Source: an uncultured Bacilli bacterium (GTDB taxonomy: Bacteria; Bacillota_I; Bacilli_A; RF39; UBA660). Taken from it: a stretch of 57,320 bases of DNA. The stretch covers positions 1-57,320 of the forward strand of contig CALVTC010000001.1 of assembly GCA_944359885.1 (NCBI GenBank), given 5' to 3'. Positions 1 to 57,320 of this stretch are shown piece by piece. The notes beneath the pieces were generated by a model. That model did not search any database. It was given only the letters and a program-made list of their open reading frames with translations, and had not been told where the DNA came from. The translations under genes were made by a program, and so were the position numbers. Every line of letters starts with the position of its first letter. Within the stretch, counting starts at the first letter, position 1.

Positions 1-182
1 CTATCGGATGTTAAGCCTGTGGAGAAGTAGGGATACCTAGTCTGAGAAGCAGGAAACTTGGGAGGTGACGACCAAGGAAATTAAGTTTACTTAATTCTTT
101 TGTTCTTGTGTTAAAATTACTAAAATTTTTTTTAAGATATTGAGAGTTTTTTTCTTTTGATATATAATATTTATGATAGGAT

Positions 183-1085
183 GTGGTAGTTTTGTTAAAG
201 GTTAAAGCACGGAGAACAAGAAATGTATTATCATATATTATGCTTACTTTTGGAGCAATTTTAGCAGCGTTTGCATTAGAAACTTTTTTAATTCCTAACA
301 CTATTTTGGATGGCGGAGTTACTGGTATTTCTATTATTATTTCTAAGCTTTCAGAAATACCTGTCAGTGTACTTGTTTTGGTACTTAATATTCCGTTTAT
401 ATATATAGGATACAAAAATCTTGGAAAAGGTTTTTTATTTCGTGCTTTATATAGTATGATTTTATTTTCTTTTGCTTTGTCTTTTTTTCGATACTTTGAA
501 CCCATCACTGAAAAAATGTTATTAGCAACTGTTTTTGGTGGTATATTACTGGGAATTGGTGTTGGAATGGTTATACATTTTGGTGGATGTGTAGATGGAA
601 CGGAGTCTGTTGCTTTAGTTATTAGTAAAAAGACATCTTTATCAGTAGGACAGGTTGTTTTGCTTTTTAATTTTGTTATTTATGCAATTGCGGGAATGAT
701 TTTTGGTCTTGATAGAGCAATGTATTCTTTACTTACTTATTTTATTACCTTTAAAGTAGTTGATTTAGTATCAGATGGTTTTGAACAGGTTAAAGCTGCT
801 TTAATTGTAACAGAAAAAGGAACAGATATGGCAAAGGAGATTTATCGAAGGCTTGGTAGAACTGTTACTACGATTCGAGGAAAAGGATTAATTAGCGGAG
901 ATAAAGAAGTTATGTATTGTGTTCTTACGCGAATTGAGATTTATGAATTAAGGCGGATTGCTGAAGAAATGGATGAAAGTGCTTTTATTACCATTTTGGA
1001 TGTTTCTGATATTATTGGACAGCATATTAAATCAACACAACATATTGGAAGTAGAAAATTAAGAGGAATAAAAGAAGGGAGATAA
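183..1085 (+). CDS. YitT-family integral membrane protein with C-terminal DUF2179-like domain
   Basis: 300-aa ORF. Several hydrophobic helices are followed by a soluble C-terminal segment (IVTEKGTDMAKEIYRRLGRTVTTIRGKG...LTRIEIYELRRIAEE) typical of YitT/DUF2179 proteins. Confidence 0.65.
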   Translation: MVVLLKVKARRTRNVLSYIMLTFGAILAAFALETFLIPNTILDGGVTGISIIISKLSEIPVSVLVLVLNIPFIYIGYKNLGKGFLFRALYSMILFSFALSFFRYFEPITEKMLLATVFGGILLGIGVGMVIHFGGCVDGTESVALVISKKTSLSVGQVVLLFNFVIYAIAGMIFGLDRAMYSLLTYFITFKVVDLVSDGFEQVKAALIVTEKGTDMAKEIYRRLGRTVTTIRGKGLISGDKEVMYCVLTRIEIYELRRIAEEMDESAFITILDVSDIIGQHIKSTQHIGSRKLRGIKEGR

Positions 1086-1088
1086 TTT

Positions 1089-2174
1089 ATGAGAGAAGAA
1101 GAAAAAAATGTATCTGGAAATGCTAATATGGGAAGTGTTACTTCAACGTCTAATAATGGTCAAGTAGGCGATGTGAGTTCTAATATTAATGGAGCTCAGA
1201 TACTTGCTGGTAGTCCAGGAATTAGAATCGCACCAGTAGATGAAAATCCAGTTGATGCTACTCAGAATCATGTTGAAAGCGTAACTACTACAGTGGATAA
1301 GTCTTCCACTCCTGTTGTAACGACAGCAGCACCTATGTTAAATCCTAATGGTGTTATTCCTAAAGTGGATATTTCTCAGACAACTGTAGCACCACCACCT
1401 CCTAGTGAACCTGTTAATCCTCCTGTTGTTACAGGTAAGAAAGAGAAAAAATCAAAGAAAAATACATTTTTAATTTTTATTTTACTTTTGATTATTATCG
1501 TGCTAGGTGTTTATATTTTCTTAGATTATCAAAAAGATGCTACTCGAGGAGAATGTAGTCCTTTAGTAGCAAGTGATAATACTTTAAGACAGTTAGATAT
1601 TAATTCTAGTATTGTACAAGAACTTTATGATAAAGTTAAGACCAATATTAGAGAAGATGTTAGTTATCATAATTTCGATGATACTTTCAAATTATATTTG
1701 GCATTTCGACAAATACCAAAGACTGATTTTTATGATTCTAACTGTAATTTATTTAACGAAAGCATCATGTCTAATTTTACATGTTCTGGTGCTGTTAACT
1801 TTGTTCCTTTGGCATATAAAGAGGAAACATTACAACGTGAGGTTAGAAAGTTATTTGGAGAAAGTGTAGAAATTGCTAATCAAAATATTGTATTAGGTAA
1901 TAGCTGTTTTGGAGGATATCAGTATATTAGTGAACGAGGAGAATATGTTCAAGGATATTGTGGTGAGGTGCCGACAACTATTTATAATGTAGATAAAGAA
2001 TTAATTTCAGCAAGTATTCAAGGAGATACGATTACTTTGAGAGAAAAGGTACGTTACTATAGTGCTGAGGGTGTTTCTTCTGATCAGTTGAAAAACGGGG
2101 TCTATGTACATACGTTTCGGTTAGATAATCATTATCATTATGCGTATGTTAATCGAAGCATTGAAGATGCTTAA
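1089..2174 (+). CDS. hypothetical single-pass membrane protein (Pro/Val/Thr-rich N-terminal region, one TM, Cys-containing C-terminal domain)
   Basis: 361-aa ORF that starts 4 nt after the previous stop. It has a KKEKKSKKNTFLIFILLLIIIVLGVYIFL anchor. No family recognised. Confidence 0.5.
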   Translation: MREEEKNVSGNANMGSVTSTSNNGQVGDVSSNINGAQILAGSPGIRIAPVDENPVDATQNHVESVTTTVDKSSTPVVTTAAPMLNPNGVIPKVDISQTTVAPPPPSEPVNPPVVTGKKEKKSKKNTFLIFILLLIIIVLGVYIFLDYQKDATRGECSPLVASDNTLRQLDINSSIVQELYDKVKTNIREDVSYHNFDDTFKLYLAFRQIPKTDFYDSNCNLFNESIMSNFTCSGAVNFVPLAYKEETLQREVRKLFGESVEIANQNIVLGNSCFGGYQYISERGEYVQGYCGEVPTTIYNVDKELISASIQGDTITLREKVRYYSAEGVSSDQLKNGVYVHTFRLDNHYHYAYVNRSIEDA

Positions 2175-2204
2175 AAGTTGTGATATATTAGAATAGGTGA
2201 TAGA

Positions 2205-2729
2205 ATGGAAACAGAAAAAATTGTTACAGGATTATTGGATGAGAACTGTTATGTTCTAAAGAAAAATGGGAGTTGTTTGATTGTTGATCCAGGAGATGAT
2301 TACTCAAATATTAAAGAAGTGGTTGGGGATGCTAAGGTATTAGCGGTTTTACTTACTCATTCTCACTTTGATCATATTGGAGCACTTCGTAATTTTTTAA
2401 CAAAGAGAAGTGTGAAGATTTTTAAGAAGAGTGGTGTCTTAGAGCAAGAATATACAATAGGGGATTTTACTTTTCAAGTAATTTATACTCCAGGGCATTC
2501 TAAAGACTCTATTAGTTTTTATTTTAAAGATGAAAAAGAAATGTTTGTTGGAGATTTTATTTTTAAAGAGTCTATTGGCCGATGTGATTTACCAGGAGGA
2601 AGTGAAGCTGATATGAAAATTAGTCTTACGAAATTGAAAGAATTTCCTAGGGATATTACTTTATATCCTGGTCATGGAGATATTACTACACTTGATTATG
2701 AACTTGATCATAATTCATATTTAAATTAA
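2205..2729 (+). CDS. MBL-fold metallo-hydrolase (glyoxalase II-like)
   Basis: HxHxDH metal motif (THSHFDHIG), a later TPGHS, and the GDxxF...PGHG pattern. RBS taggtga lies upstream. Confidence 0.8.
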   Translation: METEKIVTGLLDENCYVLKKNGSCLIVDPGDDYSNIKEVVGDAKVLAVLLTHSHFDHIGALRNFLTKRSVKIFKKSGVLEQEYTIGDFTFQVIYTPGHSKDSISFYFKDEKEMFVGDFIFKESIGRCDLPGGSEADMKISLTKLKEFPRDITLYPGHGDITTLDYELDHNSYLN

Positions 2730-2739
2730 GGAGAACAGT

Positions 2740-3054
2740 ATGTATATTGATGTTGTTGTTTTAGTTATTTTAATTGTTTTAGTTATTATGTTTTTTAAGC
2801 GATTTTCTTCTTTTGTCTTTTTTATGGCAATTGTAGATATTTTGCTTCGTATATTAACTTTTATAAAAAATAATATTGGTCTACCAGATGTCAGTGCTTT
2901 GATTGGAAAATATATTCCAGCTAGTATTTCTGCTATTATAGATAAATATTGTGATGGTCTTCTTAATACTATCTTACAATGGGCCTTTGTTATTTTGATG
3001 TGTATCTTTTTGGGATATATTATTAAAATATTTATACATAAGAAAAAAATTTAA
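2740..3054 (+). CDS. small hypothetical membrane protein
   Basis: 104-aa ORF with three hydrophobic segments and RBS aaggagaa 5 nt upstream. Followed by the terminator at 3064-3097. Confidence 0.45.
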   Translation: MYIDVVVLVILIVLVIMFFKRFSSFVFFMAIVDILLRILTFIKNNIGLPDVSALIGKYIPASISAIIDKYCDGLLNTILQWAFVILMCIFLGYIIKIFIHKKKI

Positions 3055-3063
3055 TTTTTACTT

Positions 3064-3097
3064 AAGAAATGACAAGTTTAGTCATTTCTTTTTTTTA
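3064..3097 (+). terminator. rho-independent terminator
   Basis: Perfect 10-bp stem AAGAAATGAC / GTCATTTCTT with a 7-nt loop, followed by a T-run. Confidence 0.8.
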
Positions 3098-3105
3098 TAC
3101 TTGAT

Positions 3106-3888
3106 TTGGTGATAGGGATGAAAGTTTATTTGGATTTGGTCTTTTTCATTAACTTTTTCTTTGATTTTATTATTTTACTTGCAACAAAATTAGTAGTAAA
3201 AGAAGCAACACCTCTTTGGAGGATTGCTTTAGGAAGTCTTTTTGCGAGTTGTTCTATTTTTCTTTTGTTTCTATCACTTTCTAATTTTGGTTTATTTATT
3301 GTAAAGATTGTAATTAGTGTATTCATTATTTTGGTTACTTTTGGAAGGAGGAATTTTTTAACAGACTTTATTTATTTTTATTTAATTAGTATGATTTTAG
3401 GCGGTTTTTTATATCTGTTTGATATTAGTTTTACTTATGAAAATCAGGGAGTGTTGTTCTTTGGTCATGGACTTGGTCTTAATTTAGTTTTTATTTTGGT
3501 GCTTTCTCCTATTTTTTTATATTTTTATGTGAAAGAATATAAGAAGACAAAAGCTAAAACTTCTGTTATTCATTCTGTAGAAATTTATGTTAATCATGAT
3601 GTTTTTCGCTTAAAGGGTATGTTAGATACTGGGAATCAACTAAGAGATCCTACAACTGGGAAAAGTGTTATTTTGGTTAGTAGAAACGTTCCGATTTCTA
3701 TGTCTAGATATTTTTATGTTCCATATAAAGCACTTAATACGGAAGGCATTATTCCTTGTTGTAAAGTAGATAGGGTAATTGTTGATGATGTTGTTTTTTC
3801 TAAATGTTTGGTTGGACTTAGCAAAGATACATTTTCTTTAGGGGGAGTCGATTGTATTTTACCTAATCAATTTAAGGAGGAATTATGA
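3106..3888 (+). CDS. spoIIGA: sigma-E processing aspartic peptidase SpoIIGA
   Basis: Polytopic N-terminus plus a C-terminal MLDTGNQLRDPTTGKSVILV active-site motif (DTGN). It overlaps the sigE start (ATGA overlap). The start may be the ATG at 3118. Confidence 0.85.
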   Translation: MVIGMKVYLDLVFFINFFFDFIILLATKLVVKEATPLWRIALGSLFASCSIFLLFLSLSNFGLFIVKIVISVFIILVTFGRRNFLTDFIYFYLISMILGGFLYLFDISFTYENQGVLFFGHGLGLNLVFILVLSPIFLYFYVKEYKKTKAKTSVIHSVEIYVNHDVFRLKGMLDTGNQLRDPTTGKSVILVSRNVPISMSRYFYVPYKALNTEGIIPCCKVDRVIVDDVVFSKCLVGLSKDTFSLGGVDCILPNQFKEEL

Positions 3889-4580
3889 TAAAAAAACTTA
3901 TAAGTTGGATTCGGGGGATTTTTTCTAGGGTTTATAGTATTTTTTATGTTGGGGCAACGGATATGCTTCCAGAGCCTTTATCTAAGGAGATGGAAGAGTT
4001 TTATATAGAAAAAATGCAAGTGGGAGATGAGGATGCAAAGGATAAATTGATTGAACATAATTTGAGATTGGTTGTTTTTTTAGCTAAAAAATATGAGAAT
4101 ACAGGTGTTGATTTGGAGGATTTAGTAAGTATTGGTACGATAGGACTTATTAAAGGTATTCAAACTTTTCAGAGTGGGAAAAATATTAAATTAGCAACTT
4201 ATGCTTCTAGGTGTATTGATAATGAAATTTTAATGCATTTGCGAAAGAATAAGAAAATAAAGACAGAAGTTAGTATTGATGCTTCTTTGTCACTTGACGG
4301 GGAAGGAAATGAACTTCATTTAGAAGATGTGTTAGGAACAGATCCTGATATTGTTACAAAAGAGATTGAGGAGGAAAATGATAAGAAAGTAATGATTGAA
4401 GAAGTGATGAAATTAAAACCAAGAGATAGGGATATTATAGTACTTCGTTATGGATTATTAGGAAATGATGAACTTACACAGAAGGAAGTTGCAGAGAAAT
4501 TAGGAATTTCTCAATCTTATATATCTAGAATTGAAAAGAAGGTAATTAAACGTTTGAGAACGGTTGTCAGTAATTTTTAG
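3885..4580 (+). CDS. sigE: sporulation sigma factor sigma-E (pro-sigma-E)
   Basis: Near-collinear with my recall of B. subtilis SigE: LPEPLSKEME..., HNLRLVVFLAKKYENTGVDLEDLVSIGTIGLIK, KLATYASRCIDNEILMHLRK, GISQSYISRIEKKVIKRL. Confidence 0.92.
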   Translation: MIKKLISWIRGIFSRVYSIFYVGATDMLPEPLSKEMEEFYIEKMQVGDEDAKDKLIEHNLRLVVFLAKKYENTGVDLEDLVSIGTIGLIKGIQTFQSGKNIKLATYASRCIDNEILMHLRKNKKIKTEVSIDASLSLDGEGNELHLEDVLGTDPDIVTKEIEEENDKKVMIEEVMKLKPRDRDIIVLRYGLLGNDELTQKEVAEKLGISQSYISRIEKKVIKRLRTVVSNF

Positions 4581-4589
4581 GTTTTCTCG

Positions 4590-4618
4590 TTTACTTGCCT
4601 TTTTCTTTGTGGTATACT
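4590..4618 (+). promoter_or_regulatory. sigma-A-like promoter with extended -10 for the adhesin gene
   Basis: TTTACT (4590-4595), a 17-nt spacer, then TGgTATACT (4610-4618), about 30 nt upstream of the GTG start. Confidence 0.45.
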
Positions 4619-4648
4619 TTAGTTAAGTATAAGGTAAGGTGAGACTTT

Positions 4649-7600
4649 GTGTTAGATAATATTAAGAATTGGTGGAAGCAGGAGAGAAAGTCTAGCAAAG
4701 TATTGATGATTTTTTCTTGTTTATTTATTGCTGTATTTGTTATTACGATTGCTAATTTTGGTATTAGTTTTGCAGCAGCATTACCAGAGACTTTAGTATC
4801 GGATACTCTTTTTCGAGATGATGGATATCGCGTTAATTTATATCCAGAGTTAAGAGGAGAAGACATTATTTCTTTAACTCCTTTTGTTGCAACGGATACT
4901 TCTAGCAATACTTATCATATGTATTGTTTAGAGAGAACATTAGAGTGGTATGATGATGCTACGGTTACAAAAGGGGAACAATTAGATTCAGGATATGCAT
5001 ATATTATTCAACATGGTTATCCTACTGTTTCATTGACGGATGAGGGAGACTGGGTAAATTCTTATTTAACACAGGTTGCAATATGGTTATATCAAGATCG
5101 TTCTCAAGGAGTTTTAGATACAGTAGATGGTTCTTTAACTGCTAATCAAAAAAGAGCTATCATGCAAAATAATACATATTATCCTATTATAGATTCTTTG
5201 GTTACTGGGGCGATTGATGCGAAAGAAAATTATAGTAATGTAACACCTTCCATTACGGTTTCTTCTGGAGATTTTCACCTGGATAGTTCAGCTACTTATT
5301 TAGAGACTAATTATTTATCTGTTTCTTCTAATGTTAGTTTTAAGACCTATACTGTTGCTCTTGATATGGCAAATGCTCAAGTAGTAAATGAAGATGGTGA
5401 TGTTATTTCTTCTAATGATACATTTACTAGTGGGGAGAAGTTTAAAATTCGCCTTCCTTTAGCCCAATTAGATGGGACGGACTTAGATTTAAAGATTAGT
5501 ATTACTACGGATTATGAAATGGCAGTTGCATATCAATATAATCCTCCTGCTGAATATGACGATATGCAAAAATCTATGGCGTCTGCTGTTACGATTGAGA
5601 CAAGGTCTGCAGTTTCTTCTACTACAGTAGTGATACCAACAGGTAGTTTAACGATTGAAAAGGTCGATAGTGTTTCTAATAATTTACTTCCGGGGGCGGA
5701 AATTGAAGTTTATCGTGTTATAGGTACTGGTAATGAAAAAATGATTGATAGCTTTACTACTTCTAATGAAGCGAAAGTTATTTCTAATCTTTTACCTGGG
5801 CAATATAAAGTAGTTGAAAAGAGTGCACCAGATGGTTATTTGATTGATGTTAGTGATACATCTGTTTTGATTAATGCATCTAATTTGAATGTTACTGCGC
5901 GTCTTATGAATGAACTGATAGATATAAAGGTGCAAATTCAAAAGGTTGATGAGGATACTAATTTGCCTCTTGCTGGAGCAGTCATTAAGATTGTAGATTC
6001 TACAGGAAAACAGGTTACTAGTTTTACTTCTGAAAATGGCTACACTACTATTTCAGGGTTAGATATTGGAAAATATCAAGCAATCGAAGTAAGTGCACCA
6101 GATGGTTATTATTTAGATTCTACTCCAGTAGATTTTGAAGTAACTGCAGAAGAACAAGAAGTTTCAATTACTATGAAAAATAAGAAAAATTTGGTACAGA
6201 TATTAAAGACTGATCAAGATGGTGAGGCAATTGCAGGTGCTGTTTTAAGAGTTGTTAATGCTGATACCGGTGCTTCGGTTGATCAATGGACGACTTCTAC
6301 AGAAGCACATGACTTAACTGGAATTGCTCCAGGTAATTATCGAGTAGAAGAAGTAAGTCCACCTAGCGGATATGCCTTGAATTCTAATTCTATTCCTTTT
6401 ACAATTACAAATACAATGACAGATAAAATAGAGATTCATTTTCCTAATACAAAGAGTCAAATTATGATTTCTAAGGTTGATGAACAAGGACAAACTCTTG
6501 CAGGAGCAAAGCTAGAAATTTATAATGAATCAGGTGATAAAGTATATGAATTTACTAGTGAGGATACTCCTACTGTTATTGAAAAATTAGAAGCTGGTCG
6601 ATATACTTTGAGAGAGGTAGATGTACCAGATGGCTATCAGTTAAATAAAGAACCAGTAAGTTTTGAAGTTGCTGTTGATACTACAAACTTACAAGTAACA
6701 ATGAAAAATGTGAAAAATTCTGTTTCTTTTTATAAGATTGATAGGGATACTGAGGGTCCTGTGAGTGGTGCTGTTCTTCGTTTGGTTGATGAGGAAGGCG
6801 AGGTTATTGACGAATGGACTACTGATAATGAAGCACATGTCATTGAGGGTTTAAAAAATGGTACTTATTATTTGGAAGAAGTAAGTGCTCCAAATGGTTA
6901 TATTCGTAATACCGAACGAATTGAAGTAGTGGTAGATGATAATACTACAACTTCTGCTTATACAATGTTTAATCAAAGTATTGCTGTACGAATTGGTAAG
7001 GTTGATAGTGAAACTAAAGATTTGGTTGCAGGGGCAACTTTAGAGCTTTTAAATTCTAATTATGAAGTTATCTCTACTTGGACTACGACAACAGAATATC
7101 GTGTTTTTGATAATTTGAGTGAAGGAAAATATTATGTTAGAGAAACTATTGCACCTAAAGGTTATGTTTTAAATGATGAGCTTTTAAGTTTTACAGTAGA
7201 GGAAGATAATCCTTCTGTTACGGTTTCTTTTGAAGATAAGCAAACGACTGTAAAACTTGGAAAAGTTGATGCTAATACTGGTAATTATGTTGCTGGTGCT
7301 GTATTGAAACTTTCTCGTCAAGATGGTACTATGGATGATGTTACTTTTGTTAGTGAAGAGAAGGCGACTGTCTTTAGAGGCCTTGCTAGTGGTGTATATA
7401 TATTAGAGGAAGTAAGTGCTCCAGATGGTTACATTACTAGTAATTCAAAAATTACTTTTGAACTTGATAATTTAGGAAAGACAAAAAATATTGCTTTGAA
7501 GAGTGATTTGATTTCTATTTCTGTTTCTAATAAGAGGTTAGAGATTGATACAAACGGTGTTGATGGTTATGAATTTCAGTTGATGAGTCACGACGGGAGT

Positions 7601-8164
7601 CTTCTTGATACTTATTCTATTAGTGACGAAGTGTTTGTATCTGATGTTTTAGAAAATGGTAATTATTTATTAAAGCAAACAAAAGTACCTGATGGTGTTG
7701 TATTAAATAATAATGCTTATTCTTTTGTTATTTCTGATTCTGATGGTTCTGATGTTGTGTATTTTACAAATGATTATACTAAAGTAGACTTTGAAAAGAA
7801 GGAAATGATAGGTGATAAGCAACTAGCAGGTGGACACTTTATTTTAAGAAATGAAGAAGGAGATATGGTTGCAGAATGGGATTCTACTGATACGGCAAAG
7901 AGAATTGAAAAACTTGTTCCTGGTACTTATACTTTAAGTGAAGTTAGTTCTCCTGATGGATATCAGTTAGATGATTCGTTACTTACTTTCCAGGTAAATG
8001 CTACTGCTGATGTACAAACTGTTACTATGTTTAATGCCTTGAAAGTTGATGTTCCTAATACATCTGAAAATTCTTTACTATATTTATTTGTTGGTACTGT
8101 GATTATGATGACTGGATTTAGTGTTCTTGGTTATGTTTATTTTAAAAGGCGTGGTGATGTATGA
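4649..8164 (+). CDS. giant cell-surface adhesin: N-terminal thioester (TQxA) domain plus about 9-10 Cna-B/SpaA-type repeats and a C-terminal sorting-like signal
   Basis: GTG start with RBS aaggtgag. Signal/anchor helix. Thioester Cys in HMYCLE (4925-4927) and the TQVAIW motif (5069-5086). Repeated (T/K)KVD...GA.L...(S/V)APDGY modules. The C-terminus is VPNTSEN plus a hydrophobic helix plus KRRGDV. Confidence 0.8.
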   Translation: MLDNIKNWWKQERKSSKVLMIFSCLFIAVFVITIANFGISFAAALPETLVSDTLFRDDGYRVNLYPELRGEDIISLTPFVATDTSSNTYHMYCLERTLEWYDDATVTKGEQLDSGYAYIIQHGYPTVSLTDEGDWVNSYLTQVAIWLYQDRSQGVLDTVDGSLTANQKRAIMQNNTYYPIIDSLVTGAIDAKENYSNVTPSITVSSGDFHLDSSATYLETNYLSVSSNVSFKTYTVALDMANAQVVNEDGDVISSNDTFTSGEKFKIRLPLAQLDGTDLDLKISITTDYEMAVAYQYNPPAEYDDMQKSMASAVTIETRSAVSSTTVVIPTGSLTIEKVDSVSNNLLPGAEIEVYRVIGTGNEKMIDSFTTSNEAKVISNLLPGQYKVVEKSAPDGYLIDVSDTSVLINASNLNVTARLMNELIDIKVQIQKVDEDTNLPLAGAVIKIVDSTGKQVTSFTSENGYTTISGLDIGKYQAIEVSAPDGYYLDSTPVDFEVTAEEQEVSITMKNKKNLVQILKTDQDGEAIAGAVLRVVNADTGASVDQWTTSTEAHDLTGIAPGNYRVEEVSPPSGYALNSNSIPFTITNTMTDKIEIHFPNTKSQIMISKVDEQGQTLAGAKLEIYNESGDKVYEFTSEDTPTVIEKLEAGRYTLREVDVPDGYQLNKEPVSFEVAVDTTNLQVTMKNVKNSVSFYKIDRDTEGPVSGAVLRLVDEEGEVIDEWTTDNEAHVIEGLKNGTYYLEEVSAPNGYIRNTERIEVVVDDNTTTSAYTMFNQSIAVRIGKVDSETKDLVAGATLELLNSNYEVISTWTTTTEYRVFDNLSEGKYYVRETIAPKGYVLNDELLSFTVEEDNPSVTVSFEDKQTTVKLGKVDANTGNYVAGAVLKLSRQDGTMDDVTFVSEEKATVFRGLASGVYILEEVSAPDGYITSNSKITFELDNLGKTKNIALKSDLISISVSNKRLEIDTNGVDGYEFQLMSHDGSLLDTYSISDEVFVSDVLENGNYLLKQTKVPDGVVLNNNAYSFVISDSDGSDVVYFTNDYTKVDFEKKEMIGDKQLAGGHFILRNEEGDMVAEWDSTDTAKRIEKLVPGTYTLSEVSSPDGYQLDDSLLTFQVNATADVQTVTMFNALKVDVPNTSENSLLYLFVGTVIMMTGFSVLGYVYFKRRGDV
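5642..8040 (+). repeat. tandem array of diverged ~85-95-aa Cna-B/SpaA-like domain repeats inside the adhesin CDS
   Basis: Recurrent motifs at the protein level: SAPDGYLID, SAPDGYYLD, PPSGYALN, VPDGYQLN, SAPNGYIRN, APKGYVLN, SAPDGYITS, VPDGVVLN, SPDGYQLD. The nucleotide copies are diverged. Confidence 0.7.
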
Positions 8165-8733
8165 GTCGATTAGCTTTTCAATATGGCACGGTTCATACAG
8201 AAAAGAGCAAGCACGCCTTTTCTATTAAACGAAAGTTTTTAAAACATCATTTATCTGTTATCTTGATGGCCCCAATTATGACTCATCAAGAAGATATTTC
8301 AAAGTATGATTATTTAATTAGTAAAGATGAAAATATTTATTTAACGTTGAAAAAACAATTTTTGAATACTAGGTTATTGATAATCGATGATGCTCATCTT
8401 TTGAGTGAAGTTCAAGTTGATGAATTGTTACAAGTGGCAATATCTTTGCATATTTCTGTTTTGTGTTTGGGATTAAGAACAGATTTTCGTACAAGTGGAT
8501 TTTCAGGAGCTAGAAGACTTTTGGAATTGTCTCAGGTTTTAATTGAATCTCCAAGTTACTGTGAGTGTGGTCAAAAGGCATTGTTTAGTGTTCGCAAGGA
8601 AAAAGGAAAGATTACTTTTTGTGGAGAAAAAATTTTAAAAGGAGATTCTATTTGTTATGAAGCACTATGTCCTGCTTGCTATTATAGAAAGTTAATTCAT
8701 TATAAAAGATTAAAACAAAGTGGTAGATTATAA
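8161..8733 (+). CDS. thymidine-kinase-family protein with degenerate P-loop and catalytic motifs
   Basis: Collinear with type II TK: VLCLGLRTDFRTSGFSGARRLL resembles E. coli VLCYGLRTDFRGELF, and the Zn-ribbon cysteines are present (CECG...CPAC). The Walker A reads GTVHTEKSK instead of GxxxxGKS/T. The DE(C/V)QF motif reads DDAHLL. The start overlaps the adhesin stop (gtATGA). Confidence 0.6.
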   Translation: MSRLAFQYGTVHTEKSKHAFSIKRKFLKHHLSVILMAPIMTHQEDISKYDYLISKDENIYLTLKKQFLNTRLLIIDDAHLLSEVQVDELLQVAISLHISVLCLGLRTDFRTSGFSGARRLLELSQVLIESPSYCECGQKALFSVRKEKGKITFCGEKILKGDSICYEALCPACYYRKLIHYKRLKQSGRL

Positions 8734-8767
8734 GCAAATAATACAGTGGTATTACTTGCTTTTTTTC
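8734..8767 (+). terminator. rho-independent terminator of the adhesin/TK-like unit
   Basis: Stem GCAAATAATAC / GTATTACTTGC (1 mismatch), 4-nt loop, then TTTTTTT. Confidence 0.75.
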
Positions 8768-8792
8768 TTCATTTATTTTTATATTAAAAAGA

Positions 8793-8816
8793 ATCATAGA
8801 GGATGATACTTTATGA
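8793..8816. repeat. left inverted repeat (IRL) of the candidate invertible switch
   Basis: ATCATAGAGGATGATACTTTATGA is the exact reverse complement of 9084-9107 (24/24, checked by hand). It is internally near-palindromic. Confidence 0.9.
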
Positions 8817-9083
8817 TTCTAAATTTGTACCATATTTATACTATTTGTTATCTTAAATATACAATATTTAATAGTTTTTTACAATTATAAAAGAATCTTT
8901 TTTAAAAAATTGTGTTAAAAAAGCAAGAAAACGGTTGTATATTTAGTCGAATTTTTGGTCAAAAAAATATTTTTTTTGATTGAAATAGTACAAAATATTT
9001 TATTTTTCGATAAAACAGAAATATAATTTAATTAGTCAAATTTTTAGTCATATGCAAGAAAAATCTTATAAAATAATGTTTTC

Positions 9084-9107
9084 TCATAAAGTATCATCCT
9101 CTATGAT
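9084..9107. repeat. right inverted repeat (IRR) of the candidate invertible switch
   Basis: TCATAAAGTATCATCCTCTATGAT is the exact reverse complement of 8793-8816. Confidence 0.9.
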
Positions 9108-9135
9108 GATGGTATGTGGAGAAATGAGGGATTTT

Positions 9136-11742
9136 ATGAGTGATAAAATTAAATTATATAAAAAAGAAGTGGTTGTTTTTGGAATTTTATTGATTGTTAT
9201 AGTGGTGGGTTTTATTACTCCATCTTTTGCGGTATCAACACCGGTATCTTCTGTTATTATTACTTCAGAAAATACTAGTTACGAAAATAATGATTCAGGT
9301 TCCTGGCAAGTAGAGAAAAGTGGAAAATGGGTAGAAAAAGGAACTGCTGAAGTTAGGTTTGATGTATCTACTGTTCCGATGACTGGAAATTCTTATACAG
9401 ATATTATCTTTGTATTAGATATTTCCAGTTCTATGGTGGGAGACAAACTAGAAAGAGTAAAACAAGATACAATAGAGTTATTAGAAAGTTTGTTATCTAA
9501 TGGAGAAAATAGAGCAGCTTTGATTACCTTTGATACAGAGTCACAAATTGTATCAGGCTTAACGAATGATAAGGATTTATTAACACAAGAAGTGAATAAT
9601 ATACTGGCAACTGGAACTACCAATTATTACCAAGCATTAGTTAATGTAGATACGATTTTAAAAGATTATGAAAAAGAAGAAAATAGAGAGATGATTGTTC
9701 TATTCTTAACAGATGGATATCCTAATGAAGATACACCGAATCAAATTGCACAATATCGGTATTTAAAAAGTGAGTATCCTTATATTACCATTAATGGGAT
9801 TCAGTATGAAATGGGAGGAAGTATCTTAGATCCGGTTAAAGAAGTCAGTGACAATCAATTTATAGCTGATATGGAAACACTAAACAATGTTTTGTTTGAT
9901 GCGAGTGTAGTATCAGCTCCTTATGATAGCTTTCAGATTGTAGATTATATTGAGAATGATTATTTTATTTTGGAAAGTGAAGATAATATCACTGTAAGTG
10001 AAGGAGAAGTGACGTTAGAGGAAGAAAACGGATTACAGAAGATAACTTGGACGATATCCAATTTTAGATCAGGAAGTAATGCAAATCTTTCTATGAATTT
10101 GAAGTTAAAAGATGAACTGATCGGTCAAGGAGGAGTATATCCAACAAATAGAAGAGAACAAATAATATCAATGATACAAAGTCAAAATGAAAATGAAAAT
10201 GTGAATAGCACCTTAACTCCAGCGTTACAGGAAAACTATCAAGTAATCTATGATGGAAATGCACCAGATGGATGTAGTGTAGAAAATATTCCAGAAAAAG
10301 AGAATCATTCTGTATTTGACGTGGTGTCTATTTCAGAAGAACAACTGAGTTGTAGTGGATATGAGTTTAAGGGATGGGAGATAGTAACGGATAACATTAC
10401 CAAGGTGAATGATGATTATTTTATTATGCCAGAGAGTGATGTTATACTTAGAGCGAAATGGGGTAAAGTTTCAATATCAAAATCCATGAATGGAGAAGTT
10501 TATACTGCGCCAACACTATATAGTATAATGCAAAATGAAGCAGTAATGGATAATATATCTAGTACCTATGTATCATCAAGTAACGGAATTGATTTTAGTG
10601 AAGATTCTTCTGATACGAATGGAAAAGGAGTTTATACAAGAGCAGGAACGGAAGATGATGAGTATCCTGTACATTACTATCGAGGTGATGTTGATAATAA
10701 TCATGTAAAATTTGCTGGATTCTGTTGGAGAACAGTAAGAACCACATCAACAGGAGGAGTAAAATTAATCTATGACGGAGTACCTCGTAGCGATGGAAGT
10801 TGTAATAACATAGGTGAAGCATCTCAAATAGGGATAAGCGATTTTAATAGCAATATTGATTCTCCAGCAGATATAGGTTATATGTACGGAACAAGATATA
10901 TATATGGTGGAAGAAGTGGTAGTAGTACAAATGGATATATTTATGGGAATGATGTTACTTGGGATGGTTCGCAGTATACATTAATAGATACATATACAAG
11001 TAGAGGTTGGGAAACAGATAGAACAACCTTGGCAACTAAATATCATTATACTTGTTTATCTGCATCATCGACTTGTACAAGTGTATATTATATTCATTAT
11101 TTCGGACTTCCTAATTATATATATTATCTAGCGCTAAACAATGGTGTTAATATTGAAGATGCTAAGAATGAAATGTTTACCAATACCAATAATTCTACTG
11201 CTAAGAACGTAATTGATACTTGGTATGAAGAAAATATGACAGATTATATAAGATATTTAGAAGATACTGTGTGGTGTAATGATAGAAGTATTATATCAGG
11301 TGCTTTAAAAGGAAAAGACGCGGATGGAACAGAGTTGAATTATTTTGGAGCATATGGAAGAAATGTGGATAATATTAGTCCAAGTTTAGAATGCTCAAAC
11401 CGAAATGATTCTTTCACAGTAAATAGTGAGAATGGAAATGGTGCATTAACCTATCCAATAGCGATGCTAACAGCAGATGAATTAACATTAGCGGGGAATG
11501 GGTGGAATGGTTATAGTAGTGATTCTTATTTAACTATTGGAGAACATTACTGGTCTTTCTCTCCTTACACTTATGATTACTGCCGCGCTATCGGGTTCCG
11601 CGTCTTCGCGGGTGGTTACCTTTCCAACAACCGTGTGGATGTTGTGAATGGCCTTCGTCCTTCCGTTTCTCTTGCGCCTGGAATGATGGTGTCTGCAGGA
11701 GATGGAAGTAGCATATCACCATATGAAATTTTCACTTACTGA
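9136..11742 (+). CDS. secreted/surface vWA-domain protein with a Listeria-Bacteroides-repeat domain and a C-terminal lectin-like (DUF1566/DUF6273-type) domain
   Basis: The ORF is open from 9052. The best start is ATG 9136 (RBS GAGGGA), followed by the signal peptide KKEVVVFGILLIVIVVGFITPSFA. vWA MIDAS motif DIIFVLDISSSM. GYEFKGWE...LRAKW repeat. C-terminal YWSFSP...GLRPSVSL motif. Confidence 0.75.
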   Translation: MSDKIKLYKKEVVVFGILLIVIVVGFITPSFAVSTPVSSVIITSENTSYENNDSGSWQVEKSGKWVEKGTAEVRFDVSTVPMTGNSYTDIIFVLDISSSMVGDKLERVKQDTIELLESLLSNGENRAALITFDTESQIVSGLTNDKDLLTQEVNNILATGTTNYYQALVNVDTILKDYEKEENREMIVLFLTDGYPNEDTPNQIAQYRYLKSEYPYITINGIQYEMGGSILDPVKEVSDNQFIADMETLNNVLFDASVVSAPYDSFQIVDYIENDYFILESEDNITVSEGEVTLEEENGLQKITWTISNFRSGSNANLSMNLKLKDELIGQGGVYPTNRREQIISMIQSQNENENVNSTLTPALQENYQVIYDGNAPDGCSVENIPEKENHSVFDVVSISEEQLSCSGYEFKGWEIVTDNITKVNDDYFIMPESDVILRAKWGKVSISKSMNGEVYTAPTLYSIMQNEAVMDNISSTYVSSSNGIDFSEDSSDTNGKGVYTRAGTEDDEYPVHYYRGDVDNNHVKFAGFCWRTVRTTSTGGVKLIYDGVPRSDGSCNNIGEASQIGISDFNSNIDSPADIGYMYGTRYIYGGRSGSSTNGYIYGNDVTWDGSQYTLIDTYTSRGWETDRTTLATKYHYTCLSASSTCTSVYYIHYFGLPNYIYYLALNNGVNIEDAKNEMFTNTNNSTAKNVIDTWYEENMTDYIRYLEDTVWCNDRSIISGALKGKDADGTELNYFGAYGRNVDNISPSLECSNRNDSFTVNSENGNGALTYPIAMLTADELTLAGNGWNGYSSDSYLTIGEHYWSFSPYTYDYCRAIGFRVFAGGYLSNNRVDVVNGLRPSVSLAPGMMVSAGDGSSISPYEIFTY
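11548..11681 (+). other. candidate DGR variable region (VR): adenine-poor, NNC-codon-rich patch
   Basis: Hand counts over 11551-11681: about 14 A versus about 47 T in 131 nt. GC is 58% over 11581-11680. 15 of 29 codons from 11548 end in C. There is a 33-nt A-free run at 11649-11681. No TR or RT in the window. Confidence 0.45.
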
Positions 11743-12017
11743 CAGTTTTTCTTAAATCCTTATTTTAAAGGCATTTGTGAGGATGTTTTAGGTGTTCAAT
11801 GCATGATTTTTTCCTTATATGTCATATAAAATCATATGAAATGGCATTCTGATATATCCAAGAGAGTTTATTGTTAGCTTGAATAGCGATAATCCTACAT
11901 TAAATAAAGATATTACTCTTATTTTTTCTTTTGTCTTGTAATATTTTTGATAAAAAGCTGTACATAAGCAAACATATGAAATTTTGGTGGATTAATACAC
12001 AAAAAAAAACTAGATTA

Positions 12018-12602
12018 CTAGCTTTTTTCTATGTATGTTGGTTCTAATATTTTTATTTTTTCTTTTTGAAGAAGAGAAGATGTTTTCGGTATGATTGCTT
12101 CGTAGGTGATTTTGTCCAAGTATCTTTTCTTTAAAATGTTTTTTTCTTCGATTTCCTTTTTTATTTCATTTTCTTTTTCATAGGGAAATGTTATTTTGAT
12201 TTTAAAGGCAGGCAATAGTTCTATTTTGGTTGTTAAGTTTAAGGCTTCTTTTACTGACTTTGCATATGCTCTAATTAGTCCACTGGCTCCTAATTTGATT
12301 CCTCCAAAATATCGAATTGTGATTGCTAAAACATTAGTAATGTTTTCTTTTTCTAGTATATTTAACATAGGTGCACCAGCGGTTCCACTGGGCTCTTTAT
12401 CATCGGATGATTTTTTTATATCCTCTCCAATTTTATAAGCGTAACAATAATGATTTGCTTTTGGATATTCTTTTTTTACTTCTTGAAGAAGCTTATCTAT
12501 TTCAGATTTATCTGTTATTTTATATAAAATGGTTATAAACCTTGAATTCTTAATTATTAGTTCTCCTTTGGAATTTTCTTTTATTGTATTCATTTTCTTC
12601 AC
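12018..12602 (-). CDS. YigZ/IMPACT-family protein (UPF0029)
   Basis: 194 aa. KNSRFI..., HYCYAY, and EPSGTAGAPML motifs characteristic of the YigZ family. Confidence 0.75.
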   Translation of the reverse strand: MKKMNTIKENSKGELIIKNSRFITILYKITDKSEIDKLLQEVKKEYPKANHYCYAYKIGEDIKKSSDDKEPSGTAGAPMLNILEKENITNVLAITIRYFGGIKLGASGLIRAYAKSVKEALNLTTKIELLPAFKIKITFPYEKENEIKKEIEEKNILKKRYLDKITYEAIIPKTSSLLQKEKIKILEPTYIEKS

Positions 12603-12759
12603 CAGTTTTATTATAACAGACTTTTTAATATTTCGTGGAAAAAATATAATAGTAATGCTTGCCTTTGGTTTAGTTAGTTTTATTGTATGTATTAAGAAAG
12701 TTTCTAAATAATGGAAATTTTTTTGGTAAATATGGTATAATAAATATGATGTATGGTAG

Positions 12760-13929
12760 TTGTTAGGAGATGATATTTTGTTTCGAAGAAAAAAAGATAA
12801 TAAAGAAATTGATATTAATAGCTTAAATGATATTTTATCAACGGGAAAGAAAATTATTCGAATTAGTTATGTCATGGTTATTATTGCTTTAGTTTTACTT
12901 GGTACCTATCTTATTAAAGAATGGCATGCATTACGCTTTGTTGGAGAGTTTTTAGCAGTTATATCACCAATTTTTATTGGTCTTATTATTGCTTGGCTTT
13001 TAGATCCATTGGTTAAGTTTTTGCAAGGGAAAAAGATGCCACGTATTTTAGCTTGTATTTTGGTTTATTTGTTATTTATTGCACTATTATTTTTAATTGT
13101 TGCTTTATTAATACCTGCCATGGGTGCTCAGGTTAAAGATTTTATTGGAAATATTCCAGATCTTGTTTCTGGTTTGAAAGATTTCTTTAATGAACTTATT
13201 TTGGATTTAAATCGTACCTTTAATTACGATTTTAGCTCTATTAAAACACAGGTATATACAGCACTTGAAACATTTGGAGTAAATATGACTACTAGGGTTC
13301 CTGATATGGCAATTGGTATTGTTTCATCTATTGTTAGTGGTGGAGTATCATTTTTCTTGGGACTTATGATTGGTTTTTATATGCTTTTTGATTTTGATAA
13401 ATTAAATCGTACCTTTATTTCTGTGTTGCCTAGACGCTGGAGAAAAAGTGCAACTGAATTAATCGTTCGATTGAATGAGTCATTACGCAGTTATGTACAG
13501 GGTGTGTTGTTGGTTATGTCACTTGTTTTTATCACACAAGCAATTGGTCTTACTTTAAGTGGTATTCAAGCACCTTTAGTGTTTGCCTTATTTTGTGCAC
13601 TTACTGATATTATTCCATATTTTGGACCATATATTGGAGCTATTCCTATTTTAATAGTTGGCTTTACTATGGATCCTATCGTTGGTATTTGCTGTGTTAT
13701 ATCTATTGTCGTGGTACAACTTTTAGAAAATAATTTTTATCAACCTTTGATAATGGGACACACTATGAGGCTTCATCCTGTAACAATTATGTTAGGACTA
13801 TTGATTTTCCAACATTTCTTTGGTATTATAGGTATGATTGTTGCAACACCGGTTATTGCAGCAGCTAAAATTATTCTTACTTATATTAATGAAAAGTTTG
13901 ATATTGTAGGAATGGTGGTTGGAGAATAA
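12760..13929 (+). CDS. AI-2E family transporter (PerM/UPF0118)
   Basis: Polytopic membrane protein with the characteristic C-terminal ...IPYFGPYIGAIP...LLENNFYQPLIMG... motifs. The true start may be TTG 12778, after RBS aggaga. Confidence 0.75.
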   Translation: MLGDDILFRRKKDNKEIDINSLNDILSTGKKIIRISYVMVIIALVLLGTYLIKEWHALRFVGEFLAVISPIFIGLIIAWLLDPLVKFLQGKKMPRILACILVYLLFIALLFLIVALLIPAMGAQVKDFIGNIPDLVSGLKDFFNELILDLNRTFNYDFSSIKTQVYTALETFGVNMTTRVPDMAIGIVSSIVSGGVSFFLGLMIGFYMLFDFDKLNRTFISVLPRRWRKSATELIVRLNESLRSYVQGVLLVMSLVFITQAIGLTLSGIQAPLVFALFCALTDIIPYFGPYIGAIPILIVGFTMDPIVGICCVISIVVVQLLENNFYQPLIMGHTMRLHPVTIMLGLLIFQHFFGIIGMIVATPVIAAAKIILTYINEKFDIVGMVVGE

Positions 13930-13939
13930 TTTTATAATA

Positions 13940-14120
13940 AAACGTTGAGTAAAGATAAGTATTAAGGATGTTAAATATTTAGAGAAATCGTGGTTGGTGA
14001 AAACGGTTTATTTACTTCTTAAGAAGCTCCTTTATGAGTTTTATCGGTTATGCCGTTATTGTAATTAAGACCAAATTAGGATGGTACCGTGCTCTGCACT
14101 CCTAGTTAGGTCTTTTATTT
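13940..14120 (+). promoter_or_regulatory. T-box leader (probable Ala specifier GCU) with terminator/antiterminator
   Basis: AGAGA box at 13981. Conserved T-box sequence AAATTAGGATGGTACCGTG (14073-14091). Candidate specifier GCT at 14026-14028. Terminator arms at 14069-14081 / 14100-14112 followed by TTTT. alaS lies downstream in the same operon. Confidence 0.75.
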
Positions 14121-14136
14121 GTATTGAGGAGGAATT

Positions 14137-14691
14137 ATGAAAATATATTTATTAGCAGGTAAGGCGGGTAGCGGTAAAGATTTGATGGGTAGATATATGA
14201 AAAGAGAGTATGATTTCTCTGGGCATCATGCTTGTATTTTGCATATTACGACTCCTTTATATCAATATGCTAGAAATTATTTTAGTTGGAATGGAGATAT
14301 GGCAGAGAAACCTCGTGAATTTTTACAGGAAATGGGTATTGAAATAATTCAGAAAAAACTTGGTAAAAAGTATTTTCTAATAGATCGTCTATGCGAAGAT
14401 ATAGAGATTTTAAAGAATTTCTTTGATGTTTTTATTATTACTGATGGTAGATTAATATCAGAATTTGAAGAGTTAAGACGTAGATTTCCTGATATTAAAA
14501 TTATTCATATTATTCGAGAAAATTATGATAATAAACTTTCTTTAGAAGAGAAAAATCATATTACAGAATTGGAATTAGATGAGTATAAAAATTATGATTA
14601 TATCGTTAGAAATACTTCTAAAGAGAGATTGTTTTCTGAAGCTGATAAAATTATGGGAGTTGAAGCTGGTTTGGAAGGAGAGGTTATATGA
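14137..14691 (+). CDS. T4 gp1-type deoxynucleoside-monophosphate kinase-like P-loop protein
   Basis: Motif order matches my recall of phage T4 gp1: GKAGSGKD P-loop, REFLQEMGIEII, ITDGRLISEFEEL, NHITELEL. Confidence 0.55.
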   Translation: MKIYLLAGKAGSGKDLMGRYMKREYDFSGHHACILHITTPLYQYARNYFSWNGDMAEKPREFLQEMGIEIIQKKLGKKYFLIDRLCEDIEILKNFFDVFIITDGRLISEFEELRRRFPDIKIIHIIRENYDNKLSLEEKNHITELELDEYKNYDYIVRNTSKERLFSEADKIMGVEAGLEGEVI

Positions 14692-15254
14692 ATCAATTGA
14701 TTGCTATTGTAGGTATGAGTGGTAGTGGTAAAAGTGTTGCGACAGACTATTTGGAAAAAGAGGGTTGGACAAAGTTGTATTTTGGTGGAATTACTTATCG
14801 GTTGATGAAAGAAGCTGGTATTGTAAGGACACCGGATGGAAAAAATGAAAAAGAATTTCGTGAGAAATTAAGAAAAGAGCACGGCCCAGAGTGCTATGCT
14901 AAATTTTTAGAACCTGATATACGTGAGGCATTAAAACATGGAAATGTGGTTTTGGATGGACTTTATTCTTGGTATGAATATAAATATTTAATTGAACGTT
15001 TCCCTAATTTAATACTTGTTTGTATTGTTGTAGATAAGGCGTTGCGATATGAAAGAGTTGGTAGTCGAGCGGATAGACCTTTTACGAAAGATGATATTTT
15101 TTATCGTGATATTACAGAAATTGAGAATTTAGCGAAAGGTGGTCCTATTGCTTTTGCAGATTACTTTTTGTTTAATAATGGTAGTTTAGAAGATTATAAA
15201 AAAAGATTGGTAGAAATACTGGAAGATATAAAAAGACATGAAGGAGAGAAGTAG
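14688..15254 (+). CDS. CoaE/UPF0200-like P-loop nucleotide kinase
   Basis: GMSGSGKS Walker A, VLDGLYS, RYERVGSRADRP, and a FADYFLFNNGSLEDY tail. ATGA overlap with the upstream gene. Confidence 0.5.
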   Translation: MNQLIAIVGMSGSGKSVATDYLEKEGWTKLYFGGITYRLMKEAGIVRTPDGKNEKEFREKLRKEHGPECYAKFLEPDIREALKHGNVVLDGLYSWYEYKYLIERFPNLILVCIVVDKALRYERVGSRADRPFTKDDIFYRDITEIENLAKGGPIAFADYFLFNNGSLEDYKKRLVEILEDIKRHEGEK

Positions 15255-15255
15255 T

Positions 15256-17949
15256 ATGAAATATATGAGTCATGATGATATTAGAAATACATGGTTTCGT
15301 TTTTTTGAAAGTCACGGGCATAAGAGAATGGAGAGTGCATCTTTAATTCCTGTAGATGATGATAGCTTGTTATGGATTAATGCTGGTGTTACACCACTTA
15401 AAAAATATTTTGATGGAAGAGAAGTACCGGAGTGTAGAAGAATTGTAAATATTCAAAAATGCATTCGTACTAACGATATTGAAAATGTGGGACTTACAAA
15501 GCGTCATCAAACGTTTTTTGAAATGATGGGAAATTTTTCAATCGGGGATTATTTTAAAGAAGAAGCAATTGAATTTGCTTATCATTTGTTAACTGATGAA
15601 GAATGGTTCGGAATTCCTAAAGATTTGCTTTATGTAACTGTATATCCAGAAGATCATGAAGCTTATCAAAAATGGGTTGAAGTTGGCCTTGCTGAAAATC
15701 ATATTATTCCTTTAGAAGAAAACTTTTGGGAAATTGGTGAAGGACCATGTGGCCCTGATTCTGAAATTTTCTTTGATCGTGGAGAAAAGTATGATCCTAA
15801 TCATGATGCCTTCTTGAAATTTCAAAAAGATGAAGAACAAGAAAGATATGTAGAAATTTGGAATAATGTATTTAGTCAATTTAATTCTAAAGCAGGTATC
15901 CCAAGAGAAGAGTATAAAGAACTTCCTAGTAAAAATATTGATACAGGTGCTGGACTAGAGAGATGGTGCTGTATTTTTCAAGGTGTTGATAGTAATTTTG
16001 AGACGGATTTATTCCAACCTATTATTAAACATATTGAACAGTTAGTAGGATTTAGTTATAATGGACAAAAAGAATTTAAGATTATTGCTGATCATATTAG
16101 AGCAATTACTTTTGCTTTGGCAGATGGGGCATTTTTTGATAATAATGGACGTGGTTATGTTTTAAGACGTTTGCTTCGTAGAGGTGTTCGTGTTGGTAAG
16201 AATTTAGGATTAGATGAACCTTTCCTTTATAAATTGGTTTCTGATGTTGTAGATATTATGAAAGATGCTTATCCTTATTTAACAGAAAAATGGGTTGTTG
16301 TAGAGACTTTAGTATTAGAAGAAGAAAAATTGTTTTTAAAAACTTTGGAAGCAGGGGAGAGAAGACTAAAGGAATTAGTAAGTGAATCTTTAGATGGTAC
16401 TATTAGTGGAGAAGATGCTTTTAAGTTATATGATACTTATGGTTTTCCTTTCGAACTTACAGAAGAATATTTGGCAGAATTAGGATATAAAGTTGATAAA
16501 AGTGAATTTGATAAATATATGCAAATGCAAAGAGAACTTGCAAAGAAGAATGCTAAAAACAAATCTGCTATGGCAAGTCAGAAAAAAGTATTGTTAGACT
16601 TTAAAGAGAAAAGTCAATTTGTCTATGGGATTTATCGTTTAAAAACCAATGTTTTAGCTATTTTTTCTAAAGATACGATAGTTGATTCTATTAATCATGA
16701 TTGTTATATTGCTTTAAAGAGGACTTGTTGTTATGCAGAATCTGGTGGACAAGTTAGTGATACTGGTATGATTATTGGTAAAAATTTTAAAGCTCGTTTA
16801 CTTGATGTGTTTAAGGGTCCAAATGGTCAACATATTCATAAAGTAAAACTTTTAGACGGGGTTATTTCTGCAGGTGATGAATGTGAGATTATCTTAGATA
16901 AAGATCACCGTAAAAGAACAGAATGTAATCATTCTAGTGTTCATATGTTACAATATGCTTTACAACAGTGCGTTTCAAGTCAAATAAGACAAGCAGGAAG
17001 TTATGTTGACAGTGAAAAACTTCGTTTTGACTTTACTTATGCTGGTAAACTTACAGATGATAAAATAATTGAAGTAGAAAATTTTGTTAATGATATGATT
17101 AATAAACACATTATTATTTCTACTGAAGTTATGCCAATTGATAAAGCTAAACAAATTGGTGCTATGGCTTTGTTTAGTGAAAAATATGGAGACATTGTTA
17201 GAGTTGTTAAGATAGGAAAATCAATTGAACTTTGTGGTGGAACTCATGCAACTAATACTAGAGATATTTTAAAGTTTGCTATTTACTCTTATGAGTCTAA
17301 AGGAAGTAATTTATATCGTATTGAAGCCGCAACTGGTCCTAAAATTGAAAATACTTTATTTAATATTATTAAGCCTTATAATGATGAGATGATTAAGTTA
17401 TTGATGAAGGCCAAAGAAATTATGGATGAAGCAAAAGAAGTTGGTATTCAATTGGATTTTGATGTTGAAATTGATCATAGTAAGCCACAGTCTTACAAAG
17501 ATATTATTTTTAATCGTAATGAATTACAATATATTCAACAAGAAGTTAGAGATTTAGAGAAAAAATATCAATCTTTGCGCGAAAAACAAGCTCTTTCTAA
17601 TTTGGATATATATAGAGAACATATTAAAGATTATAGCGGCACATTTGGTTTATTAATGACAGTTGAAAATAAAGATGTTAATTTATTGAAAGCAATTGCT
17701 GATGCTATGATTGAAGAGATGGGTACTGGTTTTGTATTTTTTGCTAATATCAAAGAAGATGGAAGTATTAATTTCTTATCTCGTAGTAGCTGTCATGTTA
17801 ATAGTGGACTTGTTGTAAAAGATGCTGCTGTTTCGTCTTTGGGAAATGGTGGTGGAAGTCCTACTTTTGCTCAAGGTGGAGGTAAGACAAAAGATGCTCT
17901 TCCTAAAATTTATTCTCATATAGAGAAAGTGCTAAAAAATGAAGAATAA
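15256..17949 (+). CDS. alaS: alanine--tRNA ligase
   Basis: IRNTWFRFFESHGH, FTNAG-equivalent WINAGV, KCIRTNDIENVG, HHTFFEMMGNFS-like HQTFFEMMGNFSIGDYFK, editing-domain HSSVHML...CGGTH, and a C-terminal DHHA1 GGGSPTFAQGGG. Start chosen after RBS aaggagag. Confidence 0.95.
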   Translation: MKYMSHDDIRNTWFRFFESHGHKRMESASLIPVDDDSLLWINAGVTPLKKYFDGREVPECRRIVNIQKCIRTNDIENVGLTKRHQTFFEMMGNFSIGDYFKEEAIEFAYHLLTDEEWFGIPKDLLYVTVYPEDHEAYQKWVEVGLAENHIIPLEENFWEIGEGPCGPDSEIFFDRGEKYDPNHDAFLKFQKDEEQERYVEIWNNVFSQFNSKAGIPREEYKELPSKNIDTGAGLERWCCIFQGVDSNFETDLFQPIIKHIEQLVGFSYNGQKEFKIIADHIRAITFALADGAFFDNNGRGYVLRRLLRRGVRVGKNLGLDEPFLYKLVSDVVDIMKDAYPYLTEKWVVVETLVLEEEKLFLKTLEAGERRLKELVSESLDGTISGEDAFKLYDTYGFPFELTEEYLAELGYKVDKSEFDKYMQMQRELAKKNAKNKSAMASQKKVLLDFKEKSQFVYGIYRLKTNVLAIFSKDTIVDSINHDCYIALKRTCCYAESGGQVSDTGMIIGKNFKARLLDVFKGPNGQHIHKVKLLDGVISAGDECEIILDKDHRKRTECNHSSVHMLQYALQQCVSSQIRQAGSYVDSEKLRFDFTYAGKLTDDKIIEVENFVNDMINKHIIISTEVMPIDKAKQIGAMALFSEKYGDIVRVVKIGKSIELCGGTHATNTRDILKFAIYSYESKGSNLYRIEAATGPKIENTLFNIIKPYNDEMIKLLMKAKEIMDEAKEVGIQLDFDVEIDHSKPQSYKDIIFNRNELQYIQQEVRDLEKKYQSLREKQALSNLDIYREHIKDYSGTFGLLMTVENKDVNLLKAIADAMIEEMGTGFVFFANIKEDGSINFLSRSSCHVNSGLVVKDAAVSSLGNGGGSPTFAQGGGKTKDALPKIYSHIEKVLKNEE

Positions 17950-18883
17950 TTATTTATTAGAAAGCGAAGATGAATATTTAGTTCGTTCTAGAATAGAAAA
18001 AATTATTTTAGATAAGGGATTTTCTATGGATATGATTCACTCTTATGATATGGAAGAAGTCCCTTTATCTTCTGCGTTGGAAGATTTGGATACATATGGT
18101 TTATTTTCTTCTAAGAAGGTGATTATTATTTCTCATATTGAATCTCTTACTAGTGAAGGAAATGAAAAGGATATTGAACACTTTTTCAAATATTTAAAAA
18201 ATCCAATGGATAGTATTTTGGTTTTTGTTACTGCTAGAAAGTTAAATAATACGAAAAAAATAACGAAACAATTAAAGAAAGAATTAGAATATGTTACTCT
18301 TAATATAGATGCTAGTAGTTTTGTGAGAGAAGAGTTTGCAAAAGATGGGTATCAACTAGAAAATGGTGTAGTATCTAGTTTAGTTAGTGCTTGTTTGGAA
18401 GATATTGGTAGACTTTATCAAGAATGCTGTAAATTAAAACTGTATCGGGCGGATACTAAGAAGATTTCTGTTGATGATGTTTCTTTACTTGTTATTAGGA
18501 AATTAGGTGATTCAAAAGATTTAACATTTGAATTTGTGCGTGTTTTAGCATCTAAAAATAAAAAGAAAGCTTTAGAGAAATATCATGAATTACAAGATTA
18601 TTCTATAGAAGCAATTCCTTTAATTGGATTACTTGCTAGTCAGTTTTTAATTATGTATCAAGTGAAGATTCTTTCTAAAAAAGTGAAATTAAATCAGGAG
18701 ATTGCAGATATTTTAGGTGAAAAACCTTATCGTATTCAAAAAACAAAAGAACTTATTAGATATTATAGTGAACAGGAGTTACGTGATATCTTAAGAATGC
18801 TTGCTGATATGGATTTAAAAATAAAATCCTCAGATGTAGATGGTAACTTTTTAGTAGAATTATTTATTTTAAAGTATACTTAA
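17939..18883 (+). CDS. holA: DNA polymerase III delta subunit-like protein
   Basis: 314 aa with HolA-like N-terminal pattern (…LDTYGLFSSKKVIIISHIESL…) and helical C-terminal domains. Overlaps the alaS end by 11 nt. Confidence 0.55.
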   Translation: MKNNYLLESEDEYLVRSRIEKIILDKGFSMDMIHSYDMEEVPLSSALEDLDTYGLFSSKKVIIISHIESLTSEGNEKDIEHFFKYLKNPMDSILVFVTARKLNNTKKITKQLKKELEYVTLNIDASSFVREEFAKDGYQLENGVVSSLVSACLEDIGRLYQECCKLKLYRADTKKISVDDVSLLVIRKLGDSKDLTFEFVRVLASKNKKKALEKYHELQDYSIEAIPLIGLLASQFLIMYQVKILSKKVKLNQEIADILGEKPYRIQKTKELIRYYSEQELRDILRMLADMDLKIKSSDVDGNFLVELFILKYT

Positions 18884-18893
18884 AAGCCAAGGA

Positions 18894-20114
18894 TTAGTTT
18901 CCTTGACTTTTTATTTTTTCTAGACGTTCATAGATTTCTTTTAGGTTTTTTTCATATCCAATATCTTTTGGGTGGTAATATTTTTTGTTTTTTAATTTAT
19001 TTGGTAAGTATTGTTGGACTACAAATGCACCTTTGTAGTCATGAGGATATTTATAGTCTTTGGCGTTTGTTTTAATATGGGGTGGTATTGTTCCTACATT
19101 TCCTTTTTCTATGTCTGATATTGCTTCATCAAAGGCAATATGTGCTGTGTTACTTTTAGGGGAAAGGGCCATTTCTACTACGATTGTTCCTAGAGGAATT
19201 CTTGCTTCGGGAAGTCCTATTCTTTCTGCTGCATTGATTGCGGCATCTAATCTTGGACCTATAGCAGGGTTTGCTAGAGCGATATCTTCATAGGCAATTA
19301 CTGATAATCTTCTATAGATGGAGTCTAGGTCTCCTTCTACGACTAATCTTGCGAGATAGTGAAGTGCTGCATCAGGATCACTTCCTCTAATTGATTTTTG
19401 TAATCCACTTAAAACGTCATAATGTCCTTCTCCATTTTTATCAGAAAAGAAAACTGGTTTATTATTGATAGATTTTATTTTTTCTTCTGTTATTTTTTTA
19501 TTATCTGTTGAATAAAATGCTACTTCAAGTAGATTGTAAGCGTATCTTAAGTCATTTCCTGAAAGTTTTGCAATTAGTTCGATACTTTTATCATCAATTT
19601 CAATTCCTTCTAAATCTGGGTGCTTTATAGCTTTTTTTAAGCCTTCTATAATATCTTCTGTATCCAGTTCTTTTAGTTCAAATAATTGACAACGGCTTCT
19701 TATAGCAGGATTAATTGCATGATAGGGATTTGATGTTGTCATACCAATTAAAGTAATTAGACCACTTTCTAGTTGTGGCAATAATATATCTTGTTTATCT
19801 TTATTTAGACGATGAATTTCATCCATGATTAAAATTATACCATCATACATTTTTGCTTCTTCAATTACAATGTCTAGGTCTTTTTTAGTATTTATTGTTG
19901 CATTTAAAAAACGGTATCTTAAGTTAAGATCTTTTACTAAAGCATTGGCAATTGATGTTTTACCAATACCTGGTTTTCCGTATAAAATCATAGAAAAAAG
20001 GCGTTTGTTTTTTACTAGATTTGTTAAAATTTTTCCTTCTCCAATTAAATGTTTTTGCCCAATTACTTCAGAAAGAGTAGTAGGAGCTAGTTTTAATGCT
20101 AAAGGTTTATTCAT
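18894..20114 (-). CDS. RarA/MgsA-like AAA+ ATPase (shorter, 406-aa paralogue)
   Basis: LAPTTLSEVIGQKHLIG, Walker A GKPGIGKTS, Walker B ILIMDEIHRLNK, SRCQLFELK, DVLSGLQKSIRGSDPDAALHYLARL. Confidence 0.8.
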   Translation of the reverse strand: MNKPLALKLAPTTLSEVIGQKHLIGEGKILTNLVKNKRLFSMILYGKPGIGKTSIANALVKDLNLRYRFLNATINTKKDLDIVIEEAKMYDGIILIMDEIHRLNKDKQDILLPQLESGLITLIGMTTSNPYHAINPAIRSRCQLFELKELDTEDIIEGLKKAIKHPDLEGIEIDDKSIELIAKLSGNDLRYAYNLLEVAFYSTDNKKITEEKIKSINNKPVFFSDKNGEGHYDVLSGLQKSIRGSDPDAALHYLARLVVEGDLDSIYRRLSVIAYEDIALANPAIGPRLDAAINAAERIGLPEARIPLGTIVVEMALSPKSNTAHIAFDEAISDIEKGNVGTIPPHIKTNAKDYKYPHDYKGAFVVQQYLPNKLKNKKYYHPKDIGYEKNLKEIYERLEKIKSQGN

Positions 20115-20238
20115 AATATCACCATTTATATTTTATCAAATTATTGTTCGATTTTAAATATTTATTTTTATTTTGTAGTCTATTTCTTGTTTTTGCTTGG
20201 TTGTCTTTTTTTGTTATTTATTCTATACTTATTATTAG

Positions 20239-21147
20239 GTGAAGTATATGAAAATAGAGGATGCTATTGTTGATTTTATTCAGTATTGTCTTTTTGAAAA
20301 GGGACTTACGGATCAGAGTGTTAAATCTTATCAAAATGATCTTGGTGTTTATTTTGATTTTTTGCAGAGTAAAGATGTTGTTTTTGTAAAAGATATTAAT
20401 AGTGATCATATTAAGGAGTTTTTGAAGTGGCGAGGAGAAGAAGAGAGTAGTAGTACAGTTGCTCATAATTTAACAGTGATTAAGAATTTTCATAAATATT
20501 TAATTAAGGAGAATATTGTGAAAGATGATGCTTCTTTATTTATTTCAAGACCAAAGTTACAAAAGAAGTTACCGAGATCTCTTAGTGTAGAAGAAGTGGA
20601 TTTACTTCTTGATATTCCTCTTGTTACAGCATTTGACTATCGTAATAAGGCTATGTTAGAATTAATGTATGGTGCAGGACTTAGAGTGAGTGAATTAGTT
20701 AGTCTTACGATGGGGCAAGTTGATTTAGAGAATGGTTTGATTCGTATCATGGGAAAAGGTAGAAAAGAAAGAGAGATTCCTATTGGTGAGTATGGAATTT
20801 ATTATTTAAAGGAGTATTTGGAACATCGTGGAGCACTTTTAAAATATAATATGTATGTGGATGCTTTGTTTTTAAATAATCATGGTAAACAGATAACTAG
20901 ACAAGGCTTTTTTAAGATTTTAAAGGAGTTGCTTCGAGAAAAGGGTTTAAATCCTGATGTTTCTCCTCATACTTTGCGACATAGCTTTGCTACTCATTTG
21001 TTAAGTCATGGTGCTGATCTTAGAAGTATTCAGGAGATGCTAGGACATTCTGATATTTCTACTACAAAAATTTATACTCATGTTAGTGATGAGAAAGTTA
21101 GAAATGATTATAAAATGTATCATCCAAGGGAACATAAAGGAGAATAG
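20239..21147 (+). CDS. xerD: site-specific tyrosine recombinase XerD
   Basis: N-terminal SAM-like FIQYCLFEKGLTDQSVKSYQNDL. Catalytic ...GLRVSEL..., HTLRHSFATHLL, LGHSDISTTKIYTH. The start may be ATG 20248. Confidence 0.85.
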   Translation: MKYMKIEDAIVDFIQYCLFEKGLTDQSVKSYQNDLGVYFDFLQSKDVVFVKDINSDHIKEFLKWRGEEESSSTVAHNLTVIKNFHKYLIKENIVKDDASLFISRPKLQKKLPRSLSVEEVDLLLDIPLVTAFDYRNKAMLELMYGAGLRVSELVSLTMGQVDLENGLIRIMGKGRKEREIPIGEYGIYYLKEYLEHRGALLKYNMYVDALFLNNHGKQITRQGFFKILKELLREKGLNPDVSPHTLRHSFATHLLSHGADLRSIQEMLGHSDISTTKIYTHVSDEKVRNDYKMYHPREHKGE

Positions 21148-21151
21148 AAAA

Positions 21152-22318
21152 ATGAGATTTAAAAGAGTATTTTTAATGGTATTAGATTCTTTAGGTGTTG
21201 GAGAGGCACAAGATGCAGTTAATTATGGTGATAGTGGTGCTAATACATTGGGACATATTAAGGATAATTATGATTTGTTTATTCCTAATTTGAAAAAAAT
21301 TGGTTTTTTAGACACTTTAAATATGAATGATAATCCTAATGTTGATGCATATTATACGATTGCTAGACCTAAAAATGCTGGTAAAGATAGTTTGAATGGT
21401 CATTATGAGATGATGGGAATTTTAAATCATATACCTTTTAAGACATTTAATCAAGGGTTTACTTTTGATATTTTAAATGGGATAGAACAAGTTACTGGGC
21501 GTAGAGTGATTGGTAATAAATGTTGTCAGGATGCATCTATTATTCAGGAGCTTGGTGAGAGGCAACAAAATTATGGTGCTTTAATTATTTATACTTCTGC
21601 TGATTCTGATTTGCAGGTTGCAGCTCATGAGGATTGCATTCCTATTTCTACTTTGTATGAATATTGCGAGAGAATTCGTGCTCTTACTTTACGTGATGAA
21701 TGGAGAGTTGGGCGAGTAATTGCTAGACCATTTACTGGTACTCCTGGACATTATCGTTTTATACATAGTGCTAGAAAGGATTATTCTGTTAAACCGCCTG
21801 AAAAAAGTGTTTTAGATAGTTTAGTTGAACATAAGTATAATGTCATTGGTATTGGTAAGGTTAATGATATTTTCGATGGTCAAGGTATTAATAAACAGAT
21901 GAAAGCTAATAATAATATGGAAGCAATTAATAAATTTACAGATATTATTGATAAAAACTTTACAGGTCTTTGTATGGTAAATTTATCTGATTTTGACAGT
22001 ATGTATGGTCATACAAGGGATGTTGAAGGTTATGGTAAGGCAATAGAGGAGTTAGATGTTGAAATACCTATTATTTTAAATAAGTTAGATACTGGAGATT
22101 TATTAATTATTACAGCAGATCATGGAAATGATCCTACTTTTGCTGGAAATGATCATACTAGAGAAAATGTTCCAGTTATCCTTTATAGTAGAGATTTTTT
22201 AGCGCCAAAGAGATTAGAAGCATTTGATACACTTGCTAATATCGGTGCAACAATTGCTGATAATTTTGAAGTGGAAATGCCTCCAATTGGAGAAAGTATT
22301 TTAGATGAATTAGAGTAG
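21152..22318 (+). CDS. deoB: phosphopentomutase
   Basis: RVFLMVLDSLGVGEA, ...GHYEMMG..., NLSDFDSMYGHTRD, ITADHGNDPT. Start chosen at the internal ATG of the 21080 ORF. Confidence 0.9.
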   Translation: MRFKRVFLMVLDSLGVGEAQDAVNYGDSGANTLGHIKDNYDLFIPNLKKIGFLDTLNMNDNPNVDAYYTIARPKNAGKDSLNGHYEMMGILNHIPFKTFNQGFTFDILNGIEQVTGRRVIGNKCCQDASIIQELGERQQNYGALIIYTSADSDLQVAAHEDCIPISTLYEYCERIRALTLRDEWRVGRVIARPFTGTPGHYRFIHSARKDYSVKPPEKSVLDSLVEHKYNVIGIGKVNDIFDGQGINKQMKANNNMEAINKFTDIIDKNFTGLCMVNLSDFDSMYGHTRDVEGYGKAIEELDVEIPIILNKLDTGDLLIITADHGNDPTFAGNDHTRENVPVILYSRDFLAPKRLEAFDTLANIGATIADNFEVEMPPIGESILDELE

Positions 22319-22362
22319 GGAATGAGACTAACTTATTAGTAAGGTTTAATTAATAGAAAGAA

Positions 22363-22434
22363 AAGTAGGGGAATAAAAAAGTACCTATAATAATAGATAC
22401 TTTTATAATGATTCTTCCCCTACTTTGTTTTTTT
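22363..22434 (+). terminator. long hairpin terminator after deoB, overlapping the 3' end of the convergent gene
   Basis: Outer stem AAGTAGGGGAA (22363-22373) / TTCCCCTACTT (22415-22425) with an inner imperfect stem, followed by TGTTTTTTTT. Confidence 0.7.
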
Positions 22435-22584
22435 AAAACTTTGGCAGATGGTTTCTTCTGTTTTTTTACAACAATTATTATTGCATGTACAACTTATTTT
22501 TACTTCATCTAGTTCACAACATCCTTTTTCACAATTGTTGTATTTACATGTCTCTACATCACATTTAATTATTCCTTTATTCAT
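22420..22584 (-). CDS. DUF1540-type Cys-rich small protein (family common in spore formers)
   Basis: IKCDVETCKYNNCEKGCCELDEVKISC pattern. Start set at the ATG preceded by GGAGG with 9-nt spacing. The six-frame ORF extends to 22617. Confidence 0.6.
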   Translation of the reverse strand: MNKGIIKCDVETCKYNNCEKGCCELDEVKISCTCNNNCCKKTEETICQSFKKTK

Positions 22585-23025
22585 ATTTTTTATCCTCCTA
22601 ATTATTAGTCTTTCCATCTGACATAATTTTATGTATATAAAATGTGTTCTAAAATGAATCGAGATGGATAATTGGTCATCTTTTTATATTTCGATTGATT
22701 TTAGAGCACTCTATTTATATGTACTAAAAATAGGGGAATGGTTATTTTATATTATGAGATGGTAATTGATGAGATTATTTTATTCTGTTTTTATAGCAAT
22801 ATGAATATTTCATTTAAAGATAGATTTTAATTAATTTTTCATTAATTGTAAATTAGTTATTATAATTTTGTTGTAATTAAAATAATTATTTTGGTATTTT
22901 TAAGTTATATAACAAATATAAGCTAGTATATATATTAATATATTAAATTAAATTAAATTAATCATTTTAAAAACATGGTTTGGTATTATACGATATGATT
23001 TAAACTTATTTTTTAAATATATGTA

Positions 23026-23053
23026 GCTTCCTATAATTGATATTATGTTAACT
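23026..23053 (+). other. candidate chromosome dimer resolution site dif (XerCD)
   Basis: GCTTCCTATAA-TTGATA-TTATGTTAACT. It matches 23/28 of the B. subtilis dif as I recall it (ACTTCCTAGAATATATATTATGTAAACT). The XerD arm is 10/11 to both the B. subtilis and E. coli arms. It lies at the point where gene orientation converges, 2 kb from xerD. Confidence 0.6.
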
Positions 23054-23735
23054 TCTTTTTCTTTTCTAATTTTTCGTCTTCTATCTTTACTTTCTCTAGC
23101 ATTATATTCCCTTCGTTATTTACTTTATATGATATATTAATTTGTTGATTATATGTATTGCATAATAGATCTTGATATTCTATATTTATATTTAATTTTT
23201 CTTCGTTTATAGGTAGTTTATATGATATTTTTGTTTCTTCATTTACTGCAAGAGAATTTTGATAATTATTAGATAATATATTTTCGTTTTTAATTTTGAT
23301 ATTATATTTTTTTATTGTATTATTTCCTATGTTTTTAAACTTTAAGTTTAATGTATTATTTACTACATTTATTTTATATTGTAGAAATGGCATGTTATTT
23401 ATTCTCTTTGTTTCTTTTTCATTATCCTCTGTTCTAGATAATTGTCCTATTGTTGTAATTAGCACAATAAATCCACTAATTAATGTTCCAAATAAAGAAC
23501 TTATACAAGTTGCTATAAAATTAAACCACTCTCTACTATTAGTGCTATCTACCCATTTTAGCTTACTAGGAAGGTTTGTAATGTCAGCAAAATATAGTGT
23601 TATTATTGCGAAGGTTATTATTTCAATAAAAATTAGTAAAGTTTTCCCAATTTCATTTTCTTTTTTATAGAGATAGTGAAAAAACATAAGCCATAATATA
23701 CAAGCTAAGACGAATCCTATAATCTGTGAAATCAT
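23043..23735 (-). CDS. hypothetical membrane protein (3-4 N-terminal TM helices plus Asn/Lys-rich beta-type C-terminal domain)
   Basis: 230-aa ORF with no recognisable family. Its stop codon lies inside the dif-like site. Confidence 0.45.
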   Translation of the reverse strand: MISQIIGFVLACILWLMFFHYLYKKENEIGKTLLIFIEIITFAIITLYFADITNLPSKLKWVDSTNSREWFNFIATCISSLFGTLISGFIVLITTIGQLSRTEDNEKETKRINNMPFLQYKINVVNNTLNLKFKNIGNNTIKKYNIKIKNENILSNNYQNSLAVNEETKISYKLPINEEKLNINIEYQDLLCNTYNQQINISYKVNNEGNIMLEKVKIEDEKLEKKKKLT

Positions 23736-23784
23736 CTATTCCCTCCCCTACATTTTGTTTTATATAAAAAGATTCTTTTGGAAT

Positions 23785-24558
23785 CTATACTTTTCTTGAT
23801 TGGATTTCTGCAATTTTTTCAAATACTTCTTTGGCGTTATCCTCGTTAATTTCTGTATATCCTAGTTCTGCTAATGCTTGAACTTTTGCAGAGTTTAATT
23901 CTTGTGTTCTAGATAGTTTTTCTTCTTTTTTATGTTCGATATCTTGTACGAAACGTTTATGTGTTTCACTAATCTTATTCTTTGATGCCCCACCATTGTT
24001 ATATAATGTCATTGCACTAAACATAATACTTTCAAAAATAAATTGCTTATCACTATTGAAAACAAATTCCATCGGATCTGTAAATCCTAAGGACTTAGAC
24101 ATATATGCTAAAATATATTTTAATTCTTCTGTTGTTTCCATAGATTGTAGGAAATGATATAAATATAAATATGTATTATAAGTGTCTTTGGTTTTATCTG
24201 TTGCAAGTTTTTCCTTTAATAGATTAATAATATCTGATAGTAGTTCTTGTTCTTTTTTATTAAATCCTTTTAAATCAGCAATTACTTCTTTATTAGAGGA
24301 GTCTTTTACACCTTCTTTTAATCTATTTTCTACTTCGATAATATATTCTCCATTTATTTTTAAATTTTTTAATTCTTCAATTTTTTCTATATTTAATAAA
24401 CTTAGTAATTTTGCTGCTTTTTCTTTTGGCCAATCATTTAAGTTTTCGATTGCTAGATAGTTGTATAGCATTTGTCTAGATACTCCTAAATATTTTGCTA
24501 GACGTACTTTGCTAATTCCTAACTCTGTTAATACTACGTTTAATTCCTTCATTTTCAT
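23785..24558 (-). CDS. XRE-family helix-turn-helix protein with a long uncharacterised C-terminal domain
   Basis: N-terminal LTELGISKVRLAKYLGVSRQMLYNYL HTH. RBS aggagggta upstream. The remaining 190 aa are unrecognised. Confidence 0.6.
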   Translation of the reverse strand: MKMKELNVVLTELGISKVRLAKYLGVSRQMLYNYLAIENLNDWPKEKAAKLLSLLNIEKIEELKNLKINGEYIIEVENRLKEGVKDSSNKEVIADLKGFNKKEQELLSDIINLLKEKLATDKTKDTYNTYLYLYHFLQSMETTEELKYILAYMSKSLGFTDPMEFVFNSDKQFIFESIMFSAMTLYNNGGASKNKISETHKRFVQDIEHKKEEKLSRTQELNSAKVQALAELGYTEINEDNAKEVFEKIAEIQSRKV

Positions 24559-24642
24559 TACCCTCCTAATATAATTATAGACATATCAGAAAGAATAATC
24601 AAGTGTAAATTGACACATTTTAAAAATCCTTTTTTGTCCAAT

Positions 24643-25677
24643 TTACTTTTTTATACATGCTCCTCCTAGGCATTCTTTTTTTTCGTTATAAAATACAATA
24701 AATTGTCCTGGAGTAATGGCACGAATTGGATTTTTAAAAGTTACTTTTATTATGTTTTCTTCTTCTTTTATCTTTTCTATTTCCTCTAAATTTCCTCTAG
24801 ACCTAACTTTAGCATACAAAGGTTTTTCGTTTTGCTCAGTTTTATCCATTAAATAATTCATATTAGTTGCGATTACTTCTTTTTTAAAGAGTTCTTTATT
24901 AGGGCCTACAATAACTGTATTGTTTTTGATATCTAATTTTATTACATAAAGTGGTTTTTTGTAGGATATATTTAGACCTTTTCTTTGACCAATGGTATAT
25001 TGATATAGTCCATTATGCTTTCCTAGAATGGTTTTATTCATTAATATGATGTTACCAGGTATGTTTTTTAATCCTTGTTCTTTTAAAAATGTTTTATAAT
25101 CATCATTTGGAATAAAACAGATTTCTTGACTGTCTTTTTTGTCACTTACGGGTAGATGGTACTCTCTAGCCAATTGCCTTATTTTTTCTTTTGAGTTGTA
25201 TTTAGCTAGAGGAAATAAAATGTGTGGTAATACTTCTTTTTCTATTTGACATAAAAAGTATGATTGATCTTTTCCGTCTACATCGCTCATTATTAGGCGA
25301 TTATTTTTGATTTTTGCATAGTGTCCTGTTGCGATGTAATTAGCACCTAATTTTTTTGCTTGCTCAAAAAATATACCAAATTTAAATAGACGATTACATA
25401 GAATACATGGATTTGGTGTTTGTCCCTTTTGGTAAGAATCTATAAAATTTTTAATAATTTTTTGTTTAAATTCCTCTCTTAAATCAAAAATATAATGGTC
25501 TATTCCTATTTGCTTACAGATTTTTTTTGCGTCTTTTATTGCTTTTTTTGTTTCTTCATTGTCTAGTAAATACATTGTTGCTCCTATTACGTGATATCCT
25601 TGTTCTTTTAATAGGCAGGCAGCAACTGATGAGTCTACTCCTCCACTCATACCAATGACTACTGTTTTTTCTTTCAT
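24643..25677 (-). CDS. mnmA: tRNA 2-thiouridine(34) synthase
   Basis: PP-loop VVIGMSGGVDSSVAA, NPCILCNR, ATGHYA, KDQSYFL. Confidence 0.92.
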   Translation of the reverse strand: MKEKTVVIGMSGGVDSSVAACLLKEQGYHVIGATMYLLDNEETKKAIKDAKKICKQIGIDHYIFDLREEFKQKIIKNFIDSYQKGQTPNPCILCNRLFKFGIFFEQAKKLGANYIATGHYAKIKNNRLIMSDVDGKDQSYFLCQIEKEVLPHILFPLAKYNSKEKIRQLAREYHLPVSDKKDSQEICFIPNDDYKTFLKEQGLKNIPGNIILMNKTILGKHNGLYQYTIGQRKGLNISYKKPLYVIKLDIKNNTVIVGPNKELFKKEVIATNMNYLMDKTEQNEKPLYAKVRSRGNLEEIEKIKEEENIIKVTFKNPIRAITPGQFIVFYNEKKECLGGACIKK

Positions 25678-25739
25678 AAAATCACCAAGTTTATTATATC
25701 TTAGATTTAAAAAAGAAAAAAGATATCTTTGTGATATCC

Positions 25740-26336
25740 TTATAGAAAATTTAGTATCTTAGGTAATGCAAAGGTCTCTAATAGAGAAATAGCAATAGAA
25801 AACAGAAGAAATATTAGGCCAATTTTTAGATAACGTTTAATTATTAAATTCCAATTTCTAAGTTCTTTTTTAAATACACTTTTATAAAGTGCTATAGAAA
25901 AAGAAATGGCATAGTAACCTAGGAGAAAGCTCCCTAATAAATTTAGTATATTTGGTATTGTATAAACAATAGCGGTTATAATACCTTTTATTCCATAAGT
26001 TATTAAAATACTAGAGAAAGAAAATCCTGTTAGAAATCCTTTAAATAGGATTATAATTAATAGAAATGGAATTCCTATTAAAGAAATTCCTAATATCCAG
26101 ATTAAGATAGTTACTAGGATGTTATTTGTGAGACTAGATATTAGTCCTGATAGATAATTAATGTTATTTTTAGAGATTGCATCTATGAAGTCTTTAATGC
26201 TAGATGTAATTAATTCTTTATTACTTTTTGATAGTATTGCTGGAAAGAGTATTCCTAATAAAATAGATATTATTGTTAGTATTGTTAGTATTAATAATAG
26301 TTTATTTTGTTTTATCTCTTGTATTATTTTTTTCAT
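25740..26336 (-). CDS. spoIIM: stage II sporulation protein M-like membrane protein
   Basis: 198 aa, about 5 TM helices, with length and topology like SpoIIM. Sits in a xerD/sporulation neighbourhood. Confidence 0.6.
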   Translation of the reverse strand: MKKIIQEIKQNKLLLILTILTIISILLGILFPAILSKSNKELITSSIKDFIDAISKNNINYLSGLISSLTNNILVTILIWILGISLIGIPFLLIIILFKGFLTGFSFSSILITYGIKGIITAIVYTIPNILNLLGSFLLGYYAISFSIALYKSVFKKELRNWNLIIKRYLKIGLIFLLFSIAISLLETFALPKILNFL

Positions 26337-26441
26337 ATAATCTCCTTTGATATACTTTATTCTTTAGTATTATTAACTATGAAAAAAATAAATTTACTTT
26401 TTTAGACATTTATCTTATAATGTTAGATGAGGTGTATAAAA

Positions 26442-26528
26442 ATGAATGATAAAGTTGTAAAAGTGGTATCTGTTGTATTAGTTGTTGTGATGCTTGTATC
26501 ATTTTTAAGTGTATTATTATTTTTATAA
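26442..26528 (+). CDS. possible 28-aa hydrophobic micropeptide (MNDKVVKVVSVVLVVVMLVSFLSVLLFL)
   Basis: ATG preceded by GAGGTG with 7-nt spacing. A hairpin terminator follows immediately. Not in the ORF track because it is shorter than 60 aa. Confidence 0.3.
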   Translation: MNDKVVKVVSVVLVVVMLVSFLSVLLFL

Positions 26529-26533
26529 AAAAT

Positions 26534-26551
26534 GACATCACTATTGATGTC
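26534..26551. terminator. bidirectional hairpin terminator
   Basis: GACATCA-ctat-TGATGTC flanked by an A-run on the left and a T-run on the right, between convergent ORFs. Confidence 0.55.
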
Positions 26552-26553
26552 TT

Positions 26554-26856
26554 TTATTTTTCTATGTATCCTTCTAATTCTGGCATGATTTCTGTTATGG
26601 TACCGTCTGGAATATTATATTTATTTACAATATCATTGATTCTTTTTGTGTCTTTAGCAAGATATAACATTAAGATTCCTGCGATTCTATTTGCAGTATA
26701 TTGATCTAGAATTTTTCTATCTTCTGGTTTTATATGGTATTTTCTAGTGATATCTAAAATTGGTCCATAACCATATAAATAATTTGTTAGTGATTTAGAA
26801 ATAAACTCTATTTCTTTATTTTTGTCTGTTAGTTTTACTTTTGTCCATATTTTCAT
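26554..26856 (-). CDS. hypothetical 100-aa protein
   Basis: ORF with RBS aaaggaatga upstream. No family recognised. Confidence 0.4.
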   Translation of the reverse strand: MKIWTKVKLTDKNKEIEFISKSLTNYLYGYGPILDITRKYHIKPEDRKILDQYTANRIAGILMLYLAKDTKRINDIVNKYNIPDGTITEIMPELEGYIEK

Positions 26857-26919
26857 AATATCATTCCTTTTGGTATCTTATTCTATCATAAATTCTTTAA
26901 AAAATAAAGAGACAAAATT

Positions 26920-27915
26920 TTATTTGTCCCCTTCTTCTAGCATCGTTGTAATAAAGATTCCATATCCTTTTTTTGTATCATTTACAATCACATAGTTTAC
27001 TGCACCGATGATTTTATTATTCTGAAGTATTGGAGATCCACTCATTCCCTGAACTACGCCACCTGTTTTATTTAGTAAGTTTTCATCTGTAATTTCAAAA
27101 AGAATATTTTTGGTTTTACTATTGGTATCAATTCCTAGAATATTAATTTCAAATTCTTCTGTTTTATCGTTTTCTATTACCGTTTTTATGGTTGCTTTTC
27201 CTGTTTTTATGTCTTTAATGTCTCCTACTTCCATTGTTTCCATATTTGATATTTCTTCCATATATGTACCATAGATTCCTGTGATGTCATTGTTGTCTAT
27301 TTCTCCCTTGGTAGTTGTTTTTTCATAAGTTGCGTTTTTTTCTCCTGCATTACCATCCCTACTTTTTTCGATGTTAGACACCGTTGCGTTAAATATTTTT
27401 CCATCTTTAATTTCAAATTTCTGGGCAGTTGTTGTTTCTATTATTTCGTGTCCTAAGGCACCAAATCTTTTTGTAGTAGGATCAATGTAGGTTAATGTTC
27501 CAACTCCATTAATCTGGTCTTTTACATAAAGACCTGTTTTTAGTACAGAGTCAGTATCTTCTTTTAAATTTAGAGAAATTGTTTTTTCCTCTTTTCCTCT
27601 TGTAATTGTAAATTCTACTTTACTAGTGTTTTGATTTTTTAAGGCATCTACCATTGTAGATATGGAGTTTACTTCTGTTTTATTAATTTTTGTGATTTTG
27701 TCGCCCACTTCAAAACCTGCATCTTTTGCAATGTATGCATTATCGACTTCGTAGAATCCAACTACTAAAACGCCTTTGGAATTTACTTCAATTCCAATTG
27801 TTTCTCCTGATGCAATTACATAATTTGAATAAGCATAAGCATTTATGGGAACAATAACTGTAAGAAGAATTGTTATGTATAGTAGTAATTTGTTTTTAAA
27901 TTTCAAAAAAATCAC
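26920..27915 (-). CDS. spoIVB: SpoIVB peptidase (S55) with PDZ domain
   Basis: N-terminal anchor, PDZ (GFEVGDKITKINKTEV), GTLTYIDP...FGALGH, and catalytic GGVVQGMSGSPILQNNKIIGAV. Confidence 0.85.
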   Translation of the reverse strand: MIFLKFKNKLLLYITILLTVIVPINAYAYSNYVIASGETIGIEVNSKGVLVVGFYEVDNAYIAKDAGFEVGDKITKINKTEVNSISTMVDALKNQNTSKVEFTITRGKEEKTISLNLKEDTDSVLKTGLYVKDQINGVGTLTYIDPTTKRFGALGHEIIETTTAQKFEIKDGKIFNATVSNIEKSRDGNAGEKNATYEKTTTKGEIDNNDITGIYGTYMEEISNMETMEVGDIKDIKTGKATIKTVIENDKTEEFEINILGIDTNSKTKNILFEITDENLLNKTGGVVQGMSGSPILQNNKIIGAVNYVIVNDTKKGYGIFITTMLEEGDK

Positions 27916-28006
27916 CTCTTTTCTTTACTACATTTATAGTTTGATTTTTTTCATTTTTATTATGTTAAATAGTTTTTACCATTTACACTAAAATTTTACA
28001 TTTTTT

Positions 28007-28035
28007 TTGACTTTTGATGTGGTTTTCGCTATAGT
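28007..28035 (+). promoter_or_regulatory. sigma-A-type promoter
   Basis: TTGACT, exactly 17 nt, then TATAGT. It lies 18 nt upstream of the RBS region of the 28054 ORF. Confidence 0.5.
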
Positions 28036-28053
28036 TATAATAGAGGTGATAAT

Positions 28054-28734
28054 ATGAAAGAGGATCGTATTGGTATTCCCGATTTTATGGAAAAAACAAG
28101 CGATAATTATTATAAACGACCAAGACAAAATTTAGATATTGAGGTAGATGATGATTATCGTTTAGCGAAAGAAAATTCTTTAAATCCAAAAATAGTTCAA
28201 GCAAAACGAAGTAGAAAAAAGTTATCTATTGGTAAATGTGTTACGGCTGGTATTGCGTTTGTAACAATTGCTTCTGGAGTTAATATGGGTGTTTCTTATA
28301 TACAAGATGAAAGAAATTTACATAATTATTTGGAACCATTAAATCAAGTGCTTGTTGATAATAGCGGTAGAACACAAGGTAATGATGGATATTGGATTAA
28401 TGATGTAGCTGTTGCGAATACTTATCGTGAAATGATTGATCAGGGTGAATATGATGAATTGGCAGTTGCCTATTTTGTTACGCAGCGTCTAACGGATACT
28501 TATGAACAGGATGAAGCTGATACAATTTTTGATATTGCTCTTGGCGAAGATCGAAATGAATGGGCTCAGAAACGTGGTTATAGTGGTATTGATGATCCTG
28601 CTTTTCTTAGTGAATCTCGTACTATGTTGCTTCGTAATATGAACTCTAAGGATTCACAAGATGAACTTGGTGCAATGCTTTCTGATAGTGTTGTTGCGAT
28701 TGATACACAAGTGAAAGGTATGGGTGGTAGATAA
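28054..28734 (+). CDS. hypothetical single-pass membrane protein
   Basis: 226-aa ORF, RBS agaggtga, one TM (CVTAGIAFVTIASGVNMGV). No family recognised. Confidence 0.45.
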   Translation: MKEDRIGIPDFMEKTSDNYYKRPRQNLDIEVDDDYRLAKENSLNPKIVQAKRSRKKLSIGKCVTAGIAFVTIASGVNMGVSYIQDERNLHNYLEPLNQVLVDNSGRTQGNDGYWINDVAVANTYREMIDQGEYDELAVAYFVTQRLTDTYEQDEADTIFDIALGEDRNEWAQKRGYSGIDDPAFLSESRTMLLRNMNSKDSQDELGAMLSDSVVAIDTQVKGMGGR

Positions 28735-28952
28735 TGAAAGAAGTAGAAATGTATTCTTTTGATAATAAAAATTATTTTTTATTGTCAAAGATTGGAACTT
28801 ATTTATATCTTTCTAATGAAGATAATCCTAAAGATATTATGATCCGTAAAGTTGATCCTAATCATGATGATGTTTTATTACCACTTGATAGTGATGAGGA
28901 GTTTGAAGATGCTTTGTTACTTTTAACTAGAAAAAAAGGTGGACAAGAATAA
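28734..28952 (+). CDS. small acidic protein, DUF1292-like
   Basis: 72 aa, ATAATG overlap with the upstream gene. The pattern ...YFLLSK...IMIRKV...LPLDSDEEFEDALLLL resembles UPF0473/DUF1292. Confidence 0.35.
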   Translation: MKEVEMYSFDNKNYFLLSKIGTYLYLSNEDNPKDIMIRKVDPNHDDVLLPLDSDEEFEDALLLLTRKKGGQE

Positions 28953-28985
28953 AAGAAGCTTTTGTCGAGCTTCTTTTTATTTTTT
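28953..28985. terminator. bidirectional terminator between convergent genes
   Basis: AAGAAGCT-tttgtcg-AGCTTCTT stem flanked by A- and T-runs. Confidence 0.7.
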
Positions 28986-29217
28986 ATTCTTCTATTTTAA
29001 AATCACTAAGAGATCCGTCTGGATTTACTATTTTGGTGATGGCTTCTTCTGCTGACTTTAGTTTTTCATCACAACTTTTTGCTAGTTGCATTGCTTTGTT
29101 AAATTCACGAATAGCATCATCTAATGGAACTTCTCCAGTCTCTAATTTTTTAACGATTTCTTCTAGATTTTTTAAACTTTCTTCAAATGTTAATTCTTTT
29201 TCTTCTGTTTTTGACAT
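28984..29217 (-). CDS. xseB: exodeoxyribonuclease VII small subunit
   Basis: 77 aa. FEESLKNLEEIVKKLETGEVPLDDAI..F..A..L pattern. Immediately downstream of xseA. Confidence 0.85.
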   Translation of the reverse strand: MSKTEEKELTFEESLKNLEEIVKKLETGEVPLDDAIREFNKAMQLAKSCDEKLKSAEEAITKIVNPDGSLSDFKIEE

Positions 29218-29229
29218 AGTACTCTCCTT

Positions 29230-30483
29230 TTATAATATTTTGGCATCAATTGTGCCATCAGTTAATGTTAATTCTATTTTATCGTTCTTTTTTAATTGTT
29301 TAATACTTGTAATTATTTTGTCCTCTTTTTTTGTGATAGCATAACCGCGTTTTATTGTTAGTAAAGGACTTAGTGGTTCTAATTTTGATATTAATTGTAA
29401 ATACTTGTTTTTTTGTGAGGTAATTATTTTTTCAGGATTTTGAAAAATATAGGAGCTCATTATAGAGATATATTTTTTTTCTTTTATTGATAGAATGTTT
29501 TTACTTGCATATTTTAGACGGTCTAAGATCGAATCAAATTGTAGTTCTTTTGCTTGATAGATTGCGATTGGGTTTTGAAAAATATATCTACTTTCGATTT
29601 CTTCCAATTTTTGTTTATTTATATTGATTTTGTGTTGTATCGCTTTATTTAGTCTTATTTTTAATTGATTGAGATAATTTTCTACATCTGTTTTTTGAGG
29701 TACAGCTAGTTCTGCTGCTCCTGTTGGAGTTGGTGCCCTTAAATCTGCAACAAAATCAGCAATGGTAAAGTCTATTTCATGCCCTACTGCGCTTATGATT
29801 GGAGTTTTACATGCGTATATACTTCTAGCAACAATTTCTTCGTTAAATGGCCATAAATCTTCAATTGAGCCTCCACCTCTACCTACAATTAATGTATCTA
29901 AGTTGTAATCTTTTGATCTTTCTATTTGCTTAACAATATCTTCTTTTGCATTGTCTCCTTGTACAAGAGATGGAAAAAGTATAATTTCAGCAAGTGGCCA
30001 ACGTCTTTTAATTGTTGATATAATATCTTTAATAGCTGCTCCTGTAGGTGCGGTTACTACCCCTACCCTAGTTGGTATTTTAGGGATTGTTTTTTTATGG
30101 TCTTGTCTAAATAGTCCCTCTTGTTCTAATTTCTTTTTCAATTGTTCATAGGCAATATATAGATTTCCTACTCCGTCTTCTAACATATCGTTTATATAAA
30201 TTTGATATCCTCCATTTGCTTCAAAAACACTTATTTTTCCAGTTACTAGAACTTTCATGCCATCTTGAGGCATAAATTTTATTTTCTTTGTGTTGGATGC
30301 AAACATGATAGCATTAATTCTTGAAGTTTCATCTTTTAATGTAAAATAGAAATGTCCCCTACTATGAGCCTTAAAGTTTGATATTTCTCCTTTTAAGAAG
30401 ACTTCATTTAGATTTACATCATTATCTATTTTATATTTAATATATCTAGTTAATTGTGTTACTGTGATATATTTATCGTTCAT
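29230..30483 (-). CDS. xseA: exodeoxyribonuclease VII large subunit
   Basis: OB-fold N-terminus (VFLKGEISNFK..SGHFYFTLKD), VGVVTAPTGAAIKDI, RGGGSIEDLW. Confidence 0.9.
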   Translation of the reverse strand: MNDKYITVTQLTRYIKYKIDNDVNLNEVFLKGEISNFKAHSRGHFYFTLKDETSRINAIMFASNTKKIKFMPQDGMKVLVTGKISVFEANGGYQIYINDMLEDGVGNLYIAYEQLKKKLEQEGLFRQDHKKTIPKIPTRVGVVTAPTGAAIKDIISTIKRRWPLAEIILFPSLVQGDNAKEDIVKQIERSKDYNLDTLIVGRGGGSIEDLWPFNEEIVARSIYACKTPIISAVGHEIDFTIADFVADLRAPTPTGAAELAVPQKTDVENYLNQLKIRLNKAIQHKININKQKLEEIESRYIFQNPIAIYQAKELQFDSILDRLKYASKNILSIKEKKYISIMSSYIFQNPEKIITSQKNKYLQLISKLEPLSPLLTIKRGYAITKKEDKIITSIKQLKKNDKIELTLTDGTIDAKIL

Positions 30484-30497
30484 ATACTAATCCCTTT

Positions 30498-30899
30498 CTA
30501 TTTTTCTTCTTCATGATAAATTTTATCCAATATACCGTTTATCATTTTTGTAACTGCTTCTTCAGAATATTTTTTTGATAATTCTATTGCTTCGTTGATA
30601 GCAACAACACTTGGCGTATCTGTATAGATTAACTCATAAATAGCAAGAGATAGTATCGCTTTGTCTACTTTATTTAGTCTGTCTATAGTCCAGTTGTTCA
30701 TATATTTATTTGCTAATTTATTAATTTCTTTTTGATGTTTTATAATTCCCTCTACACAATCATTTACATAATCATTTTCAATTTCTAGTTGTTCTTTAAT
30801 TAATTCTTTAATATCATATTTGTTTTTTGTTTTATCTAGTATATAGGTTTGATAGATTACCTTCATGATAATCTCTCTTAATTCACTTCTATTTTTCAT
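30498..30899 (-). CDS. nusB: transcription antitermination factor NusB
   Basis: 133 aa. R.ELRE..M..IYQ N-terminus, ...LNKVDKAILSLAIYEL..., AINEAIELSKKY. Confidence 0.85.
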   Translation of the reverse strand: MKNRSELREIIMKVIYQTYILDKTKNKYDIKELIKEQLEIENDYVNDCVEGIIKHQKEINKLANKYMNNWTIDRLNKVDKAILSLAIYELIYTDTPSVVAINEAIELSKKYSEEAVTKMINGILDKIYHEEEK

Positions 30900-30903
30900 G
30901 TTT

Positions 30904-33477
30904 TCATTCCTTTCTTGTTACTTCTTTTTTTAGTTCGTATAAGTAATTTAGTGCTTCCATTGGCGTCATTTCTAGAGGGTTAATTTCTTTTATTTTTTCT
31001 TCTATTTTATTCTTTTTAGGTTCTGCTTTGCTTTCAGATAATTCAAAAAGTGATGTTTGTGTAAATGTTTCTTTTTTTACGTTTTTATGTTCATATATGT
31101 TTAAGATTTCATCTGCTCTTTTGATTAAACTTTCTGGAAGGTGTGCAAGTGATGCGACATGGATACCGTAGCTTTTATCTACTGCACCATTTTTAACTTT
31201 GTGTAAGAATGTTATTTTACCATCTTTTTCTATTGCTGATACATGAACATTCTTTAAATGTTTTAAATCTTTTTCTAAGACGGTTAATTCGTGATAATGA
31301 GTTGAAAACATTGTTTTTGCTTTGATTTTATCGTGAATATATTCAAGTATTGCCTGGGCAAGACTCATTCCATCATAAGTTGCTGTACCGCGACCTAGTT
31401 CATCAAATAAAATTAGACTATGTTCTGTTGCTTCACTAATTGCTGTATTTGCTTCTTTCATTTCGACCATGAAAGTAGATTCTCCACTTACTAGGTCATC
31501 GCTTGCTCCAATTCTTGTGAATATCTTATCAAATATTGGCATTGTACAGCTCTTACATGGAACAAAACAACCTATTTGTGCCATAATTACAGTAATTGCA
31601 CATTGTCTCATATAAGTAGATTTTCCGGCCATGTTTGGCCCTGTGATTAATAAAATATCTGTTGTTTTATCCATAATAATGTCGTTTGGAATATATTTAT
31701 CTTTCATAACTTGTTCTACTACTGGATGGCGACAGTCAATCATTTTAATTGTTTTTTCTTCGGTAATAGTTGGGCGAACAAATTTATATTGATCGCTTAC
31801 GATAGAAAATGATTGTAGCATATCTACTTCGCTGATGATTTTGGCAATTCTTTGAAGCTTAGATATATACCTTTTTACTACTTCTCTTATATCCATAAAT
31901 AATTTGTATTCTAAGTTGATTATTTTTTCTTCCGCTCCTAAAATGATATTTTCTTTTTCTTTTAATAATGGGGTTGTAAATCTTTCACAATTTGCTAGAG
32001 TTTGTTTTCTATCATACCCAAATTCTTCTTTTACTAGGTGTGTTTGTCCTTTTGATACTTCAATATAGTAACCAAATACTTTATTGAATCCAACTTTTAA
32101 ATTTTTGATTCCAGTTCGTTCTTTTTCTTTTTGTTCTAATTCTAATATAAAGTCTTTAGAACCACTACTAATTCTTTTTAGCTCGTCTAACTCTTCGTTA
32201 TACCCTTCTTTAATTAAATGTCCTTCATGTAGTGTAAATGGAGCATCTTCTAGTATCGTTTTATCTAGTAATTGATATAGTTCTTCTAATGTTTCTAATT
32301 TTTTATCATAGTTTATTTCTTCTAATATTTTTTTTATTGCAGGAAGATGAGCAAGAGAGTTTTTTAATTGTAATAAGTCTTTGGCATTTAAATTTCCATA
32401 AGTGATTCTTCCTGCTAGACGTTCTAAATCGTAGACATTTCCTAGTTCTTTGATTAAATCATCGCGTAGAATAAACTCTGTTGATAGTTTTTCTATCATG
32501 TCATAGCGTCTTTTTATTTCGTCTTTATTTGTTAATGGGTTTTCTATATTATATTTTAAATATCTAGATCCCATGGCAGTTTTATTTTTATCTAATAACC
32601 ATAATAAACTATATTGACGTTCTCTATTTCTTAGAGTTTCTGTTAATTCTAAGTTTCTTTTTGTATTGCTATCAAATTCTAAGTATTCACTACTTTTTAT
32701 TACTCTACATTTTTGTAAGTGATGTAGATCTCCTTTTTTGGTATCAATAATATAATAAAGGAGGTGTTTTAAAGTAGATGTAATTCTAATATCTTCTATA
32801 TCTTTATAGATGTATTCGTAATTTTTATCTTCTAATTCTTCTTTTGTTATTGTTACTAAAACATTGTAGTTACTTCTTAATGTTTCTATTATTTCTCGAT
32901 TGATAGAGTCGTTTACAATTACTTCTTTAAAGCCGTGTTTTACTACTTCTTTAATTACTTTATCTTTTTCTCCTTCTATTAACATGGCATAAACTTCACC
33001 TGTTGAAATATCTGCAAAGCTAATTCCATAGCAGTAGTCAAAATTATAGATGTTAGCAATAAAATTATTTGATTTAGAGTCCATATTTTCATCAATTCTA
33101 GTCCCTTTGGTAATAACTTGTACTACATCTCTTTTGACCATTCCTTTGGTTTCTTTGGGATCTTCTAGTTGTTCACAAATTGCAACTTTATATCCTTTTT
33201 CAATTAAAGTATCTACATAGGAAGCATAGGCATGATGAGGAACTCCACACATTGGAACTCTTTCTTCTAGGCCTGCTTGTTTTCCTGTTAGAGTTAATTC
33301 TAGAACGCGAGATGCAATGATGGCATCTTCAAAGAACATTTCATAGAAATCCCCCAGGCGAAAAAAGATAATACTATCTTCGTATTTATCTTTTATCTCC
33401 ATATACTGTTGCATCATTGGACTTAATTTTTCTCTTTGTACTTCACTACGTTTCATTTTTTTCACCACTAGTACCAT
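30904..33477 (-). CDS. mutS: DNA mismatch repair protein MutS
   Basis: SPMMQQYMEIK, FFRLGDFYEMFFEDA mismatch-binding motif, Walker A GPNMAGKST, DELGRGTATYDG, THYHEL. Confidence 0.95.
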   Translation of the reverse strand: MVLVVKKMKRSEVQREKLSPMMQQYMEIKDKYEDSIIFFRLGDFYEMFFEDAIIASRVLELTLTGKQAGLEERVPMCGVPHHAYASYVDTLIEKGYKVAICEQLEDPKETKGMVKRDVVQVITKGTRIDENMDSKSNNFIANIYNFDYCYGISFADISTGEVYAMLIEGEKDKVIKEVVKHGFKEVIVNDSINREIIETLRSNYNVLVTITKEELEDKNYEYIYKDIEDIRITSTLKHLLYYIIDTKKGDLHHLQKCRVIKSSEYLEFDSNTKRNLELTETLRNRERQYSLLWLLDKNKTAMGSRYLKYNIENPLTNKDEIKRRYDMIEKLSTEFILRDDLIKELGNVYDLERLAGRITYGNLNAKDLLQLKNSLAHLPAIKKILEEINYDKKLETLEELYQLLDKTILEDAPFTLHEGHLIKEGYNEELDELKRISSGSKDFILELEQKEKERTGIKNLKVGFNKVFGYYIEVSKGQTHLVKEEFGYDRKQTLANCERFTTPLLKEKENIILGAEEKIINLEYKLFMDIREVVKRYISKLQRIAKIISEVDMLQSFSIVSDQYKFVRPTITEEKTIKMIDCRHPVVEQVMKDKYIPNDIIMDKTTDILLITGPNMAGKSTYMRQCAITVIMAQIGCFVPCKSCTMPIFDKIFTRIGASDDLVSGESTFMVEMKEANTAISEATEHSLILFDELGRGTATYDGMSLAQAILEYIHDKIKAKTMFSTHYHELTVLEKDLKHLKNVHVSAIEKDGKITFLHKVKNGAVDKSYGIHVASLAHLPESLIKRADEILNIYEHKNVKKETFTQTSLFELSESKAEPKKNKIEEKIKEINPLEMTPMEALNYLYELKKEVTRKE

Positions 33478-33518
33478 TATAGCAAAATTTCCTTTTATTT
33501 CCTAGTAAAAGATGTTTT

Positions 33519-34505
33519 TTAAGTATGTAAATAATTCATCTGGTTAGATGTTGTTATGGATTGTTTTTTACTTCTGAAAAATATTTTTGCAAAAAGATAA
33601 TTTTTTCTTTTTTTAGGTAGTAATATGGAAAGTGTTTCTTCTTTTCTTTTTGTTATTTCTCCGAAAGAAATCGCTAATTTTTCTATTGGAAAGAATGGAT
33701 TTATTTTTTCTTTATATACTGATAGAGTTGTTTTCATTAAGGCATTATAAGAGTCTGTTGCTTTAGAAAGTTTTATTGGTATTGTTTGTTTTGGAATGAT
33801 GTTATTTGCGTATTTAATATAAAGATAGATTGTTTTCGTTTTTAGATTTTCTTCTTTTAATTTTAAGATGTTAAAATCTAGTAAAGGTATTAACTCTTGT
33901 ATACTTTCTTTTGTCGATTTGATTGTTTTAAAGGTTGTTGTTGAAGAAACTCTTTTTGGTGTTTTTGTTTTTCTTAATTCTTTTATGGTTGTACACTCTA
34001 AACCTAGTGAGTGATTGATTAAATATTCAGCATTTTTCCCAAAAATTTCATATAATTTTTTGTAGGAATAATTTCTAATATCTTCCATGGTATCAATTCC
34101 GAGACCTTTTAGTTTTAACATCATGCTGTTGCTGATTTGCCAAAAGTCTGATAATGGTTTGTATGTAGATAAGAAAGTGAAATATTTTTTTTCATCTAAA
34201 AAAGCAATTATTATTTTTTTTCTTTTTGTTACAATATTACAGGCAGTTTTTGCTAGGAATAAATTTGTCCCTATTCCTATTTTTATGGAACTATATTTTT
34301 CTTTTGTTAAAGTATTTTTTAATTCTTGTGCAATTTTGTAATCTGTTTTTTGATATAGTTCTTCATAGTTTGTAATATCAATAAAATATTCTCCTTCTGA
34401 GTATAAAAAGATGTCTTCATAGAAGAATTTATCTGTTAGGATTTCGTAGATTTTTTCAGGACGTTTATCTTTCTTTATTTGTAGTACTAAGTATTTCTTT
34501 TTCAT
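33519..34505 (-). CDS. Y-family DNA polymerase homologue lacking the N-terminal catalytic segment (probably inactive, ImuB-like)
   Basis: Collinear with DinB/UmuC from the SLDEAYLD-equivalent onward (here YSEGEYFID), with GIGTNLFLAKTA and the HhH LKGLGIDTMEDI. It is about 70-100 aa short at the N-terminus, with no DxD/FFA motif. Confidence 0.55.
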   Translation of the reverse strand: MKKKYLVLQIKKDKRPEKIYEILTDKFFYEDIFLYSEGEYFIDITNYEELYQKTDYKIAQELKNTLTKEKYSSIKIGIGTNLFLAKTACNIVTKRKKIIIAFLDEKKYFTFLSTYKPLSDFWQISNSMMLKLKGLGIDTMEDIRNYSYKKLYEIFGKNAEYLINHSLGLECTTIKELRKTKTPKRVSSTTTFKTIKSTKESIQELIPLLDFNILKLKEENLKTKTIYLYIKYANNIIPKQTIPIKLSKATDSYNALMKTTLSVYKEKINPFFPIEKLAISFGEITKRKEETLSILLPKKRKNYLFAKIFFRSKKQSITTSNQMNYLHT

Positions 34506-34538
34506 TTTTATTCCTCCCTTTTCTTCTGATTAAATTAT

Positions 34539-34552
34539 AGTACAATTGTTCG
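34539..34552 (-). promoter_or_regulatory. SOS (LexA/Cheo)-like box abutting a TATAAT -10
   Basis: The minus strand reads CGAACAATTGTACTATAAT. CGAAC-N4-GTAC approximates the Firmicute CGAAC-N4-GTTCG box. RBS gggagg and the ATG lie about 30 nt downstream. Confidence 0.35.
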
Positions 34553-34623
34553 TTAAAAGCAATCGAACAATATGAAAAAAATCGAAAAAAATTTCGATAA
34601 AAGAAAAAAAGAGAGAAATCTCT

Positions 34624-35928
34624 TTATTTTATAAGTGTTTTAAATTTGTCAATTAATTTGTCTACTGTGTCACATCCCATGAAACATAGTACAGAGTCTT
34701 TTTCTTCTAGTAATTTATTAAGAGTATCAAAAGAAATTATTTCACTGTTTTTTAAGTGATCTGTGATGATATGAGAGGTAATTTCTGGATAATCACTTTG
34801 ACGTTCTCTGTTAGAAATAATATCAGTTAGATATGTTTTATCAGCGATTTGGAATGCTTTTATAAACTCCTCTTTAAAATCTTTTGTTCTAGAATAAGTA
34901 TTTGGTACAAAAATTACTACTAATCTTTTTCCTTTGTACTTTTGTTTTACTGCTTCTAGTGTTGCCTTTATTTCTGTTGGATGATGAGCATAGTCATCAA
35001 TTATAATGTAATCTTTTATTTTTGTTTCAGCAAATCGTCGTTTGGCATTATGAAAAGTTTCTAATAAACTATGAATTGTCTCTTTTGTTAATCCTAACTC
35101 TTTTGCAATGGTAATAGCAGCTGCGGCATTTAAGACCATGTGTTTACCATATAATGGAATGTCAAAATGACCAAATAATTCATTGTCGATATAAAGATCA
35201 AAAACGGATCCTGTTTCTAACAATTGTATATTTTTTATGACAATATCGTTGTTTTCATTTAGACCATAAAACTTTACTGGTGTTTTAAAATTAATTTTTC
35301 GTACTTCTTCATTATCTCCGTTTGCTATTATAAGCTTTTTGGTTTGGTTTGCAAACGTTTCAAAAGTATTTCTTATGTCATTAATATCTTTGTAACATTC
35401 TAGGTGTTCTTTTTCAATGTTTGTAATGATAGAATATGTAGGATGGTAATCTGTAAAATGTCTGTTAAATTCATCGCTTTCTACTACAAAGTATTTATTT
35501 TTTTTACTAGCGTAACCATCTCCTGCTCCGATAAAATAATTGCAACCTACTGTGTTTTCTAATAGGTGCTTGATAAGAGATGACGTGGTTGTTTTCCCAT
35601 GCGTTCCACTTACACCGATTGTTTCAAATAAATCGATTACATCTCCCATGATTTCACTATATTTCTTGACTGTTAAGCCTAATTTTTTTACTCTTTGCAT
35701 TTCCTTATGATCTTCTTTAAAGGCAACACTATAAGTTACGATTGCATCTTTTGGAATTTCATGGGTTTGGTCGTAATAGATGGGGATATTTCTTTCCTCT
35801 AGACCATCTTGAGTAAATTTATATCCTTTGGCATCATCATATCCTGAAATTTCATTTCCTAAATCATATAAAATTTGAGCTAGAGTTGACATCCCTGTTC
35901 CTTTAATTCCTATACAATAATATTTCAT
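34624..35928 (-). CDS. murC: UDP-N-acetylmuramate--L-alanine ligase
   Basis: YYCIGIKGTGMSTLAQIL, GVSGTHGKTTTSS, DDYAHHPTEI. Confidence 0.9.
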   Translation of the reverse strand: MKYYCIGIKGTGMSTLAQILYDLGNEISGYDDAKGYKFTQDGLEERNIPIYYDQTHEIPKDAIVTYSVAFKEDHKEMQRVKKLGLTVKKYSEIMGDVIDLFETIGVSGTHGKTTTSSLIKHLLENTVGCNYFIGAGDGYASKKNKYFVVESDEFNRHFTDYHPTYSIITNIEKEHLECYKDINDIRNTFETFANQTKKLIIANGDNEEVRKINFKTPVKFYGLNENNDIVIKNIQLLETGSVFDLYIDNELFGHFDIPLYGKHMVLNAAAAITIAKELGLTKETIHSLLETFHNAKRRFAETKIKDYIIIDDYAHHPTEIKATLEAVKQKYKGKRLVVIFVPNTYSRTKDFKEEFIKAFQIADKTYLTDIISNRERQSDYPEITSHIITDHLKNSEIISFDTLNKLLEEKDSVLCFMGCDTVDKLIDKFKTLIK

Positions 35929-35957
35929 AATCTCACTTCTTTCTTTTCTACTATATT

Positions 35958-36590
35958 TTATGATATATGACTTATCATTCTACTGTCTCGTTCTTTTTTG
36001 GAGTAAATACAGCCACAATAATCTTGACGATAAAGCCCATATTTTTTTGATAATTCAATACTTCTTTTATAACCATTTCTTTTTTTGAAATCGGCATATA
36101 AGTATGTTGTTGTATATTCTTTATCTAATTGTTCGCCTATTTCATTTAACCAATTGCTATTTTTATAAGGACTGATACTTAACGTAGTTGTAAAATAGTC
36201 AAAACCTTGTTCTTCTGCTATTTTAGCAGTTTCTCTTAGACGCAGTTCATAACATTTATAACAACGCCTTCCACGTTCTTTTTCTTGTTCTAGTCTTGAT
36301 GAGATAGTAAAAAATTCTTTTGGATCATATCTTCCTGCTTCTACTTTTACATTGTCCAAATTAAGTTCTTTTATGAATTTTTTTATTTCATTTAATCTTT
36401 TGTTATATTCTTCTTGATCTGTAATATTGGGATTATAGTATAATATAGTGATATTGAAATATTGAGCGATTCTTTCAATGACAGCTGATGAACATGGTGC
36501 ACAACAAGCATGTAGTAATAGATTTTTCTTTTTGGTCATGCTGTTAATTTGTTCTTGCATTTTTATATCATAATTCATAGTACTCCTCAT
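35958..36590 (-). CDS. queH: epoxyqueuosine reductase QueH (DUF208)
   Basis: LLLHACCAPCSS, RCYKCYELRL, and CGC near the C-terminus. Confidence 0.8.
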   Translation of the reverse strand: MRSTMNYDIKMQEQINSMTKKKNLLLHACCAPCSSAVIERIAQYFNITILYYNPNITDQEEYNKRLNEIKKFIKELNLDNVKVEAGRYDPKEFFTISSRLEQEKERGRRCYKCYELRLRETAKIAEEQGFDYFTTTLSISPYKNSNWLNEIGEQLDKEYTTTYLYADFKKRNGYKRSIELSKKYGLYRQDYCGCIYSKKERDSRMISHIS

Positions 36591-36691
36591 TTCATTTATG
36601 TATTATATCATATTTTCTGTTTTCATTTCTTGATTTTTCTTATTATTTTTTGTTTTGTCATGTTTTTTAATTATTTTACATAAATTTTACT

Positions 36692-37441
36692 ATGAGTTCA
36701 GTTATGATTAGTTTTTTAGTTACCAGTTTTGCTGGTCTTTCTACTATGTTTGGGGTATTGCCTATTTTTTGGCATGGATATAAAGAAGAAAAAATTATTC
36801 CTATTTGTTTATTATTTGCAGCAGGAGTTATGTTGACTATTTCTTTTTCTTCTCTTTTTCCTGAGTCTTTATCTTTAATAGCCGAGAAGAGAAAGTTATT
36901 TCCTAGTATTTTATTCGTGCTTATTTTTATAGTTATAGGAATAATTTTTTCTTCGAAAATTTCACAAAAAATAGAAGAAGTATTTTCTTCTAATTATTTG
37001 TATCGTCTTGGTATTATTTCTGTTATTGCTCTTATTTTTCATAATATTCCAGAAGGAATTACTACGTTTCTTTCTAGTAATCATGACTTATCCCTTGGTA
37101 TTAGTTTATCTTTAGGAATTGCCCTTCATAATATTCCGGAGGGTATTTCTGTTGCAGTTCCTATTTATTATGCTACTGGAAGCAAGAAGAAAGCTATCAT
37201 TTTTACTTTTATCTCTGGTTTTTCCGAGCTTATTGGTGCTGTTATTGCTTATTTATTTCTTGCACCACTTATTACTTCTTTTTTATTAGGAGCAATTCTT
37301 GCTATGGCAGCGGGGATTATGATTCATATTTCTTTATATGAACTTATTCCCGCTTCTTTTCATTATCCTCTTACAAAATGGACTGTTTTGTCTTTCTTTG
37401 TTGGGGTTAGTGTTATGTTGATTTGCCATTTCTTTATTTAA
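36692..37441 (+). CDS. zupT: ZIP-family zinc transporter
   Basis: Duplicated HNIPEGI motif (HNIPEGITT, HNIPEGISVA) and a polytopic membrane profile. Confidence 0.8.
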   Translation: MSSVMISFLVTSFAGLSTMFGVLPIFWHGYKEEKIIPICLLFAAGVMLTISFSSLFPESLSLIAEKRKLFPSILFVLIFIVIGIIFSSKISQKIEEVFSSNYLYRLGIISVIALIFHNIPEGITTFLSSNHDLSLGISLSLGIALHNIPEGISVAVPIYYATGSKKKAIIFTFISGFSELIGAVIAYLFLAPLITSFLLGAILAMAAGIMIHISLYELIPASFHYPLTKWTVLSFFVGVSVMLICHFFI

Positions 37442-37817
37442 TTATAGTTGGAGCAAGAAAATCAAACATAGGAATATTTCTTAGTAGTCCATAAGTTATA
37501 AATATTATAATTATTATCATCCAGTATTTTGTTGGTATTTTATTATAGAGTGGTTCTTTTTTAGAAATAAGTGCATTCATACCGAAGAATAGAAAAATGG
37601 GTAAAGAGCAAAATAGTAAAGGATTATAACGAAATGCTTGATAGAAATTGAATGTGATTAGGGAATAAAACATCCTTGTAATTCCACATCCTGGGCAATA
37701 TAGACCAGTTAGTTTTTTTATTGGACAAGCAAGATAGATGTGAAATTTATTTCCTAGTATTAAGTAAATAATAAGACTAGCGAAACATATTAGTGTTATT
37801 GTTATCTTCTTTTTCAT
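37434..37817 (-). CDS. DUF2752-domain membrane protein
   Basis: CPIKKLTGLYCPGCGITR motif. Confidence 0.7.
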   Translation of the reverse strand: MKKKITITLICFASLIIYLILGNKFHIYLACPIKKLTGLYCPGCGITRMFYSLITFNFYQAFRYNPLLFCSLPIFLFFGMNALISKKEPLYNKIPTKYWMIIIIIFITYGLLRNIPMFDFLAPTIIK

Positions 37818-37841
37818 CGAAAGAAAAAAGCGTAAATACGC

Positions 37842-38192
37842 TTATTGTCCATTTCTTATTATTTCGTTTAGATCGTTTTGCATTAAAGCGTAGTTAATAA
37901 TTCCAAACCCTAATAATTGTAATACTAAGTATAATATGGAGTTGTCTTCTGCTCTCATAGCGTGATTACTTTTTGCTTTTTCTATTGTTTTTCCCATTTT
38001 ATATGCCCAGTAAATTCCATAGATACCACATGTGATTAGGGTTAGTAGGAATGCTACTCCTCCGCCTGGTGTTTCGTTATCGTTACTTAATTGTTTTGCA
38101 TCGTCTGTTAGAACTATGAACCAATAGATTCCATAAATACCGCAGGTTATGATAGTTAAAATGATTGATACAGCAATATTTCTTTCTTGCAT
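37842..38192 (-). CDS. DUF4234-domain membrane protein
   Basis: Duplicated TCGIYGIYW motif. Confidence 0.65.
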   Translation of the reverse strand: MQERNIAVSIILTIITCGIYGIYWFIVLTDDAKQLSNDNETPGGGVAFLLTLITCGIYGIYWAYKMGKTIEKAKSNHAMRAEDNSILYLVLQLLGFGIINYALMQNDLNEIIRNGQ

Positions 38193-38246
38193 TTTATCAC
38201 CTCTATATTATTATCATACCATATAGTATGCTGGATTGCTAGATTT

Positions 38247-40115
38247 TTATTCTAATTCAAATGCTCCTGTATATAATTGATAATATTGCCCTTTTGCTTC
38301 AATTAGTTGATTGTGGTCTCCTCTTTCGATGATTTTTCCGTGGTCTAGCACGATAATTGCTTCTGAGTTTCTAACTGTAGAAAGACGATGAGCAATAACA
38401 AATACAGTTCTTCCTTCCATTAATTTATCCATACCATCTTGTACTATTTTTTCTGTTCTTGTATCGATAGATGAAGTTGCCTCATCTAGAATCATAACTG
38501 GGGGATTGTTAATTGCACATCTGGCAATCGAAAGAAGTTGTCTCTGACCTTGGGATAGTTGGGCACCATTTCCTTTTAAAGCTGTATCGTATCCATTTGG
38601 TAGACGTCTAATAAAATCATCGGCATTAGCAAGTTTTGCAGCTTGGATTACCTCTTCATCAGTTGCATCTTTTTTTCCATACTTAATATTTTCTTTAATT
38701 GTTCCCGTAAATAAGTTGGTGTCTTGTAAGACCATTCCTAATGATCTTCTTAAATCATCTTTTTTTATTTTTTCGATATTAATTCCATCATATCTGATTT
38801 TTCCTTCATCAATATCGTAGAAACGGTTTAATAGATTTGTAATCGTTGTTTTTCCAGCTCCTGTTGCTCCTACAAAAGCAATCTTTTGACCAGGTTTGGC
38901 ATATAGTGTAATGTCGTGTAGTACTGTTTTTTCAGGTGTGTATCCAAATGTTACATTTTCTAATTCAATGTGACCTTTTAATTCAACATACTCTAATCTT
39001 CCATCGTGATGTGGATGACGCCATGCCCAGTTTCCTGTATACTCTTCTGTTTCTTCAATTTCTCCTTGTTCATTTTTCTTAATACGAACTAAAGTAACAT
39101 AACCTTGATCTAGTTCTGGTTTTTCATCCATCATATTGAAAATTCTACTTGCTCCTGCCATTGCCATAATGATGGAGTTGAATTGGTTCATCACTTGATT
39201 AATTGGTTGAGAAAAATTTCTTGTTAATTGTAGGAATGAAACGATAGTACCAACGGTTAATGCTAAAGTACCATTTAGTGTTAATACTGTACCAATAATC
39301 GCAATACTTACATATTGTAAATTACCTAAGTTGTTTGCAATTGGCATTAATATGTTTGCAAATTTATTAGCTTTATACATATCGTCATTTAGGTTATTAT
39401 TTAACGCTTCAAAATCTAGTTTTGCTTCTTCTTCATGAGTAAATACTTTAATTACTTTTTGGCCGTTTAACATCTCTTCAATATATCCATTTACTCGACC
39501 AAGAGAGTTTTGTTGTCTTAAGAAGTACTTAGAACTTTTACTGGTTATCCACTTTGTTATTAATATTGTTAGTATCGTAAAAATGATAACGCATCCCGTT
39601 AATAGAGGACTTAAATATATCATAGAACAAAATATGGCGATAATACTAAATATAGATGAGATAATTTGTGGTAAACTTTGTGATATCATTTGGCGAAGAG
39701 TATCAGTATCGTTTGTATAACGACTCATGATATCTCCGTGAGTATTGGTATCAAAATATCTGATTGGTAAACGTTGCATTTTTCTAAACATGTCATCTCT
39801 GATATCTCGAAGAACTCCTTGAGATATTACAACCATAAGACGGTTATATAGATATGCTGTAAAAATTCCAATTATATAAATTACTGCCATGATACTTAAT
39901 GCTTTTAATAACTCTGTAAATACTGGATTTTTAACCTTTAGAAGTGGTGTGATGTAGTCATCAATTAGTTTTTGTAAAAATAAGGAACTAGCAACACTGA
40001 TGATAGCATTGATAATAATACAACAAAAGACTAAAATAAATTGTTTTTTATAGTTTTTGGTAATATATGATAATAGTCTTTTTAATGTTCCTTTTTTGAT
40101 TTTTCTAGCTGCCAT
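38247..40115 (-). CDS. ABC exporter, fused permease/ATPase subunit
   Basis: Six-TM domain plus Walker A GATGAGKTT, signature LSQGQRQ, Walker B ILDEATS. Confidence 0.9.
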   Translation of the reverse strand: MAARKIKKGTLKRLLSYITKNYKKQFILVFCCIIINAIISVASSLFLQKLIDDYITPLLKVKNPVFTELLKALSIMAVIYIIGIFTAYLYNRLMVVISQGVLRDIRDDMFRKMQRLPIRYFDTNTHGDIMSRYTNDTDTLRQMISQSLPQIISSIFSIIAIFCSMIYLSPLLTGCVIIFTILTILITKWITSKSSKYFLRQQNSLGRVNGYIEEMLNGQKVIKVFTHEEEAKLDFEALNNNLNDDMYKANKFANILMPIANNLGNLQYVSIAIIGTVLTLNGTLALTVGTIVSFLQLTRNFSQPINQVMNQFNSIIMAMAGASRIFNMMDEKPELDQGYVTLVRIKKNEQGEIEETEEYTGNWAWRHPHHDGRLEYVELKGHIELENVTFGYTPEKTVLHDITLYAKPGQKIAFVGATGAGKTTITNLLNRFYDIDEGKIRYDGINIEKIKKDDLRRSLGMVLQDTNLFTGTIKENIKYGKKDATDEEVIQAAKLANADDFIRRLPNGYDTALKGNGAQLSQGQRQLLSIARCAINNPPVMILDEATSSIDTRTEKIVQDGMDKLMEGRTVFVIAHRLSTVRNSEAIIVLDHGKIIERGDHNQLIEAKGQYYQLYTGAFELE

Positions 40116-41851
40116 TATTCTTCACTTCCTTTCATTTGAGATGTATATACTTCTTTATATATTTTGTTGTTTTTAAGAAGGCTTTGATGTGTACCAAATC
40201 CGTTGATTTTACCTTGGTGCATTACAATAATTTTATCGCAGTTTTCTACAGAAGAAATTCTTTGAGCGATAATAATTTTTGTTGTGTCTGGTATTTCTTC
40301 TTTAAATGCTTTTTGAATTAAGCTATCTGTTTTAGTATCTACTGCAGAAGTGGAATCATCTAATATTAATATTTTAGGCTTTCTAAGTAATGCTCTGGCA
40401 ATACAAAGTCTTTGCTTTTGACCACCACTTACGTTAGTTCCACCTTCTTCAATATATGTATCATATCCATCTTTAAATTTAGAAACAAATTCATCTGCTT
40501 GTGCTAATTTGCATACACGAATTACTTCTTCTATATCTGCATTTTTATCTCCCCAGCGGATATTGTCTGCTATGGTACCTGAGAAAAGTACATTTTTTTG
40601 TAATACACAGGCAACTTCTTTTCTTAAAGACTCTAGATCATAGTCTTTTACATTAATTCCAGCAACTAATACTTCCCCTTCTGTTGCATCATATAATCGT
40701 GGAATTAGATTAACTAAACTTGATTTTCCACTTCCTGTTTCTCCAATAATGCCAATTGTTTGTCCTGATTTAATTTTTAAATTAATGTTATGTAGACATT
40801 CTTTGTTTTTTCTTCCTATGTAACTGAAACCAACGTTTTTAAATTCTATAGAACCATCTTTTACTTCTTTTATTGCTTTTTTATTATTTTTTATTGTAGG
40901 AACTTCATCTAATACTTCTACAATTCTTTCTGTAGATGCACGAGATATTGTTATCATAACAAATACCATGGATAGCATCATTAGACTGGATAATATTTGA
41001 ATGGCATAAGTAAACATGGTCATTAACTCTCCTGTTGTAAATTGTGTCATATTACTGTTTACAATGATGGTTGCTCCAAACCAAGAGATTAATAAGATGC
41101 AAAGATAAATAGAAGATTGCATTAGAGGGTTATTTAAAGCAATTATTTTTTCTGCTTTGCTGAATCCTTTATAAATTTCATTAGAAACTTTCTGGAATTT
41201 TTTGGTTTCTTCTTCTTCTAAGACAAAGGACTTTACCACTCTTATTCCTGCAACGTTTTCTTCTACTACATTATTTAATCCATCATATTTTTTAAATACT
41301 TTTTCCATTAAAGGGTGAACTTTTTTTGTAATTAAGAATAAGCCTGTTCCTAGTATTGGTATTAGTATTAAGAAAATTAGAGATAAGGTTTTGTTAATGG
41401 AAAATGAAAATGCTAAAGAAATAATTAACATTAATGGTGCTCTTACTGCTACTCTAATAATCATTTGGTAGGCCATTTGTACATTTGTAACATCAGTTGT
41501 TAGTCTTGTTACTAGACTACTAGTTGAAAATTTATCAATGTTAGAAAAAGAAAAATCTTGAACTTTAAAATATAGGTCTTCTCTTAGATTTTTGGCAAAT
41601 CCTGATGCTGCTTTAGCTGCAAACATTCCTGAAAACATTCCAAAGATTAAGGATAATATTGCACAGATAATTAATTCTATTGCTATTTTATATACCATAT
41701 TCATATTTCCATCATAGATTCCTTTATCGATTAAGTTAGCCATTAGAAGTGGGATAATTACTTCTAGTACTACTTCTAAAGATACAAAAAACGGTGCTAA
41801 GATAGATGCTGTTTTATATTCTCTTACAGATTTTAATAGTTTTTTAAGCAT
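40115..41851 (-). CDS. ABC exporter, fused permease/ATPase subunit
   Basis: GETGSGKSS, VSGGQKQR, LILDDSTSAVD. Overlaps both neighbours (heterodimeric pair). Confidence 0.9.
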   Translation of the reverse strand: MLKKLLKSVREYKTASILAPFFVSLEVVLEVIIPLLMANLIDKGIYDGNMNMVYKIAIELIICAILSLIFGMFSGMFAAKAASGFAKNLREDLYFKVQDFSFSNIDKFSTSSLVTRLTTDVTNVQMAYQMIIRVAVRAPLMLIISLAFSFSINKTLSLIFLILIPILGTGLFLITKKVHPLMEKVFKKYDGLNNVVEENVAGIRVVKSFVLEEEETKKFQKVSNEIYKGFSKAEKIIALNNPLMQSSIYLCILLISWFGATIIVNSNMTQFTTGELMTMFTYAIQILSSLMMLSMVFVMITISRASTERIVEVLDEVPTIKNNKKAIKEVKDGSIEFKNVGFSYIGRKNKECLHNINLKIKSGQTIGIIGETGSGKSSLVNLIPRLYDATEGEVLVAGINVKDYDLESLRKEVACVLQKNVLFSGTIADNIRWGDKNADIEEVIRVCKLAQADEFVSKFKDGYDTYIEEGGTNVSGGQKQRLCIARALLRKPKILILDDSTSAVDTKTDSLIQKAFKEEIPDTTKIIIAQRISSVENCDKIIVMHQGKINGFGTHQSLLKNNKIYKEVYTSQMKGSEE

Positions 41852-42296
41852 ATTTTTTTCCTCCTTCTTGATTTGTTAAATTTTTTTCTATTTTGTCTAA
41901 AATAAAGAGTAGAGTTTTTATCTCTTCGTTTGTTAAATTTTTTCTGATTTTATTTTCTAATATGTCAATTTTATCAATATCCATGATTGCTATTTTTTTG
42001 CCTGTTGCTGTTAGTGTTAGGACCTTTTTTCTTGAATCTAGTGGGTCACTTTTTCTTATTATTAAGTCTTTTTGTTCCATGCGATTTAAAATTTCTGTTG
42101 CTGTAGATCTACGAATTAATAATTTTTGTTCGATGTCTTTTTGATAAATTTGTTTTTCTTCTTCTGAATAAATATAGTCTAGAATAACACTTTGATTTTT
42201 TGTTAAATTTGAATTTTTCGTAATTTCTTTTTCTATTTCTCTTTGCATTAGATTGTTTATTTTCTTTATTTTTCCACCTATATCTTCCTTTTTCAT
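41844..42296 (-). CDS. MarR-family transcriptional regulator
   Basis: Winged-HTH pattern ...IRRSTATEILNRMEQKDLIIRKSDPLDSRKKVLTLT.... Start set at the ATG after AGGAGG. First gene of the ABC operon. Confidence 0.8.
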   Translation of the reverse strand: MKKEDIGGKIKKINNLMQREIEKEITKNSNLTKNQSVILDYIYSEEEKQIYQKDIEQKLLIRRSTATEILNRMEQKDLIIRKSDPLDSRKKVLTLTATGKKIAIMDIDKIDILENKIRKNLTNEEIKTLLFILDKIEKNLTNQEGGKKYA

Positions 42297-42388
42297 ACTA
42301 CCTCCTATTTTGTTAGGCAACTAACATTTTATGATTTTCTTTTTTATTTGTCAAGAAAAAAATAATCTATCTATATAGATTATCCATT

Positions 42389-43738
42389 TTAAGAGTTTGT
42401 AGTTTTCTTTTGCTCTTCTATCTTATGTAGTCGTTTCCATTCTTTTATTTGTTCTAGTCGCTGTTTAAATCGAACTTCGTTACCTTGAGTAGATGGTGTA
42501 TAATAGTTTTTTCCTAGTAAGGATGGTGGAAGACAGTCCATCGTTGTTAATTTGTCTTTTTTGTCTTGGGCAAACTGATAACCTTTTCCGTAATTTAAAT
42601 CTTTCATGAGCTTGGTTGGTGCATTCCTAATTATTAAGGGAACTGGTTCTGCTAACATCTTTTTTGCATCACTACTCGCTTTTTGGTAGGCAACATCACA
42701 AGAATTTGATTTTGGTGCTAGTGACATGTAAATTACAGCTTCTGCTAGATGAACATTACATTCTGGCATTCCGATGAAATGACATGCTTGATAGACATTT
42801 ATCGCAACATTTAAAGCATTTGTATCAGCAAGTCCTATGTCTTCTGATGCAAATCTTGTAATTCTTCTTGCAATATAGAGTGGATCTTCTCCTGCTTCTA
42901 GCATTCTAGCAAGCCAATAGACAGCGGCATCTGGATCGCTATTTCTCATAGATTTATGAAGTGCAGAAATAATATTGTAATGTTCTTCTCCGTTTTTATC
43001 ATATAAAAGAGTCTTTTTTGTTAGGCATTCTTCTATTTGTTCTTCGGTAACTTTTATTGTTCCATCTTTATTTATTTGGGCATTGGTAATTATCATGTCT
43101 AGAGTTGTAAGTGCTGATCTTGCATCCCCGTTTGAAAAGGCAGCAATAATTTCTAAATTTTCTTCTGATATTTCTACTTTTTCTTTTCCAAATCCTCTTT
43201 CATCTTGAATTGCTCTCTTTAGTAAGGTTAATATGTCGTCTTTTGATAATTCTTTTAATACAAAAACTCTACATCTTGATAAAAGCGCGTTGTTGATTTC
43301 AAAAGATGGGTTTTCAGTTGTTGCGCCGATTAAGACAATTGATCCTTTTTCTACGTAAGGTAAAAAGGCATCTTGCTGTGCTTTATTAAAACGATGAATT
43401 TCATCTACAAAAACAATGGTTTTAATTCCTATTTTTTTATTATTTTCAGCTTCTTCCATGACTTTTTTTATTTCTTTGATACCAGATGTTACTGCTGAGA
43501 AAGTAATAAACTCTGATTTTGTTTCATGTGCGATGATACGTGCTAGAGTGGTTTTACCTACTCCCGGTGGTCCCCAGAATATCATAGAAGTTACATTATC
43601 GCTTTCAATTATTTTTCTTAAGATTTTGTTTTCTCCTATCAAATGAGTCTGCCCTACTACCTCGCTTAATTTTGTTGGTCGCATTCTAGAGGCGAGAGGT
43701 TCACTCATTGGTTTTTCAAATAGTGATGATTGGTACAT
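42389..43738 (-). CDS. rarA: replication-associated recombination protein A (full-length, 449 aa)
   Basis: PLASRMRPTKLSEVVGQTHL, GPPGVGKTT, VFVDEIHRFNKAQQD, SRCRVFVLK, ISALHKSMRNSDPDAAVYWLARM. Confidence 0.9.
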   Translation of the reverse strand: MYQSSLFEKPMSEPLASRMRPTKLSEVVGQTHLIGENKILRKIIESDNVTSMIFWGPPGVGKTTLARIIAHETKSEFITFSAVTSGIKEIKKVMEEAENNKKIGIKTIVFVDEIHRFNKAQQDAFLPYVEKGSIVLIGATTENPSFEINNALLSRCRVFVLKELSKDDILTLLKRAIQDERGFGKEKVEISEENLEIIAAFSNGDARSALTTLDMIITNAQINKDGTIKVTEEQIEECLTKKTLLYDKNGEEHYNIISALHKSMRNSDPDAAVYWLARMLEAGEDPLYIARRITRFASEDIGLADTNALNVAINVYQACHFIGMPECNVHLAEAVIYMSLAPKSNSCDVAYQKASSDAKKMLAEPVPLIIRNAPTKLMKDLNYGKGYQFAQDKKDKLTTMDCLPPSLLGKNYYTPSTQGNEVRFKQRLEQIKEWKRLHKIEEQKKTTNS

Positions 43739-43758
43739 TATCTATTTCCTTTCTTTTT

Positions 43759-44085
43759 TTATGGTATTATTATTTTATATGATTCGTCAAATTGGTCATT
43801 TTCGCTATCATAATATAGGTTTATTTCGTTTTCCGTTATCCAATTTATTTGCCATTCTACTTCTTCGTTAAACCCTGAACCTTCATATTTATAAATTAGA
43901 GTATTTCCTTTAAAAATGTATGGTCTACTTAAGTTGTCATAACGAAGTATAATTTGATTTTTACCAGATGGTGATGTTAATTTTTTATCTCTTGTTCTTT
44001 CATATTTTATATTATCTATTAGTAAATATATACTTATTGTTCCTAAAACTAATATAACTATGATTCCTAATAAAGCTTTTTTCAT
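43759..44085 (-). CDS. hypothetical N-terminally anchored small protein
   Basis: 108-aa ORF with one TM/signal anchor. No family recognised. Confidence 0.4.
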   Translation of the reverse strand: MKKALLGIIVILVLGTISIYLLIDNIKYERTRDKKLTSPSGKNQIILRYDNLSRPYIFKGNTLIYKYEGSGFNEEVEWQINWITENEINLYYDSENDQFDESYKIIIP

Positions 44086-44097
44086 TACTGTGCCTTT

Positions 44098-46053
44098 TTA
44101 TAAATCTCCTTTATAGAAGTATATCTTCATTGCATTATCTGAATATTTTGGCTTTGATACATCAATATCAAGCGTTTTTCCGATATAGTATATAATGTAT
44201 TGAGATGCGATTAATAAATCAAACTCTGCTAGTAATCCATCATACCTACTTTCAATCAGTATGTTATCATCACCTAAATATTTTAGGAGCTCCTTTTCAT
44301 ATCGACTGGTTGATTTTTGCTTAAAATAAATTGAGCAAGTATTATCTAGATTCTCATAATTAATAAATCTTCCGTGTGAAAAGTTCTTTTTTTCATGAAT
44401 GGTACAATTAAATGTACCAGATTCCATAATTTTACTTTCTAAATCATAGCTAGCTGTATCGCTATAGTCTCCACGAAAAATATTAATTGAATTATGTTTT
44501 TTCATTGTTTGTATAGTGTCTTTATTAAATAAGTTCTCTAATTCCTTACTCCAATAGTTCATAGATTCTTCAAGAAAACTATTCAAGTCAAAATTATTAT
44601 CAGTCTTACTATAGTAATATTTTAAAAATATTGCAGCTGGAGCGACTGCACCCTCAAAAGATAAAAATCCTCTTTCTTTTCCCTTGTTTGATGAAGTTCT
44701 ATAACTTAATATATTCTTCTTTGATATTCCGGTTTTTAATACAATATTTTGTAGTTCACCTTTTGTAATTATGTATATATTTTTATGATCAAAATCTTTG
44801 ATACTACTTATAATATCATTTGTTGTACCAGAATATGAAAATAAAATAATTTTATTGATATTTCTGTTATTTCTATATAAAACATCTCTAGGATATAATG
44901 GGTATGTGTTACATCCAAATAGTAAATTAATAATTCTAGAGGCAAAGAATGCACTAGCATATGATCCACCAGTTCCTATAAATAAGCAATTATCATTTTC
45001 ATTAAAATTTATGTTATTAATTTTTTCGCTTGCTGATGAGTTTGTTGCATTTATTATTCGTGTCTTTAAATTATTGATATTTATATTACAACGTTTAATT
45101 TTTTTTCTTTCAATATAATTAAAATTAGAACAAGTACATTCATCATTTACTTTTTTTATTTTATATAATGAGTTAATATGACCTCTTGCCCCCATTTTAG
45201 TAACGACTTTTGAAGTAAGTTTATTAGAGTTTTCATACCATTTTTTGAATAAATTGGTGTTATATTGAAAATTATTTTTTATACAATCTCTAATTATGCT
45301 GGATATAAAAGCATCTCCTGCGCCTGTAGAATCAATAACATTACCTTTTGTAATTAAATTAAAATTATATAATTTATTATCATATATAAATGTTGCCCCA
45401 GCTTCTCCTCTTGTTATGGTCATAAACTTTGGTTTTAAACATTTGTACAACTCTAAATCATCTTTTATTCTTAATTTTATTAGTAAAAATTTTTCTACTC
45501 GTTCATTAAAATTGATAATTTCAAACTTATTTTTCATTTTTTTTATTATTTCATCGTTACTTAGTTCTTCAAATTCAAAGTATTGTCCTAAATCAATTAT
45601 CTTCTTATTTTTTGTTTTATTTATTATTATTTGATTTTTATTATTTAAATTATCAAAAACTAGTATATCATCATTTTTAATATTGTTAATTATATAATCA
45701 CAATCAATTAAGCTTTCTATATACCACCTTTTATTATTACATAATGGGCATCTTTTTTTTGATATAAATGATAATTTGTTGTTCTTTTCAAGATATGAAA
45801 CATGAAAACAACGTGTTCTTATGTTATCTAAAATTTTTATATTAGAAACATCAACTTTTAGATTTTCTAAGCTTTTTATTGCAATTTTTCCTTGCACATC
45901 ATTCCCACATGAAGCAAATATTGATGTAGGTATTCCCATTTTTGCTAAATTTGCAATAATATTATGTGATGTCATTCCACCATTAACACCTAATAGTTTT
46001 CCGTTTTTGTAATAATAATCTGTAACTAAATCTCCTATGCTTACTACTCTCAT
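44098..46053 (-). CDS. fusion protein: N-terminal PfkB-family sugar kinase plus C-terminal double-SIS phosphosugar-binding domain
   Basis: N-terminal VVSIGDLVTDYY...GGMTSHNIA and DSTGAGDAF (PfkB). C-terminal FIGTGGSYASA and FSYSGTTND (SIS). Cys pairs are inserted (CPLCNNKRW; ECTC...RCN). Confidence 0.6.
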   Translation of the reverse strand: MRVVSIGDLVTDYYYKNGKLLGVNGGMTSHNIIANLAKMGIPTSIFASCGNDVQGKIAIKSLENLKVDVSNIKILDNIRTRCFHVSYLEKNNKLSFISKKRCPLCNNKRWYIESLIDCDYIINNIKNDDILVFDNLNNKNQIIINKTKNKKIIDLGQYFEFEELSNDEIIKKMKNKFEIINFNERVEKFLLIKLRIKDDLELYKCLKPKFMTITRGEAGATFIYDNKLYNFNLITKGNVIDSTGAGDAFISSIIRDCIKNNFQYNTNLFKKWYENSNKLTSKVVTKMGARGHINSLYKIKKVNDECTCSNFNYIERKKIKRCNININNLKTRIINATNSSASEKINNINFNENDNCLFIGTGGSYASAFFASRIINLLFGCNTYPLYPRDVLYRNNRNINKIILFSYSGTTNDIISSIKDFDHKNIYIITKGELQNIVLKTGISKKNILSYRTSSNKGKERGFLSFEGAVAPAAIFLKYYYSKTDNNFDLNSFLEESMNYWSKELENLFNKDTIQTMKKHNSINIFRGDYSDTASYDLESKIMESGTFNCTIHEKKNFSHGRFINYENLDNTCSIYFKQKSTSRYEKELLKYLGDDNILIESRYDGLLAEFDLLIASQYIIYYIGKTLDIDVSKPKYSDNAMKIYFYKGDL

Positions 46054-46125
46054 TTTATTAATCTCCTTTTGTATTCCCCTACTTCACTATTTTCATTATA
46101 ATCATGATTTTTAATTAAACATTGA

Positions 46126-47262
46126 TTATTTTTTTGTTTTTAAACTAAGTAGCGCACAACATTCAACATGAAAGGTTCTTGGAAACATATTATATGGTCT
46201 AATATATTCTAGGTTGTAGGATGTTTTTAATAGATTGATATCTCTTGCAAGTGTTACAGGGTCACAAGAGACATAAATTATGGTTTGAGGATTTATTTGT
46301 AAAAGCTTTTCTATTACCTTTTTATCTAATCCTTTTCTAGGTGGGTCTATAATTGCAGTGTCATATCCCTCGGTTAATTTTTCGGTTAGCTCTTCTACTT
46401 TTCCTAATAGATAGTTACAATTTTTGATATTGTTTCTTTTTGCATTTTCTTTGGCATCTATTACTGCTTCTTTTACTGATTCAATTCCTAGTACTTTTTC
46501 TACTTCTTCACTAATATAAATGCCTATACTTCCTGTTCCACAATATAAGTCTAATACGTTTTTTGCTTGACGATGTTTTACGATATCTTTGATTTCTTCA
46601 TATAGTTTTTCTGTAATGATTGGATTTACTTGAAAGAAAGATTTTTGTGATACTTGATATACTTTATTACCAATCATTGATAAAATATATTTGTTTTCTT
46701 TGTTGGAGTTTAGTATTTCCTTTGTTTTGTTTCCCATTCGTAATATAATTTCTGTTTCTTTCCCTACTGAAATATGTTTTATTTCTTGTTCTAATTCTTC
46801 AGTTACCAAAAGACAGTTGTCAATAGGGATTATATTTTTTGATTGCTTTTGATAAAGACCTATTTTTCCATTTTTTTGATGAAGGGTTATTTTATTTCGG
46901 TAATGGTATTCTTTATCATATATAATTGGTTTTACCTTTTCCTCTTGTTCGTTAGCAAATTTTTTTATAATTTCCTTTACTTTAGTCACTTTATATTCAT
47001 TTTCTTTTGAGAATGAAAGATGCTCTAAATTACAGCCACCACAGATGGATGCGTATTTACATGGCGGTATTACTCTATCTTTACTTTTGTTTATTATCTT
47101 TTTTGTTTCTGCTAAAAAGTATTTTTTTGCCTCCTTTATTATTTTTATTTCTACTGTTTCCTTTGGTAAAGCGTTTTCCACAAAACAAATTTTGCCATTT
47201 ATTTTCGTAATACCACGACCATAATGATCTAATTTTTCGATATCTACTATCAAGAGTATCAC
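46126..47262 (-). CDS. 23S rRNA (uracil-5-)-methyltransferase, RumA/TrmA family
   Basis: TRAM-like N-terminus, Fe-S cysteines CKYASICGGCNLEH, SAM motif LDLYCGTGSIG, catalytic YVSCDP. Confidence 0.8.
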   Translation of the reverse strand: MILLIVDIEKLDHYGRGITKINGKICFVENALPKETVEIKIIKEAKKYFLAETKKIINKSKDRVIPPCKYASICGGCNLEHLSFSKENEYKVTKVKEIIKKFANEQEEKVKPIIYDKEYHYRNKITLHQKNGKIGLYQKQSKNIIPIDNCLLVTEELEQEIKHISVGKETEIILRMGNKTKEILNSNKENKYILSMIGNKVYQVSQKSFFQVNPIITEKLYEEIKDIVKHRQAKNVLDLYCGTGSIGIYISEEVEKVLGIESVKEAVIDAKENAKRNNIKNCNYLLGKVEELTEKLTEGYDTAIIDPPRKGLDKKVIEKLLQINPQTIIYVSCDPVTLARDINLLKTSYNLEYIRPYNMFPRTFHVECCALLSLKTKK

Positions 47263-47332
47263 CTCTTTTTTTATTATAACATATTTTCTACATAGTTCTT
47301 TTAGAAAAATCCATACTAATATTGGTGATTAT

Positions 47333-48730
47333 ATGTTTTTAATTAAAAGAATAAAAGAAGCTTTCTCTGCTTCGAAAGACTATAAATTAAAGGAATTATC
47401 TATTGGTGGTAAAAAAGTCTATTTGGTATTTAATGAGGTATTGTGTAGTACTTCCATGATTAACGATTTTATTTTAGATAATTTAATTTCACTTTCTAGG
47501 AAAGATCTTAGAAAGGTTCGGGATGCATTACCGGATGCTAATGTAGTTGAAATTAGTGAAAAAGAAATTTTCTCTTTTGTAAATCAAGGATTTGCTGTAT
47601 TAATTACAAATAAACTTTATGCAATTGAAGTTCGAGCTATTTTAGATCGTGGTGTTACTGCTGTACAAAGTGAGTTATCAATTACTGGGCCGAAAGATAG
47701 TTTTAGTGAAAATTTTAATACGAATTTAGGACTTATTCGTAGAAGAATTAAGACTGTAAAACTAGAATCTTTGGATATGGAGGTTGGTCGTTATACAAAG
47801 ACTAAGGTTGCTATTCTTTCGATTAAAGGAATTGTAAAAGAGGGTCTTGTTGATAAAGTATATCGTCAATTACAAAGTATTTCTATTGATGGTATTATGG
47901 ATTCTAGTTATTTGAAATCTTATTTAGAAGGAGATCATAGTCTTTTTCCTACGGTTATGATGAGTGAAAGACCCGATCGTGCGTCTATGGCTCTGCTTGA
48001 AGGTAAAGTGGTTATTCTTACGGATCTTAGTCCTTATGCCTTAATATTACCTAGTTTTTTCTTAGATTATTTTCATACAGTAGATGATTATTATCAGAAA
48101 AACAATAATACAACTTTTATTCGAATTGTGCGAGTAATTGCCTTTTTTGTGGCAATCTTTTTACCAGCTATTTATATTGCTGTTACGACTAGAAATTATG
48201 ATTTGGTTCCTTATCGACTCTTACTTATTTTAAAAGCTGGTAGAACTTTTGTTCCTTTTGCAGCTTATATAGAGGCATTGTTTATGATTGTTGCTTTTGA
48301 AATTTTGAAAGAGTCGGATATTCGTATGTCAGCAACTACTGGAAGTGCTGTTTCTATTCTTGGAGGGTTAATACTGGGTGATGCTGCGGTTGCTGCTGGG
48401 ATTGTTTCTCCTATCATGATTATTATTATAGCGATATCTTCTATAGCGGCACTAATTTTTCCATCCAATGAGTTAGTTAATGCTATTCGATTTTATAAAA
48501 TAGCGATCTTATTACTTTCTGCTTTTTTGGGTATTTACGGGGTCTTTGTAGGTGCTATTTTCTTATTTTATAAATTACTTTCTATGAAAAGTTTTCAATT
48601 TTCTTATCTTTCTCCCATTATTCCTTTTGATAAATATGAATGGAAAGACTCCATTTTACGGAAAGAAGAAAAAACTAAGTACCGTAACTCTTATTTAACA
48701 GATAATGTTGTTAGAGGGAGGAATCTATGA
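47333..48730 (+). CDS. spore germination protein, GerA (A-subunit) family
   Basis: SERPDRASMALLEGKVVILTDLSPYALILPSFFLDYFHTVDDYY plus a C-terminal membrane domain. Confidence 0.8.
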   Translation: MFLIKRIKEAFSASKDYKLKELSIGGKKVYLVFNEVLCSTSMINDFILDNLISLSRKDLRKVRDALPDANVVEISEKEIFSFVNQGFAVLITNKLYAIEVRAILDRGVTAVQSELSITGPKDSFSENFNTNLGLIRRRIKTVKLESLDMEVGRYTKTKVAILSIKGIVKEGLVDKVYRQLQSISIDGIMDSSYLKSYLEGDHSLFPTVMMSERPDRASMALLEGKVVILTDLSPYALILPSFFLDYFHTVDDYYQKNNNTTFIRIVRVIAFFVAIFLPAIYIAVTTRNYDLVPYRLLLILKAGRTFVPFAAYIEALFMIVAFEILKESDIRMSATTGSAVSILGGLILGDAAVAAGIVSPIMIIIIAISSIAALIFPSNELVNAIRFYKIAILLLSAFLGIYGVFVGAIFLFYKLLSMKSFQFSYLSPIIPFDKYEWKDSILRKEEKTKYRNSYLTDNVVRGRNL

Positions 48731-49134
48731 AATTATTTAAGACAGTTATAGTCATCTTTATTTTATTATTGCCTATTATTATCTTTGGAAATAAAGAATA
48801 CGTAGAGTTGAATGACTTGGCGATTATTCGCGGGGTTGGGGTTTCTTGCAATAATGATAAAGAGCTTTATTTTCAAGAAATTATTCCTGTAAAGGGAGAT
48901 AATGGTATTCAATATGAATATGAGTATTATCAAGGCGATGGTAAAAATTTAGAAGATGCCTATCAAAATTTAGCTTTAAAGACTAAGAAAAAACTCTATT
49001 TATCTAAGGTTAAGTTTTTAGTTACTGATTGTAAATCTAGTGATTTTATTTTAGAACAATTTCGGTTAAAGGATATTAAAATTTATCATATACAAGATGA
49101 TGTGTTTAAGAAATTAAAAAAGACTAAATTGTAG
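48727..49134 (+). CDS. short Ger(x)C N-terminal-domain-like protein (135 aa, no lipobox Cys)
   Basis: ELNDLAIIRGVGV resembles the conserved GerC N-terminal motif. About one third of normal GerC length. ATGA overlap with the A subunit. Confidence 0.4.
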   Translation: MKLFKTVIVIFILLLPIIIFGNKEYVELNDLAIIRGVGVSCNNDKELYFQEIIPVKGDNGIQYEYEYYQGDGKNLEDAYQNLALKTKKKLYLSKVKFLVTDCKSSDFILEQFRLKDIKIYHIQDDVFKKLKKTKL

Positions 49135-49621
49135 TCTCTTCGCATTGAAAATTACGATTAGTAAAATAGACTTGTTGAGCGATTTTAGAGGTGTTGAAAT
49201 AGTTATTTACTAAGTCTATATTATTCGGATTATTATCTATAGTATCTTGATTAATAGTAACAGTTGTTATTTGTTCTGTTTGCTCGATATTAATTCCTGA
49301 TACTTCTTTTAAATATGAAAGTTCTGCAGATGGTAATAATTCATCTTGTGATGTTGTTGCATTGGTTGATTGATTATTTATATTTGTATAAGTGATTTTT
49401 GTTTGATTAATTTTGGCGTTTATATATCGTATTTGTACAGTTTCTGTAATGTTTTCTGTTGGATAATCTCTTGTACATGTTATTGTTGTTATTGTTTTAT
49501 TATTTTTTGTAATTGTTTTTTCTTCCTTAGGAAAAAATAAGCGAAATGTAGGCGGTAATATGATTAAAAGTAGTAATATAATTATGATTATATATATTCT
49601 AATTGGATGATAATTCTTCAT
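49124..49621 (-). CDS. hypothetical N-terminally anchored Thr/Asn-rich protein
   Basis: 165-aa ORF, last gene of a tightly packed minus-strand cluster. Confidence 0.4.
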   Translation of the reverse strand: MKNYHPIRIYIIIIILLLLIILPPTFRLFFPKEEKTITKNNKTITTITCTRDYPTENITETVQIRYINAKINQTKITYTNINNQSTNATTSQDELLPSAELSYLKEVSGINIEQTEQITTVTINQDTIDNNPNNIDLVNNYFNTSKIAQQVYFTNRNFQCEETTI

Positions 49622-49970
49622 TTTCTTTTTCTCCTTTTTGTTTTAACTTTTGATATTTATTTCCTATTATAAATAATATTATTGCAGGTATTATTGGTAA
49701 TATAATCCATTTGATGATTGATTTTTTACTTACTCGTAAACTATTAAATTGCCTTAGAAATATAAGTTCATTTAAAGAAAGTATAAAAGTGTAGACTAGA
49801 TAGATACTAAAAAGAAGTCCTATAAGTTTTAGTCCTGTGAGGACTCTTTTTTGGGGATCTTTTTTTCTATCTATTAGACCAATTTTTACTATGATAGCAA
49901 GTATTATGATGGTTATTGGGATGAGACCATAGTAAAAAATATTTTTATATAATTCTATATTTACTCTCAT
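49599..49970 (-). CDS. hypothetical membrane protein (3-4 TM)
   Basis: 123-aa hydrophobic ORF. Confidence 0.4.
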   Translation of the reverse strand: MRVNIELYKNIFYYGLIPITIIILAIIVKIGLIDRKKDPQKRVLTGLKLIGLLFSIYLVYTFILSLNELIFLRQFNSLRVSKKSIIKWIILPIIPAIILFIIGNKYQKLKQKGEKENEELSSN

Positions 49971-49985
49971 AACTTTTTCCTTTTC

Positions 49986-50552
49986 CTATTCAATTATAAT
50001 CTGTAAAAATTTAGATAATGCCAAAGCTTGTTCTTCGTTTACGATTAATCCTTTCATACTTGGAATATCTATTTTTATGTGATTAATATTACATGTTCTG
50101 ATATCTAACTTTTCTAAATTTGTCTCAAACATATCTACGGATTCTAAATTGCAATTTATTAGCTTTAAACTTTTTTGTTTCATTTTATATATGGAAGCAT
50201 CTTTTAAATTACAGTCTTTTATGGTTACTTTATCTAATTCTGCCATAGACAGATTTGCATAGGAAAGATTGCAATTTATGAATTCTACTTCTTTTAGAAA
50301 GGCGGTGGAAAAATTAGTGCCAAGAAAATTACAGTTTTCAAATTTTACTTTATAGAAAGTTTGACCACTTAGATTTAAGTTTGAAAATATTGATGTTGTA
50401 ATAGTAGTGTTTGTTATTTCTAGATAATCGAATTTTGAATTTTTCCAGTCTATTTTGTTTAAAATAGCGTTTTTTATTTCTAATTCTTCATAATGTTCAT
50501 TTATTTCTTTATTTTCTATGGTAGTATTTTTTATATTATCTATTTTTTCCAT
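49986..50552 (-). CDS. pentapeptide-repeat protein
   Basis: Consecutive A(D/N)LXX-type pentads (NLSGQ TFYKV KFENC NFLGT NFSTA FLKEV EFINC NLSYA NLSMA ELDKV...). Confidence 0.75.
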   Translation of the reverse strand: MEKIDNIKNTTIENKEINEHYEELEIKNAILNKIDWKNSKFDYLEITNTTITTSIFSNLNLSGQTFYKVKFENCNFLGTNFSTAFLKEVEFINCNLSYANLSMAELDKVTIKDCNLKDASIYKMKQKSLKLINCNLESVDMFETNLEKLDIRTCNINHIKIDIPSMKGLIVNEEQALALSKFLQIIIE

Positions 50553-50554
50553 AA

Positions 50555-51139
50555 TTACCTACTTTCTATTTCTATACCTTTTTCTAAATATTTTTTCTTT
50601 TTCTTATTATGGTAGGCATTTTTAAAAGTGATAGGGACTCCTTCTGAGTAGTTGGTATCCATACCTAGTTGTACTTGAAAGTGAATATGTGGTCCTTGAG
50701 TGTTGCCACTATTACCTACTCTTCCGAGTGGAGTTCCTTCTTTTACGATATCGCCCTCTTTTACTAAAATCGTGTTCTTTTCTAAGTGACAAATGGCGCT
50801 ATATTCACCGTGTGCATGTTTTATTATTATGTAGTTACCTTTTGGATCATTGCAGTCACAAATTACTTTTCTATCTGGTGTAATATGCGTATTTTCGTAT
50901 TTGTTTACTACTTCTACTATCCATCCATCACAAGGAGCATAAATTTCTTCTAGATAGGAGTAGTAGTTTTCTATCTTTGTTAAATCATCATGGTATGGGA
51001 GGTTTTGCTTTCTTATTTCAAAATCATAAGCGTAACGTTGTCCAGGTATATGATAAGAATGGGAGTTTTCTTTTTTTATTCCACCATACTCTATGTACCA
51101 AGTACCAGAAAATGGGAGACGATATTTGTTCTTACTCAT
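50555..51139 (-). CDS. M23-family metallopeptidase, no signal peptide
   Basis: GRVGNSGNTQGPHIHFQV (HxH) motif. N-terminal YAYDF region. No hydrophobic leader. Confidence 0.7.
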   Translation of the reverse strand: MSKNKYRLPFSGTWYIEYGGIKKENSHSYHIPGQRYAYDFEIRKQNLPYHDDLTKIENYYSYLEEIYAPCDGWIVEVVNKYENTHITPDRKVICDCNDPKGNYIIIKHAHGEYSAICHLEKNTILVKEGDIVKEGTPLGRVGNSGNTQGPHIHFQVQLGMDTNYSEGVPITFKNAYHNKKKKKYLEKGIEIESR

Positions 51140-51353
51140 GGCGTTTTAATCTTTCCATTTTTTCTCTTAATTTTAATATTCGCAATTTTTCTTTTTCACT
51201 TTCTTTTATAATATGATTTTCTTTAATAGAAAAAAGACAGCCTTCATAAATTTGAAAGGGAAAATCTTCTATTTTTAATTGTTTTTTTTCACTGGTTTTT
51301 AAATTTTCTGCCATTACTATGTTGTTTTCTATTTTGTCAATTGCATATAGCAT
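51132..51353 (-). CDS. DUF3006-like small protein
   Basis: 73 aa. MLYAIDKIENNIVMAE... is typical of DUF3006, and it occupies the usual position downstream of a ComEC-type MBL hydrolase. Confidence 0.5.
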   Translation of the reverse strand: MLYAIDKIENNIVMAENLKTSEKKQLKIEDFPFQIYEGCLFSIKENHIIKESEKEKLRILKLREKMERLKRHE

Positions 51354-51361
51354 GTTATCAC

Positions 51362-52267
51362 CTATCCATTCGTATCCGTTGTCATTGTATTAATTTCAAT
51401 ATTTACTCCGTCTGTTATCATTTGAATTGTTCCATCTTCATCTGTACGATATGTTGTGATATTGTTTTTTGCTAATGTATTTAGTACTTCATTATGAGGA
51501 TGATTATATTGGTTATTCTTGCCTACAGAGATAACAGCGTATTGAGGATTTACTAAATTTAAGAAATCTTCGTTGGTTGCGGTAGAAGAGCCGTGATGCC
51601 CTACTTTTAAAACTGTGCTTTCTAAATCTTTTCTATCTAAGCTATCTTCTACTTTTGTAGAAGCATCTCCTGTTAAAAGGAAACTTACATTTTCAAAGCT
51701 AATCTTTAGAACAATAGATGTATCATTTAGATCACTTTCTTCTTCTGTCCCAACATATAAGACTTTCACACTAGCGTCTCCAAGAGAAAATGTGTCATTT
51801 TTATTGGGAATACTTAGAGAAATATTTTTTTCTTCTAAAGCGTCTAAAACATCTTCAAATGTTTTTGTAGTTGTGATAACATCTGGCATATAGAATGTTT
51901 CTATATTAAAGTTTTTGATAATATCATCTAATCCTCCAATATGATCTTCGTGAGGGTGTGTCCCTACTACATAACTAAAATCTTTAATTCCTTGATTTTT
52001 AAAATAAGAAACTAGCTTAGGACCGTCTTCATTATTTCCAGCGTCTACTAACATGTAATTACCATTATTTTCTAGTAGAATGGAATCAGCTTGTCCAACG
52101 TCTATAAAAGTTACTTCTAATCTATTTTCTGCAGTTACTGGTGCAGATTCTACTCTTTTATTTAGATTTTCTTCTGTTCCTTCTATGGGATAATTTTCAA
52201 ATAAATAAAAAATGCCAATTACAATTAATATCAATATCGATGTTATAAATTTTTTCTTTTTTCTCAT
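51362..52267 (-). CDS. secreted ComEC/Rec2-related MBL-fold hydrolase
   Basis: Signal anchor, VTFIDVGQADSILLE, GTHPHEDHIGG, VGHHGS. Confidence 0.8.
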   Translation of the reverse strand: MRKKKKFITSILILIVIGIFYLFENYPIEGTEENLNKRVESAPVTAENRLEVTFIDVGQADSILLENNGNYMLVDAGNNEDGPKLVSYFKNQGIKDFSYVVGTHPHEDHIGGLDDIIKNFNIETFYMPDVITTTKTFEDVLDALEEKNISLSIPNKNDTFSLGDASVKVLYVGTEEESDLNDTSIVLKISFENVSFLLTGDASTKVEDSLDRKDLESTVLKVGHHGSSTATNEDFLNLVNPQYAVISVGKNNQYNHPHNEVLNTLAKNNITTYRTDEDGTIQMITDGVNIEINTMTTDTNG

Positions 52268-52327
52268 ATTTTTACCTCTATTCTATTTTAATCATATCAT
52301 ATTTTTTTAATATTATGATATGAATTT

Positions 52328-53185
52328 TTAAAGATAATCTTTTATTACATTTTTTAATGTTTGTTCTTTGTCTGTAAAAGAGTGATCGGCACCTGGTATT
52401 ATTTTTACATCTCCAATTTTTATGTTTTCTTTTAAGTATTCTTTTACAATATCTATATCTTCTGTTAAAACATAAGAATCTGTCTCACCAAATATTGCTA
52501 GTACGGGGATAGAGATTTCATTTAATATTTTACTTTTCGTTGATTTTTCTCGATATCTAAAGAAGTCATTTTCCCCATTTGGTAAAAGGTCATAATAAAA
52601 AGTTTTTGCTGAAATATAATTGGTTGCAAAAAAAGAAAATGGAATTAGACTGTCTTCTTTATTTTCTTGGGTTAACTTTGTTGACTGTTTTTTTGCTTCA
52701 TCATACTCATTTTTTTCTAAGAATTTTTTAGCAAGATTAGGCATATCACAGGGGGATAGTAAAATAAGACTTTTTATATTTTCATTTTTTCTTTTGGTAT
52801 AGTAATAAGATACTTTGTTGCAACCATAACTATGTCCTTGTAAGATAATCTCATTATAGTTATTTTTGTTTGCCCAGGATATTACTCCATCTAAATCTAA
52901 TAAGCAATCTTTAAACTGTTCATAACATGCTCCTAGTATTATTCTTTCTTTATTTTTCATTAAATCGCTGACAAAACCTCGTCCGCGGTTATTAAATGTT
53001 AAAAAGGCATACCCCTTTTTGGTATATAGGGTTGCTAGAGTATCTAAAAAATGGTTTTCATAAAAATTGCCATTAATTCCATGAACATGAATAATTATTT
53101 TATTTGTCTTAGTTTTTGGATAATATAGTATTCCTGGAAGTTCAATTTTGTCTATTGATTGGATTCTTACTAGTTTCTGATTCAT
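52328..53185 (-). CDS. alpha/beta hydrolase
   Basis: Nucleophile elbow GHSYG, with C-terminal D and H (GADHSF). Confidence 0.7.
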   Translation of the reverse strand: MNQKLVRIQSIDKIELPGILYYPKTKTNKIIIHVHGINGNFYENHFLDTLATLYTKKGYAFLTFNNRGRGFVSDLMKNKERIILGACYEQFKDCLLDLDGVISWANKNNYNEIILQGHSYGCNKVSYYYTKRKNENIKSLILLSPCDMPNLAKKFLEKNEYDEAKKQSTKLTQENKEDSLIPFSFFATNYISAKTFYYDLLPNGENDFFRYREKSTKSKILNEISIPVLAIFGETDSYVLTEDIDIVKEYLKENIKIGDVKIIPGADHSFTDKEQTLKNVIKDYL

Positions 53186-53307
53186 TCTGTTCTCCTTTTA
53201 TCATTATCTATTTGTATTCATTTCTATTATATATAATTTATTTTTATTAGAAAATAGTTTTATTAGTCCTTAAGTTTTCTATAGATAATTTCTTTTAAAA
53301 AGTTTTA

Positions 53308-53345
53308 TAAAAAAATCTCATCTGATGGGAAAAGATGAGATTTTT
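53308..53345 (-). terminator. rho-independent terminator (minus strand)
   Basis: 9-bp stem ATCTCATCT / AGATGAGAT with a 9-nt loop. There is a T-run on the minus strand (plus-strand AAAAAAA at 53309-53315). Confidence 0.75.
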
Positions 53346-53354
53346 GTTACCTTT

Positions 53355-53993
53355 TTATATGGTTTTATTCTTAAAGCGTGATAGTACTTTTTGATTCTGA
53401 TTCTTTGGCTCTACCATTACTGCTAAAGCATCATATTGTGATAGTTCTATTCCGTAAGTGTTTTTTATGATTTCTGTGTTTGGATAGAGAGCTCTTTCAT
53501 AACAATTTTTTACTACTCCTTTTTCATTAATATTTTGAAATGGTTCTATTTGTTTTAAGAAATCTATTTTTTCTGGAATGATTGTTCCTGGCAATGTAGA
53601 TAGAGTATTATGAAAACTATTTAATAGAGATTTTACCATAGCAATATTTTGTGTTCTTAAAGAGATAAAGTCTGTCTTTTCTTGCTCGTGGGTCCTTTTT
53701 ATTATTTGTGAAGAAAGATTTTTCCCTTGAAAACTAGGGTCAATTACCATTCCTGATAGATATAACATAGTAGTAATCTCTTCTTGTAGAGGTATTTTGT
53801 AATTTTCAAAAACTCCAAAACCAAGAAGCTTTCTTCCTTCTATTAAAAGTTTTACAATTGCGGTATCGTTTGCAAATAAATGAAGATACACATCTTCAAA
53901 TGTTACTGGAAAATTGGCAACATTACAGAGGCTATATGCTAATTGAGCAATATGTTCTTTTCCTAGACTACTATCATAGTCAATTATTTTCAT
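53355..53993 (-). CDS. GNAT-like N-acetyltransferase (weak)
   Basis: LSGMVIDPSFQGKNLSSQIIK resembles the acetyl-CoA-binding Q/RxxGxG/A motif. Confidence 0.4.
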   Translation of the reverse strand: MKIIDYDSSLGKEHIAQLAYSLCNVANFPVTFEDVYLHLFANDTAIVKLLIEGRKLLGFGVFENYKIPLQEEITTMLYLSGMVIDPSFQGKNLSSQIIKRTHEQEKTDFISLRTQNIAMVKSLLNSFHNTLSTLPGTIIPEKIDFLKQIEPFQNINEKGVVKNCYERALYPNTEIIKNTYGIELSQYDALAVMVEPKNQNQKVLSRFKNKTI

Positions 53994-53996
53994 ATA

Positions 53997-55034
53997 TCAA
54001 TTCCTTTCGTTATAGAATTCTATTATTTTTTTGTATAAATATTCCACTTCTTTTAAGGAATCGATTTTTATATATTCGTTTTTTTGATGAGATGTGTCTG
54101 GTCCTGGACCTAATATAATAAAGTTTTTATTGATATAAGATGCTTCTGTCAGATAACATTTTGTTTGTTTTTTATGAGAAATTTTTTCTAAAAATGAAAT
54201 ATCTTGTGAATTAATTCTTGGTGGTATTTTTTGTTTGATTTCTAGTGTTGCTTGTTTTGTTTTTAATAGAATTTTTATTTTCTTAAGGATTGATTTTAGA
54301 TGGTTTTCTTTTGCAATTCTAAAATCGATTGAGATTTCACATTTCCCAGCAACGGAATTTACAGATTCCCCTCCTTGAATCATACCGATATTCATTGTTG
54401 TATATGGGATTTCAAAGTCTTGTACAATGTTTTGTTTTAATGTATTTTCATAATATAATTTAATTTTATTAATAAAATCGATACATTCATAAATAGCACT
54501 TTTTCCTTTTTCTGGTGTAGAAGAGTGACATTTGGTGCCATAGAAGGTAATTTTTAATTCTAATACTCCCTTGGTTCCATAGATTGGAATGTTGCTGGTA
54601 GGTTCTCCTATAATAATATTTTCTGGAATTATTTCATCTCTAATAGTTTTAATTCCTTCAAAACTAGTTTCTTCATCGTTTGTAAAATATAATGATAGTT
54701 TGTTTTTGTCTAGGTCTAGTTTAGATATTGTTGATAGCATAGCTGCTAGTCCGCCTTTCATGTCACATGCACCTAAACCGATTAGTTTATCGTCTATTTC
54801 TTGTAATGTAAACGGATCATTATCCCAGGATTCATATGGTACTGTATCGGTATGACCAAGAAAAGCAATATTTGGATGGCATCCGTTTGTTGCAATTAAG
54901 CATTTTTTTATTCTCTTTGTCTGAAAACCATATTCTTTTAGATAATTTTCTATAAAATCTAGTATTTCTTTATTTTCTTTATCTTTAATTGTATTATAAC
55001 TTACTAATTTTCTTAAAATTTCTTTTGATTCCAT
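53997..55034 (-). CDS. M20-family metallopeptidase (ArgE/DapE-like deacylase)
   Basis: FLGHTDTVP, GLGACDMKGG, NDEETS, GEPT. Confidence 0.8.
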   Translation of the reverse strand: MESKEILRKLVSYNTIKDKENKEILDFIENYLKEYGFQTKRIKKCLIATNGCHPNIAFLGHTDTVPYESWDNDPFTLQEIDDKLIGLGACDMKGGLAAMLSTISKLDLDKNKLSLYFTNDEETSFEGIKTIRDEIIPENIIIGEPTSNIPIYGTKGVLELKITFYGTKCHSSTPEKGKSAIYECIDFINKIKLYYENTLKQNIVQDFEIPYTTMNIGMIQGGESVNSVAGKCEISIDFRIAKENHLKSILKKIKILLKTKQATLEIKQKIPPRINSQDISFLEKISHKKQTKCYLTEASYINKNFIILGPGPDTSHQKNEYIKIDSLKEVEYLYKKIIEFYNERN

Positions 55035-55053
55035 TTTTCCTCTCCTTTTTCTA

Positions 55054-55295
55054 GAAAAAAAGAATACAAGTTTTTCAACCTGTATTCTTTATTTTTATTT
55101 CATACAGGTATAAGCAACGCAAAAATCACTTATACCTGTTTTCTATTTTTAGAAAATTGTATAAGTGTTACCCATATGAAGACGCCATGCATTCATTTTA
55201 TTTATGTTCATATAAATAACTTCCCTTCTATTTATTTTATGCAATCATCTAGGATTGATGAGTTTATCGTAACATTTTTCTTTTTCGTTAGTCAA
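55054..55295 (-). promoter_or_regulatory. leader region of the M20 gene: promoter, 20-codon leader ORF, anti-antiterminator hairpin, intrinsic terminator
   Basis: Minus strand: TTGACT (55295-55290), 18 nt, TACGAT (55271-55266). sORF at 55211-55149 (MNINKMNAWRLHMGNTYTIF). 11-bp hairpin at 55139-55129 / 55114-55104. Terminator at 55088-55079 / 55070-55061 followed by UUUUUUU, ending about 20 nt before the start codon. Confidence 0.5.
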
Positions 55296-55328
55296 GATAG
55301 ATTTATTTACAAGTTTTAATTATATTTA

Positions 55329-56408
55329 CTATTCTCCTATATAATTAACACATTCTAATTCTCCGTCTGTCATAAGACAATCTGGTGTAGAAACATATGG
55401 AGTGTAAACACTAATTCCAGTGTTACCATTTTTAGTATCACTTAGTATAATTGCTGGATAAACATTCTGTCCACTTTGAGTTTCAGCTACTCCTTGACCA
55501 AAGTTATAATTATCTACTCTAAAATACTTGCTTACTCCATCTACTGTTGCGGTGCCATCTTGATTTAAAATAATTTCACGACATACGGATGCGTTAAAGC
55601 ATGCTTCATATTTGCCATATTGTAAGGTATAATTTCCTACTTTTATACTAGTAGTGCTTGTTGTGTTTTCTTCTTCGTTTGTTGCAGAGTTTACTTCCAT
55701 ATTTTTTATACTATCTTCAACAGTTTTCTTTACTTCATCTGTTATTAACTCTTCTTGTTTTTTATAATCGTTTAAATTTTTTCGAAAAGTATTTTTATCT
55801 TCAGTAAACTTAAAAAAGGTTTCTTCTACATTTGGATCAATAAATAATTTATCCTTATTTTCTTCTGTGGCATTATCTAATTTTATTACTCCATTTTCAT
55901 TTGCTTTATAGAAAACTTGTCCAAAATCATCTTTATTTTCGTATTCTGCCCAACTTTGTAATAAGCTTTCTAATAATGCATATTGTTCCTCATCATCCAA
56001 AATTCCTACTGTGTAATAAGCATACTCTTTTTTGTCATTGTTATATAAAAACATTACTTTTGGACATTCATCATATGAAAGACTGCCTAGAAATATAACC
56101 TCATTATCTTTTATATAATAATAGTGTAAATTTGAGTTACTATCTTCTTCATCTGTTCGCTTTTGTTCTACATACATGATAGGAATATCACTGATTTTTG
56201 AATCTAGAAATCCAACATTACCTATTTCAATTGGATTTAATTCTTTCAAATTTTTTAAATAATAAAAATATCTATCTTTCCAATCTTTTATTTCTAATTT
56301 ATTTTGTTCTTCATGAGTTCTATGTGTAATACTGATTCCTAATCCTATAATTCCTAATATAATAATTAATGCAACTACTGTAATAATAATTAATTTTTTC
56401 TTTTTCAT
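55329..56408 (-). CDS. hypothetical N-terminally anchored extracellular protein
   Basis: 359-aa ORF with a KKKKLIIITVVALIIILGIIGLGI anchor. No family recognised. Confidence 0.45.
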   Translation of the reverse strand: MKKKKLIIITVVALIIILGIIGLGISITHRTHEEQNKLEIKDWKDRYFYYLKNLKELNPIEIGNVGFLDSKISDIPIMYVEQKRTDEEDSNSNLHYYYIKDNEVIFLGSLSYDECPKVMFLYNNDKKEYAYYTVGILDDEEQYALLESLLQSWAEYENKDDFGQVFYKANENGVIKLDNATEENKDKLFIDPNVEETFFKFTEDKNTFRKNLNDYKKQEELITDEVKKTVEDSIKNMEVNSATNEEENTTSTTSIKVGNYTLQYGKYEACFNASVCREIILNQDGTATVDGVSKYFRVDNYNFGQGVAETQSGQNVYPAIILSDTKNGNTGISVYTPYVSTPDCLMTDGELECVNYIGE

Positions 56409-56429
56409 ATATTTTCTCCTTGATAAGTA

Positions 56430-56996
56430 TTATTTTAATAATTTTGAATTACTAAATATAGGATAATATTTAGTTTCATCATTAAATTTTATCTTCTCAA
56501 ATGATATAGTTACATTATAATAATTATTGCTATTTGTATCTAATACCAATATGTTATAATCTTCACCAGTTTTATTATAATCGCTGAATTGCCAGGTATC
56601 ATATGTACACGTTCCGTTATAATTTTCGATATTTTTAGCGTCTGAAGTCCAGTTTTCAGAAGTATAACCTGTTATAATTGGTTTTTCTTCAAATTCTTTA
56701 TCACATAATGCCGCAACAGTATATTGATCTATTTCTTTTTCTTTTAATCTATCTGTTATTTTATAAAGCGCTAAACTAAAATAACCGTTCTCATCTGCTT
56801 CCTCTTTTAATTCTTCTACCGTATTATTAAGTATGTCCACTAATTCTTGATTATCTTCTTTTACGTTCGAAGTATCTTTTTCTTCGCTATTTACGTTTTC
56901 TTTAGAATTGTTTTCGACATTTACTTTATCATTACCGCATCCTGTTAATCCTATAAATATTATTCCGCAAAATAATATACCCAATATTTTTTTCAT
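56430..56996 (-). CDS. putative lipoprotein
   Basis: Lipobox LTGC after MKKILGILFCGIIFIG. Start set at the ATG after GAGGAG (the ORF track starts at 57014). Confidence 0.65.
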   Translation of the reverse strand: MKKILGILFCGIIFIGLTGCGNDKVNVENNSKENVNSEEKDTSNVKEDNQELVDILNNTVEELKEEADENGYFSLALYKITDRLKEKEIDQYTVAALCDKEFEEKPIITGYTSENWTSDAKNIENYNGTCTYDTWQFSDYNKTGEDYNILVLDTNSNNYYNVTISFEKIKFNDETKYYPIFSNSKLLK

Positions 56997-57014
56997 TTTA
57001 CTCCTCACTTTCAT

Positions 57015-57320
57015 AATACATTATACTATACTTCGAAGAAAAAATATATAATTCTATCATATTCTATTTTTTGTTTATAAGCTCAAACGCATTTTCTTTA
57101 TTTGCTTTTTTATGTTACATATATCTTTTTATATAAATCTTTATTCCTTCAAACATGATGTTATAACTGACATTGTAATCTCTATCATGATAACTTCCAC
57201 ATTCTGGACATATCCAACTTCTAACACTTAACTCTTTTACTTCCTCATTTTTATATCCACACCGACTGCACTTCTGACTGCTTGGATAAAAACTGTCTAT
57301 TTTGATATATTTCTTTCCAT
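57015..57320 (-). mobile_element. right end of an IS200/IS605-family element (tnpB 3' end plus the expected omega-RNA/RE region)
   Basis: Inferred from the tnpB fragment. The boundary was not determined, and no RE hairpin was confidently identified in 57015-57114. Confidence 0.4.
57115..57320 (-). CDS. tnpB: TnpB (IS200/IS605-family OrfB, RNA-guided nuclease), C-terminal fragment cut by the window edge
   Basis: Minus-strand translation is ...KIDSFYPSSQKCSRCGYKNEEVKELSVRSWICPECGSYHDRDYNVSYNIMFEGI...*. It has the CxxC...CxxC zinc ribbon plus the RuvC-III DRDxN motif. Confidence 0.8.
   Translation of the reverse strand, partial: GKKYIKIDSFYPSSQKCSRCGYKNEEVKELSVRSWICPECGSYHDRDYNVSYNIMFEGIKIYIKRYM

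Follow-up and report, generated by a model that had tools for sequence, protein, structure and literature searches.

The 3′ end of a surface-protein gene in the 57,320-nt stretch of DNA analysed here (the window), which comes from an uncultured gut Bacilli lineage, very probably contains the variable region (VR) of a diversity-generating retroelement (DGR) target, and this VR would form the C-terminal tip of a membrane-anchored vWA protein. The segment has an anomalous composition, lies at the extreme end of the gene and is homologous to real pairs of VR and template repeat (TR) that are accompanied by Avd and reverse transcriptase (RT) sequence. A DGR variable region had been proposed in a preliminary description of the window, and the proposal gains support from VR/TR pairs with Avd and RT sequence that occupy the same position in four relatives. 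The features concerned are listed in Table 1.

Table 1 Features of the target gene and its 3′ flank in the window.
Feature	Positions	Strand	Basis or remarks
Target gene, surface protein	9136–11742	+	ORF list, upstream sequence, Pfam scan; start codon putative
vWA domain, DxSxS (MIDAS-type) motif, DISSS in translation	9400–9753	+	Pfam
Listeria-Bacteroides / InlB B-repeat-like segment	10237–10467	+	PF09479, PF18998; sub-threshold
C-terminal domain, ~416 aa, without Pfam model	10492–11739	+	Homologue search, alignment
Compositional patch	11548–11681	+	A-depleted, 53% GC, C-ending codons 17/45, A-ending 1/45
Variable region proper (very probable), TGG (W of YWSFSP) to TCT CTT (SL of RPSVSL)	11551–11673	+	VR/TR homology in relatives
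A-free 3′ run, GGC CTT CGT CCT TCC GTT TCT CTT GCG CCT GG	11649–11681	+	Zero A
Intergenic spacer, 275 nt, then convergent UPF0029 gene	11743–12017	.	ORF list

Read from the ATG at 9136, which is preceded by a GAGG 6–7 nt on its 5′ side, the target protein comprises 868 residues; an alternative first ATG at 9052 gives an 896-residue reading. From the N-terminus, a hydrophobic anchor is followed by a vWA domain, then by a Flg_new/InlB B-repeat and finally by a C-terminal family domain of ~400 residues. In the Pfam scan, the vWA domain (aa 117–234 of the 896-residue reading) was matched above the curated thresholds by PF13519 (E = 1.8e-15; 57.9 bits, cut-off 27) and PF00092 (E = 8e-14; 52.7 bits, cut-off 23.8). 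The B-repeat segment was matched by PF09479 and PF18998 with E values of about 1e-4 to 7e-4, under the Pfam cut-offs, and the Pfam search returned no match for the C-terminal ~416-residue domain. Exact look-ups with both start-codon versions found no identical product on record; the nearest relative in the protein collection is 64% identical, and no conspecific sequence is present there. The gene is the single copy of its family in the 57-kb window. It adjoins a gene for an adhesin with a thioester domain and SpaA repeats, and a similar adhesin adjoins the target gene of L012, one of the relatives described below.

The compositional patch is the lowest-A stretch of 134 nt in the 57 kb, with equally few adenines occurring in only 3.5e-5 of all 134-nt windows. 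Its GC content of 53% compares with 33.6% for the whole gene and 29.1% for the window, and the composition switches abruptly at both edges. The counts of the preliminary description were all reproduced, namely 14 A and 47 T in the 131 nt from 11551 to 11681, 58% GC over 11581–11680, C-ending codons at 15 of the 29 positions from 11548 (about 7% elsewhere in the gene) and the 33-nt A-free run. The ratio of C- to T-ending codons is 17:21 within the patch compared with 54:354 for the remaining gene (Fisher p = 9e-6), and A-ending codons make up 1/45 and 307/823, respectively (p = 6e-8). The same 45 residues were recoded with the window's own codon usage in 20,000 resamplings. The expected A count was 33.6 ± 3.0 (observed 16) and the expected G+C count 50.8 ± 2.6 (observed 71), and in both cases the observed value was reached in none of the 20,000. 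Recoding yielded 4.2 ± 1.9 C-ending codons with a simulated maximum of 15, compared with 17 in the patch. As the shift sits at synonymous sites and lies outside the recoding range, the amino-acid sequence cannot be the cause of the anomaly.

Four relatives from MAGs of uncultured Bacilli (L037, JBJEDW010000020; L043, JBJEYJ010000030; L062, CAVFIB010000106; L012, CALVUY010000057) have a TR on the 3′ side of the equivalent segment. The starts of VR and TR are about 335–375 nt apart, and the TR-Avd-RT cassettes start about 130–160 nt past the stop codon of the target. In L037 (VR 5169–5298, TR 5512–5635), the mismatches in a 78-nt core fall at TR adenines in 13 of 13 cases. Mismatches at adenines and at other bases number 17 and 7 in L043, 27 and 8 in L062, and 18 and 14 in L012, where an indel is also present. 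An Avd-like ORF follows the TR in all four loci, and that of L037 matches NF033474 across the full model length with E = 3.8e-4, under the curated cut-off. The RT is full-length in L037 (RVT_1, E = 8.7e-18, with an I-G-x-x-x-S-Q ... YMDD motif) and in L043 (84% identical to the L037 RT), and its sequence is interrupted by the contig end in L062. In L012, the RT is reduced to a remnant ORF of 136 aa that lacks the catalytic core and aligns solely with the C-terminal end of the L037 RT (residues 346–494). The window gene shares its architecture (vWA, Flg_new and C-terminal family domain) with L012, whose N-terminal half is 60% identical.

The window protein and the four relatives share the C-terminal domain family, the place of the VR within it (W-x-x-S-P ... 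G-V-R-P-S-x-S-L), the use of AAC/AAT template codons among adenine-free scaffold codons and a GC-rich 3′ end. They differ in that the window has the 275-nt spacer and a convergent housekeeping gene where the relatives have TR, Avd and RT sequence. The VR/TR pairs of L037, L043, L062 and L012 begin at the homologous TGG and finish just past the homologous SL; the edges of the patch are thus those of the VR/TR homology, which counts in favour of a DGR reading of the patch. Facing the 15 AAY codons of the L012 TR are nine C-ending and six T-ending window codons and none that end in A or G, in agreement with the earlier claim that AAC codons were converted to NNC. Conversely, 11 of the 15 NNC codons of the window lie opposite L012 TR codons whose first or second base is A. 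Codon-by-codon comparison with the TRs of L037, L043 and L062 gave a picture like that of L012. The six T-ending codons could reflect C-to-T decay after writing or AAT codons in the cognate TR, and AAT codons are heavily used in the L037 and L062 TRs. The window VR was rejected as a product of any recovered TR, given 28–37 non-adenine mismatches; the design is shared, and the template is not.

The A-free run is homologous to the GGCGTCCGTCC(C/G)TC...TCACT 3′ end that is common to VR and TR in related DGR loci. In L012, L037, L043 and L062, VR and TR have identical 3′ ends save for 1–2 mismatches just before TTTCACT. Sequence likeness therefore makes the run a putative 3′ homing (IMH-like) end. 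By analogy to the four relatives, we infer that the window copy was written by the same process. Presumably, the segment was copied in by mutagenic retrohoming, and host AT-biased codon usage would not have shaped its DNA. In such a process, reverse transcription of the TR RNA would misincorporate bases opposite adenines only, and the VR would be replaced by the resulting cDNA. The adenine-free scaffold codons (GCT, GGG, GCG GGT GGT, GGC CTT CGT CCT TCC GTT TCT CTT) would come verbatim from the TR, and its AAC/AAT codons would appear as NNC/NNT codons in the VR, which would encode the ligand-facing tip of the protein.

The window itself contains neither TR nor RT, as had been stated beforehand. 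Ungapped and gapped adenine-aware searches of the 57 kb found no TR (best score 73.5, compared with 160–202 for controls), a motif scan and tblastn with the L037 RT found no RT, and tblastn with the L037 Avd found no Avd. Comparison of the 275-nt spacer with DGR-bearing loci by blastn gave only chance-level matches and no cassette remnant. Adenine-degenerate patterns, in which each position is the VR base or A, were built from three places in the VR, namely 48 nt of its core and portions nearer its 5′ and 3′ ends. The core pattern had no match in viral, species-representative genome or metagenome contigs, and the 5′ and 3′ patterns had none where they were run; in all, three patterns were applied to the viral, two to the metagenome and one to the genome contigs. 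A phage origin of the target was rejected, as the family was not found in the viral contig collection.

The C-terminal domain belongs to a large, multi-copy family of uncultured gut Bacilli, with 1912 homologues at E ≤ 1e-3 and 401 loci in species-representative genomes. About 85 columns are invariant in a 20-sequence alignment, and related MAGs have seven or more copies among the fetched loci. Codon usage was surveyed in 69 distinct VR-equivalents. The fraction of third-position C is about 0.07 upstream of the VR throughout the family and ranges from 0 to 0.58 within it, the window VR having 0.39 and the four VRs with an adjacent TR 0.34–0.46. None of the 41 codons of the window VR ends in A, which is the minimum of the set. 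Thirty-four of the 69 VR-equivalents reach at least 0.3; the fetched flank includes a TR for only four of these 34, a number of contigs being short. The MAGs CAZJKS, CAKPDP, CAZWXX and JAFQCG carry several copies with a fresh signature. About a quarter of the VR-equivalents show wholly host-like codon usage with the same protein framework.

Three paralogues on separate contigs of one MAG (CAZJKS; L009, L014 and L025) differ at codon positions 1–2 of the VR and have VR third positions that are 90–100% identical and VR amino acids that are 54–64% identical; upstream of the VR, their third positions are 68–77% identical. To judge from this pattern, one TR has left its imprint on several targets, and targets far from a cassette would accordingly be normal in the family. 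L082, tried as a remote target of the L062 TR in the same MAG, fitted poorly, with 23 non-adenine mismatches, so that this pair is no evidence of trans service, unlike the CAZJKS trio. The near-identical relatives P0045, P0047, P0048 and P0049 have a single common VR peptide, which indicates that some lineages are not diversifying now.

Within a DGR origin, the window VR may be a fossil, written by a DGR whose cassette has since been lost and now decaying to host codon usage, and this orphaning is given a little less than an even chance. It would account for the lack of a cassette in the 57 kb and of a remnant in the spacer, the place of the cassette in all four TR-bearing relatives, and for the lack of a hairpin with a 4-nt loop 3′ of the window gene, a structure that is present after L012, L037 and L043. 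Cassette decay is visible in L012, with its RT remnant, 14 non-adenine VR/TR mismatches and indel, and the quarter of VR-equivalents with host-like codons suggests that orphaning and complete decay are common. However, in third-position C the window VR is on a par with the VRs that have a TR alongside, it lacks A-ending codons altogether, and fast erosion would be expected at 29% GC. The six T-ending codons fit C-to-T drift, but AAT template codons explain them equally well. In addition, the scarcity of flanking TRs among the VR-equivalents of at least 0.3 and the shared imprint of the same-MAG paralogues suggest that trans service is usual. On balance, a cassette elsewhere in the genome that serves the gene in trans appears slightly the likelier alternative to recent cassette loss. 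More specifically, the gene may be one of a set of dispersed paralogous surface receptors that are diversified in trans from a single template, a reading that is less likely than not.

It is very unlikely that the patch is a recombination or gene-conversion tract whose source was a paralogue or a homologue of higher GC and that no retroelement acted in the lineage. The abrupt change of composition at both edges would suit such a tract, and the multiple family copies in related genomes are possible donors, but the window holds one family copy only, and DNA-level matches of the patch to 85 related loci are confined to the conserved last ~30 nt. A verbatim copy in a higher-GC homologue, which the preliminary description had named as evidence against a DGR, was not found among these 85 loci, and no exact or adenine-degenerate copy was found in the three collections (the core pattern in all three). 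As the GC content ahead of the VR is ~31% in every family gene from a low-GC genome, no higher-GC donor was seen; furthermore, a donor would itself need a DGR-type signature, and the question would merely be moved. An origin that involves no mobile element has a negligible probability, whether it is sought in amino-acid content, in local selection that acts on codons or on mRNA structure, or in an element that overlaps on the opposite strand: the many G, A, R, P, S, V, F and Y residues of the peptide do reduce the A content somewhat, and the host-usage expectation for the peptide is 38% GC compared with 34% for the gene, but the excess at synonymous sites is far beyond the resampling distribution, the patch has no overlapping minus-strand ORF of at least 60 aa in the ORF list, no Rfam family at gathering thresholds and no terminator-like or inverted-repeat structure, and the quarter of the family with ordinary codons and the same framework shows that the protein does not require the codons of the patch.

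A model of the last 190 residues (pLDDT 87) had no PDB match at E ≤ 0.001, CLec-fold DGR targets included. Its top Foldseek matches in BFVD were DUF6273 phage proteins, with E values of 0.3–6 and TM scores of up to 0.43, which are not significant. PF19789 (DUF6273) did not match the window protein at E ≤ 1 and gave weak matches in two of 20 family members (best 4.7e-4). The model of the whole 416-residue domain (pLDDT 73) was tried as well and had no significant PDB match, with C-type lectins appearing only as short matches of E > 3, and a PDB sequence-profile search returned nothing. For the likeness to CLec and DUF6273 folds put forward in the preliminary description, the matches are sub-threshold only.

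In the phage protein Mtd and in Treponema denticola TvpA, the VR lies at the very C-terminal end of a protein that binds a ligand and undergoes adenine-specific substitutions, and in T. denticola there are several targets per cassette. The window VR has the same extreme C-terminal position; it differs in that the window has no cassette and the host belongs to a low-GC gut Bacilli lineage. The VRs of Bordetella phage BPP-1 Mtd and of TvpA have the CLec fold, in contrast to the window protein, which has no significant structural match to any CLec-fold DGR target in the PDB; T. denticola has been surveyed (PMC4891356). Closer in style are DUF6273 / C-type-lectin-like phage targets such as the tentaclins (PMC10743442), in which variable β-strands likewise end a compact domain and a W-x-x-S-P ... 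(G)VRP motif occurs; tentaclin-type targets belong to gut phages, whereas the window protein is cellular, multi-domain, membrane-anchored and adhesin-like. A report on Bacteroides type V pili (bioRxiv 10.1101/2024.11.15.621889) describes adhesive tips that are diversified by a DGR. The concept of a DGR-diversified surface adhesin in a gut commensal is similar, and the phylum, protein families and anchoring are different, the window protein being adhesin-like only. A literature search found no paper on DGRs in RF39, and the only work on DGRs with vWA that it turned up concerns intracellular conflict systems in multicellular bacteria, a different context.

The case shows that, in a low-GC genome, a DGR VR can be picked out from composition alone and afterwards confirmed through homology, even with the retroelement not nearby. 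It also flags a large, unnamed surface-protein family of uncultivated gut Bacilli, with several copies per genome across its loci, as DGR targets. About half of the surveyed family copies show a fresh DGR codon signature, in most cases with no cassette in the fetched flank. Since standard DGR finders need RT, TR and VR on one contig, most such targets would be missed, and gut bacteria may have more proteins under targeted hypermutation than is currently estimated. If a repertoire diversified in trans does exist, the locus would be a live remote target whose cassette is far off or on a mobile element, and the family would span the full life cycle of a VR, from freshly written to fully decayed. 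The family would then offer a natural system in which to measure the gain, trans service and abandonment of DGR targets.

The adenine-poor patch at 11548-11681 is read in frame within a long plus-strand ORF, at its 3' end. A recount reproduced every figure of the preliminary description: 47 T and 14 A in the 131 nt of 11551-11681, 58% GC over 11581-11680, NNC codons at 15 of the 29 positions counted from 11548, and no A in 11649-11681. GC is 33.6% in the whole gene and 29.1% in the window. Among 134-nt windows taken across the 57 kb, a fraction of only 3.5e-5 is as A-poor, and a 120-nt profile runs from ~0.37 GC through 0.575 to 0.30 inside 200 nt. The abrupt change of character described earlier is a shift at synonymous sites, with a C- to T-ending codon ratio of 17:21 inside the patch against 54:354 in the remaining gene (p = 9e-6), and A-ending codons at 1/45 and 307/823 (p = 6e-8). 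The 45 residues of the patch were recoded with the window's own codon usage in 20,000 resamplings. Recoding gave 33.6 ± 3.0 A against 16 observed and 50.8 ± 2.6 G+C against 71, each observed value being reached in 0/20,000, and 4.2 ± 1.9 C-ending codons (simulated maximum 15) against 17. Thus, the anomaly is real, sits at synonymous sites and is not explained by amino-acid content.

Four fetched loci of the C-terminal domain family (L037, L043, L062 and L012) bear out the proposal that the patch is a variable region (VR) of a diversity-generating retroelement (DGR). In each, the homologous segment is a VR followed 3' by a template repeat (TR), with VR and TR starts ~335-375 nt apart, and is accompanied by an Avd-like ORF and reverse transcriptase (RT) sequence. 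The 118-aa Avd-like ORF of L037 has DGR Avd NF033474 as its sole NCBIfam match (E = 3.8e-4, whole model, under the curated cut-off), and the 495-aa RT of this locus matches RVT_1 (E = 8.7e-18), carries DGR-type IGAMTSQ ... YMDD motifs and is 84% identical to the L043 RT. L012 matters most of the four. Its 857-aa target has the vWA, Flg_new and C-terminal domain architecture of the window gene and is 60% identical to the window gene product across the N-terminal half. TR and Avd are retained in L012, the VR is starting to differ from the TR at non-adenine sites, and the 136-aa RT remnant lacks the catalytic core, matching only the C-terminal end (residues 346-494) of the L037 RT. With the RT so reduced, cassette decay is visible in the window gene's own subfamily, and L012 captures a DGR in the course of decaying in situ.

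Features of the window and of the four relatives with VR/TR pairs
Locus	Feature	Coordinates	Details
Window	SpoIIGA-type protease gene, then sigma-70-family gene	3106-4580	classical spoIIGA-sigE arrangement
Window	thioester-domain adhesin	4649-8164	1171 aa; N-terminal thioester domain and nine SpaA-type repeats
Window	thymidine-kinase-like ORF	8161-8733	start overlaps the adhesin's stop codon
Window	target ORF, + strand	9052/9136-11742	
Window	hydrophobic anchor		N-terminal part of target
Window	vWA domain		PF13519, E = 1.8e-15; DISSS metal-site motif
Window	Flg_new/InlB B-repeat		weak match
Window	C-terminal region		~416 aa; without Pfam model
Window	T-box leader	13936-14106	95.4 bits (gathering threshold 93); upstream of 184-aa ORF 14137-14691
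L037 (JBJEDW010000020)	VR; TR; inverted repeat	5169-5298; 5512-5635; 5389-5418	78-nt core with 13/13 mismatches at TR adenines; Avd-like ORF, full-length RT
L043 (JBJEYJ010000030)	VR; TR; inverted repeat	4538-4659; 4882-5003; 4764-4781	mismatches: 17 at TR adenines, 7 other; Avd-like ORF, full-length RT
L062 (CAVFIB010000106)	VR; TR	1089-1211; 1465-1587	mismatches: 27 at TR adenines, 8 other; Avd-like ORF, RT start (contig ends)
L012 (CALVUY010000057)	VR; TR; inverted repeat	2443-2577; 2776-2911; 2676-2699	mismatches: 18 at TR adenines, 14 other; Avd-like ORF 3091-3468, RT remnant 3431-3841

The L037 VR exceeds its TR by 6 nt, an extra GATGCC-like unit at 5246-5252 that forms an in-frame indel in an otherwise clean pair. 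Inverted repeats with a 4-nt loop lie ~90-100 nt past the VR end, just beyond the target stop codon, in L012, L037 and L043; they may be terminators or target-recognition hairpins. Window 11640-11800 contains none.

VR/TR homology in the four loci extends from the TGG of W-x-x-S-P to just past the S-L of R-P-S-x-S-L. The window equivalents, 11551 and 11673, coincide with the edges of the compositional patch. In a codon-by-codon alignment, 9 of the window codons opposite the 15 AAY codons of the L012 TR end in C, 6 in T and none in A or G, in agreement with the suggested origin of the NNC codons from AAC. Eleven of 15 window NNC codons face L012 TR codons whose first or second base is A, and Asn is still encoded at 3/15 of the AAY positions; the TRs of L037, L043 and L062 give the same picture. 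As the direct source of the window VR, each of the four templates was rejected on 28-37 non-adenine mismatches. The alignments indicate that the window VR has the design of the four known templates but would derive from a different, unseen one. We conclude that a DGR very probably wrote the patch, as the variable region of a cellular surface protein with a vWA domain.

Neither TR nor RT had been noticed in the window, and searches confirmed this. Both strands were scanned without gaps for a patch copy, candidate-A mismatches being counted apart, and gave background level only. Gapped adenine-aware local alignment reached a best score of 73.5, compared with 78.6 ± 3.3 for codon-shuffled queries and 160 and 202 for the genuine pairs in L012 and L037. 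No RT was found in the window by a scan for I/L-G-x-x-x-S-Q ... Y-x-D-D, nor any RT or Avd at E <= 1 by tblastn with related DGR proteins as queries, and the 275-nt spacer 3' of the target's stop codon holds no TR remnant. The cassette for the window VR is outside the window or lost. A cognate-template pattern allowed the VR base or A at each site except VR adenines and NNC third positions, which were kept constant. Its core had 0 matches in viral, species-representative genome and JGI metagenome collections, its 5' part 0 in the metagenome and viral collections, and its 3' part 0 in the viral collection; exact look-ups of the gene product also returned no match. Since the core pattern missed even the window VR itself, the window organism is absent from these collections.

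Codon usage was surveyed in 69 distinct VR-equivalents of the family. Third-position C is ~0.07 upstream of the VR in every surveyed gene and ranges continuously from 0 to 0.58 within it. About a quarter of the copies have wholly host-like VR codons, so the protein does not need C-rich codons and an unrenewed signature decays. The window VR has a third-position C of 0.39 (0.34-0.46 in the four VRs with an adjacent TR), and its A-ending codons, 0/41, are the lowest of the 69. Third-position C is at least 0.3 in 34/69 copies, only 4 of which have a TR in the fetched flank, some contigs being short. Three paralogues on separate contigs of MAG CAZJKS (L009, L014 and L025) are 90-100% identical at VR third positions, 54-64% identical in VR amino acids and 68-77% identical at third positions upstream. 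This inverted pattern fits a single template with several targets and would imply that one template writes several dispersed targets in MAGs CAZJKS and CAKPDP; cassette-distant targets thus seem to be the norm in the family. Two CAKPDP copies on separate contigs (L020 and L021) have a VR pattern like that of the CAZJKS paralogues. The shared template is not in the fetched DNA of either MAG.

With this family base rate and so strong a signature, we lean slightly towards the window gene still being served in trans, by a cassette elsewhere in the genome. Orphaning through loss of the cassette has slightly less than an even chance. In favour of orphaning, the downstream spacer is empty, the six T-ending codons at AAY positions may represent C-to-T decay or AAT template codons, cassette decay is already seen in L012, and one lineage of homologues holds its VR peptide constant while varying elsewhere. 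These four proteins, P0045, P0047, P0048 and P0049 (L002, L003, L004 and L017), come from different samples and have the VR peptide YGFSENRAGGFALGSSGNLYTYGVGTSRG in common, with a strong DGR-type codon signature (GC 56% vs 30%); P0047 and P0049 differ outside the VR. The VR of this lineage is not being diversified. Another relative, L073, has 67% N-terminal identity over 423 aa, among the highest. Its VR (2787-2909) contains 9 intact AAC codons, is 24% A and comes close in appearance to an unmutated template copy; no TR occurs in the 10 kb downstream.

Import of the patch by recombination with a higher-GC donor is unlikely. The preliminary description had named a verbatim copy in a higher-GC homologue as counter-evidence, and no related locus shares the patch past its last ~30 nt. 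Moreover, family genes of low-GC genomes are all ~31% GC outside the VR, and any donor would have to carry such a DGR-type signature of its own. Amino-acid composition, RNA structure, a terminator and an antisense ORF were excluded or unsupported as causes.

The last 190 residues (window 11170-11739) were modelled on a 99-sequence alignment with high confidence (pLDDT 87, pTM 0.82), with the VR as the terminal β-strands. Foldseek found no PDB match at E <= 0.001. The top match, over 192 aligned columns, was 9qa6, an IgA peptidase of Thomasclavelia ramosa (E = 0.08, not significant); this peptidase of a related gut Bacilli lineage may share the domain. In a viral structure library the top matches were DUF6273 proteins (E 0.3-6, TM-score up to 0.43). 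DUF6273 has been described in gut phages as a C-type-lectin-like target domain of DGRs (PMC10743442). The corresponding profile, PF19789, had no match in the window protein and weakly matched 2/20 relatives. The suggested lectin-like (DUF6273/CLec) resemblance is therefore plausible, the matches being sub-threshold.

The target's neighbours are chromosomal (spoIIGA, sigma factor, adhesin, thymidine-kinase-like ORF, UPF0029 and AI-2E transporter), with no phage-like features among them. The spoIIGA-sigE arrangement indicates that the host is probably a spore-former, in contrast to the Mycoplasma/Tenericutes labels on some related MAGs. The adhesin has a hydrophobic, positively charged C-terminal tail; the VPNTS in front of the tail is possibly a variant sortase signal. 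A similar adhesin comes after the DGR remnant in L012. The thymidine kinase profile match is confined to positions 63-176 of 176; the ORF thus seems to lack the N-terminal P-loop part and is possibly truncated.

A search with the C-terminal domain gave 1912 homologues at E <= 1e-3 (top identity 64%); the species-representative genome set has 401 loci of the family, and the viral contig collection has no member. The hosts are nearly all uncultured gut Bacilli, "Mycoplasma sp. CAG:877"-like or Erysipelotrichaceae MAGs, often with five to seven or more copies per MAG among the fetched loci. All members share the fixed framework Y-x-W-S-L-S-P-x-x-F-x-x-x-x-A-x-x-F-x-L-x-S-S-G-x-L-x-x-x-x-V-x-x-x-x-G-V-R-P-S-V-S-L, in which the x positions are mostly residues encodable by AAC-derived codons. 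Some low-GC contigs with the Bacilli-type family are binned as Muribaculaceae, Bacteroidaceae or Saccharibacteria (L008, L009, L014, L022, L025, L055, L062, L064 and others) and are probably mis-binned short contigs.

The kind of system behind the patch is already known, and the window VR adds a member to it; the main importance lies at the level of the family rather than the single locus. The surface proteins concerned form a large, multi-copy family in gut Bacilli that has no name and appears to be diversified mostly in trans, and annotation pipelines that demand linked RT, TR and VR would overlook most of its targets.

What the first reader, a model, noticed from the sequence alone, without database searches (positions are those of the whole stretch)
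9136..11742. One surface protein may carry two independent variation layers (ON/OFF inversion plus C-terminal hypervariation)
The gene encodes a signal peptide, a vWA domain with an intact MIDAS motif (DISSSM), a Listeria-Bacteroides repeat (GYEFKGWE...LRAKW), and a long C-terminal domain that ends in the VR-like patch. There is no wall- or membrane-anchoring motif at the C-terminus. If both the inverton and the DGR hypotheses hold, expression and binding specificity of a single ligand-binding protein are diversified separately. I am not aware of that combination being described for vWA-lectin architectures.
Basis: inference. Interest (0 to 1): 0.6.

Follow-up and report, generated by a model that had tools for sequence, protein, structure and literature searches.

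The report
Switchable adhesin gene with fossil hypervariable patch
This surface-adhesin gene very probably sits behind a reversible DNA on/off switch, but its "hypervariable" tail is a frozen relic of a mutagenic retroelement that no longer acts on it, so the two variation layers are not both active on this gene.

Summary

**Layer 1, inversion: well supported.**
- The 24-bp perfect inverted repeats (8793-8816 / 9084-9107) are one copy of a site family, TCATARAG-N7-CTYTATGA. It has 31 exact sites in this 1.37-Mb MAG and 0 for the reversed-pattern control.
- There are 13 complete pairs, almost all upstream of vWA adhesin paralogs.
- The switch interiors are homologous, carry a conserved promoter, and occur in both orientations relative to the gene.
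- Sister genomes carry a tyrosine recombinase inside the same repeats. It co-occurs with the motif in 5 of 5 motif-bearing genomes and 0 of 15 others.
- In the window the promoter faces away from the gene, so the switch is probably OFF.

**Layer 2, DGR: historical only.**
- The patch 11560-11661 matches, codon for codon, the template repeats of DGR cassettes that flank homologues elsewhere. It has 17/17 NNY codons at template AAY sites and 14% A against 37% in the rest of the gene.
- No cognate template exists in the assembly, in 80 related genomes, or in viral contigs.
- The patch is invariant in four independent metagenomes.
- In the loci examined, DGR-linked homologues lack the switch and switch-linked ones lack a cognate cassette.

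Earlier notes of this scan on this same window covered both components. None concerned other DNA.

The parts
8793..8816 (+). Left (gene-distal) inverted repeat. The core recombination site at 8794-8816 is TCATAGAG-GATGATA-CTTTATGA: two 8-bp half-sites around a 7-nt asymmetric spacer.
8817..9083 (.). Invertible segment of 267 nt, homologous to the interiors of 12 other switches in the genome.
8856..8884 (-). Conserved promoter P1 (TTGTAA-17-TATATT), reading out through the left repeat and away from the adhesin gene. This is the putative OFF state.
8943..8961 (+). First TTAGTC(A/G)-N-(T/G)GTCA double motif. It is conserved in all switch interiors and may be an accessory or arm-type site.
9032..9050 (+). 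Second TTAGTCA-N6-TAGTCA double motif. It overlaps a weaker candidate promoter, TAGTCA-18-TAAAAT (9045-9074), that faces the gene.
9084..9107 (+). Right (gene-proximal) inverted repeat, 29 nt upstream of the ATG.
9118..9130 (+). Ribosome-binding region, GGAGAAATGAGGG.
9136..11742 (+). Adhesin CDS of 868 aa: signal peptide, vWA domain, B-repeat-like region and a DGR-target-type C-terminal domain.
9400..9753 (+). vWA domain (aa 89-206) with MIDAS DISSS at 9418-9432.
10237..10467 (+). Listeria-Bacteroides / InlB B-repeat-like segment (aa 368-444), below the Pfam cut-offs.
10645..11730 (+). C-terminal domain homologous to the variable protein of the genome's own DGR on contig C6 (34% identity, E=3e-56 over 385 aa).
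11560..11661 (+). Orphan (fossil) DGR variable region: 34 codons, SPYTYDYCRAIGFRVFAGGYLSNNRVDVVNGLRP.

Best explanation
The gene encodes a secreted or surface vWA adhesin. Its N-terminal half resembles pilus-tip adhesins. Its C-terminal domain belongs to a family that diversity-generating retroelements (DGRs) diversify in other lineages.

**Expression.** Expression is probably set by a tyrosine-recombinase invertible promoter switch at 8793-9107. This is one of at least 20 such switches in the genome, nearly all of them in front of paralogous adhesin genes. Recombination between the two inverted 8-7-8 core sites flips a 267-nt segment that carries a conserved promoter. In the assembled state the promoter points away from the gene, which I read as OFF.

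**C-terminal patch.** The patch 11560-11661 was written in the past by adenine-specific mutagenic retrohoming from an AAC-rich template. The gene now has no cognate template or cassette, and the patch is frozen.

**Overall.** This lineage appears to get adhesin diversity from a repertoire of phase-variable paralogs. Other lineages keep a single DGR-diversified copy.

**Shown:**
- the repeats and the site family
- both orientations among paralogs
- the recombinase-motif co-occurrence in sister genomes
- the scaffold match to real template repeats
- the absence of a template in everything searched
- the invariance of the patch in four samples

**Inferred:**
- that inversion happens today at this locus
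- which orientation is ON
- that the recombinase gene is present but unassembled in this MAG
For: **Switch**
- The repeat is 24 nt and perfect.
- The motif has 31 exact sites here, 32 and 12 in two sister species, 0-1 in the other 38 genomes, and 0 for the reversed-pattern control.
- There are 13 complete pairs. In 11 of 13 the two arms have exactly complementary spacers, although the spacers differ between loci.
- The interiors align and share TTGTAA-17-TATATT.
- That promoter faces away from the gene at C1, C23, C24, C31, C33, C49, C59 and C17. It faces the gene at C6, C45 and C91.
- The C6 copy reads promoter, repeat, AAAGGAG, ATG.
- A copy with decayed repeats keeps the promoter facing its gene in three samples.
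- A 359-366-aa tyrosine recombinase lies inside the same repeats next to a vWA gene in G009, G010 and G012.
- Orthologues of at least 70% identity occur in exactly the 5 other motif-bearing genomes and in 0 of 15 genomes without the motif.

**Fossil variable region**
- Homologue clusters P0009, P0063 and P0103 are hypervariable only in the aligned 34-aa patch.
- Those genes are followed by template repeat, bAvd and reverse transcriptase. Their mismatches are adenine-specific: 18/19, 16/19 and 14/18.
- The window patch aligns gap-free to those templates. It has 17/17 NNY and 11/17 NNC codons at template AAY sites, against 6.8% NNC in the rest of the gene.
- No template was found in the assembly with an A-tolerant scan.
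- None was found in 21 genus genomes, 60 family genomes or viral contigs.
- The patch differs by 0-1 nt, never at an A, in three other samples.
Against: - Inversion at this very locus is therefore unobserved, and only one orientation of this copy was seen.
- The MAG is 73% complete. It holds only a C-terminal remnant of a paralogous recombinase (contig C38). The switches could be frozen here, or a cognate template and reverse transcriptase could lie in unassembled DNA.
- A second, weaker promoter-like element (TAGTCA-18-TAAAAT, 9045-9074) faces the gene in the present orientation, so OFF is not certain.
- The four samples that share the patch may be epidemiologically related.
Confidence: 0.7

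Rival explanations
1. Both layers are active. A cognate template repeat and reverse transcriptase lie in the unassembled 27% of the genome (or on a mobile element) and still diversify the patch, while the inverton switches expression.
For: - The patch still carries a fresh DGR scar of NNC codons and 14% A. It is the only paralog patch in the genome, besides the active C6 variable region, with this composition.
- The genome has a working-looking DGR on C6, with 17/17 mismatches at A.
- A second reverse-transcriptase fragment lies on C28.
- The MAG is incomplete.
Against: - The patch is identical in four independent assemblies. The exceptions are two single non-A changes.
- No matching template exists in the assembly, in 80 related genomes or in viral contigs.
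- The C6 template has a 36-codon scaffold, against 34 here, and shows no nucleotide similarity.
- Downstream of the gene is a convergent Impact_N gene, not template-avd-RT.
Confidence: 0.08
2. The repeat-flanked elements are MITE-like mobile insertions or dead relics. They are not switches that invert today.
For: - They are multicopy elements of about 300 bp with terminal inverted repeats.
- Many contigs end at or near them.
- No full-length recombinase is present in this MAG.
Against: - Nearly all copies with an assembled flank sit about 29-35 nt upstream of the start codon of one gene family, not at random.
- The arm spacers co-vary within a locus (11 of 13 exactly complementary) while differing between loci. 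A tyrosine recombinase needing overlap identity would produce this pattern, but independent decay of transposon ends would not.
- The associated enzyme in sister genomes is a tyrosine recombinase inside the same repeats, not a transposase.
- Both orientations occur.
Confidence: 0.06
3. The switch does not turn the gene off. It swaps between two outward-facing promoters, the strong conserved P1 and the TAGTCA-type P2, so the present orientation gives a different expression level or regulation rather than silence.
For: A second promoter-like element with conserved position lies at the opposite end of all interiors and faces the gene in the window.
Against: - The -10 of P2 is poorly conserved between copies.
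- The TAGTCA doublets also flank the recombinase gene in the large version of the element. That suggests protein-binding sites rather than promoters.
- The locked copy kept P1, not P2, facing its gene.
Confidence: 0.1
4. The A-poor, GC-rich patch is not DGR-derived. It arose by gene conversion or transfer from a GC-richer donor, or by selection for aromatic and small residues.
For: No template was found anywhere.
Against: - The patch aligns without gaps, codon for codon, to real template repeats.
- Its changes are concentrated at template adenines: 64% of A sites differ against 29% of non-A sites.
- It has 17/17 NNY codons at AAY positions.
- Homologues vary at exactly these positions under demonstrable DGRs.
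Confidence: 0.04

Closest known systems
Mycoplasma penetrans mpl (P35) lipoprotein family with individual invertible promoters (Horino et al. 2003, as summarised in PMC2268961)
   Same: Both are a large surface-protein gene family scattered over the chromosome. Most members have their own short invertible promoter flanked by short inverted repeats, and tyrosine recombinases are implicated.
   Different: - The organism here is an uncultured Bacilli lineage, and the cargo is vWA adhesins rather than lipoproteins.
- The sites are 8-7-8 with locus-specific spacers.
- The small switches look like miniaturised copies of a 1.3-kb invertible segment that carries the recombinase gene itself.
- Nothing has been tested experimentally.
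E. coli fimS switch (FimB/FimE) and Clostridioides difficile RecV-controlled switches
   Same: Each uses a tyrosine recombinase, short inverted repeats, and an invertible element of about 300 bp upstream of an adhesin or surface-structure gene.
   Different: - fimS is a single locus.
- In the C. difficile cwpV switch, as I recall, regulation works through a terminator in the leader rather than a moving promoter.
- Here at least 20 loci share one site family, and the candidate recombinase is a longer integrase-like protein with about 66 extra residues N-terminal to the Pfam-matched SAM-like domain.
Bacteroides fragilis multi-locus promoter inversions (global invertases acting on polysaccharide loci)
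   Same: One recombinase class acts globally on many dispersed promoter switches.
   Different: To my knowledge Mpi is a serine recombinase. The odd 7-nt spacer and the embedded enzyme here point to a tyrosine recombinase. The targets are proteins, not capsule loci.
DGR variable proteins (Bordetella phage Mtd, Treponema TvpA, Legionella LdtA; gut Bacteroides pilus-adhesin DGR targets)
   Same: The variable region is C-terminal and ends in a G-x-R-P-type motif. The template is AAY-rich, and homologues of this protein carry the canonical target, template, avd and reverse-transcriptase order with adenine-specific mismatches.
   Different: The window copy has no template or cassette and does not vary. 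The fold of its C-terminal domain could not be assigned here.
vWA pilus-tip adhesins (Mfa5, SpaC, RrgA, GBS104)
   Same: They are the best structural matches of the predicted model (Foldseek E 3e-20 to 3e-12). Some homologues sit in sortase or SpaA-pilin operons.
   Different: This protein has no C-terminal sorting signal, and no sortase or pilin gene is adjacent to it.

Membership tests
Invertible promoter switch (inverton) driven by a tyrosine recombinase | A pair of inverted repeats brackets a short intergenic segment upstream of the regulated gene. | tested here: met
   The 24-nt perfect repeat has 267 nt between its arms, and the right arm is 29 nt from the ATG.
Invertible promoter switch (inverton) driven by a tyrosine recombinase | A promoter lies inside the segment, and its direction changes with inversion. 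| tested here: met
   TTGTAA-17-TATATT is conserved in all 13 aligned interiors and was also detected in the partial interiors of 7 of the 10 single sites. It is a consensus match only, and no transcript data exist.
Invertible promoter switch (inverton) driven by a tyrosine recombinase | Both orientations are observed. | tested here: inconclusive
   Both orientations occur among paralogous copies in one assembly.
Invertible promoter switch (inverton) driven by a tyrosine recombinase | A cognate site-specific recombinase is present. | tested here: inconclusive
   The enzyme is found inside the same repeats in sister genomes and co-occurs with the motif in 5 of 5 genomes against 0 of 15. This MAG holds only a remnant of a paralog.
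DGR target (variable protein under active diversification) | A template repeat matches the variable region except at template adenines. | tested here: not met
   An A-tolerant scan of the whole assembly found none. IUPAC pattern searches of 81 genomes and of viral contigs also found none.
DGR target (variable protein under active diversification) | A DGR-type reverse transcriptase, with avd, is present in the genome. | tested here: met
   Contig C6 carries a 371-aa reverse transcriptase, an Avd-like ORF and its own template and variable region with 17/17 mismatches at A. That template is unrelated to this gene.
DGR target (variable protein under active diversification) | The variable region lies at the C-terminus of a domain homologous to proven targets. 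| tested here: met
   The domain is 34% identical (E=3e-56) to the C6 target. Its scaffold is the same 34 codons as in the cassette-linked homologues.
DGR target (variable protein under active diversification) | The patch is hypervariable between otherwise near-identical copies. | tested here: not met
   Four samples show 0-1 nt differences, none at an A.
DGR target (variable protein under active diversification) | The variable-region domain has a C-type-lectin-like fold. | tested here: inconclusive
   The full-length model is confident (pLDDT above 90 in the C-terminal domain), but vWA matches dominate the Foldseek hits. The domain-only model failed at pLDDT 42. Cassette-linked homologues give only sub-threshold DUF6273 hits.
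vWA (MIDAS) adhesin | A vWA domain carries the DxSxS metal-site motif. | tested here: met
   Pfam VWA and VWA_2 match, DISSS is present, and S97 and S99 are invariant.

The most novel reading that the evidence does not exclude
Inversion and DGR hypermutation are two interchangeable, and occasionally combined, strategies in this adhesin and surface-protein family. The window gene would be a recent convert from DGR diversification to a phase-variable paralog repertoire.

A true double layer may exist elsewhere in the genus. In sister species G002, a recombinase-carrying segment sits directly upstream of the operon whose last gene is diversified by an intact DGR. That segment is bounded by a related 8-7-8 site pair, TCATWATA-N7-TATTAYGA.

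Alternatively, the window patch itself could still be rewritten from a template in unassembled DNA.
Probability: 0.2. Interest if true: 0.7.

Novelty: new variant of a known kind. Interest (0 to 1): 0.45.

Why it matters
If the reading holds, one protein family shows two routes to adhesin diversity:
- continuous hypermutation of a single copy by a DGR
- an expanded set of paralogs, each with its own reversible promoter

The window gene appears to be caught in transition, since it still carries the DGR scar.

The work also defines a recognisable switch site and a candidate recombinase for a little-known group of small-genome gut Bacilli. These switches may contribute to the fragmented, low-completeness assemblies of those genomes.

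The specific claim of the finding, two layers acting at once on one protein, is not supported here. A paper search for the two mechanisms together found none that describes the combination. A candidate for it was noticed at another locus in a sister species.

Tried and rejected
- **Exact-protein look-up of the window protein.** It is not on record under the 868-aa start. The 896-aa call is P0122.
- **Same-locus flips.**
  - C6 against L062 turned out to be the same assembly.
  - The three P0003-cluster contigs are a locked copy, all in one orientation.
  - Contigs C18 and C88 merely overlap by 77 nt inside one switch.
- **Recombinase candidates in the MAG.**
  - C64 (273 aa) was rejected by its phyletic profile.
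  - XerC- and XerD-like genes (C23 and C1:20239-21147) occur in every genome.
  - The small serine recombinase on C14 was judged unlikely, from general knowledge of recombinase sites, because of the odd 7-nt spacer. It was not tested.
- **Metagenome scan for a template.** I used a fully degenerate (base-or-A) pattern that matched only poly-A runs, and this wasted the single scan. A repaired pattern on viral contigs found nothing.
- **Other template searches in the MAG.** An AAC-density scan and BLAST with foreign templates found no hidden template.
- **Domain-only structure prediction.** With 9 sequences it gave pLDDT 42 and was discarded. Foldseek on the full model returned only vWA matches.
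- **Upstream of the C6 DGR operon.** The repeats there belong to an IS-like element, not an inverton.
Full report
**The object**

The ORF 9136-11742 (+) encodes 868 aa.
- It starts with a typical signal peptide, whose predicted cleavage follows SFA at residue 32.
- It has a vWA domain (Pfam VWA_2 1.8e-15, VWA 7.7e-14; aa 89-206) with an intact DxSxS MIDAS motif, DISSS.
- It has a segment that matches the Listeria-Bacteroides / InlB B-repeat only below Pfam's cut-offs.
- About 400 C-terminal residues have no Pfam or NCBIfam hit.
- There is no C-terminal sorting signal.

An AlphaFold2 model built on 40 homologues is confident (mean pLDDT 86.9). Its best structural matches are vWA pilus-tip adhesins: Mfa5, SpaC, RrgA and GBS104.

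**Layer 1: the switch**

The repeats are 24 nt, perfect, and 267 nt apart. The right arm is 29 nt from the ATG.

They are not an isolated coincidence. Each arm is a core site, TCATARAG-N7-CTYTATGA, made of two 8-bp inverted half-sites around a 7-nt asymmetric spacer. The site counts are:

| Genome(s) | Exact sites |
|---|---|
| This 1.37-Mb MAG | 31 |
| Sister species G010 | 32 |
| Sister species G009 | 12 |
| Three further congeners (G005, G012, G015) | 1 each |
| The other 35 genomes searched | 0 |
| Reversed-pattern control | 0 |

- **Arrangement.** In the MAG, 13 loci form complete inverted pairs 258-396 nt apart. Ten more single sites lie near contig ends, so the switches often coincide with assembly breaks.
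- **Spacers.** Within a locus the two spacers are exactly complementary in 11 of 13 pairs, yet spacers differ between loci. A recombinase that needs overlap identity between partner sites would produce this pattern. Independently decaying transposon ends would not.
- **Position.** Wherever the flank is assembled, the switch sits about 29-35 nt upstream of a paralogous adhesin gene, with one exception. At C12 the nearest downstream gene is a different kind of protein about 370 nt away. The adhesin genes share the signal peptide and vWA module but carry different C-terminal modules. Some have the DGR-target-type domain. Others (C24, C59) have repetitive C-terminal regions that by eye resemble leucine-rich repeats.

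**Anatomy and state of the switch**

The 13 interiors align. Near one end they share a very well conserved promoter, TTGTAA-17-TATATT. The 13-mer TATAGTATATTTA within it is almost invariant. This promoter reads out through the adjacent repeat. The interiors also share two TTAGTCA-N-TAGTCA doublets.

| Direction of the promoter | Copies |
|---|---|
| Away from the gene | C1 (the window, 8884 to 8856 on the minus strand), C23, C24, C31, C33, C49, C59, C17 |
| Toward the gene | C6, C45, C91 |

- The C6 copy reads promoter, repeat, AAAGGAG, ATG.
- A paralog with decayed repeats (the P0003 cluster) keeps this promoter facing the gene in three independent samples.

These two cases are my basis for calling that orientation ON and the window's orientation OFF. 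The call is an inference. A weaker promoter-like element at the other end of the interior (9045-9074) faces the gene, and I cannot exclude that it acts.

**The enzyme**

The MAG's own tyrosine recombinases fall into three groups:
- Xer-like genes that are present in every congener
- phage-type integrases
- C64, which is absent from the other motif-rich genomes

The sister genomes gave the answer. In G009 (contig C37) and G010 (contig C42), a 359-366-aa tyrosine recombinase gene lies inside a 1.3-kb segment bounded by the same core sites, directly upstream of a vWA gene. G012 has the same arrangement with one decayed arm. That large element has the same layout as the small switches: doublet, gene, doublet, promoter, repeat. 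The small switches therefore look like miniaturised copies of it.

Orthologues of at least 70% identity occur in exactly the five other genomes that carry the motif and in none of 15 congeners without it.

This MAG, at 73% completeness, holds only a C-terminal remnant of a paralogous recombinase on contig C38. I infer that the true gene sits on an unbinned short contig, but this is not shown.

**Layer 2: the patch**

The patch is 11560-11661, 34 codons from SP to RP.

| Measure | Patch | Rest of the gene |
|---|---|---|
| Adenine | 13.7% | 36.7% |
| GC | 53% | 33% |
| C at third codon position | 41% | 6.8% |

It is the most A-poor stretch of its size on the + strand of the whole window.

- **Homology to a known target.** The C-terminal domain is homologous (34% identity, E=3e-56) to the variable protein of the MAG's own DGR on contig C6, and the patch aligns with that variable region. 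In that DGR, template and variable region differ at 17 positions, all of them template adenines.
- **Active DGRs on homologues.** Among 90%-identity clusters of full-length homologues, three (P0009, P0063, P0103) are hypervariable only in the aligned patch, with 11-23 variable columns per 25 against 0-2 in most other parts of the protein. Their genes are followed by template repeat, bAvd and reverse transcriptase. Mismatches there are adenine-specific: 18/19, 16/19 and 14/18.
- **Scaffold match.** The window patch aligns gap-free, codon for codon, with those foreign templates. At their 17 AAY codons it has 17/17 NNY and 11/17 NNC codons.

The patch is therefore a genuine DGR variable-region scaffold that carries the scar of adenine mutagenesis.

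**Why the patch is not active**

- Downstream of the gene is a convergent Impact_N gene, not a cassette.
- An A-tolerant scan of every position of the assembly finds no sequence whose non-A bases match the patch.
- Foreign templates have no BLAST match in the MAG.
- A base-or-A IUPAC pattern, allowing up to 3 mismatches, finds only the patch itself in 21 genus and 60 family genomes. A stricter version finds nothing in viral contigs.
- The C6 template has a different length (36 codons) and shows no nucleotide similarity.
- Orthologous copies from three other samples (ERZ24773322, ERZ16268262, ERZ2641578) share the same downstream synteny. They differ from the window in the 102-nt patch by 1, 0 and 1 nucleotide. 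None of these changes is at an adenine, and the rate is no higher than in the flanks.

Other paralog patches in the MAG have drifted toward genome composition. Only the window's patch and the active C6 variable region keep the DGR signature. The loss therefore looks recent.

| Group | Loci examined | Result |
|---|---|---|
| Homologues from hypervariable (DGR-linked) clusters | 11 (L020-26, L039-42) | None has the switch motif |
| Switch-linked homologues | Window, L003, L031-33, L035, L052-54, L062, and the MAG's paralogs | None has a cognate cassette |

The C6 paralog lies 2.5 kb from the C6 reverse transcriptase, but its patch is unrelated to that template.

On present data the two mechanisms are alternatives within the family. 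They are not partners on one gene.

**A twist noticed late**

The genus has a second, paralogous system, with sites TCATWATA-N7-TATTAYGA.
- In G002, an inverted pair of these sites brackets a 384-aa recombinase directly upstream of the operon whose last gene is diversified by an intact DGR.
- G009 has the recombinase in the opposite direction relative to that operon.
- In this MAG the corresponding segment is interrupted by an IS-like element.

This is a better candidate for a real inversion-plus-DGR combination, but I did not test it further.

**Verdict**

The switch is real as a family and probably functional. The variable region is real but orphaned.
- A paper search for the two mechanisms together found none that describes the combination.
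- The closest described system for the switch family is the M. penetrans mpl promoter-inversion repertoire (PMC2268961).
- Earlier notes of this scan on the same window reached compatible conclusions on the components. I re-derived them independently, except the claim that a sister copy occurs in both orientations at a single locus, which I could not reproduce.

Noticed in passing
G002:C28 (L190 9980-11444); G011:C19 (L191 1732-4629); G009:C78 (L189 1-1470); own genome C6:37297-37319, C38:405-427, C50:1703/2569: A second, paralogous 8-7-8 site family (TCATWATA-N7-TATTAYGA) brackets a paralogous tyrosine recombinase directly upstream of the operon that ends in the DGR-diversified 580-604-aa protein. 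This may be a true inversion-plus-DGR locus in G002. In this MAG the segment is interrupted by an IS-like element.
   Followed up: partly
Own genome C6:31671-32393 (L066 7672-8394): Besides the template repeat (31794-31902), the C6 DGR has two extra non-coding template-like copies: rep2 at 31988-32131 and rep3 at 32164-32393. They include the downstream flank and carry many substitutions, about half of them at adenines. It looks as if a duplicated template had itself been mutagenised.
   Followed up: partly
L003 9265-11883 against own genome C17:22812-24034 and window 9136-11742: The closest homologue contig is a mosaic. It is 100% identical to the C17 paralog locus up to about codon 170-190, then about 100% identical to the window gene and its downstream synteny. 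This is either recombination between paralogs within the conserved vWA module or an assembly chimera.
   Followed up: partly
Own genome C28:~6040-6730 (L002 1282-1971): A second DGR-clade reverse-transcriptase fragment (229 aa, with YMDG in place of YxDD) lies next to a MobV-like relaxase gene. It is probably a decayed copy on a plasmid-like element.
   Followed up: no
Own genome C38:150-340: A C-terminal remnant of a tyrosine recombinase is preceded by non-coding sequence. It is 85% identical to the G009:C78 paralog over 62 aa.
   Followed up: yes
Own genome C24:14057-16279 and C59:4535-7522: Switch-controlled paralogs share the vWA N-terminal half. In place of the DGR-target-type domain they carry repetitive C-terminal regions that by eye look like BspA-type leucine-rich repeats. 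The switch family thus governs adhesins with exchangeable binding modules.
   Followed up: no
Window 4649-8164: The upstream neighbour is a 1171-aa adhesin with a thioester domain and nine SpaA/Cna-B repeats. It ends in a VPNTS motif followed by a hydrophobic and basic tail, like a cell-wall sorting signal.
   Followed up: no
L023 3492-4220; L039 4706-7542; L041 3871-6752: DGR-linked homologues sit in sortase or SpaA-pilin operons, which supports a pilus-tip-adhesin role for the family even though these proteins lack a C-terminal sorting motif.
   Followed up: no
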